Of a stretch of DNA of 64,000 nucleotides, positions 1 to 64,000 are shown in pieces. The notes under the pieces were generated by a model, which worked only from the letters and a program-made list of their open reading frames with translations, was not told the DNA's origin and did not search any database. Source of the stretch: a bacterium. Its GTDB lineage: Bacteria; UBA8248. Each line of letters starts with the position of its first letter. Positions within the stretch are counted from its first letter, which is position 1. Location of the stretch: positions 4,160,001 through 4,224,000 of the forward strand of contig OZ242260.1 in assembly GCA_965207065.1 (NCBI GenBank), in the 5' to 3' direction. The position numbers and the translations under genes are program-made.

Positions 1-501
1 ATGACGGGCGCGGTCAAGAACCTCTTCGGCTGCGTGGCGGGAAAAAGAAAGGCCTGGTGGCATTTCAAGGCCGGGACTTTCGAGGATTATTTCCCGCTCA
101 TGCTCGTCGAAACGGCGCGTTTGCTCAAGACGAGGCTCTCCGTACTGGACGCCGTCTTTGCGATGGAAGGCCAGGGACCCGCGCAGGGAACTCCCCGCAA
201 GGTGGGCCTCATCATCGCGAGCGCAGACCCGGTGGCGCTCGACCGCGTCGCCTGCGAGGTCACGGGACTCGCGCCCGAGAAACTGAGAACCCTGGAAGCC
301 GCCCGCGTAACGGGTTTCGGTGAAACGGATTTGAATAAAATTGATGTGGTGGGACTGCCACTTGAGGAAGCGAAACTCTCCAGTCCCCTGGTCGAGCCGA
401 GGATGATACCGATAGGCTTCAGCATCCCGCGCGTCGTCAAGAGCACGCTCAAGCAACAATGGCTCACGCGCGTGCGCGAACCCCTCCAGAAAGTTTCGTG
501 A
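1..501 (+). CDS. DUF362 domain protein (5'-truncated by window edge)
   Basis: TGAVKNLFG, LDAVFAMEGQGP, ASADPVALD motifs typical of DUF362. Confidence 0.8.
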   Translation: MTGAVKNLFGCVAGKRKAWWHFKAGTFEDYFPLMLVETARLLKTRLSVLDAVFAMEGQGPAQGTPRKVGLIIASADPVALDRVACEVTGLAPEKLRTLEAARVTGFGETDLNKIDVVGLPLEEAKLSSPLVEPRMIPIGFSIPRVVKSTLKQQWLTRVREPLQKVS

Positions 502-514
502 TTCTCAGCAGGGA

Positions 515-1288
515 TTAGATATTCGAGCGGCTTTGCGAGCCGTCCACGTTCCAGCAGGCCCCGTGCACGAGGCTCGCTCTCGGGCTGACCATGAAGACGG
601 CCACGGCGGAGAGTTCCTCGGGGCGGCCGAACCGGCCCAGCGGCATTTCTGAGTCGATGAAGCCCTTGAGGCCGTCGGGCGCCTCGTTCACCCGCCGCTC
701 CCAGACGCCGCCGGGGAATATGATGCTGCCCGGCGCAATCGAGTTCACGCGAATGTTGTCCTGCGCCGTCTGCTGGGCGAGCCCCTTGGAGAAGCTGATG
801 AGCGCCGCCTTGGAGGCGTTGTAGGTCATCGCGCCCTTCGATTCGCGCCCGTAGATGGAAGCGACGTTCAGGATGGAGCCGCCGCCTCTTTTTTTCATCT
901 CCGGTATCACGAGGCGCGAGAGCGTCACCGCGTGATAGAGGTTGAAACCGAACCCCTCGCGCCACTCCTCGTCCGTGATGTCGAGAAACGCCTTGGGATT
1001 GCTGCCTCCGACGTTGTTCACGAGAATGTCGACGGCGCCGAACGCATCGAGCGTCTTCCGCATGAAAGCATCGGGCACGCCTTCCTGGGTCACGTCGCCC
1101 ACGAAACCCGCCGCGCGTCCACCGCCCAGCGCGTTCAACTCATCGACCGCCTGGTTCAGGCGCTCCTCGCCCCGCGCGCTGATCGCCACGTGGCAGCCCT
1201 CTCCCACCAGATCTTTCGCGATGTGGAAGCCGAGCCCCCGGCTGCCGCCGGAGATCATCGCCACTTTATCGGTAAGCATCAAATCCAT
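515..1288 (-). CDS. SDR family oxidoreductase
   Basis: SGGSRGLG, NNVG, YNASK catalytic motif. Confidence 0.92.
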   Translation of the reverse strand: MDLMLTDKVAMISGGSRGLGFHIAKDLVGEGCHVAISARGEERLNQAVDELNALGGGRAAGFVGDVTQEGVPDAFMRKTLDAFGAVDILVNNVGGSNPKAFLDITDEEWREGFGFNLYHAVTLSRLVIPEMKKRGGGSILNVASIYGRESKGAMTYNASKAALISFSKGLAQQTAQDNIRVNSIAPGSIIFPGGVWERRVNEAPDGLKGFIDSEMPLGRFGRPEELSAVAVFMVSPRASLVHGACWNVDGSQSRSNI

Positions 1289-1358
1289 CGTTTTTTCTCC
1301 CGAACTGGTGAACGTCGGGACACCGAGCGAACAGCCCCGCGACGCATCGCACGACGTA

Positions 1359-2543
1359 TTATGCGGGCTCGTCCAGCGTCTGGGCGGCGCGCAGCAGCGT
1401 CATCGAGTCCGTCCCGTCGCCGTGCAGGAAGGTAAGGAGGTCGCGCATCATCTTCTCCGTCGGCGTCTCCTTCATGATGCCGATGCCGCCGAGAATGTCC
1501 GTGGCGAAGGCAATCGTCTTGAGCGCCACCTGATCGCTGAACACCTTTCCGTACCGCGTAAATCGCGTGTTGTAACTCTCATCGTTCTCCACGCCCCAGC
1601 AGATGCGCCACATGAACTGCTCAGCCACCTCGATGTTCATCAGCATCTCGGCGAGTTGGTGCTGAATCGTCTGATGCTCGATGATGGGCTTGCCGCCCTG
1701 GATGCGTTCTTTCGCGTGCTGGAGGCAGAAATTATAGATGCCGCGCGCAATGCCCGTATTGCACGCCGGAAGCTCGGCGCTGCCCCGGAACACCGTGCCG
1801 AAGGTGTAAAAACCCTTGTTCACCCCGCCCAGGATGTCGTCCTTGTGGACGCGCACGTTGTCGTAATAACTCTCGGCATTGGGATACAGCCTGTAGCCGA
1901 GCTTGTCGTGCACGTTGCCGTAAGAGACCCCCTCCTGATCACCACGTACGAGAAAGCAGCTGGTTCCCTGATGAAGCGGAACAGTGGGGTCCGTTCTCGC
2001 AAAGACCAGCAAAATCTGCGCCCAACTCGTGAGAGAAGTGAACCGTTTCGCACCGTTGATGATGTAGTAGTCGCCATCCTCGACCGCCGAGGTCTTGAGA
2101 CCCAGCTCGGGGTCGGACTGCCGGTAGATGTTGTCCGAGCCATAATCGGGTTCGGTGATGACGAACGAGCCCACGCAGTCGTGATCCTCCACGAACATCT
2201 TGCCCCACTTTTCGATCTGCGCCTCCGTGCCGCATTTGAAGATCGCGTTCGATATCTTCCAGCACTGGCTCAGGCACTTGATGACGCCGATCTCGATTTG
2301 CGCGCCCGTCCAGAGACAAAGGGCCTTGGTCGTCGTGTCGGCTCCGATGCCGCCATGTTCTTCCGGAACCGCCATGGTTCGAAGGCCGAGATGCGACGCC
2401 TTGTTGAGGAGTTCGCCCGGATAGCAATCCTTCGGGTCGGGCCGCCTGTCCATTTCCGCGGCGACGGGCGCGACCTCGCGCTCCATGAAATCCCGGGTCA
2501 GATCGGCCAGGGCCAGTTGTTCTTCGGTGAATGGGTATTGCAT
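1359..2543 (-). CDS. Acyl-CoA dehydrogenase family protein
   Basis: ITEPDYGSD, INGAKRFTS, RIQGGKPI, LGGIG motifs; GGAGG RBS. Confidence 0.88.
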   Translation of the reverse strand: MQYPFTEEQLALADLTRDFMEREVAPVAAEMDRRPDPKDCYPGELLNKASHLGLRTMAVPEEHGGIGADTTTKALCLWTGAQIEIGVIKCLSQCWKISNAIFKCGTEAQIEKWGKMFVEDHDCVGSFVITEPDYGSDNIYRQSDPELGLKTSAVEDGDYYIINGAKRFTSLTSWAQILLVFARTDPTVPLHQGTSCFLVRGDQEGVSYGNVHDKLGYRLYPNAESYYDNVRVHKDDILGGVNKGFYTFGTVFRGSAELPACNTGIARGIYNFCLQHAKERIQGGKPIIEHQTIQHQLAEMLMNIEVAEQFMWRICWGVENDESYNTRFTRYGKVFSDQVALKTIAFATDILGGIGIMKETPTEKMMRDLLTFLHGDGTDSMTLLRAAQTLDEPA

Positions 2544-2651
2544 AACTCCTCCAAATCATTGAGAAGAATTCTCATCATGAATATGTGCGTATTCCTTGGT
2601 TATCCTCTCGCGCCCATAGTGTCAACTTCAAATTGCCTGACTCTCACACCC

Positions 2652-4319
2652 TCAGGCGTTCGCATGGCGCGTTGCCGCTTCGCGTAATTTATCGGATATG
2701 GGGACTCTTTCGTGCACAGGCATCCCACCGGCCCCCATTGACACATGAATGTTGGCCAGCCAGTTCTCATCGTCACGCTCAGGATAATCAGACCTCGTAT
2801 GCGCCCCCCGGCTCTCTGCCCGCATGGACATCGCGCCCAGCATCGCCTCGGCCGTGAGGCACATGAGCCTCGCCTGCGCATGGCGCGAGACGAGCGCCTC
2901 AGCGGGCGTCAGCACCTTGATTCTTTCTTTTTGAGCGGCGATTCTCACCAGTCCATCCGCCAGCGCCTCCGAAGCCCGCTCGATGCCGCCGGCGGAAAAC
3001 ATGACGTCTCGAATCTCTTTTTCGATTTCATCGAGCTGCGCTTCACCCGCCTCATCAGCGCCATTCGCGCCCGTCTCTTTCTTCTCCGGCGGTCCGCCTT
3101 CTCCTTCGACATGAGCGGCGGCCCGGCCCGCCCGGTCACCCATGACGGCGCACACGGTGAGGCCCCCGCTCGCCAGACGATTCGCCCCGTGGAGACCCCC
3201 GCCGTTCTCACCGGCGGCGAAGAGGCCGTCCACGCCCGTCCGCCCATTCGTATCGATGATGACGCCACCCATGCAAGAGTGTGCGGCGGGAGCGATTTCT
3301 ATCGGTTCTTTTCGCACGTCGAGGCCCGCCGCCTCGAAATCATCGATGATCTCACCCATCACGTCCCGAAGTCCTTCGTAGGACACCTCCGTCAAATCGA
3401 GATAAAGACCGCCGTTTTCGGTGCCTCTTCCCTCGACAATCTCGCGGTGCATCGCGCGGGAGAGAACGTCGCGCTTGGCGTGCTCCATGTCATCGGGCGC
3501 ATAGCGGGCCATGAAACGCTCATTCAGGCTGTTGCGCAACCGTGTTTCCGGGAAAGAGAGCGCCATGCCGCCTGAGTTTCTGCCTCTGAGCTGCGGCGGA
3601 TGGGCCATCGCCGTCGGCGTGAACTGCACGAACTCCATATCGCGCAAGCGTGCGCCGGCGTCCAGAGCCGCCCCATAGCCGACGCCCGCGACGCCCGGCG
3701 CATTCGTCGTGATGGGGTACATCCCTCCCAATCCACCCATTGCGAGAACCGTGGCGCGCGCATGCACCCGCACCAAATCTCCGCTTCCCTCTTCTTGAAA
3801 ATCAGCCCCTACAACCCTCCCGCCTTCATCGCGAAGCAGTCCGATGAAGGACAGCTCCTCCAGAATGCGCGCTCCACTCTGCGCGAGCCGCGCACCCAGA
3901 ATCATCATCATCCGGGGTCCGCCGCCCGGCACGCGCGCCCCTCGTGGATAGGTATGCCCGGGGAGTTTCGTCGGCGTCATCCGCCCGTTTTTCTCCAGGA
4001 AGGGCACCACGAATGCGCGCAGACGTTCTATCGCCGCGCCCGATTCCGCTGCGACCGTACGCACCAAGGCCGGGTCGGACATAAACCACCCGCTGCGATA
4101 ATTATCCGACACCATGGTTTCCACGGAATCTTCCGGCAGGGAGAAGCCATCCAGTATGGTTGCAAATACGCCGCCCGCGCGCGCGGAATTTCCCGTCAGG
4201 CCGGCCTCACCCTTCATGGCGATGCAGACGTCCGCCCCTTCTTCGCGTGCGGCCAGAGCGGCCAGCGTTCCGGCCAGCCCTCCGCCTGCGACCAACACAT
4301 CCGTACGTATCTCTTCCAC
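2652..4319 (-). CDS. FAD-dependent oxidoreductase, SdhA/FrdA/NadB flavoprotein family
   Basis: GGGLAG, DMEFVQFTPT, AHSCMGG, HGANRL, ESRGAHTRSDYP; GTG start after GGAGGA. Confidence 0.85.
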   Translation of the reverse strand: MEEIRTDVLVAGGGLAGTLAALAAREEGADVCIAMKGEAGLTGNSARAGGVFATILDGFSLPEDSVETMVSDNYRSGWFMSDPALVRTVAAESGAAIERLRAFVVPFLEKNGRMTPTKLPGHTYPRGARVPGGGPRMMMILGARLAQSGARILEELSFIGLLRDEGGRVVGADFQEEGSGDLVRVHARATVLAMGGLGGMYPITTNAPGVAGVGYGAALDAGARLRDMEFVQFTPTAMAHPPQLRGRNSGGMALSFPETRLRNSLNERFMARYAPDDMEHAKRDVLSRAMHREIVEGRGTENGGLYLDLTEVSYEGLRDVMGEIIDDFEAAGLDVRKEPIEIAPAAHSCMGGVIIDTNGRTGVDGLFAAGENGGGLHGANRLASGGLTVCAVMGDRAGRAAAHVEGEGGPPEKKETGANGADEAGEAQLDEIEKEIRDVMFSAGGIERASEALADGLVRIAAQKERIKVLTPAEALVSRHAQARLMCLTAEAMLGAMSMRAESRGAHTRSDYPERDDENWLANIHVSMGAGGMPVHERVPISDKLREAATRHANA

Positions 4320-4333
4320 GATTCCTCCGAAGA

Positions 4334-5023
4334 TCAAGCAGCGGGATAAGGGAGCGGGTCGCGCTCCCCGATTTCATCGAATCCCTTACGCCTCAGGATG
4401 CAGGCGTCGCACGAACCGCAGGGCCGCCCCTCATCCAGCGGATCGTAACAGGTGTGGGTGAGAGAAAAATCCACTCCCAGTTCCAGACCCTTGCGCGCGA
4501 TGTCGGACTTTCGCATCGCACTCAAAGGCGTATGAATTTCGAGAGGCGCGCCCCTAACGCCCGATTTTGTCGCCAGGCGCGCCATTTGCACATAGGCGTC
4601 TATGTATTCCGGGCGGCAGTCGGGATACCCCGAATAATCGAGCGCATTCACACCGATGAAGATATCGCTCGCACCCTTCACCTCGGCCAGCGCGAGCGCA
4701 TAGCTTAAAAAAATGGTGTTCCGCGCAGGCACATAGGTTACCGGTATGCCCTCTCCGATATCGCCGCGCTCCTTGGGGACTTCGATGTCGTCCGTTAATG
4801 CGCTTCCGCCGATGGGGCGCATGTCGATGGACAAAACGGTGTGGCCGGACACGCCGATTTGCTGCGCCACTTTTCGGGCGGCCATCAACTCGCAGCGGTG
4901 TCTTTGCCCATAGTCGAAACTGAGCGCCTCGCAGTCGAATCCCTCCCGTTTCGCGATGGCCAGAACGACGGCCGAATCCATGCCGCCGCTTAAGAGGACG
5001 ACCGCCACTCTTTTCTCGTCCAT
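4334..5023 (-). CDS. queC: 7-cyano-7-deazaguanine synthase
   Basis: LSGGMDS, DYGQRH, TYVPARN, YPDCRPE, CGSCDAC; start trimmed to MDEKRVAV. Confidence 0.95.
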
Positions 5024-5143
5024 GCGCAATTTCCCGTCCATGACCGCTCGGATGAGCCATTCTGCGAAAAACCGCATAATAGGGTATTCTTGGAGTTCGG
5101 CAAAGGCGAAATGCGTGTTTTTCTCAACCCAAAGGAGCGGACG

Positions 5144-5944
5144 ATGCCCGTGGCGACTGTGAACGGCGTGAACCTCACATACACCGTGAAAGGAGACGGC
5201 GCGCCCCTGGTCGCGATGCACGGATTCGCCAACTCCATATACACCTGGGAGCCGGTGATGGATGCGCTCGCCGGCCGCTTTCAGGCCTTCGCCTACGATC
5301 ACAGAGGCCACGGGGGATCGAGCAAGCGACAGGGCCCATTTGGTATCGAAACCCTCACCGATGACCTGCTCGCCCTTCTCAACTTCTGGGGGCTCGACAG
5401 GGTCCACCTCATGGGGCACAGCATGGGCGGGCGAACCGCCCTGTTATTCGCTCTCGAGCACCCGGAGAGGGTCGACAGCCTGATGCTCGTCGCCTCATCC
5501 GCCGCGGCGCCCGAAGGAGAAATGAGGGGACGATTCGAGTTTTTGCGAAAGCTGGCGCTCGATGAGGGGATAGAAGCAGCCCTTGCGAGCGAGGGGATGC
5601 AGGCGACGCTGCCCCGGGACTACGTCGACGGAGCGAGCGCGGAAGAATTCAGAAAGCGATTCCTCAAGAACACCCCGGAGGATTACGCCGCAGCGGTGGA
5701 CGCCATCCTTGACACGCCGGACATGAGGGATCGCCTGGGAGAAATCCACGTACCCACCTGGGTCTGCGTGGGCGAAGGGGACGCCGGGGCGATGGCTTAT
5801 GGGGAGATATTCGAAGAGCGAATCCCTGGTTGCGTCAGAACGATCATCCCCGCCTGCGGGCATTTTCCGATGCAGGATGCGCCCGAGGCTTTTTGCGCCG
5901 CGTTCGATGACTTCGTCGAGACGGCGATTGATGCGGATTCATAA
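5144..5944 (+). CDS. Alpha/beta fold hydrolase
   Basis: DHRGHG, GHSMGG, C-terminal GHF; AAGGAG RBS. Confidence 0.9.
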
Positions 5945-5955
5945 GGAGAACCTCC

Positions 5956-6357
5956 ATGACGCATGACGAGGCGCTGGCCTTCCTGAACGAGCAGCACTAC
6001 GGCGTCCTGAGCACCCTGCTCGAGGACGGGAGATCGCACCCCACGCCCATTGTGTTCGATTACGCAGACGGCGTCGCGGAGATATCCATGACGTGGAACC
6101 GCGTGAAGGCCAGGAATCTCAAGCGCGACCCCAGGGCCACGCTTTGCGTGATGCCGCAGGAGAGCTTCTACCCCTACCTATGCGCGGAAGGCGAGGTCGA
6201 ACTCGTCGAAGACCCCGACGGCGCGAAAAACCTCGACCTCTACCGTCGCATCACCGGAAAGGACCCGGACGACCTCGACGAGTACCTGCAAGCGATGAAA
6301 AACGAGAAACGCCTCGTGGCGAGGCTGAGCGTCACGCGCATGTATCCGGTTGGGTGA
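5956..6357 (+). CDS. PPOX-class (F420-dependent-like) oxidoreductase
   Basis: LSTLLEDGRSHPTP, KARNLKRDPRATL motifs. Confidence 0.8.
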   Translation: MTHDEALAFLNEQHYGVLSTLLEDGRSHPTPIVFDYADGVAEISMTWNRVKARNLKRDPRATLCVMPQESFYPYLCAEGEVELVEDPDGAKNLDLYRRITGKDPDDLDEYLQAMKNEKRLVARLSVTRMYPVG

Positions 6358-6453
6358 GTTGGGTGGGGTGTTGTGCACTGATTATTGACATTAAAATGGA
6401 TTGTTTGAGTCTACCTGCAATCCTAAATGTAAAGATAAAGGGCTATTGAAATT

Positions 6454-7599
6454 ATGAAATACGACGTAATCACTCTTGATACAAACATATTTCGTGACAA
6501 GGGATGGAATCTTGAAGGGGGCATATTAGGGCAGTTGGCACAATTCAAGGAAGGGCCAGTCCAATTCGTCTTATCAGAAATAGTTGTCAGAGAAATCTAC
6601 AAATACCTCAAGATTGAGGCAAAAAATGCTCATGAGGCTATCGACAAAGCAAACCGAGAATCCCGGAAGAATGGTTTGTTTAGCCCTGAAATTTCAGAAC
6701 AGTTAGACAGTTTATCCAAAACGGCTCTCACGGCTGATAATGCTGCGAAACAACGCCTCCAATCATTTGCTGACATGACAGGCATGGGATGGATACCAGC
6801 AGAAAAGGCCGAAATAAAGGACCTCATTTTGCGTTATTTTAAGCCTTCCGCCCCTTTCGAAACATCAGGCAATAAAAAGAATGAATTCCCAGATGCCATC
6901 GCCCTTCTATCCTTGGAGAAATTCGCGGAGTCAGAGCAAAAAAATATACTGGCAATTTCCAAAGATACCGGATGGGTCAATTTTGCAAAAAGTTCAAAGT
7001 GGATCGAAATTGAAGAAGATATCGCAGAGGCGCTTCAGATATTGCAACAGCACAGAGAAGAAGCCATGATGATAATAGCTTCGTTGCTATCAGAGATGAG
7101 CAAAGGCAACCAATCCAACCTTTTCAAAGAAATCAGTGACGCCATGAGTGTGGCAGTTAATGATATGACTGTATATCCTGAAGCAAGTTCGGCATTCCCC
7201 ATTCAACCAGACTGGGCGTTCATGTCTTTCCAAGATTTTATATTTATCGAATTTGAAGAGGAGTACGATTTTACAGTTGTGCAAATCGGCAATGCCAAAA
7301 TTGTTGCTCTAGTTGCTGTTACTATTCAGGCTAAGGCCGAGTGTGAATTTACATTTTCGAATTGGGATTCTACTGACAAAGAATACTTTCCAATAGGAAG
7401 CACCTGTGCAGAGACCGATGTAGAATTCGATGCTGTTGCTCTCATTACATTTGAGGGCAACTTCTCACCCGACAAACTAAGAGTTAAATTGTCGAATTTG
7501 GAACTGGTAGAAACGATTGACACTGTAGATTTCGGCTTAGTGGAAATCGACTATAGCGACAATGTGTACGATGATGACTATTCGAAAAACATATTCTAA
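6454..7599 (+). CDS. PIN domain protein (DUF4935-like), low GC
   Basis: LDTNIF, E at SEIVVRE, KNEFPDA, ISKDTG acidic tetrad pattern. Confidence 0.75.
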   Translation: MKYDVITLDTNIFRDKGWNLEGGILGQLAQFKEGPVQFVLSEIVVREIYKYLKIEAKNAHEAIDKANRESRKNGLFSPEISEQLDSLSKTALTADNAAKQRLQSFADMTGMGWIPAEKAEIKDLILRYFKPSAPFETSGNKKNEFPDAIALLSLEKFAESEQKNILAISKDTGWVNFAKSSKWIEIEEDIAEALQILQQHREEAMMIIASLLSEMSKGNQSNLFKEISDAMSVAVNDMTVYPEASSAFPIQPDWAFMSFQDFIFIEFEEEYDFTVVQIGNAKIVALVAVTIQAKAECEFTFSNWDSTDKEYFPIGSTCAETDVEFDAVALITFEGNFSPDKLRVKLSNLELVETIDTVDFGLVEIDYSDNVYDDDYSKNIF

Positions 7600-7872
7600 A
7601 TATAATCCTGTCTTGAAGCCCGATTCTTCTATGCTACTGTAATGCTAACTGTGGTCTCAGCAATATGATGCTACGTGAGGCAGTGATAAACTTTCTGGAC
7701 CATTCTCAATTATCGTTTCTAGAGTGCTTTCCTGGTCGTGAAAATTACTAACCATTCTATCCACGCCATCTCTTCTCAGTTTAATGCTATCATTCTAAGC
7801 GAATTCTTTGCGACTTGGAGGGGTATGCCTGCATCGACAATTTTAGAAATTTTATCACGGAGATAATACCTC

Positions 7873-8469
7873 ATGATGGATACGCTTACTACTTATTTGC
7901 CTACTTTCCTTGCAAGTGGTACTAGCGTAGCTCTTGTGTCATTGGGACTAGAATACTGGAGACACGGGCGTTCCCGAAAAGATCGCGTTCGCCACTTGGC
8001 ACTTAGGATAGTATTTTCCCTAGAAGGATATGCGATTGAATGTGGCGAGAAGCTAAGTGACCACAAGCTGGCTATGGACCATGACGGTAATGCTGGCAAA
8101 TATATGAGCAATGTACCGCAACCTCCGTCATTTCCCGACAGTCTCGACTATGCACTCATGAAATCCGAAATCTTGGAAGCGATCCTTGACTTTCCGCAAC
8201 GGTGCCAAATGGCTGACCGGGAGCCTGCATTTTGGTGGGATGTCATCGCTGACATTGATTGCGTGCGCAATGCGGCCTCAGAAAATACAGTCAAAATGGG
8301 AGCGCGCGCAATTCAACTCGCACAGTGTATTCGCAAGGAATACAAACTACCGGAGAGAAACCTTACCTTCGGAAAATGGGACATTGTTGAGTTCTTTGAA
8401 ATTGAAATTAGCCGAATTTCTGAGTTGGATTCCAGACGTGCTGCAACTGTACCAAATACGTCGAACTAA
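7873..8469 (+). CDS. Hypothetical protein with N-terminal hydrophobic segment, low GC
   Basis: 198-aa ORF, GGAG upstream, no recognisable motif. Confidence 0.6.
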   Translation: MMDTLTTYLPTFLASGTSVALVSLGLEYWRHGRSRKDRVRHLALRIVFSLEGYAIECGEKLSDHKLAMDHDGNAGKYMSNVPQPPSFPDSLDYALMKSEILEAILDFPQRCQMADREPAFWWDVIADIDCVRNAASENTVKMGARAIQLAQCIRKEYKLPERNLTFGKWDIVEFFEIEISRISELDSRRAATVPNTSN

Positions 8470-8620
8470 TCACTTCTCAACGCTACAAAACTCAGAACGT
8501 GCAAATTGAGCTAGAGGGAACGAAGAAGGGTAGGTAATACCCGTGGTACCTACGCAAATCCCATCCCCCGTTTCATGCTATAATCCGGCGCTAACCCATC
8601 ACACAGAGGGAGGATGCCTC

Positions 8621-8935
8621 ATGGCCGTTACCGCAGTAGTCCGCTTCCCGTTTCCCGATGTTAAAACCGAGGAGGAGTTGATCGCGTCTTTCGAGAGTTC
8701 CTCGGCCCTTTACCGCGACGTACCGGGCCTCTTGCGCAAATACTATCTGATGTCCGAAGACCGCAGGTCAGGCGGCGGGGTCTATATCTTCGAGACGCGC
8801 GCCGACGCCGAGCGGGTCCACGACGAGGTGTGGCGCGCCAGGCTGATCGAACGCATGGGAGTCGAACCCGACGTCCAGTACTTCGACTCGCCCGTCATCG
8901 TCGACAACGAAGCCAGGGCCGCCACCACGGCATAA
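8621..8935 (+). CDS. YdhR-family putative monooxygenase (copy 1)
   Basis: YRDVPGLLRKYY, GGGVYIFET; GGAGG RBS. Confidence 0.8.
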   Translation: MAVTAVVRFPFPDVKTEEELIASFESSSALYRDVPGLLRKYYLMSEDRRSGGGVYIFETRADAERVHDEVWRARLIERMGVEPDVQYFDSPVIVDNEARAATTA

Positions 8936-8946
8936 GGAGGACGTTC

Positions 8947-9264
8947 ATGGCCGTCACCGCAATCGTTCGCTTCACGCTTCCCGAGGGAAAGACCCAAGAG
9001 GAGATGGCCGCGGCCTTCGAGCACTCGGCCCCACTCTACCGCGACGTGCCGGGTCTGGTGCGAAAATACTACCTGGTGTCGGACGACGTGCGCACCGGCG
9101 GCGGGGTCTACCTGTTCGAGTCGCGCGAGGACGCCGAGCGGCTCTATGACGACGCCTGGCGCGCCGGGATACGCGAGCGCCTGGGAGTCGAGCCCACGAT
9201 CGAATACTTCACCTCGCCCGTCATCGTCGACAACGAAGTCGGAGCGATTTCGACAGCGTCCTAG
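8947..9264 (+). CDS. YdhR-family putative monooxygenase (copy 2)
   Basis: YRDVPGLVRKYY, GGGVYLFES; AAGGAGG RBS; paralog of upstream gene. Confidence 0.8.
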   Translation: MAVTAIVRFTLPEGKTQEEMAAAFEHSAPLYRDVPGLVRKYYLVSDDVRTGGGVYLFESREDAERLYDDAWRAGIRERLGVEPTIEYFTSPVIVDNEVGAISTAS

Positions 9265-9364
9265 CGTCTCGGCGATTCGCGCTCTTTTCCTAGCTCGCCC
9301 AGGGGAGGAGATACGTTCGTTCACGTTCCATTGATGGAATGTCCAATTAAAGCCGGGAGGTAGT

Positions 9365-9976
9365 ATGTTCCGGGCCAATGTGCTGACGCTCTACCTCGTC
9401 TTCCTGGTGTTTGCCGTGGGCGGGAGAATCGCGCTTCACTACCTGGCCACCGGAGATCACGGTATACGGACGGTGAAGCCAAGCGCTTCCAGGATAGCCA
9501 AAAGCGCAAGTTTCCTGCTGCTCACCTCATTCATTGCGACGTTCGCTCTCTCAATCCTCGATGCGATTGGAACGGTTCAGCCGCAAGTCGATCTCGGCGA
9601 GTCCGCGAACACGATCGGCGCGAGTATCTCGCTGGCCGGAATCGCGCTCATGGTCGTCTCGCAATACCAGATGGGAGTTTCGTGGAGATTCGGCGTCGAT
9701 CAAGACGAGAAAACCGATTTGGTGATGAGGGGCCTCTACTCGCTCGCAAGGAATCCGATCTATAGCGGCGTGTTCCTGTTCTACATCGGCCTGCTGGTGT
9801 TGCTACCCCACATATTGATGCTGTTATTTATCACCATGACTTGTTTAAGCATCGAGATGCAGGTGCGCTTCGTCGAGGAGCCGCACCTTCGTGACTTACA
9901 CGGCGCTGCTTACGAGAAATACGCCGAGCAGACGGGGCGTTATTTCCCGAGATTCCTTCGCAACTCCGGACGATAG
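9365..9976 (+). CDS. Isoprenylcysteine carboxyl methyltransferase (ICMT/PEMT) family membrane protein
   Basis: LVMRGLYSLARNPIY, EEPHL, YEKY...RYFP. Confidence 0.85.
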   Translation: MFRANVLTLYLVFLVFAVGGRIALHYLATGDHGIRTVKPSASRIAKSASFLLLTSFIATFALSILDAIGTVQPQVDLGESANTIGASISLAGIALMVVSQYQMGVSWRFGVDQDEKTDLVMRGLYSLARNPIYSGVFLFYIGLLVLLPHILMLLFITMTCLSIEMQVRFVEEPHLRDLHGAAYEKYAEQTGRYFPRFLRNSGR

Positions 9977-9985
9977 GGGAATATT

Positions 9986-10801
9986 TCAGCCCACGAGGGC
10001 TTCGAGACGCGCGTAGATATCAGGAGGAAGCGCGCCGCCGCCCGATGCCGCCGCGTTCTCGTTCATGCGGCCCGCCCTTCCAGTGGCGGGAATGACGCTG
10101 GAGACGCGCTCATCCGCGAGAAGGTATTTCAGGAGCGCCTGACCCGGTGTTCCTGAATGGAGTGCTTTCAGTTCCGGCATACGGGCGATACTGCCCCCGG
10201 GGCCAAGCAAGCCGCTCCTCAAGTGACTGAAAGGCCGCATGACGATCACGCCCAGGTTCATCTCCTGCGCCAGGGGCAGTACCTCCTCGCGGCACTGCAC
10301 CTCGCCCAGATAGTAGGGAATCTGGATCGCGTCGTAGGCGTCCGTCTTCATGGCCTCGATGAGTTCGGGGAAATTATCGGGTCTTCTGTCCGTGACTCCC
10401 AGATGGCGGATTCTGCCCTCTTTTTGATACGCCTGCATAACCGGCGTCACCTCGCGCCAGCCCGCCATGTTGTGAATCTGCAAAAGATCGATAACGTCCG
10501 TGCGAAGCCGTTTGAAGGAGCGCTCGATGCTCGCGCGGGCCGCCGATGCGCTCGACTCCCACACCTTGGTCGCCAGGACGATTTTGTCTCTGCTACCTTC
10601 CAGCGCCTCTCCCAGCACCCGCTCGGATTCCCCGTATATCGGCGCGGTGTCGAAGAAATTGATCCCGCAATCCAGGCATTCTCGGACGATCTCGACGCAC
10701 CGGGCGGGTTCGCTGCTCGCCATGTGCATGAAATTGTGCGAAGTGCCGAGGCCGATCTCGCTCACTTCAAGGCCGGTCCTGCCGAGACGGCGATGGTTCA
10801 T
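9986..10801 (-). CDS. Aldo/keto reductase
   Basis: LGRTGLEVSEIGLG, FDTAPIYG, LATK, DLLQIH. Confidence 0.92.
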   Translation of the reverse strand: MNHRRLGRTGLEVSEIGLGTSHNFMHMASSEPARCVEIVRECLDCGINFFDTAPIYGESERVLGEALEGSRDKIVLATKVWESSASAARASIERSFKRLRTDVIDLLQIHNMAGWREVTPVMQAYQKEGRIRHLGVTDRRPDNFPELIEAMKTDAYDAIQIPYYLGEVQCREEVLPLAQEMNLGVIVMRPFSHLRSGLLGPGGSIARMPELKALHSGTPGQALLKYLLADERVSSVIPATGRAGRMNENAAASGGGALPPDIYARLEALVG

Positions 10802-10996
10802 GTTTTACTCCAGGTGATTAACTCGAGCGGCACATTGATGTTTCCTATCCCCGTCCTAACCCAGTACCCAGAAAGCACACAAAGGCGAAATCCTCGACTT
10901 ACAAGCCCCCAATCACGCGTGGATTTTCTGGTGAGGATATCGCCAGGAGAAAAAATCAATAACCTAAGCTTTATCTTCAATCACCTATATAATCCC

Positions 10997-12292
10997 CTAG
11001 TCATCTTCGAAATCGAAATCAGCTTCAGAAAGACCCCTCAATATTTCCCAAACAGCCAGAAAATTGTCGTGTGCTAGATAACCGAATTTTGGCAAATCAT
11101 CACTAAAGTAGATATGATCCATACCCAAATTGTAACAATGCTCCATGTATTCTGAGAAAAGATAGCGCAGCAGACCACATACTCGCGTGCACATATTGTG
11201 ACAAGTGACGCTCTCAAGCATACTTTCTTTGAATCCGCGCCAGTTGGGGAGGCTAATCTCGGGGCTTATTTTGTTTCCGCTTCTATTTTCAAAGAATTCT
11301 TCGAATGCTTTCTGTACGATCCGAATTGCTTGTCCCTGAAACGACGAATACAGATTGTAAAACCAATCTTCTTTTTCATCGAGTTGGTCAGTAAGGGCTT
11401 GAAGAGCACTCAGACGCGATTCTTCGGAAGCACCATAGACTTCCCCTTCATGAATATCCGCATGGAAAAGGCTGAATGGATTGAGTAGACACAAAATAAT
11501 AGTATTTGGATGTGGAAAAAGCGGACAAAGCTCATTCCAGTATTGGCGAGCGTAGACGAAGCCATGAAGGCCGAGAGCCTCCACTTTTTGTGCAATGATT
11601 CCCGTCATAATTTGAAAGGCGTCCTGAGTATAGTCAGGCGGGGTTCCGTCGCCGACCTCTCCTGCATCAATCCATCCATCAATGAGGGGGAAAGAGGCCG
11701 TTACAACCGTGAATGCTTCGTCACCAACGATGGTGTTTTCAATCCAGCGGTAATATAAGTCCCCCGGATAAAACGGCGACAATGAAACAGCGCCTCCATC
11801 TATTGTTGGTGTCAAAGCCAGAATGTTCTTATGGTTTATGATAAGTTCTTGCGCCAAGGCATCTCTGATACTTCTTCCCGTCATCGGAGCTACTAAAATT
11901 GATGATAGGCTTGACTCAGATAAAGATGGAAAAAGTGTGCAAAAGTGATTGGCATAAGAAAGAAGTTGAGTAAAAGCTTGGCGTTCCGTCTGGGTTGATT
12001 TTTTGAGTTCAATGATCACAAGACCACCGTCTTCTTCATAGTGACCTAGGAGATCGATCCTTGTTGTCGTATCCCCATCGCGCACCAGACATATCTCTTT
12101 TCCGTCCAGTGACAGTAACTCCAGACGTTTTACAAAGTTACAAATTCGCTTTTCAGTTCTTATGCGCAAAAGGTCTGATATCCTTAGAAACTCATCAGTT
12201 TTGAAGGGAGCAGGATTTTGGTGTTCAATCAATTTATAAATGTTGTTTTTGTAGTTCTTGAATAAAAAATCTCTCAGATCATTCTCTTTCAT
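10997..12292 (-). CDS. Hypothetical protein with N-terminal PD-(D/E)XK (NucS-like) nuclease motif, low GC
   Basis: RIDLLG...VIIELKK...QLLSY motif; AT-rich codon usage. Confidence 0.65.
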   Translation of the reverse strand: MKENDLRDFLFKNYKNNIYKLIEHQNPAPFKTDEFLRISDLLRIRTEKRICNFVKRLELLSLDGKEICLVRDGDTTTRIDLLGHYEEDGGLVIIELKKSTQTERQAFTQLLSYANHFCTLFPSLSESSLSSILVAPMTGRSIRDALAQELIINHKNILALTPTIDGGAVSLSPFYPGDLYYRWIENTIVGDEAFTVVTASFPLIDGWIDAGEVGDGTPPDYTQDAFQIMTGIIAQKVEALGLHGFVYARQYWNELCPLFPHPNTIILCLLNPFSLFHADIHEGEVYGASEESRLSALQALTDQLDEKEDWFYNLYSSFQGQAIRIVQKAFEEFFENRSGNKISPEISLPNWRGFKESMLESVTCHNMCTRVCGLLRYLFSEYMEHCYNLGMDHIYFSDDLPKFGYLAHDNFLAVWEILRGLSEADFDFEDD

Positions 12293-12322
12293 TCCTTCTC
12301 CTTGGCCAACATTCCCTTCTTT

Positions 12323-13009
12323 TCAACCCCCCGATACTCTCGCCAGAATCTCGCGGTAGCCCTCATACACCGCCTCCCCGTAGGCAGGCGGGGCGTGGAC
12401 CTCGGTGAGCTTCCCGCCCTCTATCGTCTTATCCGAAGCGTACGGGTTGAAGACGGCTTCCCCGCCCGGGAAAATGAGGGTGGGGCTGGTCATCGGCATG
12501 TCCTCTTCGTCCCTCAGGCGCATGGCTTCTCTGTAGTCATCCATCACGCCCTCCTCGTATGCGCCCGATTCCAGGTCTGCGCGCACTTTGGAGCCATCGA
12601 GACCCGCTTCTCCCGCCATCTCGCAAAGAACCGCGTCCTCATCCACGCGTTTTCCCTCGTAGAAGAAACCGCGCCTGATCGCGAGATCGTAGACGCGCGC
12701 CTTTTCGGGGTCCTGCGCGTATGCGCTCGCGTAGGCCTGAAAGGCGCGGATGGTTGTCCTCAGGTATTCCTCGTGCGGCCAGCTTCTGCACGGCGAGAGC
12801 GGCTCCTGAACCGCTATCAGGGGCCATTCCTGATCCACGATGTAGCGCGGCGCCGGGCGGTCGTTGATGACCTCCAGCGGAAATGCGCGCCATTTGAGAT
12901 GCAGTTTGTCCTCGAACTCGGGCATCACCTTGTCCAGCCGCGCCGCGGCCATATACGCCCAGGGTCAGTGGTATTCGTGAAAAATCTCGACAACCGCCGT
13001 ATCCGCCAT
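12323..13009 (-). CDS. DsbA/FrnE-family thiol oxidoreductase, probable selenoprotein (UGA at 12965-12967)
   Basis: Frame reads MADTAVVEIFHEYH-UGA-PWAYMAAARL...; UGA aligns with the Cys of the CPW motif; later SPTLIF cis-Pro loop. Confidence 0.8.
12936..12950 (-). promoter_or_regulatory. Candidate bacterial SECIS hairpin
   Basis: GGCCGC-GGC-GCGGCU stem-loop starting 15 nt after the UGA; loop begins with G. Confidence 0.4.
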
Positions 13010-13158
13010 CTCATGCCCTCACTCGCAAGAAGTCTTATGATGAAATCAGGACGGGAAGCATTCTCTCCCCTCCCCGATGATTTACACCCCGGATTCATCG
13101 AGGGCAAGTTGTTTCCCAACCACCTCTGCCTCATGCGCTCGATAAAAGCTGTGGTATC

Positions 13159-13602
13159 ATGCCGAAAATCATGGAGACCGCCGGAATGAACCCTGAGGAT
13201 CAGCTACTCGCCACCATACTCGCAGGCGCCGAGACCATCGCCGTGATCGGTCTATCGGTCGACCCCTCGCGCACGAGCCACCGAATCGCCTCGTATATGC
13301 AGGAGGCGGGTTACCGGGTCATCCCGATAAATCCCGGAATCGAATCCGCCCTCGGCGAGAAGGCCTATCCCAGCCTGGGCGAAGTCACCGAGCGCATCGA
13401 CATCGTGAACGTCTTCCGGCGTTCCGAGGAGATACCCGCTCTTGTGGATGACGCCATCGAGAAGCGCCCGCGCGTCTTCTGGATGCAAAAGGGCATCGCC
13501 CATCCCGGCTCCGCGCGCCGCCTGGAGGATGCGGGCATCACGATGATTCAGAACCTCTGCATCAAGACCGCCCACCGGGAACTCACGCAAACCCCTCGAT
13601 GA
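13159..13602 (+). CDS. CoA-binding protein (YccU-like)
   Basis: IAVIGLS, GYRVIPINP, DIVNVFR, WMQKG. Confidence 0.9.
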   Translation: MPKIMETAGMNPEDQLLATILAGAETIAVIGLSVDPSRTSHRIASYMQEAGYRVIPINPGIESALGEKAYPSLGEVTERIDIVNVFRRSEEIPALVDDAIEKRPRVFWMQKGIAHPGSARRLEDAGITMIQNLCIKTAHRELTQTPR

Positions 13603-13663
13603 GAATGGGCCGCTGCGAATCTCGCAAAAATTCCATCGCTACCTGCTCCTCGGCGCAGGCGCT

Positions 13664-14446
13664 TTGTTGGTCGTGGGAATGTTTGGATTTTTAGAGAATT
13701 TCCTGCTCTATCATCCCTACCGGGAAATCGAGGTCACGCCCAAAACCTATCGAATCGCGTATGAGGACGTCTCCTTCAACGCAGAAGACGGCGTGCGCCT
13801 GCACGGCTGGTACGTCGCGCCCAAAGACCCGGACGGTCCGGTGCTCCTGTGGACGCACGGCAACGCGGGCAACCTCTCCCACCGCGCGGAGAACATCGCG
13901 CTCATCCAGAAAGAACTGGGAGCGGGCGTCTTTATCTTCGACTACAGAGGATACGGGCAAAGCGAGGGACGACCGAGCGAGGAGGGCTTATACGCAGACG
14001 GCAGAGCCGCGTACGCGTGGCTCATCGAGCGCGTGCCGCACGAGCGCATCTTCTTGTTCGGGCGCTCCCTGGGCGCGGCCGTGGTGGTGAAGCTCGCCGT
14101 GGAAGGAAAGAAAGCGCGCGGCCTGATTCTCGAGAGCCCCTTCGAGAGCACCCTCGCCATGGGCAAGAAGATGTTCCCCTTCCTGCCGGTGGGGTGGCTC
14201 ATCTCCGCAAAATTCGACAGCGCGGCCATGATACCCAAAGTGAAGACCCCCCTATTCGTCCTGCATGGGGATAAGGACGGAATCGTCCCCTACGCGCAGG
14301 GGCTACGGCTCTTCGAGGCGGCGGGCTCAAAACACAAGCGGTTTTTCACCATCAAGGGAGCGGGCCACAACGACACGTATTACACCGGGGGCGCGCCCTA
14401 CTGGGCGGCGTGGCGGGAATTTCTGGGAAATCCCGAGTCAAGGTGA
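13664..14446 (+). CDS. Alpha/beta hydrolase (BEM46/ABHD13-like); start uncertain
   Basis: HGNAGN, DYRGYG, GRSLG, HGDKD, GHND. Confidence 0.9.
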   Translation: MLVVGMFGFLENFLLYHPYREIEVTPKTYRIAYEDVSFNAEDGVRLHGWYVAPKDPDGPVLLWTHGNAGNLSHRAENIALIQKELGAGVFIFDYRGYGQSEGRPSEEGLYADGRAAYAWLIERVPHERIFLFGRSLGAAVVVKLAVEGKKARGLILESPFESTLAMGKKMFPFLPVGWLISAKFDSAAMIPKVKTPLFVLHGDKDGIVPYAQGLRLFEAAGSKHKRFFTIKGAGHNDTYYTGGAPYWAAWREFLGNPESR

Positions 14447-15244
14447 ATCGGGAGTCGGACCCGTCTTCCTGGCCCTGCGCCTCGATCGAAACTCCTGCAG
14501 CAGCCTTTCATGATGCACGCTCGTGAAGAAATTCTCGACGAACGAGTTCACCGGATGGTTGATGAGGTTCTCCGGCGTATCGACCTGGACGATCACGCCA
14601 TCACGCATCACGGCGATTCGGTCGGCGATCTGAAACGCATCCGTCAAATCGTGCGTCACCAGCAGGCTGATCGCCCCGATCTCGTCGTGCACACGTCTCA
14701 ATTCTTTTCTGACCTCGAGCCTCGCGACCGGATCGATGTTCGCCAGAGGCTCATCGAGAAGAAAAACCTGCGGGGGGATGGCGATGGCGCGGCCGATGGC
14801 GACTTTTTGCTGCTGGCCCGCGCTCAGGCTGTCCGGACTGCGGCGGGACCATTTTTTGCTGATCCCCAAACGCCGCATCACGTCCTGGGCGCGCTCGTTC
14901 AGGATGCCCGGCAACCAGCGGCGGATTTTGAGCGCGAAGCTCAGGTTCGAGTATTTCTTCTCGTCAAAAACCTTCATGTGCGGCCAGAGGGCGTAGCTCT
15001 GGAACACGAGCTGCACCCCGCGCCTTCCGGGCGGGATGCCGTTCAGCCGAACGCCATCGAGGTAGATATGGCCCGCATCTTCATCCTCCACGCCGGCGAT
15101 GAGGCGTAAGAGCGTCGATTTCCCGCAGCCCGTGGGACCGACGAGCACCATGAACTCCCTGTCCTCGAGCGCCAGGGAAAGGTTGTCGACCGCGCACACG
15201 TCGTCGAAATCTTTCTTGAGTCCCGTAACAGTCAGACGGCTCAT
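14438..15244 (-). CDS. ABC transporter ATP-binding protein (MalK-like)
   Basis: GPTGCGKST Walker A, LSAGQQQ signature, LLDEP, VTHD. Confidence 0.9.
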   Translation of the reverse strand: MSRLTVTGLKKDFDDVCAVDNLSLALEDREFMVLVGPTGCGKSTLLRLIAGVEDEDAGHIYLDGVRLNGIPPGRRGVQLVFQSYALWPHMKVFDEKKYSNLSFALKIRRWLPGILNERAQDVMRRLGISKKWSRRSPDSLSAGQQQKVAIGRAIAIPPQVFLLDEPLANIDPVARLEVRKELRRVHDEIGAISLLVTHDLTDAFQIADRIAVMRDGVIVQVDTPENLINHPVNSFVENFFTSVHHERLLQEFRSRRRARKTGPTPDSP

Positions 15245-15261
15245 GCCTCTCTCCGGTTCTT

Positions 15262-15618
15262 TCAGTCCTTCGGCGCGAGTTCGTTCAGCTTCTCGACGCC
15301 CGGCGTGAAGATTTCCTCCAGCACGAGCGGCCCATCGCCCGCGTTTCGCGTGGAGTGCTCCTGGTTCGGCGGAAAAACCACGACGCCGCCCGGCCCGAGC
15401 TCCACCTCTTTCCCACCGCACGTGAACCTAGCCCGTCCCTCCAGAACGATCGTCATCTGCTCGTTGGGATGCGAATGGGGGTTGTACATGTCCACGCCGG
15501 CGCGAATCGTCTGGCGAAGCACGGTCAGGCGCTCGCCCGCCACCACTCTCTGGATCCGCTCGCCGGTATCGTGCGCTGCCATCTCTTCGAAATGATAGTG
15601 TTTCACGCTCTTCTCCAC
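15262..15618 (-). CDS. Cupin domain protein
   Basis: PHSHPNEQ and PPNQEH cupin motifs. Confidence 0.88.
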   Translation of the reverse strand: MEKSVKHYHFEEMAAHDTGERIQRVVAGERLTVLRQTIRAGVDMYNPHSHPNEQMTIVLEGRARFTCGGKEVELGPGGVVVFPPNQEHSTRNAGDGPLVLEEIFTPGVEKLNELAPKD

Positions 15619-15752
15619 CTGAATGGATGAAACTTTACGAAAAATTTAAGCTCCGCTGCGGGAACCGCCTGATTCATCGTATAAAAGTATTTGCATCGGC
15701 TCAAACCTTCTCCTAAAGTGTACGAAGGCCGTCTTTTTACGAGGAGACCACC

Positions 15753-16277
15753 ATGAAGCGAACTCTCATATGCATCATCGCCATCGCATTGATCGCCGCG
15801 TTCTGGACCTTTCACCAGGCGGGCGCATCGGGACTCGGACCCGGCGCGCAAGCGCCCGAGCTCAAGGGCGGGCCCTGGATTGGCGGCGAGCCCGTCAAGC
15901 TCGAAGAATTGCGCGGCAAGGTCGTTCTCCTCGACATGTGGACGTTCGCCTGAATCAATTGCGTGCGGGAGATCCCCACGCTGCGTTCGTGGCACGAGCG
16001 CTATGAGGACAAGGGGCTGGTCGTCATCGGGAACCATGCGCCCGAGTTCAACTTCGACAGGAAAAAAGAAAACATCGAAGAGGCAATGGCCAAGCTCGGC
16101 ATCAAGTACCGCGTCGTGATGGACAATGACTTCACGAACTGGAACGCCTTTCAGAATCGCTTCTGGCCGACGAAATACCTGATCGACAAAAAGGGGATCG
16201 TGCGCTTCAAGACGATTGGCGAGGGCAACCACGAGCGCACCGAAGCGATGATCATGAAGCTACTCGCTGAAAAATGA
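15753..16277 (+). CDS. Exported redoxin (TlpA/DipZ-like thioredoxin), probable selenoprotein with UxxC (UGA at 15951-15953)
   Basis: Signal peptide; LRGKVVLLDMWTFA-UGA-INCVREIP...HAPEF...WPTKYLID...GEG in one frame. Confidence 0.88.
15961..15981 (+). promoter_or_regulatory. Candidate bacterial SECIS hairpin
   Basis: GCGUG-C-GGG-AGAU-CCC-CACGC starting 8 nt after the UGA; G at second loop position. Confidence 0.55.
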
Positions 16278-17263
16278 TGGAAACAGAAGAAACGTCGCGA
16301 CCGGAGAGCACGCCCGCCTATCCCTACTCATCTCTCCTGAGAATCACCCACTGGCTGAACGTGCCCCTCCTGCTTCTCATGATGGCGAGCGGGTTCCAGA
16401 TCTGGTGGGCGTATCCCGCATTCGGGCCTGACATGCCCAATCCCGAAGCCATCTACGAGTCGCTTCGGGGGACGGAAACCCAGGCCGACCCGCGCGCCAT
16501 CAACCTGGGCGCCGACTACAGGGTGTTCGTCCAAGGCCTTACGAAAACTTTCGGCATCGGCGGGTGGCTTGCGGGCGCGCTGCGCTGGCACTTCGCACTC
16601 ATGTGGCCCTACACCATCAACGGGTTGATCTTTCTGCTCCTGCTCCTCCTGACGGAAGAAGGGAGGCACTACCGGATCAGGAAGGCCGATTTTTCGGGCG
16701 CCAAGGAAATGCTTCTCCATCCAATCAAGACCTTTCACCATCCCCCGGGAGAGGGGAAATTCAACCCGATCCAAAAACTCGCGTACAACGTCGTCATACT
16801 GGCCGGCGTGCTATCCATCCTGACGGGTCTCGCCATCCTGAAACCTGTACAGCTCGGTTGGCTGACCTGGCTTTTCGGGGGCTACCAGCCGAGCCGGTTC
16901 CTGCATTTTCTGGTCATGCTGTTTCTGGTCGTCTTCATGATCGGTCATTTCCTCATGGTGATATCCCACGGTTGGCGCCGCGGACTCGCGCCCATGATCG
17001 TCGGGATCAAGGCGGAGCGCGACGCCTTTCAGGCCAGACAAAGGCAATTCGCCAAAAAACTCGGGCGCATCGCCGAGGAGGCGGCGATCCTGGTGCTCGC
17101 TTTCTGGCTTGGAGGCCTCGTTGCGGATATGATGAACGCGGCTTTGGGCGGTGAGGCTCATGGATTATGGTTCGGCGCGCCGGGCTACCTCCTGGTACGG
17201 CTCGGCCTCATGCGCGGACGGCGCGTCGGAGACTTCTGGCGCAAGGCGAGGGCGGGAAGCTGA
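16274..17263 (+). CDS. Cytochrome b/b6 domain membrane protein (Ni_hydr_CYTB/YdhU-like)
   Basis: RITHWLN, WHFALMW, KFNPIQKLAY, RFLHF, IGHF: four heme-ligand His. Confidence 0.85.
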   Translation: MMETEETSRPESTPAYPYSSLLRITHWLNVPLLLLMMASGFQIWWAYPAFGPDMPNPEAIYESLRGTETQADPRAINLGADYRVFVQGLTKTFGIGGWLAGALRWHFALMWPYTINGLIFLLLLLLTEEGRHYRIRKADFSGAKEMLLHPIKTFHHPPGEGKFNPIQKLAYNVVILAGVLSILTGLAILKPVQLGWLTWLFGGYQPSRFLHFLVMLFLVVFMIGHFLMVISHGWRRGLAPMIVGIKAERDAFQARQRQFAKKLGRIAEEAAILVLAFWLGGLVADMMNAALGGEAHGLWFGAPGYLLVRLGLMRGRRVGDFWRKARAGS

Positions 17264-17547
17264 TGAACACGGAAGAACGAACGGAATTCGTATTGCCGAC
17301 CCAAATGGCGAAGCGCAGACTGTTCGCGGGCAGGCTGGTTTTGAGCGTCGTCTGCATCAACGCCTTTCTGGCCCTGGTCGCCGCATATATCCTGAGCGGG
17401 CCGATGGACTGGGTAACGAGTTTTGAATTCGGCTTTCTGACGTGGGCCTGCATTCTGTACCCTACCTCTCTCGTTCTGGCCGTCCCGATCATCGCCCCCG
17501 TCGTCTTCAAGGTGCTGAAGCCGCCGCCTGAGACGCCCGGAGAGTGA
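17263..17547 (+). CDS. Small two-TM hypothetical membrane protein
   Basis: TGATG coupling with upstream gene; two hydrophobic stretches. Confidence 0.6.
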   Translation: MNTEERTEFVLPTQMAKRRLFAGRLVLSVVCINAFLALVAAYILSGPMDWVTSFEFGFLTWACILYPTSLVLAVPIIAPVVFKVLKPPPETPGE

Positions 17548-18362
17548 AGATGAAAAAAGGCGAAAAGCGGAATGCAAGCCCTGGCGTGGGCAAGTCGACG
17601 TCTTCGCGGCGCGGATTCATGAAAATGCTCCTAGGCCTCGCCTCCGCCTTCATGGCCGGGTGCTCGCGCCTCAATGAGGAGCCCGGCGTGCAGGCCGTGC
17701 TGAGCTGGTTCGACCGTCTGAACCACAAGGTGGGCCTCATGACGGACAGCAACCACCGTCTGGCGCGCACCTATCCCCGGAACGCCGTTCAGCCCGAACA
17801 GATGCGGCCCAACGGCTCGGTGGTCACCCCGAACTCCCAAATCATCGAGACGCCTCCCGAGGAATGGCGGCTCGTCGTGGGCGAAGCCCACCTCAGAGAG
17901 GGCCAGATGATGAAGCGTCACTGGGTCCGGGAATACACGCTGGCGCAGCTTCGCGAAATGCCCGTGCTGGAACAGACGGTGGAGCACATCTGCGTGGAGG
18001 GCTGGAGCGCGATATGCCACTGGCGGGGGGTACACCTCGCGCGCTTCATCGAAATGCACAAGCTCAGACCCGAGAGCCGCTACGTTTTCTTCCTGTGCGA
18101 CGATATGCTCGCCACCGCGAACGGGCACGAGCGCTACAGCGTGACGTTCGATCTCAAGCAAGCGATGCACCCGCAGAACGTCCTCGCGTATGAATACAAC
18201 GGCGAAACGCTGCCCCTGAACCACGGCGCTCCACTTCGCCTCGCCTCGCCCACGAACGTGGGCTGGAAGAGCGCGAAATTCCTCCGCTACGTCTTCTTCA
18301 CGAACGAGGACCTGGGCGGGTTCTGGGAGAAGCAGGGCTACCCGCGCTATTACGGCTTCTGA
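17544..18362 (+). CDS. Molybdopterin-dependent oxidoreductase (sulfite oxidase/MsrP-YuiH family)
   Basis: SRRGFMK twin-Arg, HICVEGWS, HGAPLRL, GWKSAK, GFWEKQGY. Confidence 0.9.
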   Translation: MKMKKGEKRNASPGVGKSTSSRRGFMKMLLGLASAFMAGCSRLNEEPGVQAVLSWFDRLNHKVGLMTDSNHRLARTYPRNAVQPEQMRPNGSVVTPNSQIIETPPEEWRLVVGEAHLREGQMMKRHWVREYTLAQLREMPVLEQTVEHICVEGWSAICHWRGVHLARFIEMHKLRPESRYVFFLCDDMLATANGHERYSVTFDLKQAMHPQNVLAYEYNGETLPLNHGAPLRLASPTNVGWKSAKFLRYVFFTNEDLGGFWEKQGYPRYYGF

Positions 18363-18395
18363 CGACCTCCGGAACCATGGTGAACCTTGTCTACA

Positions 18396-18700
18396 GGGGT
18401 TGTTGAAAAAGTCCCGATAAATGAAGGTTCAACACGATGGGATTGTAGGGGCAGTTCGTTCGAGCTTCTCTTTCCCAGGAAGCTCGACACTCCTGCGGGC
18501 GAATGCGGTTTTGCTCGTCATTCCGGCGAAAGCCGGAATCCATTTGTTTTGCCTTTGTTTTTAGCTTCTGATTGATCCCCGTCAACGACGAGGAAATGAA
18601 AATCCTGTATATCGTCATTCTGCATTAGATTGGATTCCGGCTTTCGCCGGAATGACGGCGGTGGTCAATCCCGAGCGAGGTGTGGTTTTTCAACCACCCC
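18396..18700. mobile_element. MITE-like element with 15-bp terminal inverted repeats enclosing a CGTC-type REP pair
   Basis: GGGGTTGTTGAAAAA (18396-18410) and TTTTTCAACCACCCC (18686-18700); no ORF. Confidence 0.65.
18516..18657. repeat. Inverted pair of 27-bp REP palindromes
   Basis: CGTCATTCCGGCGAAAGCCGGAATCCA at 18516-18542 and its exact reverse complement at 18631-18657. Confidence 0.9.
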
Positions 18701-18734
18701 CTCCATCTACGGCTGATACCCGATTTCTTTCCCC

Positions 18735-18762
18735 TTGACAGCAACAGACTGATAGATAGAAT
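18735..18762 (+). promoter_or_regulatory. Sigma70-type promoter for TRAP operon
   Basis: TTGACA-N16-TAGAAT. Confidence 0.55.
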
Positions 18763-18891
18763 GTTCATTGATAAATGGAAAATAACAGTTGGCGCAGCAC
18801 AAGATTTGGGAGGCTAGGGGGCGTCTTATCGGCTTTGGAGATGGGCGCCCCTAATTTTAGAAGTGTCTAACTCGAAGGGAGGGAACGGCAG

Positions 18892-19953
18892 ATGACGATC
18901 AAGAAACTAACGACGATCGGATTTATGATCTGTGCGCTGAGCGTCGCGCTCATGGCGTCGGGTGTCGGCGAAGTGGACGCCGCGAAGCGCATACGCTGGA
19001 AAATGGCGAGTTGGTTCCCGAGCAAATTGACCCAGCTCGGCTCGATGGGCAAAGCCATGGTCGACCGTCTGGAGCGGGTTTCCGGCGGCAACATCAAGAT
19101 CAGGTTCTTCGAGCCCAACGCGCTGATCCCGGCCAAGGAGTGCTTCGACGCCGTTGCCAAGGGCTCGGTGGACGCGTGCTGGTCGACGCCCGGCTACTGG
19201 TACGGCAAGGAGCCTGCGCTCGCCATGTTCGCCGCCGTTCCCTTCGGCCCCAGAGCCGGCGAATATATGGGCTGGATTTTCTACGGCGGCGGCTACAAGC
19301 TCTGGGACGAGATTTACAAGAAGCACGGTCTGAAATCGCTGCCCTGCGGCGTCATCGCGCCCGAAGCTTCGGGCTGGTTCCGCAAGGAGATCAAGAGCAT
19401 CGATGACTTGAAGGGTCTCAAGATGCGCTTCTTCGGGCTGGGCGCGAAGGTCATGCAAAAAATCGGCGTTTCCACCCAGCTCATCGCGGGCGGCGACATC
19501 TTCCCGGCGCTCGAGCGCGGCTCCATCGACGCGACGGAATACTCGATGCCCGCGATCGACCTCAACCTCGGCTTCTACCAGGTGGCGAAGCATTACTACT
19601 TCCCCGGCTGGCACCAGCAGTCGACGGTATTTGAATTGCTGCTGAACAGAAAGAAGTGGGATGCGCTCAACGACACCCAGCAGGCGCAGATTGAGGTGTC
19701 GTGCGGCGACGCGTTCCGCCAGGGGCTCGCCGAGGGCGAGGCCATCCAGGGCAAGGCTCTGGTCGAACTCAAGAAGAAGGGCGTGCAGATCCATCGCTGG
19801 CCCCAGTCGATCCTGGACACGCTCGAGAAGAAATGGGCCGAAGTCGCAGCAGCGGACGCCGCGCGCGACGCGACCTTCAAGAAGGTCTGGGAATCCTACA
19901 GCGCGTTCCGCAAGGAATACGCGGTATGGAAGGACCTCGGATACTTGAGGTAA
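18892..19953 (+). CDS. dctP: TRAP transporter substrate-binding protein (DctP/TakP-like)
   Basis: Signal peptide, GWFRKEI, LKGLKMR, ALERGSIDATE, YYFPGWH. Confidence 0.92.
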   Translation: MTIKKLTTIGFMICALSVALMASGVGEVDAAKRIRWKMASWFPSKLTQLGSMGKAMVDRLERVSGGNIKIRFFEPNALIPAKECFDAVAKGSVDACWSTPGYWYGKEPALAMFAAVPFGPRAGEYMGWIFYGGGYKLWDEIYKKHGLKSLPCGVIAPEASGWFRKEIKSIDDLKGLKMRFFGLGAKVMQKIGVSTQLIAGGDIFPALERGSIDATEYSMPAIDLNLGFYQVAKHYYFPGWHQQSTVFELLLNRKKWDALNDTQQAQIEVSCGDAFRQGLAEGEAIQGKALVELKKKGVQIHRWPQSILDTLEKKWAEVAAADAARDATFKKVWESYSAFRKEYAVWKDLGYLR

Positions 19954-19998
19954 TACCCGTGTGACGGCGCGCTGCGCCGTCTCGCTTGCAAAACTTAC

Positions 19999-20039
19999 AG
20001 GCGCCGGAACCGTAACGGTCACGGTTCCGGCGCCTTTTT
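19999..20039 (+). terminator. Intra-operon hairpin/terminator after dctP
   Basis: 15-bp stem AGGCGCCGGAACCGT/ACGGTTCCGGCGCCT followed by a T-run. Confidence 0.75.
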
Positions 20040-20067
20040 CGCGTACGTTGCGCCGGGAAGCCTATTG

Positions 20068-20646
20068 ATGCGGCAACTGTTTCGAATACAAGAGTTTCTC
20101 GCCCGGATCGTGGTCAGCGTCGGGAAGCTCAGCGCCTGGCTCTCGATTCCGCTGATGTTCGTCATCATCTTCGACGTCGTGACCCGGCGCTTCCTGGTGC
20201 TGGGATCGACCAAGCTGCAGGAAGCCGAGTGGCACCTGCACGCGATCCTGTTTTTACTGTGCATCGGCTTCTGCTATATCGAGGACGCCCACGTTCGGAT
20301 CGACCTGCTTCGAGAGCGGCTGAGTTTGCGCGCCAGGGATTGGGTCGAGTTCATCGGCTGCATCATCTTCGTGATCCCCTATTGCCTCATCGTCACCTAT
20401 TTCGCCGAGGACTTCGTCGAGAGGTCCTGGGCGGTCGGCGAGGCCTCGGACTCCGCGACCGGCCTCCCCTATCGTTGGGCGATCAAGGCGGGCCTGCCGA
20501 TCGGGCTGTTCGTCCTGCTCCTCTCGGGGATCACCATTCTGCTGCGCAAGATCATCGAGTTGTTCGGCCCGGCGGACCTCAGAGAACTCATCCCCCGGAA
20601 GGAAGAACGCACGACCGAACAGATCGACCAGATCGGGCCGAACTAG
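20068..20646 (+). CDS. dctQ: TRAP transporter small permease
   Basis: LQEAEWHL, HVRIDL, 4 TM segments. Confidence 0.9.
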   Translation: MRQLFRIQEFLARIVVSVGKLSAWLSIPLMFVIIFDVVTRRFLVLGSTKLQEAEWHLHAILFLLCIGFCYIEDAHVRIDLLRERLSLRARDWVEFIGCIIFVIPYCLIVTYFAEDFVERSWAVGEASDSATGLPYRWAIKAGLPIGLFVLLLSGITILLRKIIELFGPADLRELIPRKEERTTEQIDQIGPN

Positions 20647-20658
20647 GGACGCCTGCGC

Positions 20659-22023
20659 ATGTTCTATATCGAAGACTACCTGCCGGCCTCCATGTTCATC
20701 ACCCTGGCGATTCTGCTGTTCTCGGGCTTCCCGGTCGGATTCGTTCTCGGCGGCGTGGGCCTCGCCTTCGGCTTCATCGGCATGTATTTCGAGGTTTTCT
20801 CCCAGGTCGAGTTCTTCAACCTCGTGCTCCGCATCTGGGGATTCGCAGACAACCTGGTGCTGGTGGCGATTCCGATGTTCATCTTCATGGGGACGATGCT
20901 GGAACGCTCCGGCGTCGCCGCCAATCTCCTGTACTGCCTCCAGGTGCTGCTGCGGCGCACACCGGGCGGGCTGGCGCTCGCCGTCACGGTCATGGGCACG
21001 ATCCTCGCGGCGACGACCGGCATCATCGGCGCATCAGTGGTGATGATCAGCCTGATGGCGCTGCCGGTCATGGTCGAGCGCGAGTACAACCTGGAGCTCG
21101 CGACAGGCACCATCGCCGCCTCGGGCACGCTCGGGATACTGATACCGCCCAGCATCATGCTGGTCATCATGGCCGATCTTCTCGGGCGTTCGGTGGGAAC
21201 CCTGTTCGTCGCGGCCATCTTCCCCGGCCTGATACTATCGGGGCTTTACTTCATCTATATCTTCACCAGATGCGCTCTGAACCCCGCCCTGGCGCCGCGC
21301 CTGCCCAAGGAGATGGGTCCGCAGACGTCGGGCGAACTGCTCCTCCTATTGCTCAAGGGCCTGGTGCCGGCGGTGTTCCTGATCGTCCTGGTGCTGGGGT
21401 CGATAGTCGCCGGTTGGGCGACGCCCACCGAGGCGGCCGGGGTCGGCGCGGCCGGTGCGACGCTGCTCGCCATCGTCAACCGGCAGCTGACCTGGTCGGT
21501 CCTGAAAGACGTGGTCGAGCGCACCTCACTCACCAACGCGATGCTGTTCTTTATCTTCGTCGGGGCGACCGCCTTCTCCTACGTCTTCCGCTCGCTAGGG
21601 GGCGACGACTTCATCCAGGACGTGATCTATTCCGTGGGGACGAACCCCTGGTGGATCCTGATGATCCTGATGGCGGTGACTTTCATCCTCGGGTTCTTCT
21701 TCGACTGGATCGAGATCACGCTCATCGTGCTACCTGTGTTCGCGCCGATCCTCGCCGAACTGGATTTCGGCGACCACCTGCCCAAGAGCGAGGTCATCTA
21801 CTGGTTCTCGATTCTGATGGCGGTCAACCTGCAGACATCGTTCCTCACGCCGCCGTTCGGCTTCGCCTTATTCTATATGAAGGGAGTCGCCCCGCCCCAG
21901 GTGCGTCTCCAGCAGATTTATCGCGGGATTATCCCCTTCGTACTCCTGCAGCTCATCGGGCTGGGGCTGGTCATCGTCTTCCCCGAAATCGCCATGTGGC
22001 TGCCGAGGGTGCTGCTCGACTAG
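20659..22023 (+). CDS. dctM: TRAP transporter large permease
   Basis: AIPMFIFMG, GTLGILIPPS, ATPTEAA, TPPFG. Confidence 0.93.
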   Translation: MFYIEDYLPASMFITLAILLFSGFPVGFVLGGVGLAFGFIGMYFEVFSQVEFFNLVLRIWGFADNLVLVAIPMFIFMGTMLERSGVAANLLYCLQVLLRRTPGGLALAVTVMGTILAATTGIIGASVVMISLMALPVMVEREYNLELATGTIAASGTLGILIPPSIMLVIMADLLGRSVGTLFVAAIFPGLILSGLYFIYIFTRCALNPALAPRLPKEMGPQTSGELLLLLLKGLVPAVFLIVLVLGSIVAGWATPTEAAGVGAAGATLLAIVNRQLTWSVLKDVVERTSLTNAMLFFIFVGATAFSYVFRSLGGDDFIQDVIYSVGTNPWWILMILMAVTFILGFFFDWIEITLIVLPVFAPILAELDFGDHLPKSEVIYWFSILMAVNLQTSFLTPPFGFALFYMKGVAPPQVRLQQIYRGIIPFVLLQLIGLGLVIVFPEIAMWLPRVLLD

Positions 22024-22241
22024 CGCATTTCGGCCTCCTCTGCTCCACACCCTGAACACCTCGCAAATCTGACGATTCACTGGAGAGCATGGCGTCTCGC
22101 CGCATAAACCGCGACGGATCATTTTTCTTCACTTGGCCGGACAACCCGTATAGACTTGTCCCTGACTCCCTATCCGCACGGGATATCGGAGTCATGCCGC
22201 AAATTACCGCCAATACGAAAAAGCAAAACGGGGGGCCATCG

Positions 22242-23189
22242 TTGGCTGAAAATCACAAAAAAATCCTGTTGACCGGCGCGACCGGATACATCGGGGGAAG
22301 GCTGCGCCGCCGCCTCGAAGCCGACTCGCGCGAGGTTCGGTGCCTGGCGCGCCGCCCCGAAATCCTTGAAGCGCAGGTCGCGCCGAGTACCGAGGTGGTG
22401 CGCGGCGACCTCTTAAGGCCGGAAACGCTCCCGGCGGCCATGCGCGGCGTATCCACGGCCTACTACCTCGTGCACTCGATGGCGTCCGGTGGGGACTTCG
22501 CCGCAGAAGACCGAGAGGCCGCAAAGGGGTTCGCATCCGCGGCCCGTGCTGCAGGCGTGGAGCGCATCGTCTATCTGGGCGGGCTCGGTGGCGAGGATGA
22601 ACTGTCCGACCACCTTGCGAGCAGGCAGGAGGTGGGCCGCATTCTCCGGGATTCCGGCGTGCAGACGGTCGAGCTGAGGGCCTCTATCATCATCGGTTCG
22701 GGAAGTCTCTCGTTCGAGATGATCCGTGCGCTGGTGGAGCGGCTGCCCGTCATGGTGACGCCCCGCTGGGTACGCACGCTCGCCCAGCCGATCGCCGTCG
22801 AGGACGTCATCGAATACCTTATCGCCGCTCTCGACGCGCCCGACGGGCCGAGCCTCGTCCTGGAAATAGGGGGAGCCGACCGCGCCTCCTACGGGGACAT
22901 CATGGCGGAATACGCCCGCCAGCGTGGACTGCATCGAGTGATGATCGCCGTTCCGGTGCTTAGCCCACGCCTCTCCAGTCTGTGGCTCGCGCTGGTTACT
23001 CCCTTATACGCCAGGGTCGGGCGCAAACTCGTCGAAAGCCTCCGCAACGAGACAACCGTCGGCGACGCAAGCGGCATGGGGATGTTCGATATTCGCCCTC
23101 ACGGATTGGCCGAAGCGATCAGGCAAGCGCTGGCCGACGAAGATTCGCAGGTTCGTGGAGAGAAGCGAAGAATGTCCGCGCCGGTATGA
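22242..23189 (+). CDS. NAD(P)-binding atypical SDR (YbjT-like); start uncertain
   Basis: LTGATGYIG, YYLVHSM, LRASIIIGSGSLSFE, QPIAVED. Confidence 0.82.
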   Translation: MAENHKKILLTGATGYIGGRLRRRLEADSREVRCLARRPEILEAQVAPSTEVVRGDLLRPETLPAAMRGVSTAYYLVHSMASGGDFAAEDREAAKGFASAARAAGVERIVYLGGLGGEDELSDHLASRQEVGRILRDSGVQTVELRASIIIGSGSLSFEMIRALVERLPVMVTPRWVRTLAQPIAVEDVIEYLIAALDAPDGPSLVLEIGGADRASYGDIMAEYARQRGLHRVMIAVPVLSPRLSSLWLALVTPLYARVGRKLVESLRNETTVGDASGMGMFDIRPHGLAEAIRQALADEDSQVRGEKRRMSAPV

Positions 23190-23305
23190 TTTCCGGCGCG
23201 CCCGGCAGCCTTGACAAGCCTGCGCCCGCTTCCCTATAAACCCCTTACGCTTGGGAGCCGGCGCCGATTCCGGTAGAATGCCGACTCAGGCGGAACGCCT
23301 CTCAC

Positions 23306-23380
23306 TCCGGCGTAGCTCAACGGCAGAGCAATCGGCTGTTAACCGATGGGTTGTAGGTTCGAATCCTACCGCCGGAGCCA
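23306..23380 (+). tRNA. tRNA-Asn (GUU)
   Basis: TCCGGCG acceptor stem, TAGCTCA D-arm, ATCGG-CTGTTAA-CCGAT anticodon arm, GGTTCGAATCC T-arm, encoded CCA. Confidence 0.97.
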
Positions 23381-23405
23381 AAGTTCTTTGTGGTTTATCC
23401 CACAC

Positions 23406-23756
23406 TTACGCTTCATACGCCTTCGAGACGAAATCCGAGAGCGCCTCTTTCACGAGGGCGTTCATGCTCCGGCCACGCAGGGCTGCAATGCGGGCGATTT
23501 GCTCATGAAGTTCCGCTCCCGGTCGAACGTTGAATGAACCGCTATAGGGCTTGTTCGGCGCGATTCCTTCAGTCTTGCACGTTTCCAGATAATCATTCAC
23601 TGAATCCTGAAACGCTTTCTTCAACTCTTTGGCGGTCTCAGCTTCGTACGTAATCAAATCACGCACATGGAGCACCTTGCCATGCAAGATTTCGCTTTCC
23701 TCGTCATATTCAATGGATCCCTGATAATTCTTGTACCTCAATACCGCTCCGATCAT
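23406..23756 (-). CDS. hicB: HicB-family antitoxin
   Basis: YKNYQGSIEY, VNDYLETC, KPYSGSFNVR RHH tail. Confidence 0.9.
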   Translation of the reverse strand: MIGAVLRYKNYQGSIEYDEESEILHGKVLHVRDLITYEAETAKELKKAFQDSVNDYLETCKTEGIAPNKPYSGSFNVRPGAELHEQIARIAALRGRSMNALVKEALSDFVSKAYEA

Positions 23757-23818
23757 CTTTGGCCCCTTTCCATCCTCGTGATCAAATCTGTTTCCCTGCA
23801 TTTCCCTTCAGATGAATT

Positions 23819-24073
23819 TCACAACAAACCACCTTCCTCCAACTTCTTTCTTACCTCGCGTATGATATATGGCTTCAACTTGTCTTCGGCATGGGGTTGG
23901 TGAAGGAAAATCCGGGGAGCCAACGAGTGAATGAACTTTCGCCGGGAGCCACCCGTTCTTCCTCCCATTGACTGCCTATAACCCAACCCCTCCAATAACA
24001 GAACCAATTCGTTCCAAGTGAAATTCTTCGGATTCTTTCTGAATTTATTCAGCAGCTTTTCGTGTTTGCTCAT
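23819..24073 (-). CDS. hicA: HicA-family toxin
   Basis: FTWNEL, GGSRRKF, LHQPH, KPYII; upstream of hicB. Confidence 0.88.
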   Translation of the reverse strand: MSKHEKLLNKFRKNPKNFTWNELVLLLEGLGYRQSMGGRTGGSRRKFIHSLAPRIFLHQPHAEDKLKPYIIREVRKKLEEGGLL

Positions 24074-24126
24074 TGTTCCCTTGTCAATTTATCAGCAGAA
24101 CAAACATTATGACGCACCTATTATTC

Positions 24127-24177
24127 AGTTGCATTATAGAGCAAACTTGCGGGAATGCAACTATATTATCGTTGCAT
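24127..24177. promoter_or_regulatory. Candidate HicB operator palindromes
   Basis: AGTTGCATT/AATGCAACT inverted pair and ATGCAAC-N9-GTTGCAT upstream of hicA. Confidence 0.45.
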
Positions 24178-24317
24178 AGATATTCAAGCGTGGATATTCA
24201 ATTTACAAATCAGGGATACTTAGACTCGACCCGGAACAACGACGAGCGCGAAAGAAAATTCTATATGGGACACTCACCCCACACTACTGGTACTTTCCTT
24301 CTTCCAGTCGATTCCCC

Positions 24318-25445
24318 TCAAACGCCGCTTTTCGCTTCCTCCAGGGTAGCGACGTTCCTCGGGTGCGCATTGCGGCGGCGCTTGTCGACGCGGATTTGCA
24401 GGCGCGCTGCATCGGTGGGACTCAGGCCCGCTTCCTTCAGTTCGCTCCGGCTGAACCCCTTACCGGGCCGCCAGTTCCCACGGCCATCTCTTACGAGAGG
24501 GAGGTATCCGTTATCCGAGGGCTCTTCCGGCTGCACCAGAGGCGCTTCGGCGGCCACCGGGCCAGCCTCCTGCGCGCGCTCTTCGGGGATATCCGGTTCA
24601 GGTGTTGTCGCCTCCACGGCGCTTTCGGCTACCTCCGAGACGGCTTCTTCGTTTTCGAGTGGTAGTTCTTCCTTATCCGGCGACTCTTCCGGCGAGGCTT
24701 CCGATTCCGTCTCGGTCAGCGTCTCGAGATCGAGTCCATCTTCCTCATACGGCGCTGCATCACTCTGCGGCAACGGCTCATGCGGCGAGACATCCTTGAC
24801 CGGCGCCTCCGGGGGTTCCTCGGCCCCCTGAACGATATCGTCCATGGCTTCCGGATCACTCTCTTGAGGAGTTTCCGTCTCGGGCGGGGAAGTCTCAACA
24901 ACGCTTTCGAGCTGGAGTTCTTCAACTTCCTGAACAGGATCGTCCGCAGCTTCCGGATCGATTGCTTGAGAGAATCCCGGCTCGGGCGCAGACGCTTCCG
25001 CTACACTTTCCGCTGCGACTGAGAGTGCTCCATCATCTTGCTCAGACGTCTCCGCCTCACCCGGCGACGCTTCTGATTCCGTTTCGGTCAGCGAATCGAG
25101 TTCGAGGCCATATTCCTCGAACGGAGCGGCTTCAAGAGATGGTTCCGGCGCATCCGGCGTCTCATCCGAGACCGGCGCCGTCAATGATTCCAGGGCGGGG
25201 GCAGGACCGCTATCACCAGCGTCCGCTCCGTTTGCCGAATCCATGCGCGGCGGCTCATCGGCAGCCAGCAGTTCCAATTCTTGATGAGAGTCATAGCCGC
25301 TGTCCTCCGTATCTCCCGCCGTATAGGGAACTCCCGGCTCGATGGCCGAAGGAGGCGGAATTTCGTAAGTTTCTTCTTCCGGCTCGGCAGAGGTGGAACC
25401 CTTGCGACGCGTCATACGGCTCAAAAAATTTTTTCTCATGATCAT
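24318..25445 (-). CDS. Acidic low-complexity protein with C-terminal eL13 (L13e)-like domain
   Basis: C-terminus RPGKGFSRSELKEAGL...IRVDKRRR..H..NV.TL; E/P/A/S-rich repeated N-terminal region. Confidence 0.72.
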   Translation of the reverse strand: MIMRKNFLSRMTRRKGSTSAEPEEETYEIPPPSAIEPGVPYTAGDTEDSGYDSHQELELLAADEPPRMDSANGADAGDSGPAPALESLTAPVSDETPDAPEPSLEAAPFEEYGLELDSLTETESEASPGEAETSEQDDGALSVAAESVAEASAPEPGFSQAIDPEAADDPVQEVEELQLESVVETSPPETETPQESDPEAMDDIVQGAEEPPEAPVKDVSPHEPLPQSDAAPYEEDGLDLETLTETESEASPEESPDKEELPLENEEAVSEVAESAVEATTPEPDIPEERAQEAGPVAAEAPLVQPEEPSDNGYLPLVRDGRGNWRPGKGFSRSELKEAGLSPTDAARLQIRVDKRRRNAHPRNVATLEEAKSGV

Positions 25446-25660
25446 GCCGCCCTCTTTGAGGTCAAAACCCGTTACGTGGAAAAATTAACGTCCAGATATT
25501 GCAGGGGCGGTAAAAGATGGGAGCAAACCAACATTTTCAGACTAGCGATTCCAAAGACTTTGTGTCAAGCGGCGCGCGTGTGCAGATGGGCCAGGGCGAC
25601 CACACAAAAGGGGAATCAGCGGAGACCGAGCGAGCATCACTTGTTCAAACCGAATACGGG

Positions 25661-25978
25661 CTACACATCCTTTTGATAGATCGTTTGCAGGTCTCGCTCG
25701 AGATCTTCGAGGTCGTATTGCACCGGCGTTTTGCGGGTGCGCGCATAGTCCATCATTTCCCACAGGGAAACCCCCGCATCGCGGGCGGCCCGCGCGAGGG
25801 TCACCTTCCCGTCCCCGTACAGGCGGGCGTAGTGCTCCAGCTTCCACTGACGGACTGCGCTCGACAGCAGCTTTCGCAGGGTGGTCGACCGGTCGGACTG
25901 CTCCACGTTCTCGATGAGTTCCAGTTCGCGGATCAATTCCAGGGGAAGCCTCGCACCCACCATTCGTTCTTTTTTCAT
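25661..25978 (-). CDS. UPF0175-family antitoxin-like protein with N-terminal RHH
   Basis: LYGDGKVTLARAARDAGVSLWEM, YDLEDLERDL. Confidence 0.82.
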   Translation of the reverse strand: MKKERMVGARLPLELIRELELIENVEQSDRSTTLRKLLSSAVRQWKLEHYARLYGDGKVTLARAARDAGVSLWEMMDYARTRKTPVQYDLEDLERDLQTIYQKDV

Positions 25979-26490
25979 CTCTTCCCCTCTCGTGCAATTC
26001 TCAGAACTTCCGCCACCACGGACGGGGAAAGCCACAAAAATTGAGTGATATCCTGAACCGTGACTTCCAGTTTCTCCAGGTCGAGATGTCCACGCATGTA
26101 CGCTTCCAACAATGCGCCGATGGTGCCCAAGTGTTCAATTCCCGCAGCGGCGGCCACGCTGCGTGCTTCTTTGTCATCAACGAGCAGATGCAAGCTTCGC
26201 ACACTCGCAAGCGCGATGGATTCAGTCTCCCCTTGATCAAGCCGGGAACGAGCACCTAGTTGCTGCAACAGGTTCTGCTCTTCAGAAGTCAAACAAACCG
26301 TCTGCAGCCAACCATCTTCCATTGCGGCTTCGAGCTGCTCCACACCCAAGGCGCGAACAACCTTGCCGGCATCGATTGTTTCCTCCTTCACTACAGGCCC
26401 TATCAACACCTCATCGTAGAGTTCTTTCAAGAGCCTCAGCCGACCAACCTTGGCAAATACGATCAAAGGGGAGGCATCGGCTACGATCAT
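25975..26490 (-). CDS. DUF3368-type PIN domain protein
   Basis: IVADASPLI, LDQGETESIALA, LVDDKEAR, GTIG. Confidence 0.87.
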   Translation of the reverse strand: MIVADASPLIVFAKVGRLRLLKELYDEVLIGPVVKEETIDAGKVVRALGVEQLEAAMEDGWLQTVCLTSEEQNLLQQLGARSRLDQGETESIALASVRSLHLLVDDKEARSVAAAAGIEHLGTIGALLEAYMRGHLDLEKLEVTVQDITQFLWLSPSVVAEVLRIAREGKR

Positions 26491-26615
26491 TCTCCCTCCT
26501 GAAGGACATCACACCAAGTCATTGCAATATGATAACAAATTATACTTTTGTTTACAATATGGCTGCACACGTCCCATCCTGCCTGCTGCTCAGCAAAGCG
26601 ACTGCTCTCTCCTTC

Positions 26616-27377
26616 TCATCCCACCTCACCCGCGAGTTCCTCGGCGGTTTTGATGATGAGTTCGATGTCCGCATCCCGCGAGAGACGGTGGCCGCCGTCC
26701 TTGACGAGGGTCAGGCGAACGTCGTCGCCTTTCAAGGCCCTCGCCAATTTCAGGGAAACCTCCCAGGAGACGGTCTCATCGGCCATTCCGTGGATGAGGC
26801 GCACCGGGCATGTCACATCGATCTCGCCGCGCAGGAGCAGGTGGTTGTCCCCCTCATCGAGCAGCTTTTTGGTGACGCGGTACGGCTCCTCCCAGATGTT
26901 GGGCGCGTGCATGACGAATCCGCGCTCGTCGAGTTCTCTCCGCATCTGCTCGGTGAGCCTGTGCTTCTTGAAGCCCGCCGTGAAATCAGGGCCCGACGCT
27001 ATGCCCACCAGGCCCTTCACGCGTTCGGGTCGGGCGAGTGCGGCGAGCAGCATCATCCAACCGCCCATGCTGGAACCCACGAGCACCTGGGGACCCTGCG
27101 CGACTTCGTCCAGCACCGCGAGGGCGTCCCCCGCCCATTCGCCGATGGTTCCGTCCTCGAAATTACCCGAGGATTCCCCGTGTCCGCCGTAATCGAAGCG
27201 GACGTAGGCGCGGCCCACTTTCCGGCAATGGGCTTCGAGCGCGCTCGCCTTCGTCCCGCTCATGTCCGAACGGAACCCGCCCAGGAACATCAGGCCGGGC
27301 GATTCGCCTTCCAGACGGAACCAGGCGAGCGAAGTCCCGTTCTCCCTGTGCAGAAACTTTGATGCGGAGTCGGACAT
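26616..27377 (-). CDS. Alpha/beta hydrolase (ABHD10-like)
   Basis: GFRSDMSGTKA, GSSMGG, GHRLSR. Confidence 0.88.
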   Translation of the reverse strand: MSDSASKFLHRENGTSLAWFRLEGESPGLMFLGGFRSDMSGTKASALEAHCRKVGRAYVRFDYGGHGESSGNFEDGTIGEWAGDALAVLDEVAQGPQVLVGSSMGGWMMLLAALARPERVKGLVGIASGPDFTAGFKKHRLTEQMRRELDERGFVMHAPNIWEEPYRVTKKLLDEGDNHLLLRGEIDVTCPVRLIHGMADETVSWEVSLKLARALKGDDVRLTLVKDGGHRLSRDADIELIIKTAEELAGEVG

Positions 27378-27384
27378 TTTCGTT

Positions 27385-27918
27385 TCAGGATGAATTGTTG
27401 AGATGTTCGAGCAACTGCGCGGCGACGCCGCGGACGGCGGCTTCCGCTTCCTCGTCCACGCAACGCCCATCCTCGTCGAAGACGTTGTGGACGCTCCCGA
27501 CCGAGGCCTGGCCGGGCAGAACCTCTCCGCCGATGTGGGTGAGAATCTGTCTCAGGTGCGCGAGGGCGTTGTCCGCACCCGGCCCCATCGCCACGCCGAA
27601 TATGGCGATGGTCTTCCCCTCGAAGGTGGAGGGATAGCCCAGGTTGTCGATCGCCAGCTTGAGCGTGCTGCTGATGCTGCCGTGGTACTCGGGCGTCGCG
27701 ATGAGGATGCCCGCCGCCTCCGTGACGAGTTGCTTGAGCATATCGGGGTCTTTCGAGTCGCTCGGCTGCCCGGGCAGGGGGAGATCGAGTTCGCCCAAGT
27801 GGATGCGGTTGATCTCGAAACCACCCTTTCCCAACTCATCGAGCGCGAGCGCAAGGGCTTTATCGGTATTGTTTTGCGGCCGGCGGCTGCCGCCGAAGAC
27901 GAGTATATAGGGGGTCAT
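27385..27918 (-). CDS. NADPH-dependent FMN reductase
   Basis: GGSRR, TPEYHGSISSTLKLAID. Confidence 0.9.
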   Translation of the reverse strand: MTPYILVFGGSRRPQNNTDKALALALDELGKGGFEINRIHLGELDLPLPGQPSDSKDPDMLKQLVTEAAGILIATPEYHGSISSTLKLAIDNLGYPSTFEGKTIAIFGVAMGPGADNALAHLRQILTHIGGEVLPGQASVGSVHNVFDEDGRCVDEEAEAAVRGVAAQLLEHLNNSS

Positions 27919-27933
27919 TTCAGGGTTTTTCGA

Positions 27934-29040
27934 TTACGCAGCGACGCCGGCGGGCTCGGGCAGTATGACGGGATTGGTGTCCTTGAGAAGCGGCAGGACC
28001 TCCCTGCCGAAAATTTCCGCTTCTTCCTTGTGCGGCCACCCGTTCATGATGAAGTGCCGCACGCCCGCGTCGTAATACTCGCGGATGACGCTCGCCACCA
28101 TGTCCGGCGTGCCGACGAACATCGTTCCCGCGCCGCCGCGCACCTTGTTCACGCCCATCCAGATGGTATCGGTGAGCCAGAGGTTTCCGCGCGAACCCAT
28201 CTCGTTGATGCGCATCTGGCCGGTGGATTCGGTGTTGTTCTTCATGTCGCTCCAGGTGCCCGTGTTCGAGATGTCGCTCTTGTCGATGAGCGCCTCGGCG
28301 GCGCGCACCGCCTCTTCCCTCGTCTCGCGCACGCAGACCAGATGACGGATGCCGTAGCTCAGCGGACGCTCGCGCTCATAGGCCTGCGACTCGCGCTTTC
28401 CCTCCTCGATGTCTTTCCCGACGACTTCGGGTTCTGCCGCGTACATGACATGCACGTCGCCATGCTCCCAAGCCACGCGCTTGCCCGGGTCGGAACTGCC
28501 CGCCAGGAATATCGGGGGATTCGGCTTCGTCACCCGCTCGGGGAAGATGCCCGCGTTCTCGATTTCGAAGAATTTTCCCTTGTAGTCCAGCGGGCCGTCC
28601 GCGTTCCAGAGCTTGCGCACCACGTCCAAGAACTCGCCCGTGCGCGCGTAGCGATCGTCATGCGGCATGAAATCCCCGTATCTTTTCTGATCCACGGGCG
28701 TGCTGCCCGTTACCACGTTCAGGGTGCATCGCCCGCCGGTCAGGTAATCGAGGCTGTTCGCCTGCTGCGCCGCGTAGACCGGGCCGGTGATCCCGGGCCG
28801 GAAGGCCACGAGGAACCTGATCTTCTTCGTCCGGCTCGAAATCGCGCCCGCGGCCGTCCAGGCGTCGATGCAGTGCGTGCCGCACGGCACGAGGATGTTG
28901 GCGAAACCCGCCTCCTCGGCCGCCGTCGTGACTTCTGCAAGATAACCCAGGGTGGCGGGGCGATCGGGCGTCTTCTGGTTCACCTGCGTCCCGTCTCCCG
29001 CCCGGTGGGAGCAAAGTGCCCAGATATATTCGGTGGACAT
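27934..29040 (-). CDS. LLM-class flavin-dependent monooxygenase (SsuD-like)
   Basis: FLVAFRPG, GGRCTLNVVTG, RYARTGEF, AGSS. Confidence 0.88.
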   Translation of the reverse strand: MSTEYIWALCSHRAGDGTQVNQKTPDRPATLGYLAEVTTAAEEAGFANILVPCGTHCIDAWTAAGAISSRTKKIRFLVAFRPGITGPVYAAQQANSLDYLTGGRCTLNVVTGSTPVDQKRYGDFMPHDDRYARTGEFLDVVRKLWNADGPLDYKGKFFEIENAGIFPERVTKPNPPIFLAGSSDPGKRVAWEHGDVHVMYAAEPEVVGKDIEEGKRESQAYERERPLSYGIRHLVCVRETREEAVRAAEALIDKSDISNTGTWSDMKNNTESTGQMRINEMGSRGNLWLTDTIWMGVNKVRGGAGTMFVGTPDMVASVIREYYDAGVRHFIMNGWPHKEEAEIFGREVLPLLKDTNPVILPEPAGVAA

Positions 29041-29174
29041 CTCTCGTCTCCTCGGCGCCTCCCACACCTGCGGGGTGCGCACATGGGAAGAAGTCCAAAA
29101 ACCTCATCCGGAACAAGTTCAACAAGATAATGCCAACGCCATCATGAATCAAGCCCGTAAACCGGCTCCGAGGC

Positions 29175-29645
29175 GGGGCTGTTGAAAAAGCTCCTTCTCG
29201 ATCGCAATTCACCTCCACCAGCTCAGTTGCGAGTTTCGCACTTGAACGGTATTGCCAACCGAAAGAGAGAAGAGAACCACTCCCCCCTTGAGGGTCGGGC
29301 ATCCCGAGGGGAATACCCGATGAAAAAGCCCCGAGGAGCGATTTTAGTTGCGAGGATGCTTTTGAAGTTCACTCCCCCCTTGAGGGTCGGTCTTTCCTCA
29401 TCGGGAAGACCGACAGTGAACTGAGGGCGTAAGCCCGAAAGTGAACTGGTGGGGGGTATAATTCGAAATGGCAATAAAACGCGTTTTACCCCCCACCGAT
29501 TCAGCCTTCGCAAATATCGCTCGGCTTCATCGTCGGTCTTCCCCGAGGGAGACCGACCCTCAAGGGGGGAGTGGTTGGTTGGCGCTCTGCAGAGAAGGAG
29601 TAAAGTTACATCCTTCCCTGATCGTCTCTAGACGTCGAATCATCT
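29175..29645. repeat. Composite structured intergenic repeat (MITE-like left end plus CACTCCCCCCTTGAGGG hairpin units)
   Basis: GGGGCTGTTGAAAAA at 29175; core 29370-29591 is a near-identical inverted copy of 33957-34160. Confidence 0.75.
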
Positions 29646-29647
29646 AT

Positions 29648-30238
29648 TCAGGGCGCTTTCTCCAGAACGACCATGTAGCGGCGCTCGCGCCTGCGCTCGA
29701 CGATGACGTTGCGGCGCTCCATCCCGTGCCCCGGCAGGCGCAGCCACATAGAATACTCGCCCGGGGCGAGGTCCGTCACCTCGATCGCCGGGGAGGCTTT
29801 GCCGTAATACCGGCTCCCGATGAAGACCTCCGCGCCCGGCGGGTCCGAGCGGACAACGAGGCGGCCGGCGCCGTCTTTCGCCAGTCTAATCTCGATGGGC
29901 GTCTTCTTCGTACGCACGTCGACTTCGACAACCTGGCCGACGTAGCCCGGGAACTCCACCCGAATCGAATGACGCCCGTAGTCCACGCCCTTGATCTCGA
30001 CGGGCCTGAGTCTATAGGTCTCTCCCCGCGGATTTCCGTTAAAGATGACGAAGGCGCCCTCGGGCTTGCTCGTCACGACGATTTCGCCCTTGCCGCTGCG
30101 CGGGGCTTCGGCGGCTTTTTTCCCCCGAGCGCACCCCGCACCCGACGCCAGGGTGAAAATGGCGAACAAAACGAGAATTGAATGGAAAAAGCGCTTCGGC
30201 GGCCAAATTGAAGCGAATAATTTGTATTGCATGCTCAT
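29648..30238 (-). CDS. PEGA domain protein (two PEGA repeats), probably exported
   Basis: VTSKPEGAFV and VRSDPPGAEV repeats; hydrophobic N-terminus ending GAGC. Confidence 0.82.
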   Translation of the reverse strand: MSMQYKLFASIWPPKRFFHSILVLFAIFTLASGAGCARGKKAAEAPRSGKGEIVVTSKPEGAFVIFNGNPRGETYRLRPVEIKGVDYGRHSIRVEFPGYVGQVVEVDVRTKKTPIEIRLAKDGAGRLVVRSDPPGAEVFIGSRYYGKASPAIEVTDLAPGEYSMWLRLPGHGMERRNVIVERRRERRYMVVLEKAP

Positions 30239-30404
30239 CCCTCCTGTCGCGCGAGTCCTGAGCCATCGTGCAATTTACCTTGTTTGGCGCATGAGGGGAA
30301 GCCGCCTCCATGGATAACCCTTCGTGCGCTTGCCGATTGCCCGCCCATGAGGAATGATGCGCATGGATTCCACAAAACTTACATCCAAGGGAGAAGATTT
30401 CAAG

Positions 30405-32099
30405 ATGCGAGGCCACCTGAGAGGACTGACGAACTATGGCGATCCGGGCTTCAGCGTTTTCGCAAGAGGCGCTTACGCACGGGGGTTCGGCCTGACGAAA
30501 GAGGACCTGGATAAGCCCATCATCGGCATCGCCCAGACCTGGAGCGAACTCAACCCGTGCCATCGCCATTTGCGGGAGATCGCCGAGGCCGTGAAGCGCG
30601 GCGTCTGGCAGACGGGCGGCCTGCCGCTGGAATTTCCCACCATCTCCCTGGGCGAGATGTACTTGAACCCCACGGCCATGTTCTTCAGGAACCTCCTCTC
30701 GATGGATACCGAGGAGATGATCAAGGGCCAGCCCATGGACGGCGTGGTGCTGCTCGGCGGCTGCGACAAGACCCTGCCTGCACAGCTCATGGGCGCGGCA
30801 AGTGCTGGGATTCCCGCCATCTGCGTGACGGCGGGGCCGATGATCGGCGGACGCTTCGAGGACAAGGTGCTGGGCGCGTGTTCGGACTGCCGCGGCACGT
30901 GGGCCGAATACCGGGCGGGCAACTACGACGACGAGCGGCTCGAAGAAGTCCAGGGATCGCTCTTCCCATCCACGGGAACCTGCATGGTGATGGGAACGGC
31001 GAGCACGATGGCGTCGCTCACCGAGGCAATGGGCATGATGCTGCCCGGACTCGCGGCTGTTCCGGCGGTGAACTCGAACCGAATCCGCCTCGCAGAGTAT
31101 AGCGGGCGGCGCATCGTCGACCTGATCGAGAAGGACATCACGCCCGACAAGATCATCACGCGCAAGGCGTTCGAAAACGCCATCCGCGTGCTCATGGCCG
31201 TGGGCGGTTCGACGAACGCCGTCGTCCACCTGCCGGCCATCGCCGGACGGCTGGGGATTGACCTTCCGCTTTCGCTGTTCGATGACATCTCACGCACCAC
31301 GCCCATGATCGGCAACATCCGGCCATCGGGCAAGAAATACCTGATGGAAGACCTGGCGGCGGCGGGCGGCATCCCCGTGGTGATGAAAGAACTTGAACCC
31401 CTCCTCCACGGGGACTGCCTGACGGTGACGGGAGAGACCGTGACCGAGAACCTCAGTAAAGTCCAAGGGGCGCAGCCCTGGCAGGACGTCATCTACACGC
31501 GGGAGAAACCGATTTCGGAAGAAGGCGGCCTCGTCATCGTGAAAGGCTCGCTCGCGCCCGATGGAGCGGTCATCAAGATATCGGCGGCAAACTCCGACCT
31601 GCTGACGCACACGGGGCCTGCGGTCGTATTCTCATCCCAGCAGGACCTCGTCGAGCGGATCGACGACCCCGACCTCCCCGCCACGGCGGAGAGCGTATTC
31701 GTGCTCCAGAACACAGGCCCCATCGGCGCGCCCGGCTTCCCGGAGGCAGGCTCCATGCCCCTTCCCAAGAAGCTGCTCGAAGCGGGCGTGCGCGACGTGG
31801 TGCGCGTATCGGACGCGCGCATGAGCGGAACGGCGTCGGGGACCATCGTCCTGCACGTGGCGCCCGAGGCGGCGGCGGGCGGCCCACTCGCCCTGGTCCG
31901 GGACGGGGACATGATCACCCTGGACGTTACCAACCGAAGGCTCGACCTGAACGTCCCCGAAGAAGAACTCACACGCCGCCGCGCCTCTTTAGAGACGCTC
32001 CCGCCCCATTACGACAGGGGTTACGGGAAGCTGTTCATCGAGAACGTGCTCCAGGCGCCCGATGGCTGTGACTTCGGCTTCCTGAGAAAGACGGAATAA
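30405..32099 (+). CDS. IlvD/Edd-family dehydratase
   Basis: NPCHRHL, GCDKT, CMVMGTASTM, GGSTNA, DARMSGT. Confidence 0.93.
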   Translation: MRGHLRGLTNYGDPGFSVFARGAYARGFGLTKEDLDKPIIGIAQTWSELNPCHRHLREIAEAVKRGVWQTGGLPLEFPTISLGEMYLNPTAMFFRNLLSMDTEEMIKGQPMDGVVLLGGCDKTLPAQLMGAASAGIPAICVTAGPMIGGRFEDKVLGACSDCRGTWAEYRAGNYDDERLEEVQGSLFPSTGTCMVMGTASTMASLTEAMGMMLPGLAAVPAVNSNRIRLAEYSGRRIVDLIEKDITPDKIITRKAFENAIRVLMAVGGSTNAVVHLPAIAGRLGIDLPLSLFDDISRTTPMIGNIRPSGKKYLMEDLAAAGGIPVVMKELEPLLHGDCLTVTGETVTENLSKVQGAQPWQDVIYTREKPISEEGGLVIVKGSLAPDGAVIKISAANSDLLTHTGPAVVFSSQQDLVERIDDPDLPATAESVFVLQNTGPIGAPGFPEAGSMPLPKKLLEAGVRDVVRVSDARMSGTASGTIVLHVAPEAAAGGPLALVRDGDMITLDVTNRRLDLNVPEEELTRRRASLETLPPHYDRGYGKLFIENVLQAPDGCDFGFLRKTE

Positions 32100-32102
32100 G
32101 CC

Positions 32103-33149
32103 ATGCGCAGAGTCCGCGTCGTCGCACGCATGCTGCCCTGCATCCGCGCCCTGCGCGGCAGGCCCGTCTCGCCCGAGATCGAAGAGCGCCTCGCCCGCGC
32201 GCTGGATGAAGAGAAGATTGAACTCATCATCGAGCCCGACGCCAAGAAGCGTATGGCGGCGACGGAAGAGGCGGATTTCTTTCTCTGCGAGAACGACCCG
32301 CTGCCTGAGGATTTCTACGAGCGCACCAAGAAACTCAAGCTCATCCAAGCGGGCGGCTATTTCTTCGAAAAACTCCAGATAGAGCGCGCCACGCGGGCGG
32401 GCGTGCCCGTGATGACTTTCCCGATGCCGATCACCGATTCGGTGGCGGATCACGTCATCATGATGCTCCTCGCGCTCACGAGAAACTTTGAGGAAACGAC
32501 CCGCGCCTCCCGCGAGGGATCGGACAATCCCCCATCCCCCCAAAGGCCGGACGGAAGCGCATTCAACTGGACGCAGACGCAGGGAATCGCCCCGCTGCGC
32601 GGCATGCGCCTGAGCGTCCTGGGCATGGGCGACATCGGACGCGGCGTGGCCCTGCGCGCCAAGGCGTTCGGGATGGAGATTCAGTATTGGAACAGAACGC
32701 CGCTGCCAGAATCCGTGGACGAGGCGCTGGGCGCTCGGCCCGTTGCGCAAGAGGAGTTGTTCGAAAACACGCAAGCGCTCCTAATCGGCGTCGCTCTTAA
32801 CGAGGAGACGCGCGGCATCATCAGCGAAAGCGTGATCCGGACACTCCCAAAGGGAGCGTATCTGCTCAACATCGGGCGCGGGCCGCTGATCGACCAGGAT
32901 GCGATGTATCGCGCGCTCACAGACGGCCACCTGGGCGGCGCCGGGCTGGACGTATTTGACCCCGAGCCGTTTCCCCCCGAACACCCCCTGCTGCGCCTGC
33001 CCAACGTCATTCCCTCACCGCACTGCGCGGGCGGTGACGATGTGAACATCGTCCGGGAAATCGAGATTTACTTCGACAACATCCACCGCGCCCTGAACGG
33101 CGAAGCGCCCTTAGGGCTAGTGAACGGCGTCGCCTGGCGGGGTTTATAG
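32103..33149 (+). CDS. D-isomer-specific 2-hydroxyacid dehydrogenase family
   Basis: GMGDIG, NIGRG, LDVFDPEP, SPHCAG. Confidence 0.88.
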   Translation: MRRVRVVARMLPCIRALRGRPVSPEIEERLARALDEEKIELIIEPDAKKRMAATEEADFFLCENDPLPEDFYERTKKLKLIQAGGYFFEKLQIERATRAGVPVMTFPMPITDSVADHVIMMLLALTRNFEETTRASREGSDNPPSPQRPDGSAFNWTQTQGIAPLRGMRLSVLGMGDIGRGVALRAKAFGMEIQYWNRTPLPESVDEALGARPVAQEELFENTQALLIGVALNEETRGIISESVIRTLPKGAYLLNIGRGPLIDQDAMYRALTDGHLGGAGLDVFDPEPFPPEHPLLRLPNVIPSPHCAGGDDVNIVREIEIYFDNIHRALNGEAPLGLVNGVAWRGL

Positions 33150-33152
33150 CCC

Positions 33153-33884
33153 ATGTGCGGACGCTTCACCCTCACCAAACCGATACCCTGGCTCGCGGAG
33201 ATTCTGGACGTAAAAAACACCGAAAGCGTGGGAAGCGTTCCCTCCCGCTACAACGTCGCGCCGGGCACGGACATCGCCATCGTCCGCGCGAAAGAATCGA
33301 CAGACAAAGACGCGCGCGAACTCGCCCTCGCCCGCTGGGGTCTGGTGCCCTTCTGGGCGAAAGACGCAGATTTCGGGGCCAGGACGATCAACGCGCGTTC
33401 TGAAACCGCCTCCCAGAAGCCCGCTTTCCGCGCTGCCTTTCGCTACAAACGATGCCTCATCCCCGCGGACGGTTTTTACGAGTGGGCCGGGAGCGGGAGA
33501 AAAAAACAGCCCTTCTTCATACATCTGGAAGAGAGAAAACCCTTCGCCTTCGCGGGTCTCTGGGAGAGCTGGACGGGGGCGGACGGGAGCGTTCTCGAGA
33601 CCTGTACGATCCTCACGACGGAGGCGAACGAGAAGCTGGCCGAACTGCACCACCGGATGCCCGTCATCCTGCCCGAGGAATCCTACGCGGAGTGGCTGAA
33701 CCCGCGCGAGAACCGCGCAAAAGCCGTACAAGAGCTTCTCAAGCCCTATCCATCGGAGGCCTTTTCGTATTACCCCGTGAGCGAGCGGGTCAACAGCCCG
33801 AGAAACGACGACGCGGCCTGTATTGAAAAACGCGCGGAAAAAGAGAAACCACCGGAACTTCAGGGATCGCTATTCGGGGATTGA
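33153..33884 (+). CDS. SOS response-associated peptidase (SRAP/YedK/HMCES)
   Basis: N-terminal MCGRF, INARSE, GFYEW, HHRMPVIL. Confidence 0.95.
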   Translation: MCGRFTLTKPIPWLAEILDVKNTESVGSVPSRYNVAPGTDIAIVRAKESTDKDARELALARWGLVPFWAKDADFGARTINARSETASQKPAFRAAFRYKRCLIPADGFYEWAGSGRKKQPFFIHLEERKPFAFAGLWESWTGADGSVLETCTILTTEANEKLAELHHRMPVILPEESYAEWLNPRENRAKAVQELLKPYPSEAFSYYPVSERVNSPRNDDAACIEKRAEKEKPPELQGSLFGD

Positions 33885-33919
33885 GGCGTGTGCGTCGGAT
33901 GACCATAGAGATATTCAGT

Positions 33920-34220
33920 GGACAGGCACGGAGGCCTGTCCCTACGAACCCACCCTTGCAGAACGCCAACCAACCACTCCCCCCTTGAGGGGGAGTCGAT
34001 GAAGCCGAGCGGTTTATGCGAAGGCTGAATCGGTGGGGGGTAAAATGCGTTTTCTTGCCATTCCGAATCATACCCCCCACCAGTTCACTTTCGGACTTAC
34101 TCCCTCAGTTCACTGTCGGTCTACCCGAGGAGGATAGACCGACCCTCAAGGGGGGAGTGGTTCTCTTGCTCTTCGTCGATCGCGTCGAACCCTCATTATC
34201 AGGACTTTTTCAACAACCCC
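33920..34220. repeat. Composite structured intergenic repeat (GTAG REP, hairpin core, MITE-like end)
   Basis: GTAG REP at 33920-33945 (- strand); inverted copy of 29370-29591; TTTTTCAACAACCCC at 34206-34220. Confidence 0.75.
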
Positions 34221-34353
34221 ATATACGTCCCCTATACTCATCCGTTAGATGAAAAACAGGGCGGACACATTCGGGCTTCGCTTCCTCAGCAAAGCCCGAC
34301 ACCCCTACAGTAGAAAGCCCACATCATCCGTAAATCCACTGTAATGGCACAAC

Positions 34354-35547
34354 TCAGGAGATGGACGATCCCTCGGGCTGTTCTTCTATCGGCGCGTCGG
34401 TGGTGAGGCGCTTTTTCGCCGTGGGCGCATAGCCGCCGCCCGCCATCGTCGAGGCGATTTCCAGAATCTCTACCATCGACTCGGGCATTCCCGAGGGATA
34501 GGCCTCGTCGGGGCATTTGCTGTTCGTCATGTAGGCGCACGGCTTGCACTCGATGCAGCGGATGACTTCCCCATCCCGCGCTTCGATCGCCTTGTTCGCA
34601 TAGTCCGGGTCCGTGAGCAGGGCGCGCCCCACGCCGACGAAATCGGCGCCCCCATCGAGATACGCCTGAATCCGCGCGGGCTCGAAGGCGGCCCCGTTCG
34701 CGACGAGGGGGACGTCCACCGCCTTTCGCAGCCTGTCGAAAGCGGGGTTGTACAAGTCGGGCATGACGGGCAGACCCACGCGCGCGTTCCGCGAGCAATG
34801 GAGTATGTCGACTCCCGCCTCCACGAGTGCGGGCGCAAGAGCAAGCGTATCCTCCACCGTGAAGCCGTTCTCGAAAGGCTCCAGGAGCCCCAGGCGGTAG
34901 CTCACCACCATATCGTCGCCCCCACCCTCGCGCACGGCCTGCGCCACTTCGAGCGGAAAGCGCATGCGATTTTCCAGCGCGCCGCCGTAGCCGTCCGTCC
35001 GCCGGTTCGAGGCCGGTGAGAAGAACTGCTGGCACAGATACCAGGTGGCCCCGTGAATCTCGATAACCCTGCCGCCCGCCTCGCGCACCCGCCGCGCCGC
35101 GTCGCCATAAGCCCGGACGGCGGTCTTGATGTCCGCCTCGCTCATCTCGCGTGGCACCTCATCCTCGGTGGGATGCGGGACGGGAGATGGCCCCACAGGC
35201 TCCATCCCCGTGATGGCGCTGAGCGCCGTTCGGCCCGCGTGATAAATCTGAACCGCAAGTGGCGCGCCCGCATCTTCCACTGCCTGGATCAGCTCGCCAA
35301 GGGCGGGGACGAGCGCGTCGTCGTGCGTGCCGAGCTGGTTGGGAAAGCCCTTGCCCTCCTGGTTGACGTAGGTCGCTTCCGAGAAGCAAATCGCAGAGCC
35401 CCCAAGGGCGCGGGCCTTGTAATGCGCGTGCGACCAGGCGGATGGCGCGCCGTCTTCTTCTGCGCGCGAGGTCGTCATCGCGGACATGAGAATACGGTGT
35501 TTGATGCGCTGACCGCGAACTTCGATGGGATCCGTAAATTTAGCCAT
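34354..35547 (-). CDS. NADH:flavin oxidoreductase (old yellow enzyme family)
   Basis: QIYHAGR, NRRTDGYGG.LENR.RF, GRALLTDP, CxxCxxC tail. Confidence 0.9.
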   Translation of the reverse strand: MAKFTDPIEVRGQRIKHRILMSAMTTSRAEEDGAPSAWSHAHYKARALGGSAICFSEATYVNQEGKGFPNQLGTHDDALVPALGELIQAVEDAGAPLAVQIYHAGRTALSAITGMEPVGPSPVPHPTEDEVPREMSEADIKTAVRAYGDAARRVREAGGRVIEIHGATWYLCQQFFSPASNRRTDGYGGALENRMRFPLEVAQAVREGGGDDMVVSYRLGLLEPFENGFTVEDTLALAPALVEAGVDILHCSRNARVGLPVMPDLYNPAFDRLRKAVDVPLVANGAAFEPARIQAYLDGGADFVGVGRALLTDPDYANKAIEARDGEVIRCIECKPCAYMTNSKCPDEAYPSGMPESMVEILEIASTMAGGGYAPTAKKRLTTDAPIEEQPEGSSIS

Positions 35548-35666
35548 GTAGAGAAATCTCCCGAAAATCACCCCCACGAACCAACATCGCGGCGAGCCCA
35601 CCGGACCCGCCGCGATGCGATCTGAAAATCAGGAGGGCGGAAACAGCACCCGACCCTCGCTCCGTT

Positions 35667-36461
35667 TTAGTTTCTCGCCAGAAATTCCTCGATGTCGCGC
35701 AAGGATTCCTCAAAGCACTGGATGAGGAAGAAGTGGCTCGCCTCCTCGTAAATCTTGATCTCACAACCCGGCACGCGGTCGGCAATCTCCTGCGAGGCGC
35801 TCGCCGCGCACAGCACGTCCTGCCCGCCCGCGAAAACCTTCGTCGGGCACTTGACCTCGTGCAGCCTGTCGAGCGCGTCGTGCGTGAGGCAGGCGTGGGT
35901 GGAATGCACGTAGCCGGGGATGGGCCTGTCCGTATCGCCGAGCCCCGCCTCGAACGCGTCGAGTTGTTCCTTGTTCTCGTTGAAATATTGAGGCGGGAAA
36001 AAGAAGAGCGACTGGTGCATGGCGGCAGGCCCGTAGCCCTGGGCCTTCACGACCTCGTTGATGTTGTAGAGGATCTGGTAGCCGTACCTGTCCAGCTTGC
36101 CGAAAGAGGCGGTGATGAGGAGGCTCCGCACGCGGTCGGGATAGTCGAGCGCCATCATCTGCGCGATGGCGCCCCCCATCGAGCGGCCGATGATGTGCGC
36201 GGGCTCGGTGATGCCCACCGCGTCCATCAGGCCGATGGTGTCGGCCGCGAAATGGCTCGACGTGTAGGGATAATCGGGCGCGGAACTCCTGCCCGCCCCC
36301 CGGTTGTCGAAGGCCAGCACGCGGTAGTTCTTCTCCAGACTCTCGATTTGCGCCTTCCACGCGCTGCAATCGCCCGCGAGCCCGTGGATGAGAACCACGG
36401 GCACGCCTTCCCCGTATTCCTCATAGTAAAGCTCTACATCACCCACCTGAACTTTCGGCAT
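35667..36461 (-). CDS. Alpha/beta hydrolase (RutD/PcaD-like)
   Basis: DNRGAGRS, GRSMGG, ASHF. Confidence 0.88.
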   Translation of the reverse strand: MPKVQVGDVELYYEEYGEGVPVVLIHGLAGDCSAWKAQIESLEKNYRVLAFDNRGAGRSSAPDYPYTSSHFAADTIGLMDAVGITEPAHIIGRSMGGAIAQMMALDYPDRVRSLLITASFGKLDRYGYQILYNINEVVKAQGYGPAAMHQSLFFFPPQYFNENKEQLDAFEAGLGDTDRPIPGYVHSTHACLTHDALDRLHEVKCPTKVFAGGQDVLCAASASQEIADRVPGCEIKIYEEASHFFLIQCFEESLRDIEEFLARN

Positions 36462-36569
36462 CTTGAAAACCCTCTTCTGTGATTAGTCGAATAGCCGCTC
36501 TTCGAGCGCTTGCGGCCACTACAGCCTGCATGTGAGACATTGGAGGCGCTCTTCATCGAGCGCGGGGAA

Positions 36570-37307
36570 TCAGCTCTTCTTGCCTTCGGCGCCCTCGGCC
36601 ACCTTGTCCATGAACTCCTCGTTGTCGAACACCCAGCCGAGGCAGCGCATGACGTTCTGCATCCCGAAGACGTGCAGGTCCGGCCCGTACATGCTCTTCA
36701 CGCAGTCGGAGAGCATCACCACCCGGTAGTCGTAGTTGAAGGCGGTGAAGGCCGTGTTCAGCACGCAGGTGTTCGTGTTGATGCCCATGAGGCAGACGTT
36801 CTTCGTGCCCAGCGAGTCGAGGAGCATCTGGAGGTCCGTTCCCATGAAGCAGTCGAGGCGCTTTTTGTTGTCGATGACGTAGTCGCCCTCTTCCACGAGG
36901 GAGGGAATCATCTCCGTCGTCACCTCGCCCATGATGTTGTGGTCGTTCACCGTGCTCTTGCGGCCGAGCGTCAAGCGGTTTTTATCGTCCTGAATGTCAT
37001 GGAGCGCCTTCCAGAAGTGGACCTTCATGCCCTCGCTTCCGAGGCCGGGAATCTTCCGGAAGATGAGCTTCACGTGGACGACGGGTATTCCGTGGCTTCT
37101 GGCGAAACCGAGGAGTTCCTCCGCGGCGCCGATGACGCTCTCGCAATCCTCGTCACTCGCCGGCATGGTGGCGACTTCGGGGTCGAGGTGGCCCCGGTGC
37201 ATGTCAATGGTGACGATGGTGGTTTCTTTCGGGTCGAGCGATATCATTTCCTTCAACTGATCCGTCATTTCCGAACGATCGAGAATCTCTACTTGTTGCG
37301 CAGCCAT
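36570..37307 (-). CDS. Isochorismatase-family cysteine hydrolase
   Basis: TIDMH, KKRLDCF, GINTNTCV Asp-Lys-Cys triad. Confidence 0.88.
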   Translation of the reverse strand: MAAQQVEILDRSEMTDQLKEMISLDPKETTIVTIDMHRGHLDPEVATMPASDEDCESVIGAAEELLGFARSHGIPVVHVKLIFRKIPGLGSEGMKVHFWKALHDIQDDKNRLTLGRKSTVNDHNIMGEVTTEMIPSLVEEGDYVIDNKKRLDCFMGTDLQMLLDSLGTKNVCLMGINTNTCVLNTAFTAFNYDYRVVMLSDCVKSMYGPDLHVFGMQNVMRCLGWVFDNEEFMDKVAEGAEGKKS

Positions 37308-37462
37308 GGCACCATCCCCTCTTCTTGAGAATAGATGTACAGGTTCCTGTCGAATGCTCATAGCATATTACATAACGCCAGGATTGAAAACGGGGGAAGG
37401 GGGGACTCGGGGGGAGGGTCGCACTCAACGAACAAGCGGGAAGAACAGGAAGGTACGGCTAG

Positions 37463-37777
37463 CTATTGAAGCGGAGGCAGGTCGGGAAAAAGTTTGTTGG
37501 CCGTATCGAGAGAACATCCTTGCGCAAGATATTCATCCCGTTTTTGGAGCTTGTCCTGCTCGGACATTCCCTCCTGAGCCGCCCGCATCAAGGCCTCTAC
37601 CCCCTTGTCGGCGCCGTCGCTCTGATTTTTTCGAACAAGCTCTCTCATAACAACCACCAAAAACGAGTCCCAATAGTTAAAAAACTTACGATAAATTCTA
37701 GCAACAAGCGCTTGATTGTCAAACGATACGAATGCTTTGGCTGTTTCTTCAGCGTCTACTACCGGCAGCTTGTACAA
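37463..37777 (-). pseudogene. AT-rich gene remnant or short hypothetical ORF
   Basis: TTG start without clear RBS directly after sdh terminator; composition differs from flanks. Confidence 0.35.
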
Positions 37778-37828
37778 TGCGCTCGAAATATACTTTTGCT
37801 TATTTCCAGACTTGCCCCCCCCGGCAAC

Positions 37829-37856
37829 AAAAAAGGCTCCCCGCGCGGGGGAGCCT
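37829..37856 (-). terminator. Intrinsic terminator of sdhCAB
   Basis: GGCTCCCC stem, GC loop, followed by T6 on - strand. Confidence 0.8.
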
Positions 37857-37880
37857 CTTGAGAACCGTTTTGGTTGCGGC

Positions 37881-38626
37881 CTAATCGCCTCTCACGGTCG
37901 CGCGGATGAACTCGCGGTTCATCTTGGCGATGTGGCTGATGCTGATGTCCTTGGGGCACATGGCCTCGCACTCGGCGTGGTTGGTGCAGTTGCCGAAACC
38001 CTCCTCATCCATCCGGGCGACCATGTCGAGCACCCTCTGGCCGCGCTCGGGCATGCCCTGGGGCAAGTGCGCCAGATGAGAGACCTTCGCCGCCACGAAG
38101 AGCATCGCCGAGCCGTTCGGGCACGACGCCGCGCAGGCGCCGCAGCCGATGCAGGCGGCCGCGTCCATGGCGGCGTCCGCGTCGGGCTTGGGGATGGGAA
38201 CCGCATTGCCGTCCGGCGCGCCGCCCGTGTTCGCGGAGATGAAGCCCCCCGCCTGGATGATGCGGTCGAACGAGGTGCGGTCGACCACCAGATCCCTGAT
38301 AACCGGGAAGGCGCTCGCCCGCCAGGGCTCGATGGTGATGGTGTCGCCGTCGTTGAATTTTCTCATGTGAAGCTGGCAGGTGGTCGTTCCGTCGAAACCC
38401 CCGTGCGCTCTTCCGTTGATGACCAGCGAGCACATGCCGCAGATTCCCTCGCGGCAATCGTGGTCGAAGGCGATGGGATCCTTGCCTTCCATGATCAGGC
38501 GCTCGTTCGTCACGTCGAGCATTTCCAGAAAAGACATGTCCGGGATGATGCCGCTCACCTGATAGGACTCGAACCTGCCCGTCGACTGCCCGTCTTTTTG
38601 CCGCCATACCCTGAGGGTGAGGTCCA

Positions 38627-38627
<1 letters not shown>
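37881..38627 (-). CDS. sdhB: Succinate dehydrogenase/fumarate reductase Fe-S subunit
   Basis: [33 protein letters not shown]. Confidence 0.96.
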
Positions 38628-40552
<1,925 letters not shown>

Positions 40553-40576
40553 ACCCTTCTCCTCACCAAGGGAGAA

Positions 40577-41254
40577 CTATTTCAACACACCCGCCAATAC
40601 GGCCAGCGGAATCGACATGAAGCCGAGAGCAAGAAGGACGCCGCTCCAGGGGCCCAGCCGTTTGAAAATGGGGTTGTAAGAGGGATTGTTGATTCCCAGC
40701 GACTGGAACAGGCTCGTCACGCCGTGGCTAAGGTGAAGCCCCAGAAGAATCATCGAAACCAGATATACACCCGAAACCGCTGTGTTCCTGAATCCGAGAA
40801 TCACCATCCGGTAGACGTCATGGCGGCCCTGGGCGTCATGCAACTGGGCGAACTCGGGGTTCGTGGCGAACAGCGTGAAATGAAGCAGGTGGTAGGCGGC
40901 GAAAGCCAGCACCAGAGCGCCCGTCATGACGATGGAGCGGCCCGCATAGGTGACCATCGTGGCCTCTGAAACGGCGTAGGCCTGCGGCCGGGCCGCCTTG
41001 TTCATGCGCCAAAGACGCAGGGCCGAGCCGATGTGCACAAGGAATACGACCAGCAGGCCGACCCGCGCCACCCACAGCAAAGCGCCCAGGTCCTTCAAGC
41101 CCTTGGCGTAGGCGTTCGTCGCTTCGGGACCTGCGAACATCAGCAGGTTGCCGAGCAGGTGACCGATGATGAACAAGACCAACAAAATCCCGGTGACGGC
41201 CATGGCGACCTTGGCGCCGATGGATGATTGCAGGATTTTCGCAAACCGGCCCAT
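40577..41254 (-). CDS. sdhC: Succinate dehydrogenase cytochrome b subunit
   Basis: KVAMAVTG, GHLLGN, LHLSHG; upstream of sdhA. Confidence 0.93.
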   Translation of the reverse strand: MGRFAKILQSSIGAKVAMAVTGILLVLFIIGHLLGNLLMFAGPEATNAYAKGLKDLGALLWVARVGLLVVFLVHIGSALRLWRMNKAARPQAYAVSEATMVTYAGRSIVMTGALVLAFAAYHLLHFTLFATNPEFAQLHDAQGRHDVYRMVILGFRNTAVSGVYLVSMILLGLHLSHGVTSLFQSLGINNPSYNPIFKRLGPWSGVLLALGFMSIPLAVLAGVLK

Positions 41255-41478
41255 CAAATTGCTCCCCCAAAAGCAAAAAATCTCGAATTCGAGAGGGTTG
41301 ATTCGTCTAATCGGGTGGCAATGTATAGATTCATGCGCGCATGGTCAACCGCATTTCGGAAAATCCTCTTTTTTGGATCGGCGCCCTTTTCACCCCGTGG
41401 ATTATCGGCAATTTTTGCGATATTTTAGTTCGATATCGCCTGATTTTCCGACGACCGACTTCGAGAAGGAATGCCCAG

Positions 41479-42501
41479 ATGCTAAACGGCGACGTCTTCG
41501 TTTTCGACAACGTGGTGCACATGTACGACCTGTCTGATGAGAACCTCGCCCGCCCGGACAGCGGACTCGACCGCCTCTGGCACCTGCGGATCGGCAAGGG
41601 AAGACGCCCCGCGGGACAGGAAGACATTTACGCGGGTGGAGACCCCATCGGCGGGTTCGCCAGGAAATGGTCTTGCGATGAGTTGAGCAAGCTGGTCTTC
41701 GAGGATTCTCAGACCGACATGGCCATGGCGCAGGCCGTCGTGCTCTACGACGTCTACAAGGAGGGCTTCTCCCCCGTTCAGGCGCAATACGAATTCGCAG
41801 AGGCGCATCCGGAGCGCGTCCTTTTCTGCGGCGGGGTGGACCCCAAGTACCCGAGCGTGCAGGGCGCGCTCGAAGAACTGGAGCGACAGGTGACGGAGAT
41901 GGGCGCGCGCTCGATGAAGTTCTACAACGCCCACATCGACGGAAACTCCTGGCGGTGCGACGACCCGGAACTCGCCTATCCGATATACGAGAAAGGCCGC
42001 GCGTTGGGCATCAACGTGTTCCAGTACCACAAGGGGTTTCCCATCACCCGCGCGCGACTCGAAGACCTGACGCCGCTCGACATCCAGCAGGCGGCCATGG
42101 ATTTCCCCGACCTCACCTTCGCCATCCACCACCTGGCGCTGCCCTACTTCGAGGAATGCGTCTACATCGCGGCGCGTTTCGAGAACGTCGTGCTCGTCCT
42201 TTCGGGCACGATGCACCTGCCCCTCGTCGCGCCCTGGCAGTTCAAGGAATACATGGGCAGGCTCTTGCGCGACGTGGGTTCGGAGCGAGTCCTCTGGGGC
42301 TCGGAAGCGCCGCTGCTGGGAAACCCCCAGCCCATGATCGAATGGTTCTGGGAGATGGAGATCGACGAGGAATTACAGGATCGATTCGGCTATCCTCCCA
42401 TCACGGAGCAGGACAAGCGCAACATTCTGGGCGAGAACCAGGCGAGGCTCTTCGGAATCGACGTGGCGGCCAAGAAAAAAGAACTCGGTTTGGTGGCTTG
42501 A
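41479..42501 (+). CDS. Amidohydrolase_2 family protein
   Basis: DNVVH, YHKG, IHHLALP, LWGSE, ILGENQARLFGI. Confidence 0.85.
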   Translation: MLNGDVFVFDNVVHMYDLSDENLARPDSGLDRLWHLRIGKGRRPAGQEDIYAGGDPIGGFARKWSCDELSKLVFEDSQTDMAMAQAVVLYDVYKEGFSPVQAQYEFAEAHPERVLFCGGVDPKYPSVQGALEELERQVTEMGARSMKFYNAHIDGNSWRCDDPELAYPIYEKGRALGINVFQYHKGFPITRARLEDLTPLDIQQAAMDFPDLTFAIHHLALPYFEECVYIAARFENVVLVLSGTMHLPLVAPWQFKEYMGRLLRDVGSERVLWGSEAPLLGNPQPMIEWFWEMEIDEELQDRFGYPPITEQDKRNILGENQARLFGIDVAAKKKELGLVA

Positions 42502-42515
42502 GCACGAAGCGAGTC

Positions 42516-42822
42516 GGGGTTGTTGAAAAAGCTATGATTTCGTGGTTCGGCGTATGCAACCGACCGGAGAGGGAGGAGACAACACTTCCCCCATGTGGAG
42601 TACTCAACAATCACTCCCCACTTGAGGGGTCTGTTGAAAAAACCCGCTCTGCTCGTCCTCCCCCTGCCTTGAAAAGCAACCCCCCCTACCCCCCCTTGTC
42701 AGGGGGGCAAGAAAAAGCAAAGCCCCCTCTGCCCGGCGGGGGCGCAGGGGCCTGTCCGCTACGGTGAACAATTCGATGATCGGGATTCCCTCCCCCATCG
42801 GAAGGGCTTTTTCAACAACCCC
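42516..42822. mobile_element. MITE-like element with perfect 15-bp TIRs and nested repeats
   Basis: GGGGTTGTTGAAAAA (42516-42530) / TTTTTCAACAACCCC (42808-42822); internal third end at 42627; poly-C/G hairpin and GTAG REP inside. Confidence 0.7.
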
Positions 42823-42953
42823 GCGTCGGGCGGCGCGGCGGTCGATTTCACGGGGTTTCGGATTGACCCCCACCGATTTCTGCGCGAGGATGAGCCGGAC
42901 GACAAACAACTATTTCAGACAAATCCGGGCGAATCAGGAATGGAGGATTTTCC

Positions 42954-44084
42954 ATGCAGCCACCCTATGACGGTGAAAAACTCGACCGCCTCATGCAGGA
43001 CGCAGGAGTCGACCTCGTTCTGGCCAACTCGCGCGAGAACGTGCGCTATCTGTGCGGCGGCTATTACTTTCATTTTCACGAGAGGTTCACGTCCATGGGA
43101 CGCGGCCAGTACATGGCGCTGGCGGGCATCCCGCGCGGCGACGCCGGAAAATCGTTCCTGATCGGCGGTGGCGGGGAAATCGGCCAGGCGAAAGACCAGA
43201 ACCTCTGGCTCCCAGAACTCATCCCCTCGGGCAGATTCCCGGCGGAAGCCGCGGCGAACGCCGCGCAAGCCATCTCGGAGCGCGGGCTGGGGAGCGGGAC
43301 CATTGCCGTGGAGGGCAACTTCCTGCCCGCCCTCGCAAAGGATGCGCTCCTGAGCGAACTGCCGAACGCGACGTTCGTGGAGGCGCTGCCGATTCTGGAA
43401 GAGCTTCGCGCCATCAAGACGCCCGAGGAGATCGAACTCTACCGCCGCATCTCCCAGTCGGACGCCGAAGCCATCCGCGATGCGTTCGAGACGGCCGGGC
43501 CCGGCGCCACGACGCGCGACGTCGCCCACGCCGTTGAGCGGGGCATGACGGACAGGGGCCTCCACTTCCTGTGGGTCTTCGCCTGCGCGGGGCCGGGCAT
43601 GCTGCGCGCTCCGTCCGAAAAGGTATGGGAAAAGGGAGAGGTCCTGCACCTGGACGCGGGCGGCTCAAAATCCGACTACCTGACCGACATCTGCCGGATG
43701 GGGGTGCGGGGCGAGCCTACGCCTCTCGCGGATGAACTCTACAAGGCCTGTCTCGGGACGCAGGATTACGTGCGCGCCGAGATCCGCCCGGGCGCGGTGT
43801 GCGGCGACATCTACGAGAAGGGCACGGCGTATCTCCAGAACACCGAGCACGCCGAATACGGCAACTTCATCATCCACGGAATCGGCATGGTCTCGCACGA
43901 GCAGCCCCATTTCGGCCCCGGCGTGGAGAGAGCGCTCGAAGAGGGCATGGTGGTGTCGATAGAGACCGACATCCGCCATCCCGAGGTGGGCTACGTGAAG
44001 GTGGAAGACGCCGTGGCGGTGACGGCGGACGGATACGAGCCCCTGGGCGACCTGGGACGTGAGGACTGGGTGGTCGTCGACTGA
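42954..44084 (+). CDS. M24 (Xaa-Pro peptidase/creatinase-like) hydrolase, copy 1
   Basis: LDAGG, TDICR, HGIG...HE, SIE, VED metal ligands. Confidence 0.9.
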   Translation: MQPPYDGEKLDRLMQDAGVDLVLANSRENVRYLCGGYYFHFHERFTSMGRGQYMALAGIPRGDAGKSFLIGGGGEIGQAKDQNLWLPELIPSGRFPAEAAANAAQAISERGLGSGTIAVEGNFLPALAKDALLSELPNATFVEALPILEELRAIKTPEEIELYRRISQSDAEAIRDAFETAGPGATTRDVAHAVERGMTDRGLHFLWVFACAGPGMLRAPSEKVWEKGEVLHLDAGGSKSDYLTDICRMGVRGEPTPLADELYKACLGTQDYVRAEIRPGAVCGDIYEKGTAYLQNTEHAEYGNFIIHGIGMVSHEQPHFGPGVERALEEGMVVSIETDIRHPEVGYVKVEDAVAVTADGYEPLGDLGREDWVVVD

Positions 44085-45217
44085 TGAAGCCTCTGTACGA
44101 CGAGCAAAAACTCGCCCGCCTGATGGAAGAGGCGGGCGTCGACCTCATACTCGCGCACACGCCCCACAACATACGCTACCTGACGGGCGGCTACTACTTC
44201 CATTTCCGCGAGCGGGTGGCCGCCATCGGGCCGAGCCAGTACCTCCCCTTCGTGGGGATTCCAAGGGAAAATTCCGAAAACGCCTTTCAGGTCGCCTGGC
44301 GCGTCGAGGCGTCGCCCAGAAACGAAGTGGACACCTGGATACCCGACGTCATCTACACGAAGGCGCGGGGCACCGTCGGCGCGGCCGAGACGGCGGCCGA
44401 GGCGACACGGAAACGGGGACTGGAAGCGGGAACCATCGCCGTCGAGCGCGCCTTCCTGCCCGTGGACGCGATGGAAGCGCTTGGGCGCGAGCTACCCGGC
44501 GCAAGATTCGTCGATTCCCTCTCCATTATGGAAGAACTTCGGGCCGTGAAAAGAGCGGATGAACTGGAGATATTCCGGCGCGCGGCGCTTGCGGATTCAG
44601 AAGCCATACAGGCCGGATTCCAGGAGGGCGCGCGCGGCGTAACGACCCGGCGGATCGAGCGAAGGGTGGAAGAAGAAATGGTGCAGCGCGGTCTTCATTT
44701 CCACTACGCCTTCACGGCGGCGGGACCCGAGATGCGGCGCGAGCCTTCCGATAAATTCTGGGAGAGAGGAGAAATCCTCCACATCGACGCGGGCGGATCG
44801 GAGGCGGGCTATATGTCCGACATCTGTAGGATGGGGGTGCGGGGCGAACCCTCCGCTTTGGCCGAGGAGTTGAGACAAGCCTGTCTCCACGCGGTCGACG
44901 CCTGCCGGGACGCCATACGCGCCGGGGCGAGCTGCGCTTCGGCCCACGAGCGGGGACACCGGGCGTTCGCGGACACCGGCTTCGCCGACTCAGGGATTTT
45001 CGAGGTGCACGGCATCGGCATGGTGCAGCAGGAGTTGCCGCGCTTCGGCCCCGAGGTGGAGCGAACGCTGGAGGCGGGCATGGTGGTGTCGGTGGAGTGC
45101 GACATCCGCCACGAGGAAGTCGGCCACGTGAAGATTGAAGACGCCGTCGCCGTCACCGAAGACGGCTGCGAGGGCCTGGGGGACCTGGGCAGGGATTCCT
45201 GGGCCCGCATCGACTGA
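44084..45217 (+). CDS. M24 family hydrolase, copy 2
   Basis: IDAGG, SDICR, HGIG, SVE, IED; TGATG-coupled paralog. Confidence 0.9.
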   Translation: MKPLYDEQKLARLMEEAGVDLILAHTPHNIRYLTGGYYFHFRERVAAIGPSQYLPFVGIPRENSENAFQVAWRVEASPRNEVDTWIPDVIYTKARGTVGAAETAAEATRKRGLEAGTIAVERAFLPVDAMEALGRELPGARFVDSLSIMEELRAVKRADELEIFRRAALADSEAIQAGFQEGARGVTTRRIERRVEEEMVQRGLHFHYAFTAAGPEMRREPSDKFWERGEILHIDAGGSEAGYMSDICRMGVRGEPSALAEELRQACLHAVDACRDAIRAGASCASAHERGHRAFADTGFADSGIFEVHGIGMVQQELPRFGPEVERTLEAGMVVSVECDIRHEEVGHVKIEDAVAVTEDGCEGLGDLGRDSWARID

Positions 45218-45253
45218 TAATTATCGACTCATAGAAACGGAGGAGAAATTCAC

Positions 45254-45838
45254 ATGCCGAGACCATCCGGGGGCTTCATGCGGCTTCAGCACGCCGCCGT
45301 TAAGGTGCACGACATCGAGGCGGCCAAGGATTTTTACGTGAACACGCTGGGCTTCACCATCACCGAGATATACGAGCCGGGCACGGTGGGCGATTTCCCC
45401 TTCGGACTTTGCTTCATGCGGTGCACGGAGCTTCACCACGACATGAACCTCATCTTCTGGCCCGAGGGCGAAGGCCCCGCCCCGCCCGAGGGGCGTTCTT
45501 TCGACACTCTCCAAACGGGTCTGCACCATATAGCGTTCGAGGTGGAAGACCGCACGCAGTTGGATAGCTGGGCGTCTTATCTGGAAGAGAAGGGAATCGA
45601 AATCTTCTGGGGACCCTCCATCCACAGCCCCACGCACCCGGAGGGGGACGGCTTCTGGGGCGAAAACCACGCGCTCTACATCGCCGACCCGTCTGGCAAC
45701 TGCATCGAGATATTCTGCGACATGGCCGTTATGGACCCTTATACGAACCGGGTGAACGAGGACTGGTTCCGGGACCGTCTCTCCCGAGACGGACACCCGC
45801 GCAACGCGGCGGCTCCGCCCGAAGCCTGGAAGGCGTGA
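45254..45838 (+). CDS. VOC family protein (glyoxalase/extradiol dioxygenase-like)
   Basis: LQHAA, HHD, GLHHIAFEV, YIADPSGNCIE. Confidence 0.87.
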   Translation: MPRPSGGFMRLQHAAVKVHDIEAAKDFYVNTLGFTITEIYEPGTVGDFPFGLCFMRCTELHHDMNLIFWPEGEGPAPPEGRSFDTLQTGLHHIAFEVEDRTQLDSWASYLEEKGIEIFWGPSIHSPTHPEGDGFWGENHALYIADPSGNCIEIFCDMAVMDPYTNRVNEDWFRDRLSRDGHPRNAAAPPEAWKA

Positions 45839-45857
45839 GAGAGGGGGGAGTCTCTCT

Positions 45858-46443
45858 GTAGGGACTGCCCTCCGCGCCTTACCACCACGGATCCGGGCGG
45901 ACACGCCGGTCGCTCCTACGAACTCATTCTTCCATCCGTCAAGCGACGCAAAATATATGAGGTGGTTAAAAAGCCCCCCTGACAGGGTAAAGGCAACCTC
46001 TTTGAATGGGAAACCCCATAAAACCAACCCCCCCTACCCCCCCTTAACAGGGGGGTATAAAAAGGCGATGTCCCCCAGCCGGGATGCGTCCCCGCCGGGT
46101 AGAGGGGGCTTTGCTTTTTCTTGCCCCCCTGACAAGGGGGGGTAGGGGGGGGTGCTTCTGACGAGGAGAGTTGGGGGTTCGTGCGGAAGCGGCCTTCCCG
46201 CTAGAGGCGATGTCCCCCGATAAGGACTATTTTAACGGACCCGACAAGGGGGGGTGGGGGGTTCGGAGGGAATTATGCTTCACTCGCCCCGCTCGCCCTC
46301 CCCCGGCTTGAAAAGCAACCCCCCTGTATCCCCCCTTGTCAGGGGGGTAGAGGCGACGCCTCCCGACAAGGGAAGTAAAGTTTCATCCCTCCCTGGTCGG
46401 CTTCATACTTGGAATCACGAAATCGGGGGTTTTCAACAGCGCC
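45858..46443. repeat. Composite intergenic repeat cluster (GTAG REP doublet, poly-G/C hairpins, MITE-like ends)
   Basis: REP pair 45858-45919; CCCCCCTACCCCCCCTT..AGGGGGG units; 46091-46152 is an inverted copy of ~42680-42741; TTTTCAACAGC at 46430-46440. Confidence 0.75.
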
Positions 46444-46658
46444 ACGTACGTCCCCTGCTCTTATGAACCGGCGGCGAGAAACTCATTGCTCTGCTTCGCC
46501 GGCCACTATGAACGCAGGGTGGCGAGGCCATCCGCCTCGCCGATCCGCCGCCGGGCGGTGCGGTTGCCTCCCGCGCTTTCTTGGCTATAGGATGCCCGCA
46601 CCAGACATAAACCGCGCGCCGCTCCATCCGGCCGGCGCAACCTAATCGGAGACAAGAC

Positions 46659-47585
46659 ATGAAAGAAGGCATGAGGCCCGGAGACCGCCTGCCCTATTCG
46701 GCCATCGTCGATCGCAAACCCCTCAAACTTCCCGAAGGCGCGCGCCTGGTGCTCTGGCCCGTCCTGGCGCTGGAAGTGTGGGACATCGTCCGGCCGATGG
46801 CGCGCATGGTGATACCCCCGCCCCAGGGGGTGCCGATGCTCCCCGATCATCCCAACTGGAGCTGGCACGAGTACGGCATGCGGGTCGGCGTGTGGCGCAT
46901 CAAACGCATGCTCGACGATCTGGGCGTGCGCCCGACGGTGACGCTGAACGCCCGCACCTGCCTGGAATACCCGCGCGTCTCCGAGGCCTGCCTGGAAGCG
47001 GGCTGGGAATTCAACGCCCATTCCTACGAGCAGGTGCCGATGCACAAGCTCGACGACGAGCGCGAGACGATTGAGCGGTGCATGGGCATCATCACGGAAT
47101 TCTGCGGCAAAAGGCCGCGCGGCTGGTTCGGACCGGGGCTGACCCAGACCTACCGGACACTGGATTTCCTCGCCGAGGCGGGTGTTGAATACATCGGCGA
47201 CTGGGTGCTCGACGACCAGCCGGTGCACGTGAAGACGACGGTCGGCAAATCGGTGGTGGCGCTGCCCTACAACTACGAACTCCACGACATCGTGAGCATG
47301 GCGATCCAGTACCACGAGTCCCGGGTCTTCCGCGACCGGGCGATTGACTACTTCGAGACCGTCTATGCCGAAAGCCACGAATCCACCAAGGTGATGTCCA
47401 TCGCCATGCATCCTTACCTCTCGGGTTCGCCGCACCGGATCAAATACGTGCGCGAGACCTTCGAGCATATCCTCTCGAAACCGGGGGTGGTGTGCTGGGA
47501 CGGCGAGCAAATACTCGACTGGTTCCTGAAGGAGCGCCCGGCGCCGAAGCCCCGAAAACGCCGTGCGAAAAGGAAAAAGGCCTGA
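46659..47585 (+). CDS. Polysaccharide deacetylase family (PuuE-like)
   Basis: WHEYGMRVGVWRI, PRGWFGPG, DDQP, MHPYLSG.PHR. Confidence 0.87.
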   Translation: MKEGMRPGDRLPYSAIVDRKPLKLPEGARLVLWPVLALEVWDIVRPMARMVIPPPQGVPMLPDHPNWSWHEYGMRVGVWRIKRMLDDLGVRPTVTLNARTCLEYPRVSEACLEAGWEFNAHSYEQVPMHKLDDERETIERCMGIITEFCGKRPRGWFGPGLTQTYRTLDFLAEAGVEYIGDWVLDDQPVHVKTTVGKSVVALPYNYELHDIVSMAIQYHESRVFRDRAIDYFETVYAESHESTKVMSIAMHPYLSGSPHRIKYVRETFEHILSKPGVVCWDGEQILDWFLKERPAPKPRKRRAKRKKA

Positions 47586-47616
47586 TACGGAATGACGACA
47601 TAAACCGCATTCACTT

Positions 47617-47762
47617 GTAGGGGCGGCCCCCCGTGGCCGCCCGAATCGGATATGTCCATCCCCGTGGCAGCGCTTCGAAGGGACAGGCGCGGAGGCATCG
47701 AACTGGTCACAGCCTCGGACAGGCACAGGGGCCTCGGACAGGCGCAGGGGCCTGTCCGCTAC
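47617..47762. repeat. GTAG-type REP cluster between convergent genes
   Basis: GTAGGGGCGGCCCCCCGTGGCCGCCC plus repeated GGACAGGC.CAGGGGCCT units ending CTAC. Confidence 0.7.
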
Positions 47763-47854
47763 GGTCTCAAGGGCAATGGTTCGGCGCGACTCACAAGACG
47801 ACATCGAAGAAGGTTTGCAACCCGGCATACGCTGCGGGGTGGAGCCGACAGCTT

Positions 47855-48295
47855 CTAGCGCTGGTATTTGATGAACGGGGTGAGATTCGCCACGCGGTCA
47901 TAGAGCACGCGGGCCGTCTCGTTGAAATCCTGCGTGAGCCAGTAGACCGACGGCGCCCCCCTCTCATCGGCCGCCCCGTAGACCGCTTCGATCAGGGCGC
48001 GGCCCATGCCCGTGCCACGAAAGGCGGGATCTGTGTAGAGATCCTGGAGATAGCAGACGTCTTCAATCCGCCAGTTGTGGGGGTGAAATATGTAGTGAAC
48101 CAGCCCCGCCGCCTGCCCGTTGGTGAGCGCGATGAGTCCGTTCTGCTCGGGTCGGGCCGGATCCAGAAGACGGGCGAAGGTGGACCGGTAGACCTCTTCG
48201 GATACGCTGGACTCGTAGAATTCCAGATAGGCGGTCCACAGGCGCCGCCAATCGGATTCGTCTTCGGCGATCAAGGGTCGAATGGTCAGTGACAT
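47855..48295 (-). CDS. GNAT family N-acetyltransferase
   Basis: CYLQDLY, RGTGMGRALI, YWLTQ, ARVLYD. Confidence 0.92.
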   Translation of the reverse strand: MSLTIRPLIAEDESDWRRLWTAYLEFYESSVSEEVYRSTFARLLDPARPEQNGLIALTNGQAAGLVHYIFHPHNWRIEDVCYLQDLYTDPAFRGTGMGRALIEAVYGAADERGAPSVYWLTQDFNETARVLYDRVANLTPFIKYQR

Positions 48296-48600
48296 GAAAA
48301 CCTCTCGTTCTGGTTCCGGATAGATAACGGCAGGGAATTGTACGTCCGGGGCGCTGCCAGTCAAGCCGATTCTTGAAGGATCGTCCGCTCCGGGGCGTGC
48401 GCGTCCAAGCGTAACGAGTTCGGCGATTCGGGAGCGGCCGCCGCCGGCAAGGCGCATCTCCCCCGCAATTGCCGTCCGCGCGGATTCGGGGGATTCCGGT
48501 AAAATTCCGGAGCCGAGCGCTTCGCTCAAGGATATGGAACCCTCCCTCCCCGGTCGGGTCAAACGCTCGCTCATCGCTCGCGTTTAATTTCCGAAAAATT

Positions 48601-48650
48601 CGATAAATTCAGATAAATTCACGGGGTTTTTCGATAAATTTCCATAAATT
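48601..48650. repeat. AT-rich GATAAATT tandem-motif element, copy 1
   Basis: Four (G/C)ATAAATT motifs; 48611-48640 identical to reverse complement of 62742-62771. Confidence 0.8.
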
Positions 48651-48915
48651 TTCGAGGGGAAATGCGGGGATTTGCGGGGCCCGAATGCGCGCGCGATAAC
48701 CAGTTCCGACGGCCGTATTCCGCCGCCGTATCGCAGCGCAGGGGAATTCTGCCACGGCCCGCGCTCCACGCGATGACGGCAAATGCGGGGAGTTGCGGGG
48801 GTGAAATTCCTCCGGGCGCACTTCGCACAGGCGCAAGGACCTGATGGAACGGGGGTTTCCCAGGAGAGACGGGCATCGTACATCGCTTCAGCTATGAGAC
48901 ATAACCAATTGATAT

Positions 48916-49812
48916 TTAATTTGTTATTCCCGAAGACGGGACGTTGATGGAGCTCAGCAGCGCGTGCACCGCTCCGTTCAGCGGCGTGGGAATGCCGTGC
49001 CTGGCGCCGATGCGAACGACCGCCCCCGTCATGACGTCCGCCTCGACCCGGCGGCCTGCGCGCCTGTCGACGAGCATGGAGGTGGTCGCCTCGGGGTCGG
49101 CGTCTCGTAAGCGCTCGATGGTTCGCTCGGCGACGTCATCCGCCAGCTTCGCGCCTTCCGCTCTCCCCACGGCGGCGCATTCGCGCACGAGTCCGCGGCA
49201 GAGTTCGGCGACAGCCGGCTCAAGCAGCACCCCCCTGCCCTTGTCCGTCAGCGCTGTGGCGGGGCCTGCGCCCACGTTGTTGCACAATTTCGCCCAGGAG
49301 GCGGTCGTGAAATCGGAAGTCGGCTTCACCGGAACATCCGTATCCTCATAAAGAGACGCAAGAAATCGCGCGCCCGGACCGTCTTCGGGAACGAGCTGGG
49401 CGCCTCCCTGCTGCGCCACATGGCCGGGAGCCAGCCTGTCCGCCGGACAATTCACCACGACCGGAACGACCTCCGCCCCCCTGGCGTACGGCTCCACTCG
49501 TTCTCTGTGCTCCACGCCATTCTGCAAAACGGTGATGATGGTATCCTCACCTACGAGAACTTCCAGCCAATCTGTAACATCTTGTATCTGGTGCCCTTTC
49601 ACCGCCAGGAGAACACAATCGACCGACCCTGCCTCCGAGGGAGAGGTGACGCACTTCACCGGCGATTCGATGACGGAGTCGGGCGTTTCCACAATCAGCT
49701 TGTCGATGGGTTGTCGCACACAGAACATCACGTCGTGCCTGCCTGACCGGCATAACCGAACCCCGAACACGCCCCCGATGGCGCCGACCCCCAACACGGC
49801 TACATTGCTCAT
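48916..49812 (-). CDS. Ketopantoate reductase (PanE/ApbA) family
   Basis: GVGAIG, LAVK, LQNGVE, WAKL, SMLVD, GIPTP. Confidence 0.9.
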   Translation of the reverse strand: MSNVAVLGVGAIGGVFGVRLCRSGRHDVMFCVRQPIDKLIVETPDSVIESPVKCVTSPSEAGSVDCVLLAVKGHQIQDVTDWLEVLVGEDTIITVLQNGVEHRERVEPYARGAEVVPVVVNCPADRLAPGHVAQQGGAQLVPEDGPGARFLASLYEDTDVPVKPTSDFTTASWAKLCNNVGAGPATALTDKGRGVLLEPAVAELCRGLVRECAAVGRAEGAKLADDVAERTIERLRDADPEATTSMLVDRRAGRRVEADVMTGAVVRIGARHGIPTPLNGAVHALLSSINVPSSGITN

Positions 49813-49831
49813 CAACAAAGCTCCCAGAAAT

Positions 49832-50758
49832 TCATACCGGTACCGGGCGGCCCTTCCATGACGCTACGGATTCCAAGACGCACACAACGCCGGCCAGAGA
49901 ATCCCAGCCCGAGGTGTGTCCTATCTTATTCAGCGCGCGCAAAACGGAACGCAAACGCGCCTCATCCGCCACCCCCATCGCCGAAATCGTTTCATGCAGG
50001 GCCTGCGCTCCCTGTCCTCTGGCCGCGCACTCCATATGCGCGCAACTGATTCTATTCGTCCGATCCTTGGCCTGACTCAATACGGCGCCCGCAATTTTTC
50101 TCGATATTTCAAAATGCCCCAGCGCGTGCAACGCTATCATCACACCACACCAAAAATCATCTCCCGATGGTGTGAGTCCCGGACCTAGACCAACCAGCTG
50201 GAGAGCGTTGGCAGGGAAATCAAGGTTTCCCCCCTGATTCAGAGAGTGTGACAGCCAATTCCGGAAATCCGTGATTCCCTTCCAGGAAATTGTTTGAAAT
50301 GCGTCCTCATTTGAGTTTTCCTCGCCACTCACAATGTGCTCAATGAGCGGGGCCAATCCCTCCCGAGGACCCGTTTCGGCTATATATTCAATGAGAAACG
50401 GGAGGTTTTGCTGAAAAACCTTCAAATCCCAGCCAATCGGGAGTGGCTCAGGCTCCCAATCCATCGGACTGGATATATCGATTTTCATCCGGGGGCCGAG
50501 TTGTATCCAAGCATCTCGAATCTCGGCAAGGCTCCCCGGTTCCACGATTCGCGTGAAATCCACGTCGTCCGAGAATTCGCAAAGCGCATTCAAGGGTCCC
50601 GGCCCGATACCCTGTTCTCCGATGCATGCGATCCGGCCAGATGAATTTTCCAGATACATACATCTGCGAAACACACCGATGACCTTTGCTTCATCCGGTG
50701 CGTCAAGGAACTCTCTGGCGAATACGCCCACAAGATTGATTTTGGAGATAAAATGCAT
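49832..50758 (-). CDS. DUF2877 (YahE/YlbF-like) protein; start uncertain
   Basis: LVGLGPGLTPSGDDF and IGHTSGWD motifs. Confidence 0.8.
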   Translation of the reverse strand: MHFISKINLVGVFAREFLDAPDEAKVIGVFRRCMYLENSSGRIACIGEQGIGPGPLNALCEFSDDVDFTRIVEPGSLAEIRDAWIQLGPRMKIDISSPMDWEPEPLPIGWDLKVFQQNLPFLIEYIAETGPREGLAPLIEHIVSGEENSNEDAFQTISWKGITDFRNWLSHSLNQGGNLDFPANALQLVGLGPGLTPSGDDFWCGVMIALHALGHFEISRKIAGAVLSQAKDRTNRISCAHMECAARGQGAQALHETISAMGVADEARLRSVLRALNKIGHTSGWDSLAGVVCVLESVASWKGRPVPV

Positions 50759-50850
50759 ATATCTGACCCGCATTATGAAATGACCAATTGACTTCACAAA
50801 GAAATCCCCTCACCCACGAATGGACGAGGGGATATTCACATGCGCAATGC

Positions 50851-51186
50851 CTATCCGCAGCCAGGACCTCTGATCTCACTCGCCGCAACACCAGATGGAA
50901 CGAGCGTTTCGGCATAATTCGGGTCCGCTTCTTGTTTTTCGATATGTTCAGCTAGTTGTGAGAGCAGCATCTCGCGTTTCATCAACCCCAGGCGATATAT
51001 GCCCATCGGGTTAATGAGCTTCATATAGTAATGGTTTCCAGCGTCATGCTCCGTAGAACAGGCGGAAGGTTTTTGGGCGATGGAAAGTGGCCCCTCAAAT
51101 ACAACTGCAAATCGGGACAGAATTTCCTCTTTATGTAGATCCTCGGGAATCTCGGGGAATCTGACAACGAGTTCCTGGATGGTCAT
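50851..51186 (-). CDS. Hypothetical protein
   Basis: 111 aa, AAGGAG RBS, ends GPGCG. Confidence 0.65.
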   Translation of the reverse strand: MTIQELVVRFPEIPEDLHKEEILSRFAVVFEGPLSIAQKPSACSTEHDAGNHYYMKLINPMGIYRLGLMKREMLLSQLAEHIEKQEADPNYAETLVPSGVAASEIRGPGCG

Positions 51187-51319
51187 CGTTACTACTCCTT
51201 CATCAGTTGATCATTCAAATGGAACAACCCACTCAGTTTAACAGATGTCGAGCAGTATGACTCGCCATATCCTCTTCTTGCGACACAAGAACGAACCAAC
51301 CTCAAGATGACCGCAAGGA

Positions 51320-53296
51320 TTACATTTCCCGTATGAACCGAGCGGCGTAGCTCCTGATATTTTTCCCGTTCAGCACATGGAACCGACGGATGCGGGCGAT
51401 GGTCTCTCCAGAAAATCGACCGATGGGAATATGAACCAGATGTTTGTCGTGCAGCCGTGCAATCCGCCGCCAGCGTGAATTGGGTGGTCGGGGACTCACC
51501 AAGGCGATGAAACGCTCTTGCGAGTGAAAACACGCCCCTGCGATCAATCGTTCCTCCAGTGTCTGCGCGTAGTGAAAGCGCGAATCCCGCCAGACGTCCT
51601 CGATATATCGGGGAGGAAAAATAAAAAAAGCTCCGCCATATTGCGATTCCGCGATGCCGGGACCAACCAGATTGTCCCCGAACGGGGTCGCATACATGCA
51701 GAGCGTCGATTCCTGATCGTGTTCGGCGTACCACATCGTACGCCATGAGTACTTCTCGGCATCGGCGGGCGTATCGAACAAAAAGACGACAACCTCCAGA
51801 TTTCCTCGCGCGGGGGGAATTTCCTTTACATAGAGGTCACCCGTATGCCAGTTGCGGAGCGTTTCCCTGATATCGAGTCCGTCTTTTATCGATGTCGTGA
51901 ATTTCTCGGTGCGAGCCAGGTCTTCTCCAAAAAGCGCCTTGGCCTGTTCACGCACGTGGGTATGGAAACTCTCTATGGCGTCATCTTCCGGCGGCCAGGA
52001 ACACATGCCGAAAGGATTCCACCTCTGGGCCCATTCGCGCCTTTCAAAAGGCGTGGGCTTCGGTTTGAGGGAAACCCTCCTCCAAACGACGGCCGAACCA
52101 CCCAGGCGGTTCTTGAGCGTCCCGACGTCTCCATCAGGGAATACCGCGCGATCCACGCCAACTTGGACAAAATCGTCTTCATCGAATTCTGGAGTTTCAC
52201 GCTGATATGGATATTTTCGCGCAACTTCTAACAGCGACAATGCGAAAGCATCGCCCGCAGTCTGCTTGGCGGCAAGGGCGAGAGTAAATAAATCCGGCGT
52301 CAACCTCCTTCCCTGCAGTGTCAAATTCCGGACGTATTGCAAGAATATCTGGAGTCTTTGAGGTGTCACCCAGTTTTGCACGGGCCGATGTTCTCTCAAC
52401 CACAACTCTCTCGCCTCCAGGAGGAGCTCCTTGACGCCGTCGATAGAAAGATTGAAATCCCCCATGAATTCTTCGCGTTTTTTTTCGTATAAATACGTCA
52501 AATAGGGAAACTCTCCCAAGAGGAAAGCAAGGGTGTCTTCTGATACCCCATGCCTTCGGGGCGGATTGAGAGACGCGCCCGAGTGGAGTTCGAATAATTT
52601 CTCCTCACTGGATGGGCCTTCCAGACAGGCCGAGCGAATCCAGGGCCAATCCATCGCGGAACATACGAAGACGATGTGCTTGTATCGCGCTTCGAGTTCC
52701 AGCAAGGCGTCGGCCATCCAGCGGATTCTTGCTGCGCGCTGCGACGAGGCTGAGGGCTTGGGAGCTGCCGTTATAAGAGATGCAGCGAATGCCTCCATCG
52801 GTACTTTTTTAAGCGCATACGGATCCGGCAGCGTATGAACATCCTGATGAAAACGCCCCACTTCCATATCTACAAATACTCTGGGTAGACGCTCTCCCAT
52901 CGCCACTCTCAAAGCGGAAATCACGGGTTGGCAAGGGTCAATGGGTACATAGTTACAAGAAGTTAAGTCTGTATCATCTGAGAATAATTCTCCTTCAGTA
53001 CCCAAATCTTCTTCTGGTTGAGTGTACTGCTCCCATGATTCATCAAATTCCGCTTCATCATCTCTAAAATATGACGGGTCATCTTCGTTCACGGACACCA
53101 TTGAGACAAATGGGAGCTCATCTACACCCGCTTCTACTTCATCCTGAAAAGACAGAGGCAGAGGAATCGCAACGCAATCGGGTTCAAGTCGCAAAATCCT
53201 GTCGCGCACTTCGACTGCAAAGTCTCCCGACCCGTGGATGACGGGCAGTACGCTGATCCGCTCGGTGATGTTCAGAAAATCTTTTGCACTCATCAA
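51320..53296 (-). CDS. Uncharacterised large protein, possible TraB/DUF5682-like N-terminus; partner of AAA ATPase
   Basis: 658-aa ORF overlapping ATPase stop; VLPVIHGS...[18 protein letters not shown]. Confidence 0.65.
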
Positions 53297-54261
53297 TCGT
53301 CTCGATCTGGGTGCAAGGGGCTGTCGCCTCCAAAGAAAATATCGCCGAAATCAAGCGGCGGGGGTTCGTCGCCGAGGGCTTGTCGTCTTCTTTGCGCAAG
53401 GCTTTTCAGGTCCAATGCGTCATCTCCCAAAACCTTGGCGAGCGCCTCTCTCCACGCTTCGTCTCGAGAGAGTGGATGCTCCGGGTCCTGCGCAAGGCGT
53501 TTCAGGGCGAATTGAAGTATGTGGATTCCGTCCCGAGGAGAATACTCCAGGTCCAGTTCATGGGCTTCCTGTAAAAATTCCACCGTCAAGGCCAACATCT
53601 CGTTGGGAGCAAACGGCAAATGATATTTCAGGATGGCCATTTCATCTTTTTTGTTCGGGAATTCAAGCCCCAGAGTGGGTTGGAGTCTCGAAAGGATGTA
53701 ATCTGGCACCTCGTATGTTGAGGCATCTTCATTCATCGTTACGCAACAGCGGAAATCGGGGTGCGCCTTTATCGTGACGCCGGCCACAATGGACTCCACA
53801 TAACGGCGATGGTCGAGCAACGGAGCCAGCGAAGCCCAACTCTTTTCACTCATCCGATTGCCTTCATCCAACACGCAAACGCCCCCCCTTATCATGGCTG
53901 TAACAAGAGGCGATGCGTGATAGGCGATTTTGCCTGATTCCGCTAATACGGGCGTGATCAAGAGATCCTCCGGGCGGGTATCAGAGGTGCACTGATAAAT
54001 AAAAAGTTCCTGGCCTCGTTCCCGCGCCGCCGCCATCGCCAGCGTCGTCTTCCCGATCCCCGGGAAACCAATAATTCTCGGAGAGAGAGAAAAATCCTCC
54101 TCCGCTACGATCATCCAGCAGGCCAGAAGCTGTCGCAGTACCTCCGTCTGACCGATCCACGCTTGGTCGGAATCGGTGCGCCCGCTCAGATGCAGGGACA
54201 CTCCTTCGATTTCAACTACTCTCACGTCCGATTCTTCCTTGTTTGAGGTTTTATCGTGCAA
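53293..54261 (-). CDS. MoxR/AAA_5-type ATPase
   Basis: GFPGIGKT Walker A, VLDEGNR Walker B, HPDFR..VTMN, SRL. Confidence 0.87.
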
Positions 54262-54331
54262 AATCGACTCCTATTTCCAAATTCCTGCTTCGAAAGTCAT
54301 AACATCTCGCCCTGGCAACCGGGACATACTT

Positions 54332-55078
54332 CTAATCCGTAAAATATCCCCCGTTTACATCCAGGGCTTCTCCGGTGATATGCGCAGCTTCTTCGCTTGC
54401 AAGAAACAAAGTGGGCGGCACCAACTCCGAAGCCATCGCGAACCTTCCCATCGGGTGTTTTGCCAGCGCTTTGTTGTATACATCCGGCCCAAATTCTCGC
54501 ATTAATGGTCCATCAATCGGTCCGGGGACCAAACAGTTCACGGTCACTTTAGTTTTCGCCAGTTCGCGAGCAAGGTTAAACGTCATAGCCAAAATACCAC
54601 CTTTTGAAGCGCCATATGTGAGATTCGGGCCCAGTCCCCCCGATTTTCCTGCCCCTGAGCCAAACAGGATAATCCGTCCCGACGGAGAATCCATGAGCGC
54701 AGGCATCGCCCCTTGAATGTAAAAATAAGGGGACAGGAGGTTCACGCTCAGAGCGCGCCTCCAGTCGGATTCATCGAGCGAGAGAGGGTCTTTCACCAGC
54801 ATGTTCGCCGCCGTGTGAACCAGGATGTCGCATCCACCCAGCCATGCGATTGCTTCTTGCAGCATGGCTTTCACTTCAGTGAAATTCTCGAAATCACAGG
54901 ATATTTTTTTCAGCATCTCCTCGGGACCTCTGATGAGCCGCAGTTTTTCTGAACTCCGTCCCGTGGCGACAAGCTTTGCGCCTGAATCCAGAAATCCCCG
55001 AACGAGTGCTTTGCCCACATCTCCAGAGGCACCGGTCAGAAGTACTTTTTTGCCATGAAAGTCAAAACGGAGTGTCAT
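54332..55078 (-). CDS. SDR family oxidoreductase
   Basis: TGASGDVG, YGASK, ITGEALDVNGG. Confidence 0.9.
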   Translation of the reverse strand: MTLRFDFHGKKVLLTGASGDVGKALVRGFLDSGAKLVATGRSSEKLRLIRGPEEMLKKISCDFENFTEVKAMLQEAIAWLGGCDILVHTAANMLVKDPLSLDESDWRRALSVNLLSPYFYIQGAMPALMDSPSGRIILFGSGAGKSGGLGPNLTYGASKGGILAMTFNLARELAKTKVTVNCLVPGPIDGPLMREFGPDVYNKALAKHPMGRFAMASELVPPTLFLASEEAAHITGEALDVNGGYFTD

Positions 55079-55231
55079 TTTGATGATCCCGAAGCCGGCA
55101 CACAACTTTCAGCCAGCCTCCTCCCCTGATATATATCGAATAAGATACAATATCAGTTGAAAGATCGCATTCTTGGCGGGAATTCAATTTTAATTGCTGC
55201 AGATACAACTAGAACAACTTGGGGAACACTC

Positions 55232-56497
55232 ATGAATTTGTTTGATGAACTGAAACTCCGCGGTTTGGTCCATGATCACACGGACCAGACGGAAATTCAG
55301 AGTATATTGGGAATTGGCGGTATGAGCCTCTATTGCGGCTTCGACCCCACGGCTGACAGCTTGCATATCGGAAATTTGATTCCCATTACGGGACTCATGC
55401 GTTTTCAACGTGCAGGACACCGGCCGATTGCCCTCATCGGCGGCGGAACCGGGATGATAGGGGACCCTTCGGGAAAATCAGAAGAAAGAAACCTCCTGAG
55501 CGCAGCAATTTTGGAACACAACCTCAAAGGAATCAGAGCTCAATTCGAAAGGTTCCTGGATTTTGATGCGGGTCCAAACTCTGCGCGTATGATGAACAAT
55601 GGGGAATGGCTGAATGAGCTCCGCCTCATCGATTTTTTCCGCGACGTAGGCAAACATTTTTCCATCGGCTACATGATGGCGAAAGAATCGGTAAAGTCGC
55701 GCATCGCCGATGCGGGGATATCATACACTGAGTTCAGCTACATGGCGCTTCAGGCGTATGATTTTCTGCACCTGTTTGAGAAAGAGAATTGCACCATGCA
55801 GATCGGCGGCTCGGATCAGTGGGGCAACATCACGGCGGGGATTGAACTCATCCGACGCGTTCGCGCAAAACCCGTATACGGAATGACCTTCCCGCTCATC
55901 ACGACTTCCGACGGCAGAAAATTCGGGAAGACAGAAGAAGGAAATATCTGGCTGGATCCGAAGCGAACCAGCCCTTACCGATTCTCGCAATACTGGATTC
56001 AGACAGACGACAGGGATGTCGGGAGGTTTTTCAGATACTTTACCTTTTTACCCGTTGATGAAATTGATGAGATTGAGAAGGAACATCTCAAGTCTCCGGA
56101 GAAACGAGCAGGACAACATCTCCTGGCTAAGGAATTGACGACGCTCGTACACGGCGCCACCGCAGCGCGAAGCGCAGAGCGCGCCGCAAAGATACTATTT
56201 GGTGCTCAACTCGATAACATCGAGAAAAACGATTTGCTTTCAGCCGCAGAGGAAATGCCAAAAACTCAGCAATCGGGAACACCACCATTTCCGCTTATTG
56301 ATATCCTGCTGGAAACCGGCCTTTCCAAATCGAAAACTATGGCGCGAAAAGAATTAAAAGGTGGCGGTATTTATGTGAACAATCTCCGTATTACGGATGA
56401 GGAAAGTGTTTTGTCTGCAGATGATATATTGTTCGGTCAATACATCCTGCTTCGAAAAGGAAAAAAGAACTATCATCTGCTAGAATTTGAAAGATAA
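55232..56497 (+). CDS. tyrS: Tyrosine--tRNA ligase
   Basis: YCGFDPTADSLHIGN, QIGGSDQWGN, KFGKT, C-terminal S4-like LRKGKK. Confidence 0.97.
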   Translation: MNLFDELKLRGLVHDHTDQTEIQSILGIGGMSLYCGFDPTADSLHIGNLIPITGLMRFQRAGHRPIALIGGGTGMIGDPSGKSEERNLLSAAILEHNLKGIRAQFERFLDFDAGPNSARMMNNGEWLNELRLIDFFRDVGKHFSIGYMMAKESVKSRIADAGISYTEFSYMALQAYDFLHLFEKENCTMQIGGSDQWGNITAGIELIRRVRAKPVYGMTFPLITTSDGRKFGKTEEGNIWLDPKRTSPYRFSQYWIQTDDRDVGRFFRYFTFLPVDEIDEIEKEHLKSPEKRAGQHLLAKELTTLVHGATAARSAERAAKILFGAQLDNIEKNDLLSAAEEMPKTQQSGTPPFPLIDILLETGLSKSKTMARKELKGGGIYVNNLRITDEESVLSADDILFGQYILLRKGKKNYHLLEFER

Positions 56498-56638
56498 ATA
56501 AATACGGAAATCATCATTGCCGCATATCGTTATGAGAGTTGAGTAAAGCCTCTTGAAAATTCCCAGACATTTGTTGATGCTGAAAATGGATTTCCATATC
56601 CGACGGCGTTTCGGCTCTACCGAAGCAACCCTCCAAAC

Positions 56639-57916
56639 ATGAACGAACGAAGAAGCGTCGCCCAGGTCGAATATCATGACCTGCCTCCCGAGTTTCACCA
56701 GTGGAAATGGCGGATTCTTATCGCTTTTTGTGTTTTCTATGCCTTCAACTATCTGGGCAGATTCAACTTCAGTCTGGTGCAGTACGCAGTCATCCAGGAT
56801 TTGGGCATCACGCGAGTCGATACCGGATGGATCAATTCATGGATGTTTTGGGGCTTCGCTTTCGGGGATTTGGTATTTGGGCGAATCGCGGAAAAAATTG
56901 GCTATAAAAACACCATTCTCTTCGCCGCCATAACCACGTCGTTGTTCAATTTCATCGCGAGTTTTGGATATTCCATCACTACGCTCGCCATACCCTGGGC
57001 GGTTGTCGGTTTTGTGAACGCGGCCACCTGGGGGCCAGGACTCGGCCTCGTAGCGCAATGGTGGCCCAGACGGGAGCGGGGGCAAGCGATTGGGCTCGTG
57101 GGAACAGCCGCCGGTATCGCGCTCCTCATTGTTTGGGCGGTCGTACCCTGGACGGCGGCGCAATATGGCTGGCGAGTTGCTATTCGCTACCCTCCTTTGA
57201 TCATCGCCGTTTTGGGAATCATTTTTTATTTTATCGTCAAAGACAAACCCTCTGAACTAGACCTCCCTGAGTATATTGAGTCAGATGAAGTATCCCGCGA
57301 GGCAGAATCGGCAGGCAGCGAAAGTGAACATGGACTGAAAGCATATTTTCACCTGATGACCAATCTGCGCTTCTTTTTGGCGTGCCACGTAAAAGGACTG
57401 GACAACGTGGTTCGTTACGGCGTCGTCTCGTGGGCGCCTTTGTACTACGCTCAAGCTGGTGGGTTTAATCTCAAGGAGATGGGCTTGCTGACCTTCGCCT
57501 ACCCTCTGGGGTATCTGTTCGGGCCCATATTTGGTGGAATCATTTCAGATAGATTTTTCAAGAGCAATCGCTCCATCGTGATTATACTCGCCGCCTTTCT
57601 GAGTGCCGCCGCGATGATGGGAATCGCGTATGCGCCCGCCGATAACATTCCCCTCGCCATCATTTTGCTTATCGTCGGTGGATTTTGCGTCAACATGTCC
57701 ACTGTGCAGGCGTTGGGGGTAGACTTGGCCGGCAGGCGCCTAGCCGGAACGGCGGCGGGCGTGTTGGATGCTCACGGGTATATCTATGGCGCGCTGCAAG
57801 CCATATTCTTTGGATGGCTGTCTCTAGCGATTTCAAATGGGTGGTTCTGGGTGTTCACGGCCATGGCGGCCAGTAGACTCATTGCGGTACTGCTCGTCTG
57901 GAGAGTGCGTGCATAA
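56639..57916 (+). CDS. MFS transporter (GlpT/UhpC-like)
   Basis: YLGRFNFS, WWPRRERG, GIISDR, GTAAG. Confidence 0.88.
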   Translation: MNERRSVAQVEYHDLPPEFHQWKWRILIAFCVFYAFNYLGRFNFSLVQYAVIQDLGITRVDTGWINSWMFWGFAFGDLVFGRIAEKIGYKNTILFAAITTSLFNFIASFGYSITTLAIPWAVVGFVNAATWGPGLGLVAQWWPRRERGQAIGLVGTAAGIALLIVWAVVPWTAAQYGWRVAIRYPPLIIAVLGIIFYFIVKDKPSELDLPEYIESDEVSREAESAGSESEHGLKAYFHLMTNLRFFLACHVKGLDNVVRYGVVSWAPLYYAQAGGFNLKEMGLLTFAYPLGYLFGPIFGGIISDRFFKSNRSIVIILAAFLSAAAMMGIAYAPADNIPLAIILLIVGGFCVNMSTVQALGVDLAGRRLAGTAAGVLDAHGYIYGALQAIFFGWLSLAISNGWFWVFTAMAASRLIAVLLVWRVRA

Positions 57917-57969
57917 ATGAGCAATTTTCATCAGGCAAATAGAGAGGCCCGCGTACTTGAGTTCAGCCA

Positions 57970-59367
57970 TCATTTATCATTTTCCCGCTTAATACCTATT
58001 AAAATTTCCAAACGAATCCTGTTTTCATCACTACCAAATTTCTTCTCCAAGAAAGAAAGCAGTCCTTGAACCAAATTCGCGCGGTGCTCTTGTGACATCA
58101 CCAAATAAGAGGATGCTCCAAAACGCCAATTCTTGTCCGTTCCTCGGACGATGAAGTCCAGGCGAACATCATCCTGTCTCGCCAAATACAGTGCCGCCAA
58201 AAGGTCTTTCCCATCATCGAGTTCGAATATCAATGACTGTTCCGTTCCATCTCCGAATCGAAGATTCAAGACCAGCATAGTCGTATCGGCCCATTTCGGG
58301 GAATCGAAAACGACAGAAAGCAATTCTGGGGAAGCAGAAGCATCAACGCCGATGACGATATAAGTTTCACCGCCTACGATAAACCTGTCTGATGAGAGAA
58401 CACCGCCTTCTTCATCCTTATGGGTTAAAAAATCATTCAACCAATCAGGCAATCTCTCCCGTCCGGGATAAGCCGTGGGTGTTTCACCCTCATCCAATAA
58501 TTGGAGTTTGTCCGCCCAAGCAAGCAAAGAAACCAGCAATGGCGGCGCTGGACGAAGGATTTCCGACTCCCAGGGAGTGACGCCTGCCATAGCGCTATCA
58601 AGACTTCTCATCAATTCATCCTGCATATTCTCCCACGTTGTCATTCGCTCGATTTCATTTCCAGCTTCAATCGAATTCTCCAAACCCTCAATCGCAGCCA
58701 ATCGACGAACCAATTCCGACAAATGTGAATCTTCTTCTATATCTCCATACATTATACGTGCTTCGGCAACCTTTTCGGTTAAACCATTATCATCAAGCCA
58801 TGAATCCAAATTCATCGGAAGAGGATGCAAACCGATATTCGGATCATTGGAGCGTCTCCAAAGGCCACGAGCACATTCCAAGGCAGCATTCACGGCCTGC
58901 TCCGTATGAATCTCCCATACATCGGAAAGTTCTTTTCGTATGGCGTTTTCGCCCACGCCGTCGTCGTACATGCTCGCCAGACGACGGAGCAACAAACTAA
59001 AAAAGGCCGATTGCGCCTTCACCATGGAAGACAATTTTCCGCGTCTCGACGTTAGGGATGTCAACATCAGATATAGGATACCGATTTCCGGCTTTACGCC
59101 CCGAGCATTAAAAAGCGCCGTCAGCTTACCTATGCGCTGAAGCACGAACCCCAACTCCTCACCGGCCAACAACTTCATGTGGATGAAAGAAATCGGGAGA
59201 ACCTGCTCGGGCAAGATGGGTTCCGCATGAGGAGGAAAAAGTGTTTGGGTGAAGTTTTGCCTGATTTGCTCGCCTACGTCCCCAAAACTCTCATGCAGGT
59301 AAAGCTCACAGGTCGATTCCCACCAATCGTAAAACAAACTTCGCCGCGCGGTAGGAGACACCCTCAT
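57970..59367 (-). CDS. Hypothetical protein
   Basis: 465-aa ORF, ATGA overlap with upstream gene; no recognised motif. Confidence 0.65.
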   Translation of the reverse strand: MRVSPTARRSLFYDWWESTCELYLHESFGDVGEQIRQNFTQTLFPPHAEPILPEQVLPISFIHMKLLAGEELGFVLQRIGKLTALFNARGVKPEIGILYLMLTSLTSRRGKLSSMVKAQSAFFSLLLRRLASMYDDGVGENAIRKELSDVWEIHTEQAVNAALECARGLWRRSNDPNIGLHPLPMNLDSWLDDNGLTEKVAEARIMYGDIEEDSHLSELVRRLAAIEGLENSIEAGNEIERMTTWENMQDELMRSLDSAMAGVTPWESEILRPAPPLLVSLLAWADKLQLLDEGETPTAYPGRERLPDWLNDFLTHKDEEGGVLSSDRFIVGGETYIVIGVDASASPELLSVVFDSPKWADTTMLVLNLRFGDGTEQSLIFELDDGKDLLAALYLARQDDVRLDFIVRGTDKNWRFGASSYLVMSQEHRANLVQGLLSFLEKKFGSDENRIRLEILIGIKRENDK

Positions 59368-59582
59368 TCGCTCTCGGGCATGGATGAGTGTTCACTCTGC
59401 CCTATCGATGGGGTGCGTGCTTTCTTCTGAATCAGGCGCCCGAGAGAAAACAAAATGACTGCTGAGCCTAAAATAATGAGTTGTATGGCATAGGCCGAAG
59501 GATTCGAAATGCCTATGAACAAGGCAATCGCGCAATCCACCATGGCGAGAAATTGCAGAGCGCGCCCCAAGCCATACATCAA
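59364..59582 (-). CDS. Small two-TM hypothetical membrane protein
   Basis: Overlaps neighbours at both ends; hydrophobic. Confidence 0.55.
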   Translation of the reverse strand: MMYGLGRALQFLAMVDCAIALFIGISNPSAYAIQLIILGSAVILFSLGRLIQKKARTPSIGQSEHSSMPESE

Positions 59583-60775
59583 CCAAGTTGTCCCAAGGCT
59601 GCTCTGATTCGTTCGATCCCCTCTTTTACGTTTTCCAGGGAAGTTGCGTAGGAGAAACGCACGTAATCATCCGCGCCGAAACCGGCGCCGGGCACGCCGG
59701 CGCAGTGCGCGTTTTCGAGGAGATACAGGCCCACATCCATTGAATTTTTCAATGCTCCATTCGGTCCCTGGCGCCCGAACACGCCGCTCACCCTGGGGAA
59801 GGCGTAAAACGCGCCCTTGGGGTTGACGACGCTGAGCCCGTCAATCGAGTTGAATCCCTCGACGATCGCTTTTCTTCTCGCGTCGTACTGCGCCAGCCAC
59901 TCGTTCAGGAAGTCATGCGATCCCCTCAAGGCCGCGACCCCCCCGTATTGGGCGAAGGAAGTGGCGTTGCTCGTGCTCTGGCCCTGCAGCGTGTCCATCG
60001 CCTCGATGATTTCAGGCCTTGCGAGCGTATACCCCAAACGCCATCCCGTCATCGCGTACGTTTTCGAGAACCCGTCCAGAACGAGGGTGCGCGCCTTCAA
60101 TTCGTCGGAAAAGCCGGCAATCGAGTAATGCTCTTCGCCGTCATAGGTGATTTTCCCGTAAATCTCATCGGACATGACCATCGCGTCGGTGGATAGCACC
60201 ACCTCGGCAATCGCCTCCAACTCCCCGCGGCTGTAGACGCAGCCCGAAGGGTTGCACGGGCTGTTGATCACCACGATTTTCGTTCGCTCGGAGACGACTT
60301 CTCGCAACTGCTCGGCCGTCATTTTATGGCCGTTTTCCTCGCTCGTCTGAACCAGAACCGCTTTCGCACCGGTCAGGGTGGCGACCGGTTCATAGGCCAC
60401 CCAGATGGGCGCCGGGATGACGACCTCATCGCCCTCCTCGACGAGGACGTGCAAGGCGTTGAATACCGATTGCTTCCCGCCCACGGTGACGATCACTTCC
60501 GATTTCGGGTCATACTTGAGACCCTTGTGCTCCTCCGCCCAATCGCTAATCGCCTCTCTCAATGCTGGTATGCCCCGGACCGCCGTGTATTTCGTGGCGC
60601 CGTCGCGAAGCCCCTGGATGGCCCCTTCCTTGATGTGTTCGGGGGTATCGAAATCAGGCTCTCCCGCAGCGAACGAGATGACGTCTACGCCTTGCGCCTT
60701 CATTTCCGCCGCCTTGGTGTTCATCGCCAGCGTGGGAATGGGAGGCAACTTGCTCATTCGGGATGCAAAACGCAT
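59579..60775 (-). CDS. aspC: PLP-dependent class I aminotransferase (aspartate aminotransferase-like)
   Basis: AGEPDF, NSPCNPSG, SDEIY, FSKTYAMTGWRLG, RFSYA. Confidence 0.9.
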   Translation of the reverse strand: MRFASRMSKLPPIPTLAMNTKAAEMKAQGVDVISFAAGEPDFDTPEHIKEGAIQGLRDGATKYTAVRGIPALREAISDWAEEHKGLKYDPKSEVIVTVGGKQSVFNALHVLVEEGDEVVIPAPIWVAYEPVATLTGAKAVLVQTSEENGHKMTAEQLREVVSERTKIVVINSPCNPSGCVYSRGELEAIAEVVLSTDAMVMSDEIYGKITYDGEEHYSIAGFSDELKARTLVLDGFSKTYAMTGWRLGYTLARPEIIEAMDTLQGQSTSNATSFAQYGGVAALRGSHDFLNEWLAQYDARRKAIVEGFNSIDGLSVVNPKGAFYAFPRVSGVFGRQGPNGALKNSMDVGLYLLENAHCAGVPGAGFGADDYVRFSYATSLENVKEGIERIRAALGQLG

Positions 60776-60802
60776 GAGAAACTCCAGAGTTAGAAAATGG
60801 AT

Positions 60803-61288
60803 TTAGCTGCGGAACCGCTCGTCGAGAGCCTCTCGCACGGAAGGGGATACGTGTTCGCTCACGTCTCCGCCGAGCGAGGCGACTTCCTTGACGAGGCTGG
60901 AACTGAGGAAACTGTACTGTTCGCTGGGCATGAGGAAAATCGTTTCGATCTCCTCGTTCAGCCTTCTGTTCATGAGCGTCATCTGCATCTCATAATCAAA
61001 ATCGCTCACGGCGCGCAGACCACGAATGATGGCCTGGGCATTCACATTCACGGCGAAATCCACGAGCAGTTCACGCTCAAAGCTTATAATCTCAATCTGG
61101 TTCGACTCCCTGAATTCTTCCAGGAAAAAATTCTTGCGCTCCTCGAAACTGAACAGGGGCGTTTTCGAGGGGTGAACGGAGATGGCCACGGTAACCTTCG
61201 AGAAAAGCCTCTGGCTCCTGCGAACGACGTCGAAATGCCCTTTCGTCGGTGGGTCGAAGGTTCCCGGGTATACCGCATGACTTTCCAT
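60803..61288 (-). CDS. coaD: Phosphopantetheine adenylyltransferase
   Basis: YPGTFDPPTKGH, RGLRAVSDFDYE, SSSLVKEVA. Confidence 0.96.
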   Translation of the reverse strand: MESHAVYPGTFDPPTKGHFDVVRRSQRLFSKVTVAISVHPSKTPLFSFEERKNFFLEEFRESNQIEIISFERELLVDFAVNVNAQAIIRGLRAVSDFDYEMQMTLMNRRLNEEIETIFLMPSEQYSFLSSSLVKEVASLGGDVSEHVSPSVREALDERFRS

Positions 61289-61471
61289 GGAAACGAACCT
61301 CATATCAAGCGAAAGGAGCCACTACCCTGTGCGAAATGCGCGTTAAAACTAGTCTTTTGGATATCTCGTGTCAACTTGAGGGCCGTGCAAACGCTGCGGA
61401 GTGGACCAAGCGGGGCATACTCTCCATTACGACCTGCACATTGCCGAAATCCGGGTCTATGACGGAATACC

Positions 61472-62038
61472 TTATGGTTTCAGGACCTCCCGCACCATAT
61501 GGCTGATCTCTGGAAGAATGATTTTTTCCATTCCCGTGCGACAGGCGTTCCCCGAGCCTGGAAGCGTCATGATGATGGTGTCCTTACAAGTCCCCGCTGT
61601 TGCCCGGGTGAGCATGGCGGCCGTGCCGATCTCCTCGAAACTCACGTGACGGAACAACTCGCCGAAGCCGGGCATTTCCTTCTCCAGAATGGAAACGACG
61701 ACGTCGTACGTCGTATCCCGCTTGGTGATTCCCGTCCCCCCGTTCGAAATCACAACCTGGTTATCCGGGTTCGTACACGCTTCTAGCAGCGCTTCGCGAA
61801 TCTGGTCCGGTTCATCCTTCACGATGCGGTAAAAGGCGACCTTGTGGCCCATGTCGCTCAGCATGTTCATGATCAATTTTCCGCTCGTGTCGCTGTCTTC
61901 TGTGCGCGTGTCGCTCACGGTGAGCACGCCGCACGTAACGGCGTCCGGCCCCTCGGCTCGGTGGTCTTCAAAAGTTTTCAGATCGGCCGCCTGTTCGACT
62001 TCCCGGCGGGATGGACCCTCTGCCTGGCTCATACTCAT
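61472..62038 (-). CDS. moaB: Molybdenum cofactor biosynthesis protein MoaB/MogA family
   Basis: LTVSDTR, DTSG, GGTGITKRDTT, LPGS. Confidence 0.9.
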   Translation of the reverse strand: MSMSQAEGPSRREVEQAADLKTFEDHRAEGPDAVTCGVLTVSDTRTEDSDTSGKLIMNMLSDMGHKVAFYRIVKDEPDQIREALLEACTNPDNQVVISNGGTGITKRDTTYDVVVSILEKEMPGFGELFRHVSFEEIGTAAMLTRATAGTCKDTIIMTLPGSGNACRTGMEKIILPEISHMVREVLKP

Positions 62039-62210
62039 CTCCTGCTGTTCGGCTTTCAGCGAAGCTCAATATCTACACTCACGCCCGATAACGAAAGAAC
62101 CGGAGAACGAAGTCTCCGGCTCTACTCGAGGTTTGCTATAAATCCTGAGGAGCGAACGACGGGAGCATACCTTCCTTCCACGGCAGGCTCGCCGCGCACG
62201 CTCTCGGAAC

Positions 62211-62504
62211 TTATTTCATCATCTTCTTCATCATCTTCTTCTTTTTGAAGCCCTTGGCCATCATGCACGAATCGAAATTGCTTTGCCCATAAGACGATGC
62301 GGAACTGGTCGCTTCGGGACCGCCTTTGGCTTTCGCATCGAAAATGAACTCTTCCTTCACCGCGCAATCTTTCAGGTCTTTCACCGCCTGGTCCATCTTC
62401 ACGCCAACGCCGCGCTTAAACCAGACATTTTGCTCAGGCGTCGTGCACCCCGTAACCACGAAAACCATTCCAACCGCCAGAAAGACACCAGCCATTTTTC
62501 GCAT
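62211..62504 (-). CDS. Small putative lipoprotein with Lys/Met-rich tail
   Basis: MRKMAG..VVTGC lipobox; two further Cys; C-terminus KKKKMMKKMMK. Confidence 0.65.
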   Translation of the reverse strand: MRKMAGVFLAVGMVFVVTGCTTPEQNVWFKRGVGVKMDQAVKDLKDCAVKEEFIFDAKAKGGPEATSSASSYGQSNFDSCMMAKGFKKKKMMKKMMK

Positions 62505-62741
62505 GAGTCGAATTCTCCCTATAAAATCCATGCCTCGTTCGTCTTCACACTCCAACGAGGTCAAAACGCTATTCATTCAAGACAGATTGAAATTTACCAT
62601 TCTATTTCTCTATCGTCCAACACAAAATACACTAGCACTCCGATAGGTCGAAATCGAGTCTTCACGGCAGCAACCCGAAACCACGAAAAAAAGCAATATC
62701 CATTAAATTATTCAATACATTCACTTATTTTTTACCCCTTG

Positions 62742-62771
62742 AATTTATCGAAAAACCCCGTGAATTTATCT
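62742..62771. repeat. AT-rich GATAAATT element, copy 2 (inverted)
   Basis: Exact reverse complement of 48611-48640. Confidence 0.8.
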
Positions 62772-62931
62772 AATTTTACGGTAATTCCTTATCTTTGAAC
62801 GCTACGACTCGCTTCGACATCATACACGTCCGCACTCTGAGCGGCGCGAGCGCAAACGCGGGGAAATGCGGATTTACTCATGGCGGAATTGATAACCTCC
62901 GACGAAACCGAGCGGTTATTGGGGCTACGAT

Positions 62932-62959
62932 GTAGGGACAGGTCGCGACCTGTCCCTAC
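62932..62959. repeat. Perfect 28-bp palindrome, GTAG REP-type
   Basis: GTAGGGACAGGTCGCGACCTGTCCCTAC equals its own reverse complement. Confidence 0.85.
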
Positions 62960-63174
62960 CTGTACCAGGGCATATCCGATACGGTTTAGGGCAGGCGCAT
63001 CCATCGGAACCTGCCAGGGGGCGTCCACGACCGACACCTGAGAGTTGATGAGCAATCACCCCAACCGGGAACCCGCGTTATCTCGCCTCGCCGGCGCAAC
63101 CCCGAACCCCGCACGAATATGCTATAAACAATAAAAAAGTGGTGCTCGTACAGCCTGAAAAGGAGAAGAACAAC

Positions 63175-63981
63175 GTGTCGAACTCGGATTTGGCGGGAAG
63201 CTGGGCGCTCATACTGGGGGCCAGCAGCGGTTTTGGCGAAGCGAACGCCCTGAAACTATCGAGCTTGGGAGTCAACATTATAGGCGTTCACCTCGACAGA
63301 AAGGCCACGCTGCCCAACGTGGAACGCATTCGGGAGCAAATCAAAAAGAGCGGCGCGGAATCGCTTTATTTCAACGTGAACGCGGCGGGCCACGAGGAGC
63401 GCGAAAGCGTTCTCGATCAAATCCAGGAGCACCTGGGCGAGAGCGCGAATGGCGCGGTGCGCATTCTGCTCCACAGCCTGGCCTTCGGCACGCTCAAGCC
63501 CTACATCGCCGATGAGGAGAAAGACGCCATCTCCCCCAGGCAGCTCGAAATGACGCTGGACGTCATGGCGAACAGCCTGGTGTACTGGAGCCAGGCGCTC
63601 GTGCGGAGCGGCCTCATGGGCTTCGGTGGCCGCATCTACGCCATGACGAGCGCGGGCGGACACCGCATCTGGAAAACATACGGCGCCGTGTCGGCGGCCA
63701 AGGCCGCGCTCGAGAGCCACATCCGCCAGCTCGCGGTCGAACTCGCGCCCAGGGGCATTACGGCGAACAGCATTCAGGCCGGCGTCACGGACACGCCCGC
63801 CCTTCGGAAAATCCCCGGAAACGCCGAAATGATCGAGGGCACGAAAAAAATCAACCCGCACGGGGAGCTGACGACGCCGCAGAAAGTAGCCGACGCCATC
63901 GCGACGCTGGCCACCTCCGGCACGCAGTGGATGACGGGCGATCTGATTCGGGTCGACGGAGGCGAGGACATCGCGGGTTGA
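63175..63981 (+). CDS. SDR, enoyl-ACP reductase (FabL/FabI-like)
   Basis: GASSGFG, YGAVSAAK (YX6K), TDTPAL; AGGAG RBS before GTG. Confidence 0.82.
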   Translation: MSNSDLAGSWALILGASSGFGEANALKLSSLGVNIIGVHLDRKATLPNVERIREQIKKSGAESLYFNVNAAGHEERESVLDQIQEHLGESANGAVRILLHSLAFGTLKPYIADEEKDAISPRQLEMTLDVMANSLVYWSQALVRSGLMGFGGRIYAMTSAGGHRIWKTYGAVSAAKAALESHIRQLAVELAPRGITANSIQAGVTDTPALRKIPGNAEMIEGTKKINPHGELTTPQKVADAIATLATSGTQWMTGDLIRVDGGEDIAG

Positions 63982-64000
63982 AGAGCGTTTCGCAGGACCA

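What the first reader, a model, noticed from the sequence alone, without database searches (positions are those of the whole stretch)
24318..24506. Bacterial protein ending in an archaeal/eukaryotic ribosomal protein eL13-like domain
Seen: the last ~62 aa of the 24318-25445 ORF read WRPGKGFSRSELKEAGLSPTDAARLQIRVDKRRRNAHPRNVATLEE. Known: the core of eL13 (L13e) follows R.GRGFS..EL..AG......A..LGI.VD.RR....EENV..L; eL13 belongs to eukaryotic and some archaeal ribosomes and is not part of the bacterial ribosome. Inference: a captured RNA-binding ribosomal module fused to ~310 aa of acidic disordered sequence and repurposed (RNA/ribosome binding, or an autoinhibited nucleic-acid binder). It lies between two toxin-antitoxin modules next to tRNA-Asn in clearly bacterial context.
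Basis: partly seen in the sequence, partly recalled or inferred. Interest (0 to 1): 0.85.

Follow-up and report, generated by a model that had tools for sequence, protein, structure and literature searches.

The report
Bacterial acidic protein with eL13-like tail
A bacterium from a sponge-associated lineage carries a very acidic, mostly unfolded protein that ends in a true copy of the core of the archaeal/eukaryotic ribosomal protein eL13, a module that in other bacteria caps the partner protein of an anti-phage helicase.

Summary
ORF 24318..25445(-) encodes 375 aa. Its last ~65 residues match Pfam Ribosomal_L13e above the curated cut-off, match the archaeal L13e NCBIfam model, match solved eL13 chains by sequence, and fold like eL13 in a model built from bacterial sequences only (VIA Z 7.6-9.6 for eight eL13 chains, next Z 2.3). 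The other ~310 aa are polyanionic (net -84), predicted disordered and hold an internal duplication. It is not an assembly chimera: the gene sits at the same tRNA-Asn site in four related genomes and in an independent metagenome contig.

The eL13-like module is also the standard C-terminal end of a large unannotated bacterial family. That family sits directly upstream of a compact DruE (Druantia) helicase in 11 of 11 metagenome loci with downstream DNA, and in two genomes of this same genus, one at the same tRNA-Asn site. Some of its members carry S17, S6 or NusB modules instead.

I read the window protein as a core-less, DruE-less offshoot: a nucleic-acid-binding eL13-like domain tethered to a polyanionic tail. 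The function is inferred, not shown.

The parts
24318..25445 (-). Whole ORF, 375 aa plus stop (P0001). It has a basic N-terminal peptide, a polyanionic disordered body and an eL13-like C-terminal domain.
24321..24521 (-). eL13-core-like domain, residues 309-375: a beta-hairpin, two short helices, the basic 'VDKRRRN.H' stretch and a C-terminal helix. The stop codon is at 24318-24320.
   Evidence: Pfam 33.9 bits against cut-off 24.9. NCBIfam E 3.9e-13. PDB phmmer E 6.2e-7. AF2 pLDDT 80-95 over this part. VIA Z 7.6-9.6 to eight eL13 chains, rmsd 1.8-2.7 A, 64-67 residues aligned. dN/dS median 0.24.
25398..25445 (-). N-terminal basic peptide, residues 1-16 (MIMRKNFLSRMTRRKG). The first 20 aa carry net charge +6. 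It is conserved across the family (R10 and K15 invariant).
   Evidence: a short helix at residues 8-11 in the AF2 model, at low confidence
25260..25397 (-). Conserved N-proximal linear motifs, residues 17-62 (YEIPPP.AIEPG and ELELLA), within otherwise disordered sequence.
   Evidence: Invariant or nearly invariant columns P30, P31, P32, A34, I35, L57, E58, L59, A61 in 46 family members
24918..25196 (-). Acidic repeat unit 1, residues 84-176 (contains APFEEYGLELDSLTETESEASP).
   Evidence: Local self-alignment score 193 against 73 +/- 9 for 200 shuffles
24522..24824 (-). Acidic repeat unit 2, residues 208-308 (contains APYEEDGLDLETLTETESEASP).
   Evidence: Relatives run from 218 to 541 aa. Repeat-length variants appear in contigs of run X3 (table 5).
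24263..24284 (-). Terminator-like hairpin followed by a T-run, 34 nt after the stop codon.
   Evidence: consensus scan only; 1 site found against 2.3 expected from shuffles, so weak
23306..23380 (+). tRNA-Asn (GTT), one border of the variable site.
   Evidence: In genome G007 the ORF called for the DruE-partner protein begins with the same residues as the window reading frame (23346-23537) that overlaps the tRNA-Asn gene.
23406..24073 (-). HicB (23406-23801) and HicA (23819-24073) toxin-antitoxin pair; low GC (0.48-0.49).
   Evidence: Absent at this site in L004 and L006; HicA is skipped in the X11 contig.
25661..26490 (-). UPF0175-family ORF (25661-26035) overlapping a possible PIN-like DUF3368 ORF (25975-26490).
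   Evidence: UPF0175 E 7.5e-10; DUF3368 E 0.0055, below cut-off
26616..27470 (-). Alpha/beta hydrolase gene, the other conserved border of the variable site.
   Evidence: orthologues flank the site in L003-L006 and in G007

Best explanation
The gene encodes a cytoplasmic, mostly disordered polyanion whose only folded part is a C-terminal domain homologous to the conserved core of ribosomal protein eL13.

Shown:
- the homology and the fold;
- the disorder prediction and the charge;
- the restriction to one genus among the genomes searched;
- purifying selection on the domain;
- a stable chromosomal position at a tRNA-Asn variable site;
- the same domain as the normal C-terminal end of a large bacterial family that sits directly upstream of a compact DruE (Druantia-type) helicase.

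Inferred:
1. The eL13 core was recruited, probably from archaea, into that defence-associated family as a nucleic-acid-binding end module. In the same family it alternates with S17 and S6 modules, and in some members a NusB module sits just upstream of it.
2. The window protein is an offshoot of that family. It keeps the family's basic N-terminal peptide, acidic disordered arm and eL13-like end, but has lost the ~450-aa globular core and the DruE partner.
3. It works as a nucleic-acid binder (single-stranded DNA or RNA) through the basic 'GKGFS...VDKRRRN.H' domain (net +7). The -84 tail masks that domain in cis or competes with nucleic acid for basic partners, so binding would be gated.

My odds: eL13 homology about 0.97; kinship with the DruE-partner family about 0.7; the gated nucleic-acid-binding mechanism about 0.35. 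The confidence figure given for this explanation (0.5) is for the whole package.
For: Homology and fold:
- Profile and sequence matches.
- AF2 model from an alignment that included archaeal sequences: pLDDT 80.7. The top 50 Foldseek hits are all chains of ribosome or pre-ribosome entries, TMq 0.54-0.69; those also listed are named eL13.
- AF2 model from 46 bacterial family members only: residues ~311-375 at pLDDT 80-95, and 244 of 375 residues below 50.
- VIA-align against 48,161 chains: 13 reach Z >= 2. The top 8 are eL13 chains (Z 7.6-9.6); the next best scores Z 2.3.

Charge and repeats.

Family and distribution:
- 86 close relatives of 218-541 aa, with conserved termini.
- PF01294 found in 17 of 22 other genomes of the genus and in 0 of 38 genomes outside it.
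- A second copy in the same genome.

Selection: dN/dS on the last 62 codons has median 0.24 over 45 pairs of 10 genes.

Synteny and assembly.

Link to the DruE-partner family:
- The domain lies within 12 residues of the C-terminal end in 91 of 120 listed members, and is split by an insert in 8 more.
- A DruE-like gene lies directly downstream on the same strand in 11 of 14 metagenome loci. The other 3 end within 281 nt.
- The same holds in G007 and G009 of this genus: PADLOC DruE E ~1e-154; Pfam DEAD + Helicase_C + MZB.
- All 11 long-form ORFs with their 3' end present, plus the G007 ORF, end in the domain.
- In G007 the pair sits in the same interval, between tRNA-Asn and the alpha/beta hydrolase.
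- In 83 long forms the first 30 aa are net basic in 75% and the rest before the core is net acidic in 80%.
- Alternative end modules: S17 E 2.4e-30, S6 30.1 bits, NusB E 2e-27.

Literature (passages read): E. coli DruH binds ssDNA at its fifth Ig-like subdomain and C-terminal domain (10.64898/2026.05.12.722862).
Against: - No experiment or direct computation here shows nucleic-acid binding or autoinhibition.
- AF2 places no confident contact between the tail and the domain: pLDDT is below 57 everywhere outside residues 311-375.
- Only the C-terminal ~42-110 residues align between the window protein and long forms. The likeness of the N-terminal arms is one of character (charge pattern), not demonstrable homology.
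- In G007 the long form is on the opposite strand relative to the flanking genes, so a simple in-place deletion does not explain the short form.
- The window genome has no DruE: best helicase match E 3e-6. Of the 17 genomes with the short form, 16 gave no DruE match at E <= 1e-20.
- E. coli DruH belongs to another family (YjiT). The long forms gave no Pfam hit in their core, so the transfer of function from E. coli DruH is by position only.
- S17, S6, NusB and eL13 all bind ribosomal or ribosome-linked RNA, which fits the ribosome-directed rival equally well.
- The S17 end rests on one protein cluster.
- Evidence of expression is thin. One RNA-library contig covers only 25421-25681, and DNA carry-over is not excluded.
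Confidence: 0.5

Rival explanations
1. Ribosome or rRNA-directed factor. The eL13-like domain docks on bacterial rRNA or on ribosomes, as eL13 does in archaeal and eukaryotic large subunits. The acidic arm then projects from the particle, as a tether, a hibernation or shielding factor, or a recruiter of basic partners.
For: - The residues conserved across archaeal eL13 are kept in the bacterial domain: G31, D55, R58 and N65 invariant, and R27, G29, F32, S33, E36, G41, A47 and R57 nearly so, in 65 sequences.
- The fold match covers the whole eL13 core.
- In the related long family the end module can be S17, S6 or NusB, all proteins of the ribosome or of rRNA transcription.
Against: - eL13 has no place in bacterial ribosomes (established knowledge). 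PF01294 gave no match in 14 control genomes.
- The gene is absent from 5 of 22 genomes of its own genus and from all 38 searched outside it, so it is no core ribosome part.
- It lies in a variable site with toxin-antitoxin genes, not in a ribosomal operon.
- The module's main bacterial partner is a DNA helicase of a defence system.
Confidence: 0.2
2. Polyanionic mimic or decoy. The active part is the acidic arm, which would imitate nucleic acid and soak up basic DNA- or RNA-binding proteins of phages, of the nucleoid or of a defence system. The eL13-like end would serve only to place it.
For: - Net charge -84 over ~290 aa, with 30% Asp+Glu.
- Repeat number varies between relatives and within populations, as expected under changing selection.
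- It lies in a variable, defence-type site.
- Long forms also carry acidic arms, down to -99.
Against: - Known DNA mimics such as Ocr are folded with ordered charge arrays (recalled, not tested). This arm is predicted disordered.
- The most conserved parts are the two termini, not the arm.
- The gene is chromosomal and syntenic rather than phage-borne.
Confidence: 0.15
3. Decaying remnant of a DruE-partner gene, still an open frame but without function.
For: - No core and no DruE.
- The second copy lies among transposase genes.
- The repeats are unstable.
- Expression evidence is thin.
Against: - Intact ORFs in 17 of 22 genus genomes and in 86 protein clusters.
- dN/dS 0.24 on the domain.
- Invariant residues in both termini.
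- Same position in four related genomes.
Confidence: 0.1
4. Assembly chimera or archaeal contamination.
For: None found, apart from the archaeal affinity of the domain itself.
Against: - The genome is a single 4.48-Mb contig.
- The gene has the same flanks in L003-L006.
- A 4,842-nt short-read contig of run X1 spans 23325-27000 without a difference. X1 may be the source sample, so this is not independent.
- A 6,998-nt contig from a different study (X11) carries the gene between the same neighbours with 84 differences over 2,690 nt.
- GC of the gene is 0.57-0.62 against 0.60-0.66 in the flanks.
Confidence: 0.01

Closest known systems
Ribosomal protein eL13 (L13e) of TACK-type archaea and eukaryotes, e.g. 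chain 9e6q_AH of the Pyrobaculum calidifontis 50S subunit
   Same: - The conserved core, with the motifs 'GRGFS..EL..AG...A..L.I.VD.RR...H..N'.
- 39% identity and rmsd 1.8 A over 64 residues to 9e6q_AH.
- 32-59% identity to stand-alone archaeal proteins of 55-129 aa.
- Where such proteins carry organism names they are archaeal (4 of 10 clusters named).
   Different: - Only the core is present: Pfam positions 62-98 of 180, NCBIfam 27-73 of 83.
- It is the tail of a 375-aa polyanion, not a small basic protein.
- The host is a bacterium.
- It is confined to one genus among the genomes searched and lies in a variable site.
- It scores below the NCBIfam equivalog cut-off (48.8 against 96 bits).
Unannotated 'long form' family (about 550-1000 aa; P0094, P0096, P0098, P0341 and others) encoded directly upstream of compact DruE helicases, i.e. 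in the DruH position of a Druantia type III-like pair
   Same: - The same eL13-like C-terminal domain: 52% identity to the copy in G007 of the same genus and 62% to P0094.
- A basic N-terminal peptide followed by an acidic disordered arm.
- In G007 it occupies the same interval between tRNA-Asn and the alpha/beta hydrolase.
   Different: - The window protein lacks the ~450-aa conserved core ('PELICRR...GHFIVIAP...PRIWWRL') and the Ig-like domain.
- It has no DruE neighbour, and no DruE was found in its genome.
- Its acidic arm is longer and built of ~95-aa repeats.
DruH of E. coli Druantia type III-A (YjiT family)
   Same: - Gene position of the long-form relatives: immediately upstream of DruE in a two-gene unit.
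- An Ig-like subdomain plus C-terminal domain forms the ssDNA-binding site in E. coli DruH (passages of 10.64898/2026.05.12.722862). The long forms likewise end in an Ig-like domain plus the eL13-like module.
   Different: - No sequence relation found: no Pfam hit other than Ribosomal_L13e for the six proteins scanned, none in the core region of those, and no PADLOC hit for 7 long forms.
- The DruE here is ~1,400 aa with no PLD domain reported by Pfam. That resembles the type III-B described in passages of 10.64898/2026.05.13.724758.
- I could not compare with III-B DruH sequences.
Nucleic-acid binders gated by their own acidic tails (HMGB1 acidic tail, sigma-70 region 1.1, Hfq C-terminal tip); recalled from general knowledge, no call
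   Same: A basic nucleic-acid-binding domain joined to a polyanionic disordered segment in one chain.
   Different: The tail here is far longer (about 290 aa, net -84) and repetitive. No interaction was shown.

Membership tests
Ribosomal protein eL13 (Pfam PF01294 / NCBIfam NF008914) | Profile match above the curated cut-off | tested here: met
   Pfam 33.9 bits against 24.9 for the whole protein, 37.9 bits for the last 70 aa
Ribosomal protein eL13 (Pfam PF01294 / NCBIfam NF008914) | Full-length match, i.e. equivalog score for archaeal L13e | tested here: not met
   NF008914 scores 48.8 bits against a cut-off of 96 and covers positions 27-73 of 83. The Pfam match covers 62-98 of 180.
Ribosomal protein eL13 (Pfam PF01294 / NCBIfam NF008914) | Fold of the eL13 core | tested here: met
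   VIA Z 7.6-9.6, rmsd 1.8-2.7 A, 64-67 residues aligned to eight eL13 chains; the next hit scores Z 2.3. Foldseek agrees.
Ribosomal protein eL13 (Pfam PF01294 / NCBIfam NF008914) | Small basic stand-alone protein of an organism with an archaeal or eukaryotic type ribosome | tested here: not met
   375 aa; net charge -84 in the body. Bacterial genome and flanks. Found in one genus only among those searched.
Ribosomal protein eL13 (Pfam PF01294 / NCBIfam NF008914) | Incorporated into the large ribosomal subunit | not testable with these tools
   Needs sedimentation, mass spectrometry or cryo-EM
DruE-partner 'long form' family | Conserved ~450-aa core (alignment A2: PELICRR, GHFIVIAP, GRFFxRVYD, LPRIWWR) | tested here: not met
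   P0094 matches the window genome only through its residues 579-687 and 610-687. BLASTP against P0341 aligns only the C-terminal 42 residues.
DruE-partner 'long form' family | eL13-like domain at the extreme C-terminus | tested here: met
DruE-partner 'long form' family | DruE helicase gene directly downstream | tested here: not met
   Downstream of the window gene lie HicA and HicB. No DruE in the genome: best match E 3.1e-6 over 90 residues.
DruE-partner 'long form' family | Basic N-terminal peptide followed by an acidic disordered arm | tested here: met
   Window protein: +6 in the first 20 aa, -84 after. Long forms: basic first 30 aa in 75% and acidic remainder in 80% of 83. This is a likeness of character, not alignable homology.
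DruH of Druantia type III (YjiT family; PADLOC DruH) | Match to DruH or YjiT profiles | tested here: not met
   PADLOC gave 0 families for P0001. Pfam gave only Ribosomal_L13e.

The most novel reading that the evidence does not exclude
Bacterial anti-phage systems of the Druantia III kind have repeatedly borrowed ribosomal and ribosome-linked RNA-binding proteins as interchangeable sensor or targeting ends of the DruE partner. The borrowed parts are archaeal-type eL13, bacterial S17 and S6, and NusB.

The window protein would then be a free-living version of that end piece. It would be an eL13-like RNA or ssDNA reader on a giant polyanionic leash that acts without any helicase, for example by seizing phage or ribosomal RNA, or by gating access of basic proteins to it. 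That would be a new class of defence-derived regulator and a rare case of an archaeal/eukaryotic ribosomal protein domain working in bacteria.
Probability: 0.2. Interest if true: 0.85.

Novelty: new variant of a known kind. Interest (0 to 1): 0.62.

Why it matters
eL13 is treated as a marker of archaeal (TACK) and eukaryotic ribosomes. A 2011 survey counted no bacterial Pfam hit (table read in PMC3056875).

Here its core is shown to be alive in bacteria, under purifying selection and outside the ribosome. Its main bacterial home appears to be the uncharacterised partner of compact DruE helicases, where it alternates with S17, S6 and NusB modules.

This gives three things:
- a concrete handle on what the variable partner of Druantia III-like systems recognises;
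- a warning that database names such as 'ribosomal protein L13e' on bacterial proteins are misleading;
- a natural minimal construct, the domain plus a polyanionic arm, for testing what the module binds.

In the paper library searched, I found no text linking Druantia with L13e or eL13 and none describing bacterial L13e-domain proteins. Subscription journals and supplements were not visible to me.

Tried and rejected
- The repeat finder failed on my strand argument. Tandem Repeats Finder on the DNA found only a 12-nt, 2.3-copy array. The ~95-aa duplication was found at protein level instead; my first self-BLAST printed nothing.
- PADLOC and PHROGs gave nothing for the window protein. PHROGs hits of the long forms were to Ig-like parts of virion proteins only.
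- The ESM Atlas gave no usable hit for long form P0098.
- A profile of the long forms against PDB sequences found only eL13 chains through the end domain, and no DruH.
- The domain tree is poorly resolved: 106 rows, 74 columns, 5 of 103 branches starred. It shows only that the short acidic family is one group (98*, together with the fragment P0115). A single clade of all 56 fused bacterial domains is not rejected (p-AU 0.46), which does not prove one origin. Several 'stand-alone' rows were fragments of bacterial proteins. 31 'other' rows were left out, and the groups were subsampled to 10, 50 and 45 rows plus the window protein.
- For dN/dS, 5 of 14 loci (L005, L011, L012, L013, L015) were dropped because my start-finding pattern failed.
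- The only promoter-like site near the start overlaps the ATG, so it is not a credible promoter for this ORF. A TTGACA about 120 nt upstream was seen by eye only.
- RNA run X20 covers only 25421-25681 on this gene (plus 23596-23655 and 26307-26455 in the flanks); nothing can be said about the rest of the gene from contigs.
- The 449-aa ORF after DruE in G007 has no counterpart in the other 15 loci.
- I considered the zinc-uptake genes (an ABC-3 gene and a short ABC ATPase ORF) beside the second copy as a hint of metal binding by the acidic arm. I dropped this: that copy sits among transposase genes and the link is not seen at the window locus.
- I did not run complex prediction. The full-length model showed no confident tail-domain contact, so a pass seemed unlikely, and a failure would say nothing.
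Full report
**1. The observation**

- Pfam Ribosomal_L13e (PF01294) matches residues 325-361 to profile positions 62-98 of 180. The score is 33.9 bits against a curated cut-off of 24.9 (E 3.7e-8); on the last 70 aa alone it is 37.9 bits.
- The archaeal L13e model of NCBIfam (NF008914) matches residues 324-370 to positions 27-73 of 83. E is 3.9e-13 and the score 48.8 bits, below its equivalog cut-off of 96 because only the core is present.
- phmmer against all PDB chain sequences puts eL13 of the Pyrobaculum calidifontis 50S subunit first (9e6q_AH, E 6.2e-7), followed by dozens of eukaryotic eL13 chains.
- A weak hit to IcmE/DotG in the same list comes from its 'AGFSxxELK' repeats. It warns that the first half of the motif alone is not diagnostic.
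- PF01294 found nothing in 14 well-known control genomes.

**2. Fold**

I made two models.

- First model: the last 76 aa, with an alignment of 65 sequences that included stand-alone archaeal-type proteins. Mean pLDDT was 80.7. The top 50 Foldseek hits in the PDB were all chains of ribosome or pre-ribosome entries, with TMq 0.54-0.69 and 28-41% identity. Those that also appear are named eL13.
- Second model: the full-length protein, with an alignment of 46 members of the bacterial family only. It does not lean on archaeal sequences. Residues ~311-375 have pLDDT 80-95, and 244 of 375 residues are below 50.
- VIA-align of the second model against 48,161 representative chains gave 13 chains with Z >= 2. 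The top eight are eL13 chains (Z 7.6-9.6, rmsd 1.8-2.7 A, 64-67 residues, 28-43% identity). The ninth scores Z 2.3.

The C-terminal domain is an eL13 core by sequence and by predicted fold.

**3. The rest of the protein**

- The first 20 residues carry net charge +6. Residues 21-312 carry net -84 (21.6% Glu, 8.6% Asp, 14% Pro). The last 63 residues carry +7.
- Residues 84-176 and 208-308 are a duplication. The local alignment score is 193, against 73 +/- 9 for 200 shuffles.
- Relatives range from 218 to 541 aa.
- In 46 aligned relatives the invariant or nearly invariant positions lie in three places: the N-terminal ~60 residues (R10, K15, P30-P32, A34, I35, L57-L59), the 'YG' of the repeat motif, and the C-terminal domain.

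**4. Is it an artefact?**

No.

- The genome is a single contig of 4.48 Mb, 96% complete.
- In four related genomes (L003-L006) the gene lies between the same neighbours. L003 and L005 also keep HicAB and the UPF0175 ORF (L003 also the DUF3368 ORF); L004 and L006 lack them.
- A 4,842-nt short-read contig of run X1 covers 23325-27000 without a difference. X1 may be the source sample, so it is not independent.
- A 6,998-nt contig of a sponge-metagenome run from another study (X11) carries the gene between the same tRNA-Asn and hydrolase flanks, with 84 differences over 2,690 nt and with HicA skipped.
- Contigs of run X3 show repeat-length variants inside the acidic region (all).
- GC of the gene (0.57-0.62) is close to that of the flanks (0.60-0.66). 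The HicAB segment is at 0.48-0.49.
- The flanking genes are ordinary bacterial genes: DctM, an NAD-binding protein, an alpha/beta hydrolase, an FMN reductase and a luciferase-like monooxygenase.

**5. Distribution**

- The word-indexed protein search returned 86 relatives, and 85 of them carry a precomputed PF01294 hit. Three are named 'ribosomal protein L13e' by NCBI on bacterial metagenome bins.
- In whole genomes, PF01294 was found in 17 of 22 other genomes of the window's genus. It was found in none of 38 genomes outside it: 14 of the same family, 2 of the same order, 7 of the same class and 15 others.
- The window genome holds a second copy (384 aa) at 2.26 Mb. It lies between zinc-uptake ABC genes, three transposase genes and an ankyrin-repeat gene.
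- dN/dS on the last 62 codons has a median of 0.24 (dN 0.126, dS 0.539) over 45 pairs of 10 genes; 5 of 14 loci were dropped.

**6. The module elsewhere**

An exhaustive HMMER search of 1.84 billion representative proteins with the last 76 aa gave 316 hits at E <= 1e-3.

With an HMM built from alignment A1, 137 of the 140 newly listed hits matched:

| Class | Count |
|---|---|
| <= 135 aa | 59 |
| >= 500 aa, domain at the very C-terminus | 44 |
| 136-499 aa, domain at the C-terminus | 25 |
| Other | 9 |

- The small ones are archaeal eL13 where names exist. Four of 10 clusters looked up carry organism names, all archaeal (Bathyarchaeota twice, Verstraetearchaeota, a 'Thermococci' bin). One more is named L13e without an organism, and five have no name.
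- The long ones form a large family with a conserved ~450-aa core and an Ig-like domain. None of those I scanned had a Pfam hit in the core or a PADLOC hit.
- Of the 120 members listed, 99 carry the eL13-like domain. In 91 it lies within 12 residues of the end, and in 8 it is split by a ~65-aa insert.
- Among the other 21, Pfam recognises a complete S17 domain (P0251, E 2.4e-30) and an S6 domain (P0244, 30.1 bits against 27; P0242 weaker). Two members have a NusB domain just before the eL13-like end (P0229 E 2.1e-27, P0204 E 1.4e-20). Other end types were not recognised.

**7. The link to Druantia**

- In the window's phylum (51 genomes held), two genomes of the same genus that lack the short protein, G007 and G009, have a long form.
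- In both, the next gene on the same strand is a ~1,400-aa helicase with DEAD, Helicase_C and MrfA Zn-binding domains. It matches the PADLOC DruE models at E ~1e-154.
- In G007 the pair occupies the same interval as the window gene, between tRNA-Asn and the alpha/beta hydrolase, but on the other strand relative to the flanks.
- In 14 metagenome loci found with the long-form alignment, a DruE-like gene follows directly on the same strand in 11. In L040 only the first ~138 residues match, and L034 and L036 are cut by contig ends. The remaining 3 loci end within 281 nt of the match.
- All 11 long-form ORFs whose 3' end is present, and the one in G007, end in the eL13-like domain. In G009 the domain lies in another reading frame at the 3' end, which is a frameshift or a sequencing error.
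- DruE was found in 3 of 23 genomes of the genus: full-length in G007 and G009, and a weak partial match in G010. The window genome has none.

From the papers I read passages only.

- E. coli DruH (type III-A) is a 1,119-aa protein. It binds ssDNA at the interface of its fifth Ig-like subdomain and its C-terminal domain (10.64898/2026.05.12.722862).
- It is assigned to the YjiT family and proposed as the infection sensor (10.64898/2026.05.12.724681).
- A subtype III-B has a more compact DruE without PLD domains (10.64898/2026.05.13.724758).

The long forms are therefore DruH-position partners of a compact DruE. They are not members of the YjiT-type DruH family by any test I could run.

**8. 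Reading**

The window protein shares three things with the long forms:

- the end domain: 52% identity over 42 residues with the G007 copy, and 62% with P0094;
- the pattern of a basic N-terminal peptide followed by an acidic disordered arm;
- the chromosomal hot spot.

It lacks their core and DruE.

I take it to be a core-less, helicase-less offshoot kept by selection in one genus. Because the strand differs from G007, a simple in-place deletion is not the route.

The end modules found in the long family (eL13 core, S17, S6, NusB) have RNA or single-strand binding in common. The one DruH studied biochemically uses its C-terminal part to hold ssDNA. The most economical mechanism for the window protein is therefore nucleic-acid binding by the eL13-like domain, modulated by the polyanionic arm. 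No step of that mechanism was shown here, and a ribosome-directed role remains a live rival.

**9. Origin**

- The bacterial domains are closest to archaeal eL13.
- A tree of 106 domain segments is poorly resolved. It does not reject one clade for all bacterial fused domains (p-AU 0.46) and cannot give a direction of transfer.

**10. Limits**

- Supplements of papers were not available, and the Druantia preprints may classify partner families there.
- Expression rests on one RNA-library contig over the 5' end.
- The taxonomic name of the lineage is not known to me. NCBI labels on two relatives disagree (Rhodospirillaceae, Nitrospinae).
- Runs labelled sponge metagenome hold part of the stretch (word share 0.42-0.43). 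Of these only X11 was laid on it.

Noticed in passing
L025 (G007:C1:2380000-2399000) 8959-15202; L026 (G009:C10) 8742-15498; metagenome loci L032-L045: A large unannotated family (about 550-1000 aa: basic N-terminal peptide, acidic arm, ~450-aa conserved core, Ig-like domain, eL13-like end) sits directly upstream of compact (~1,400 aa) DruE helicases. This looks like an undescribed partner family of a Druantia III-like two-gene system.
   Followed up: partly
Proteins P0251, P0244/P0242, P0229/P0204: In the same family the C-terminal module can be a complete bacterial-type S17 domain or an S6-like domain. In two members a NusB domain precedes the eL13-like end. The family thus swaps RNA-binding modules of ribosomal origin. 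Other end types (a basic coiled helix in P0265-like proteins; P0253, P0261, P0296) are unrecognised.
   Followed up: partly
Proteins P0232, P0236, P0238, P0239, P0250, P0257, P0282, P0294: In eight long forms the eL13-like domain is split by an insert of about 65 aa ('RFRLKR.VW...VARLSYRGKHIVTC'). The insert lies between the GFS..EL..AG half and the 'ID.RRRS.H' half.
   Followed up: no
window 23380-26616, compared with L025 8900-17950: The interval between tRNA-Asn and the alpha/beta hydrolase is a variable site with alternative cargo in one genus. The cargo is HicAB + short acidic protein + UPF0175/PIN-like here; the short protein alone in L004 and L006; and long form + DruE + a 449-aa ORF + a nucleoside transporter in G007.
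   Followed up: partly
L018 (G000:C1:2254000-2273000) 9982-11136 (-): The second copy of the acidic eL13-like protein (384 aa) is flanked by IS110, DDE_3 and IS1595-type transposase genes and an ankyrin-repeat gene. A zinc-uptake ABC-3 permease gene also lies nearby, whose ATPase neighbour is only 149 aa and possibly truncated.
   Followed up: partly
window 24692-25163: Contigs of run X3 show length variants inside the acidic repeats: one skips 24692-25057, and one goes back 55 nt at 25163/25109 with 257 extra letters. This suggests repeat-number polymorphism in natural populations (table 5).
   Followed up: no
L026 10786-11232 (+): In G009 the eL13-like end of the long form is encoded in a different frame from the main ORF (8742-11132). 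This is a frameshift or a sequencing error.
   Followed up: no
window 23500-24499: The HicAB segment has a much lower GC (0.48-0.49) than its surroundings (0.57-0.66), as expected for recently acquired DNA.
   Followed up: no
window 25975-26035: The UPF0175 ORF and the upstream DUF3368/PIN-like ORF overlap by 61 nt as called from the first start codons. The true starts are probably further in.
   Followed up: no
P0001 residues 54-61 and 110-121, 231-243: The acidic-hydrophobic motifs 'ELELLA' and 'EEYGL(D/E)L(D/E).L' recur. They are among the few conserved positions of the disordered arm, so they are candidate short linear binding motifs.
   Followed up: no
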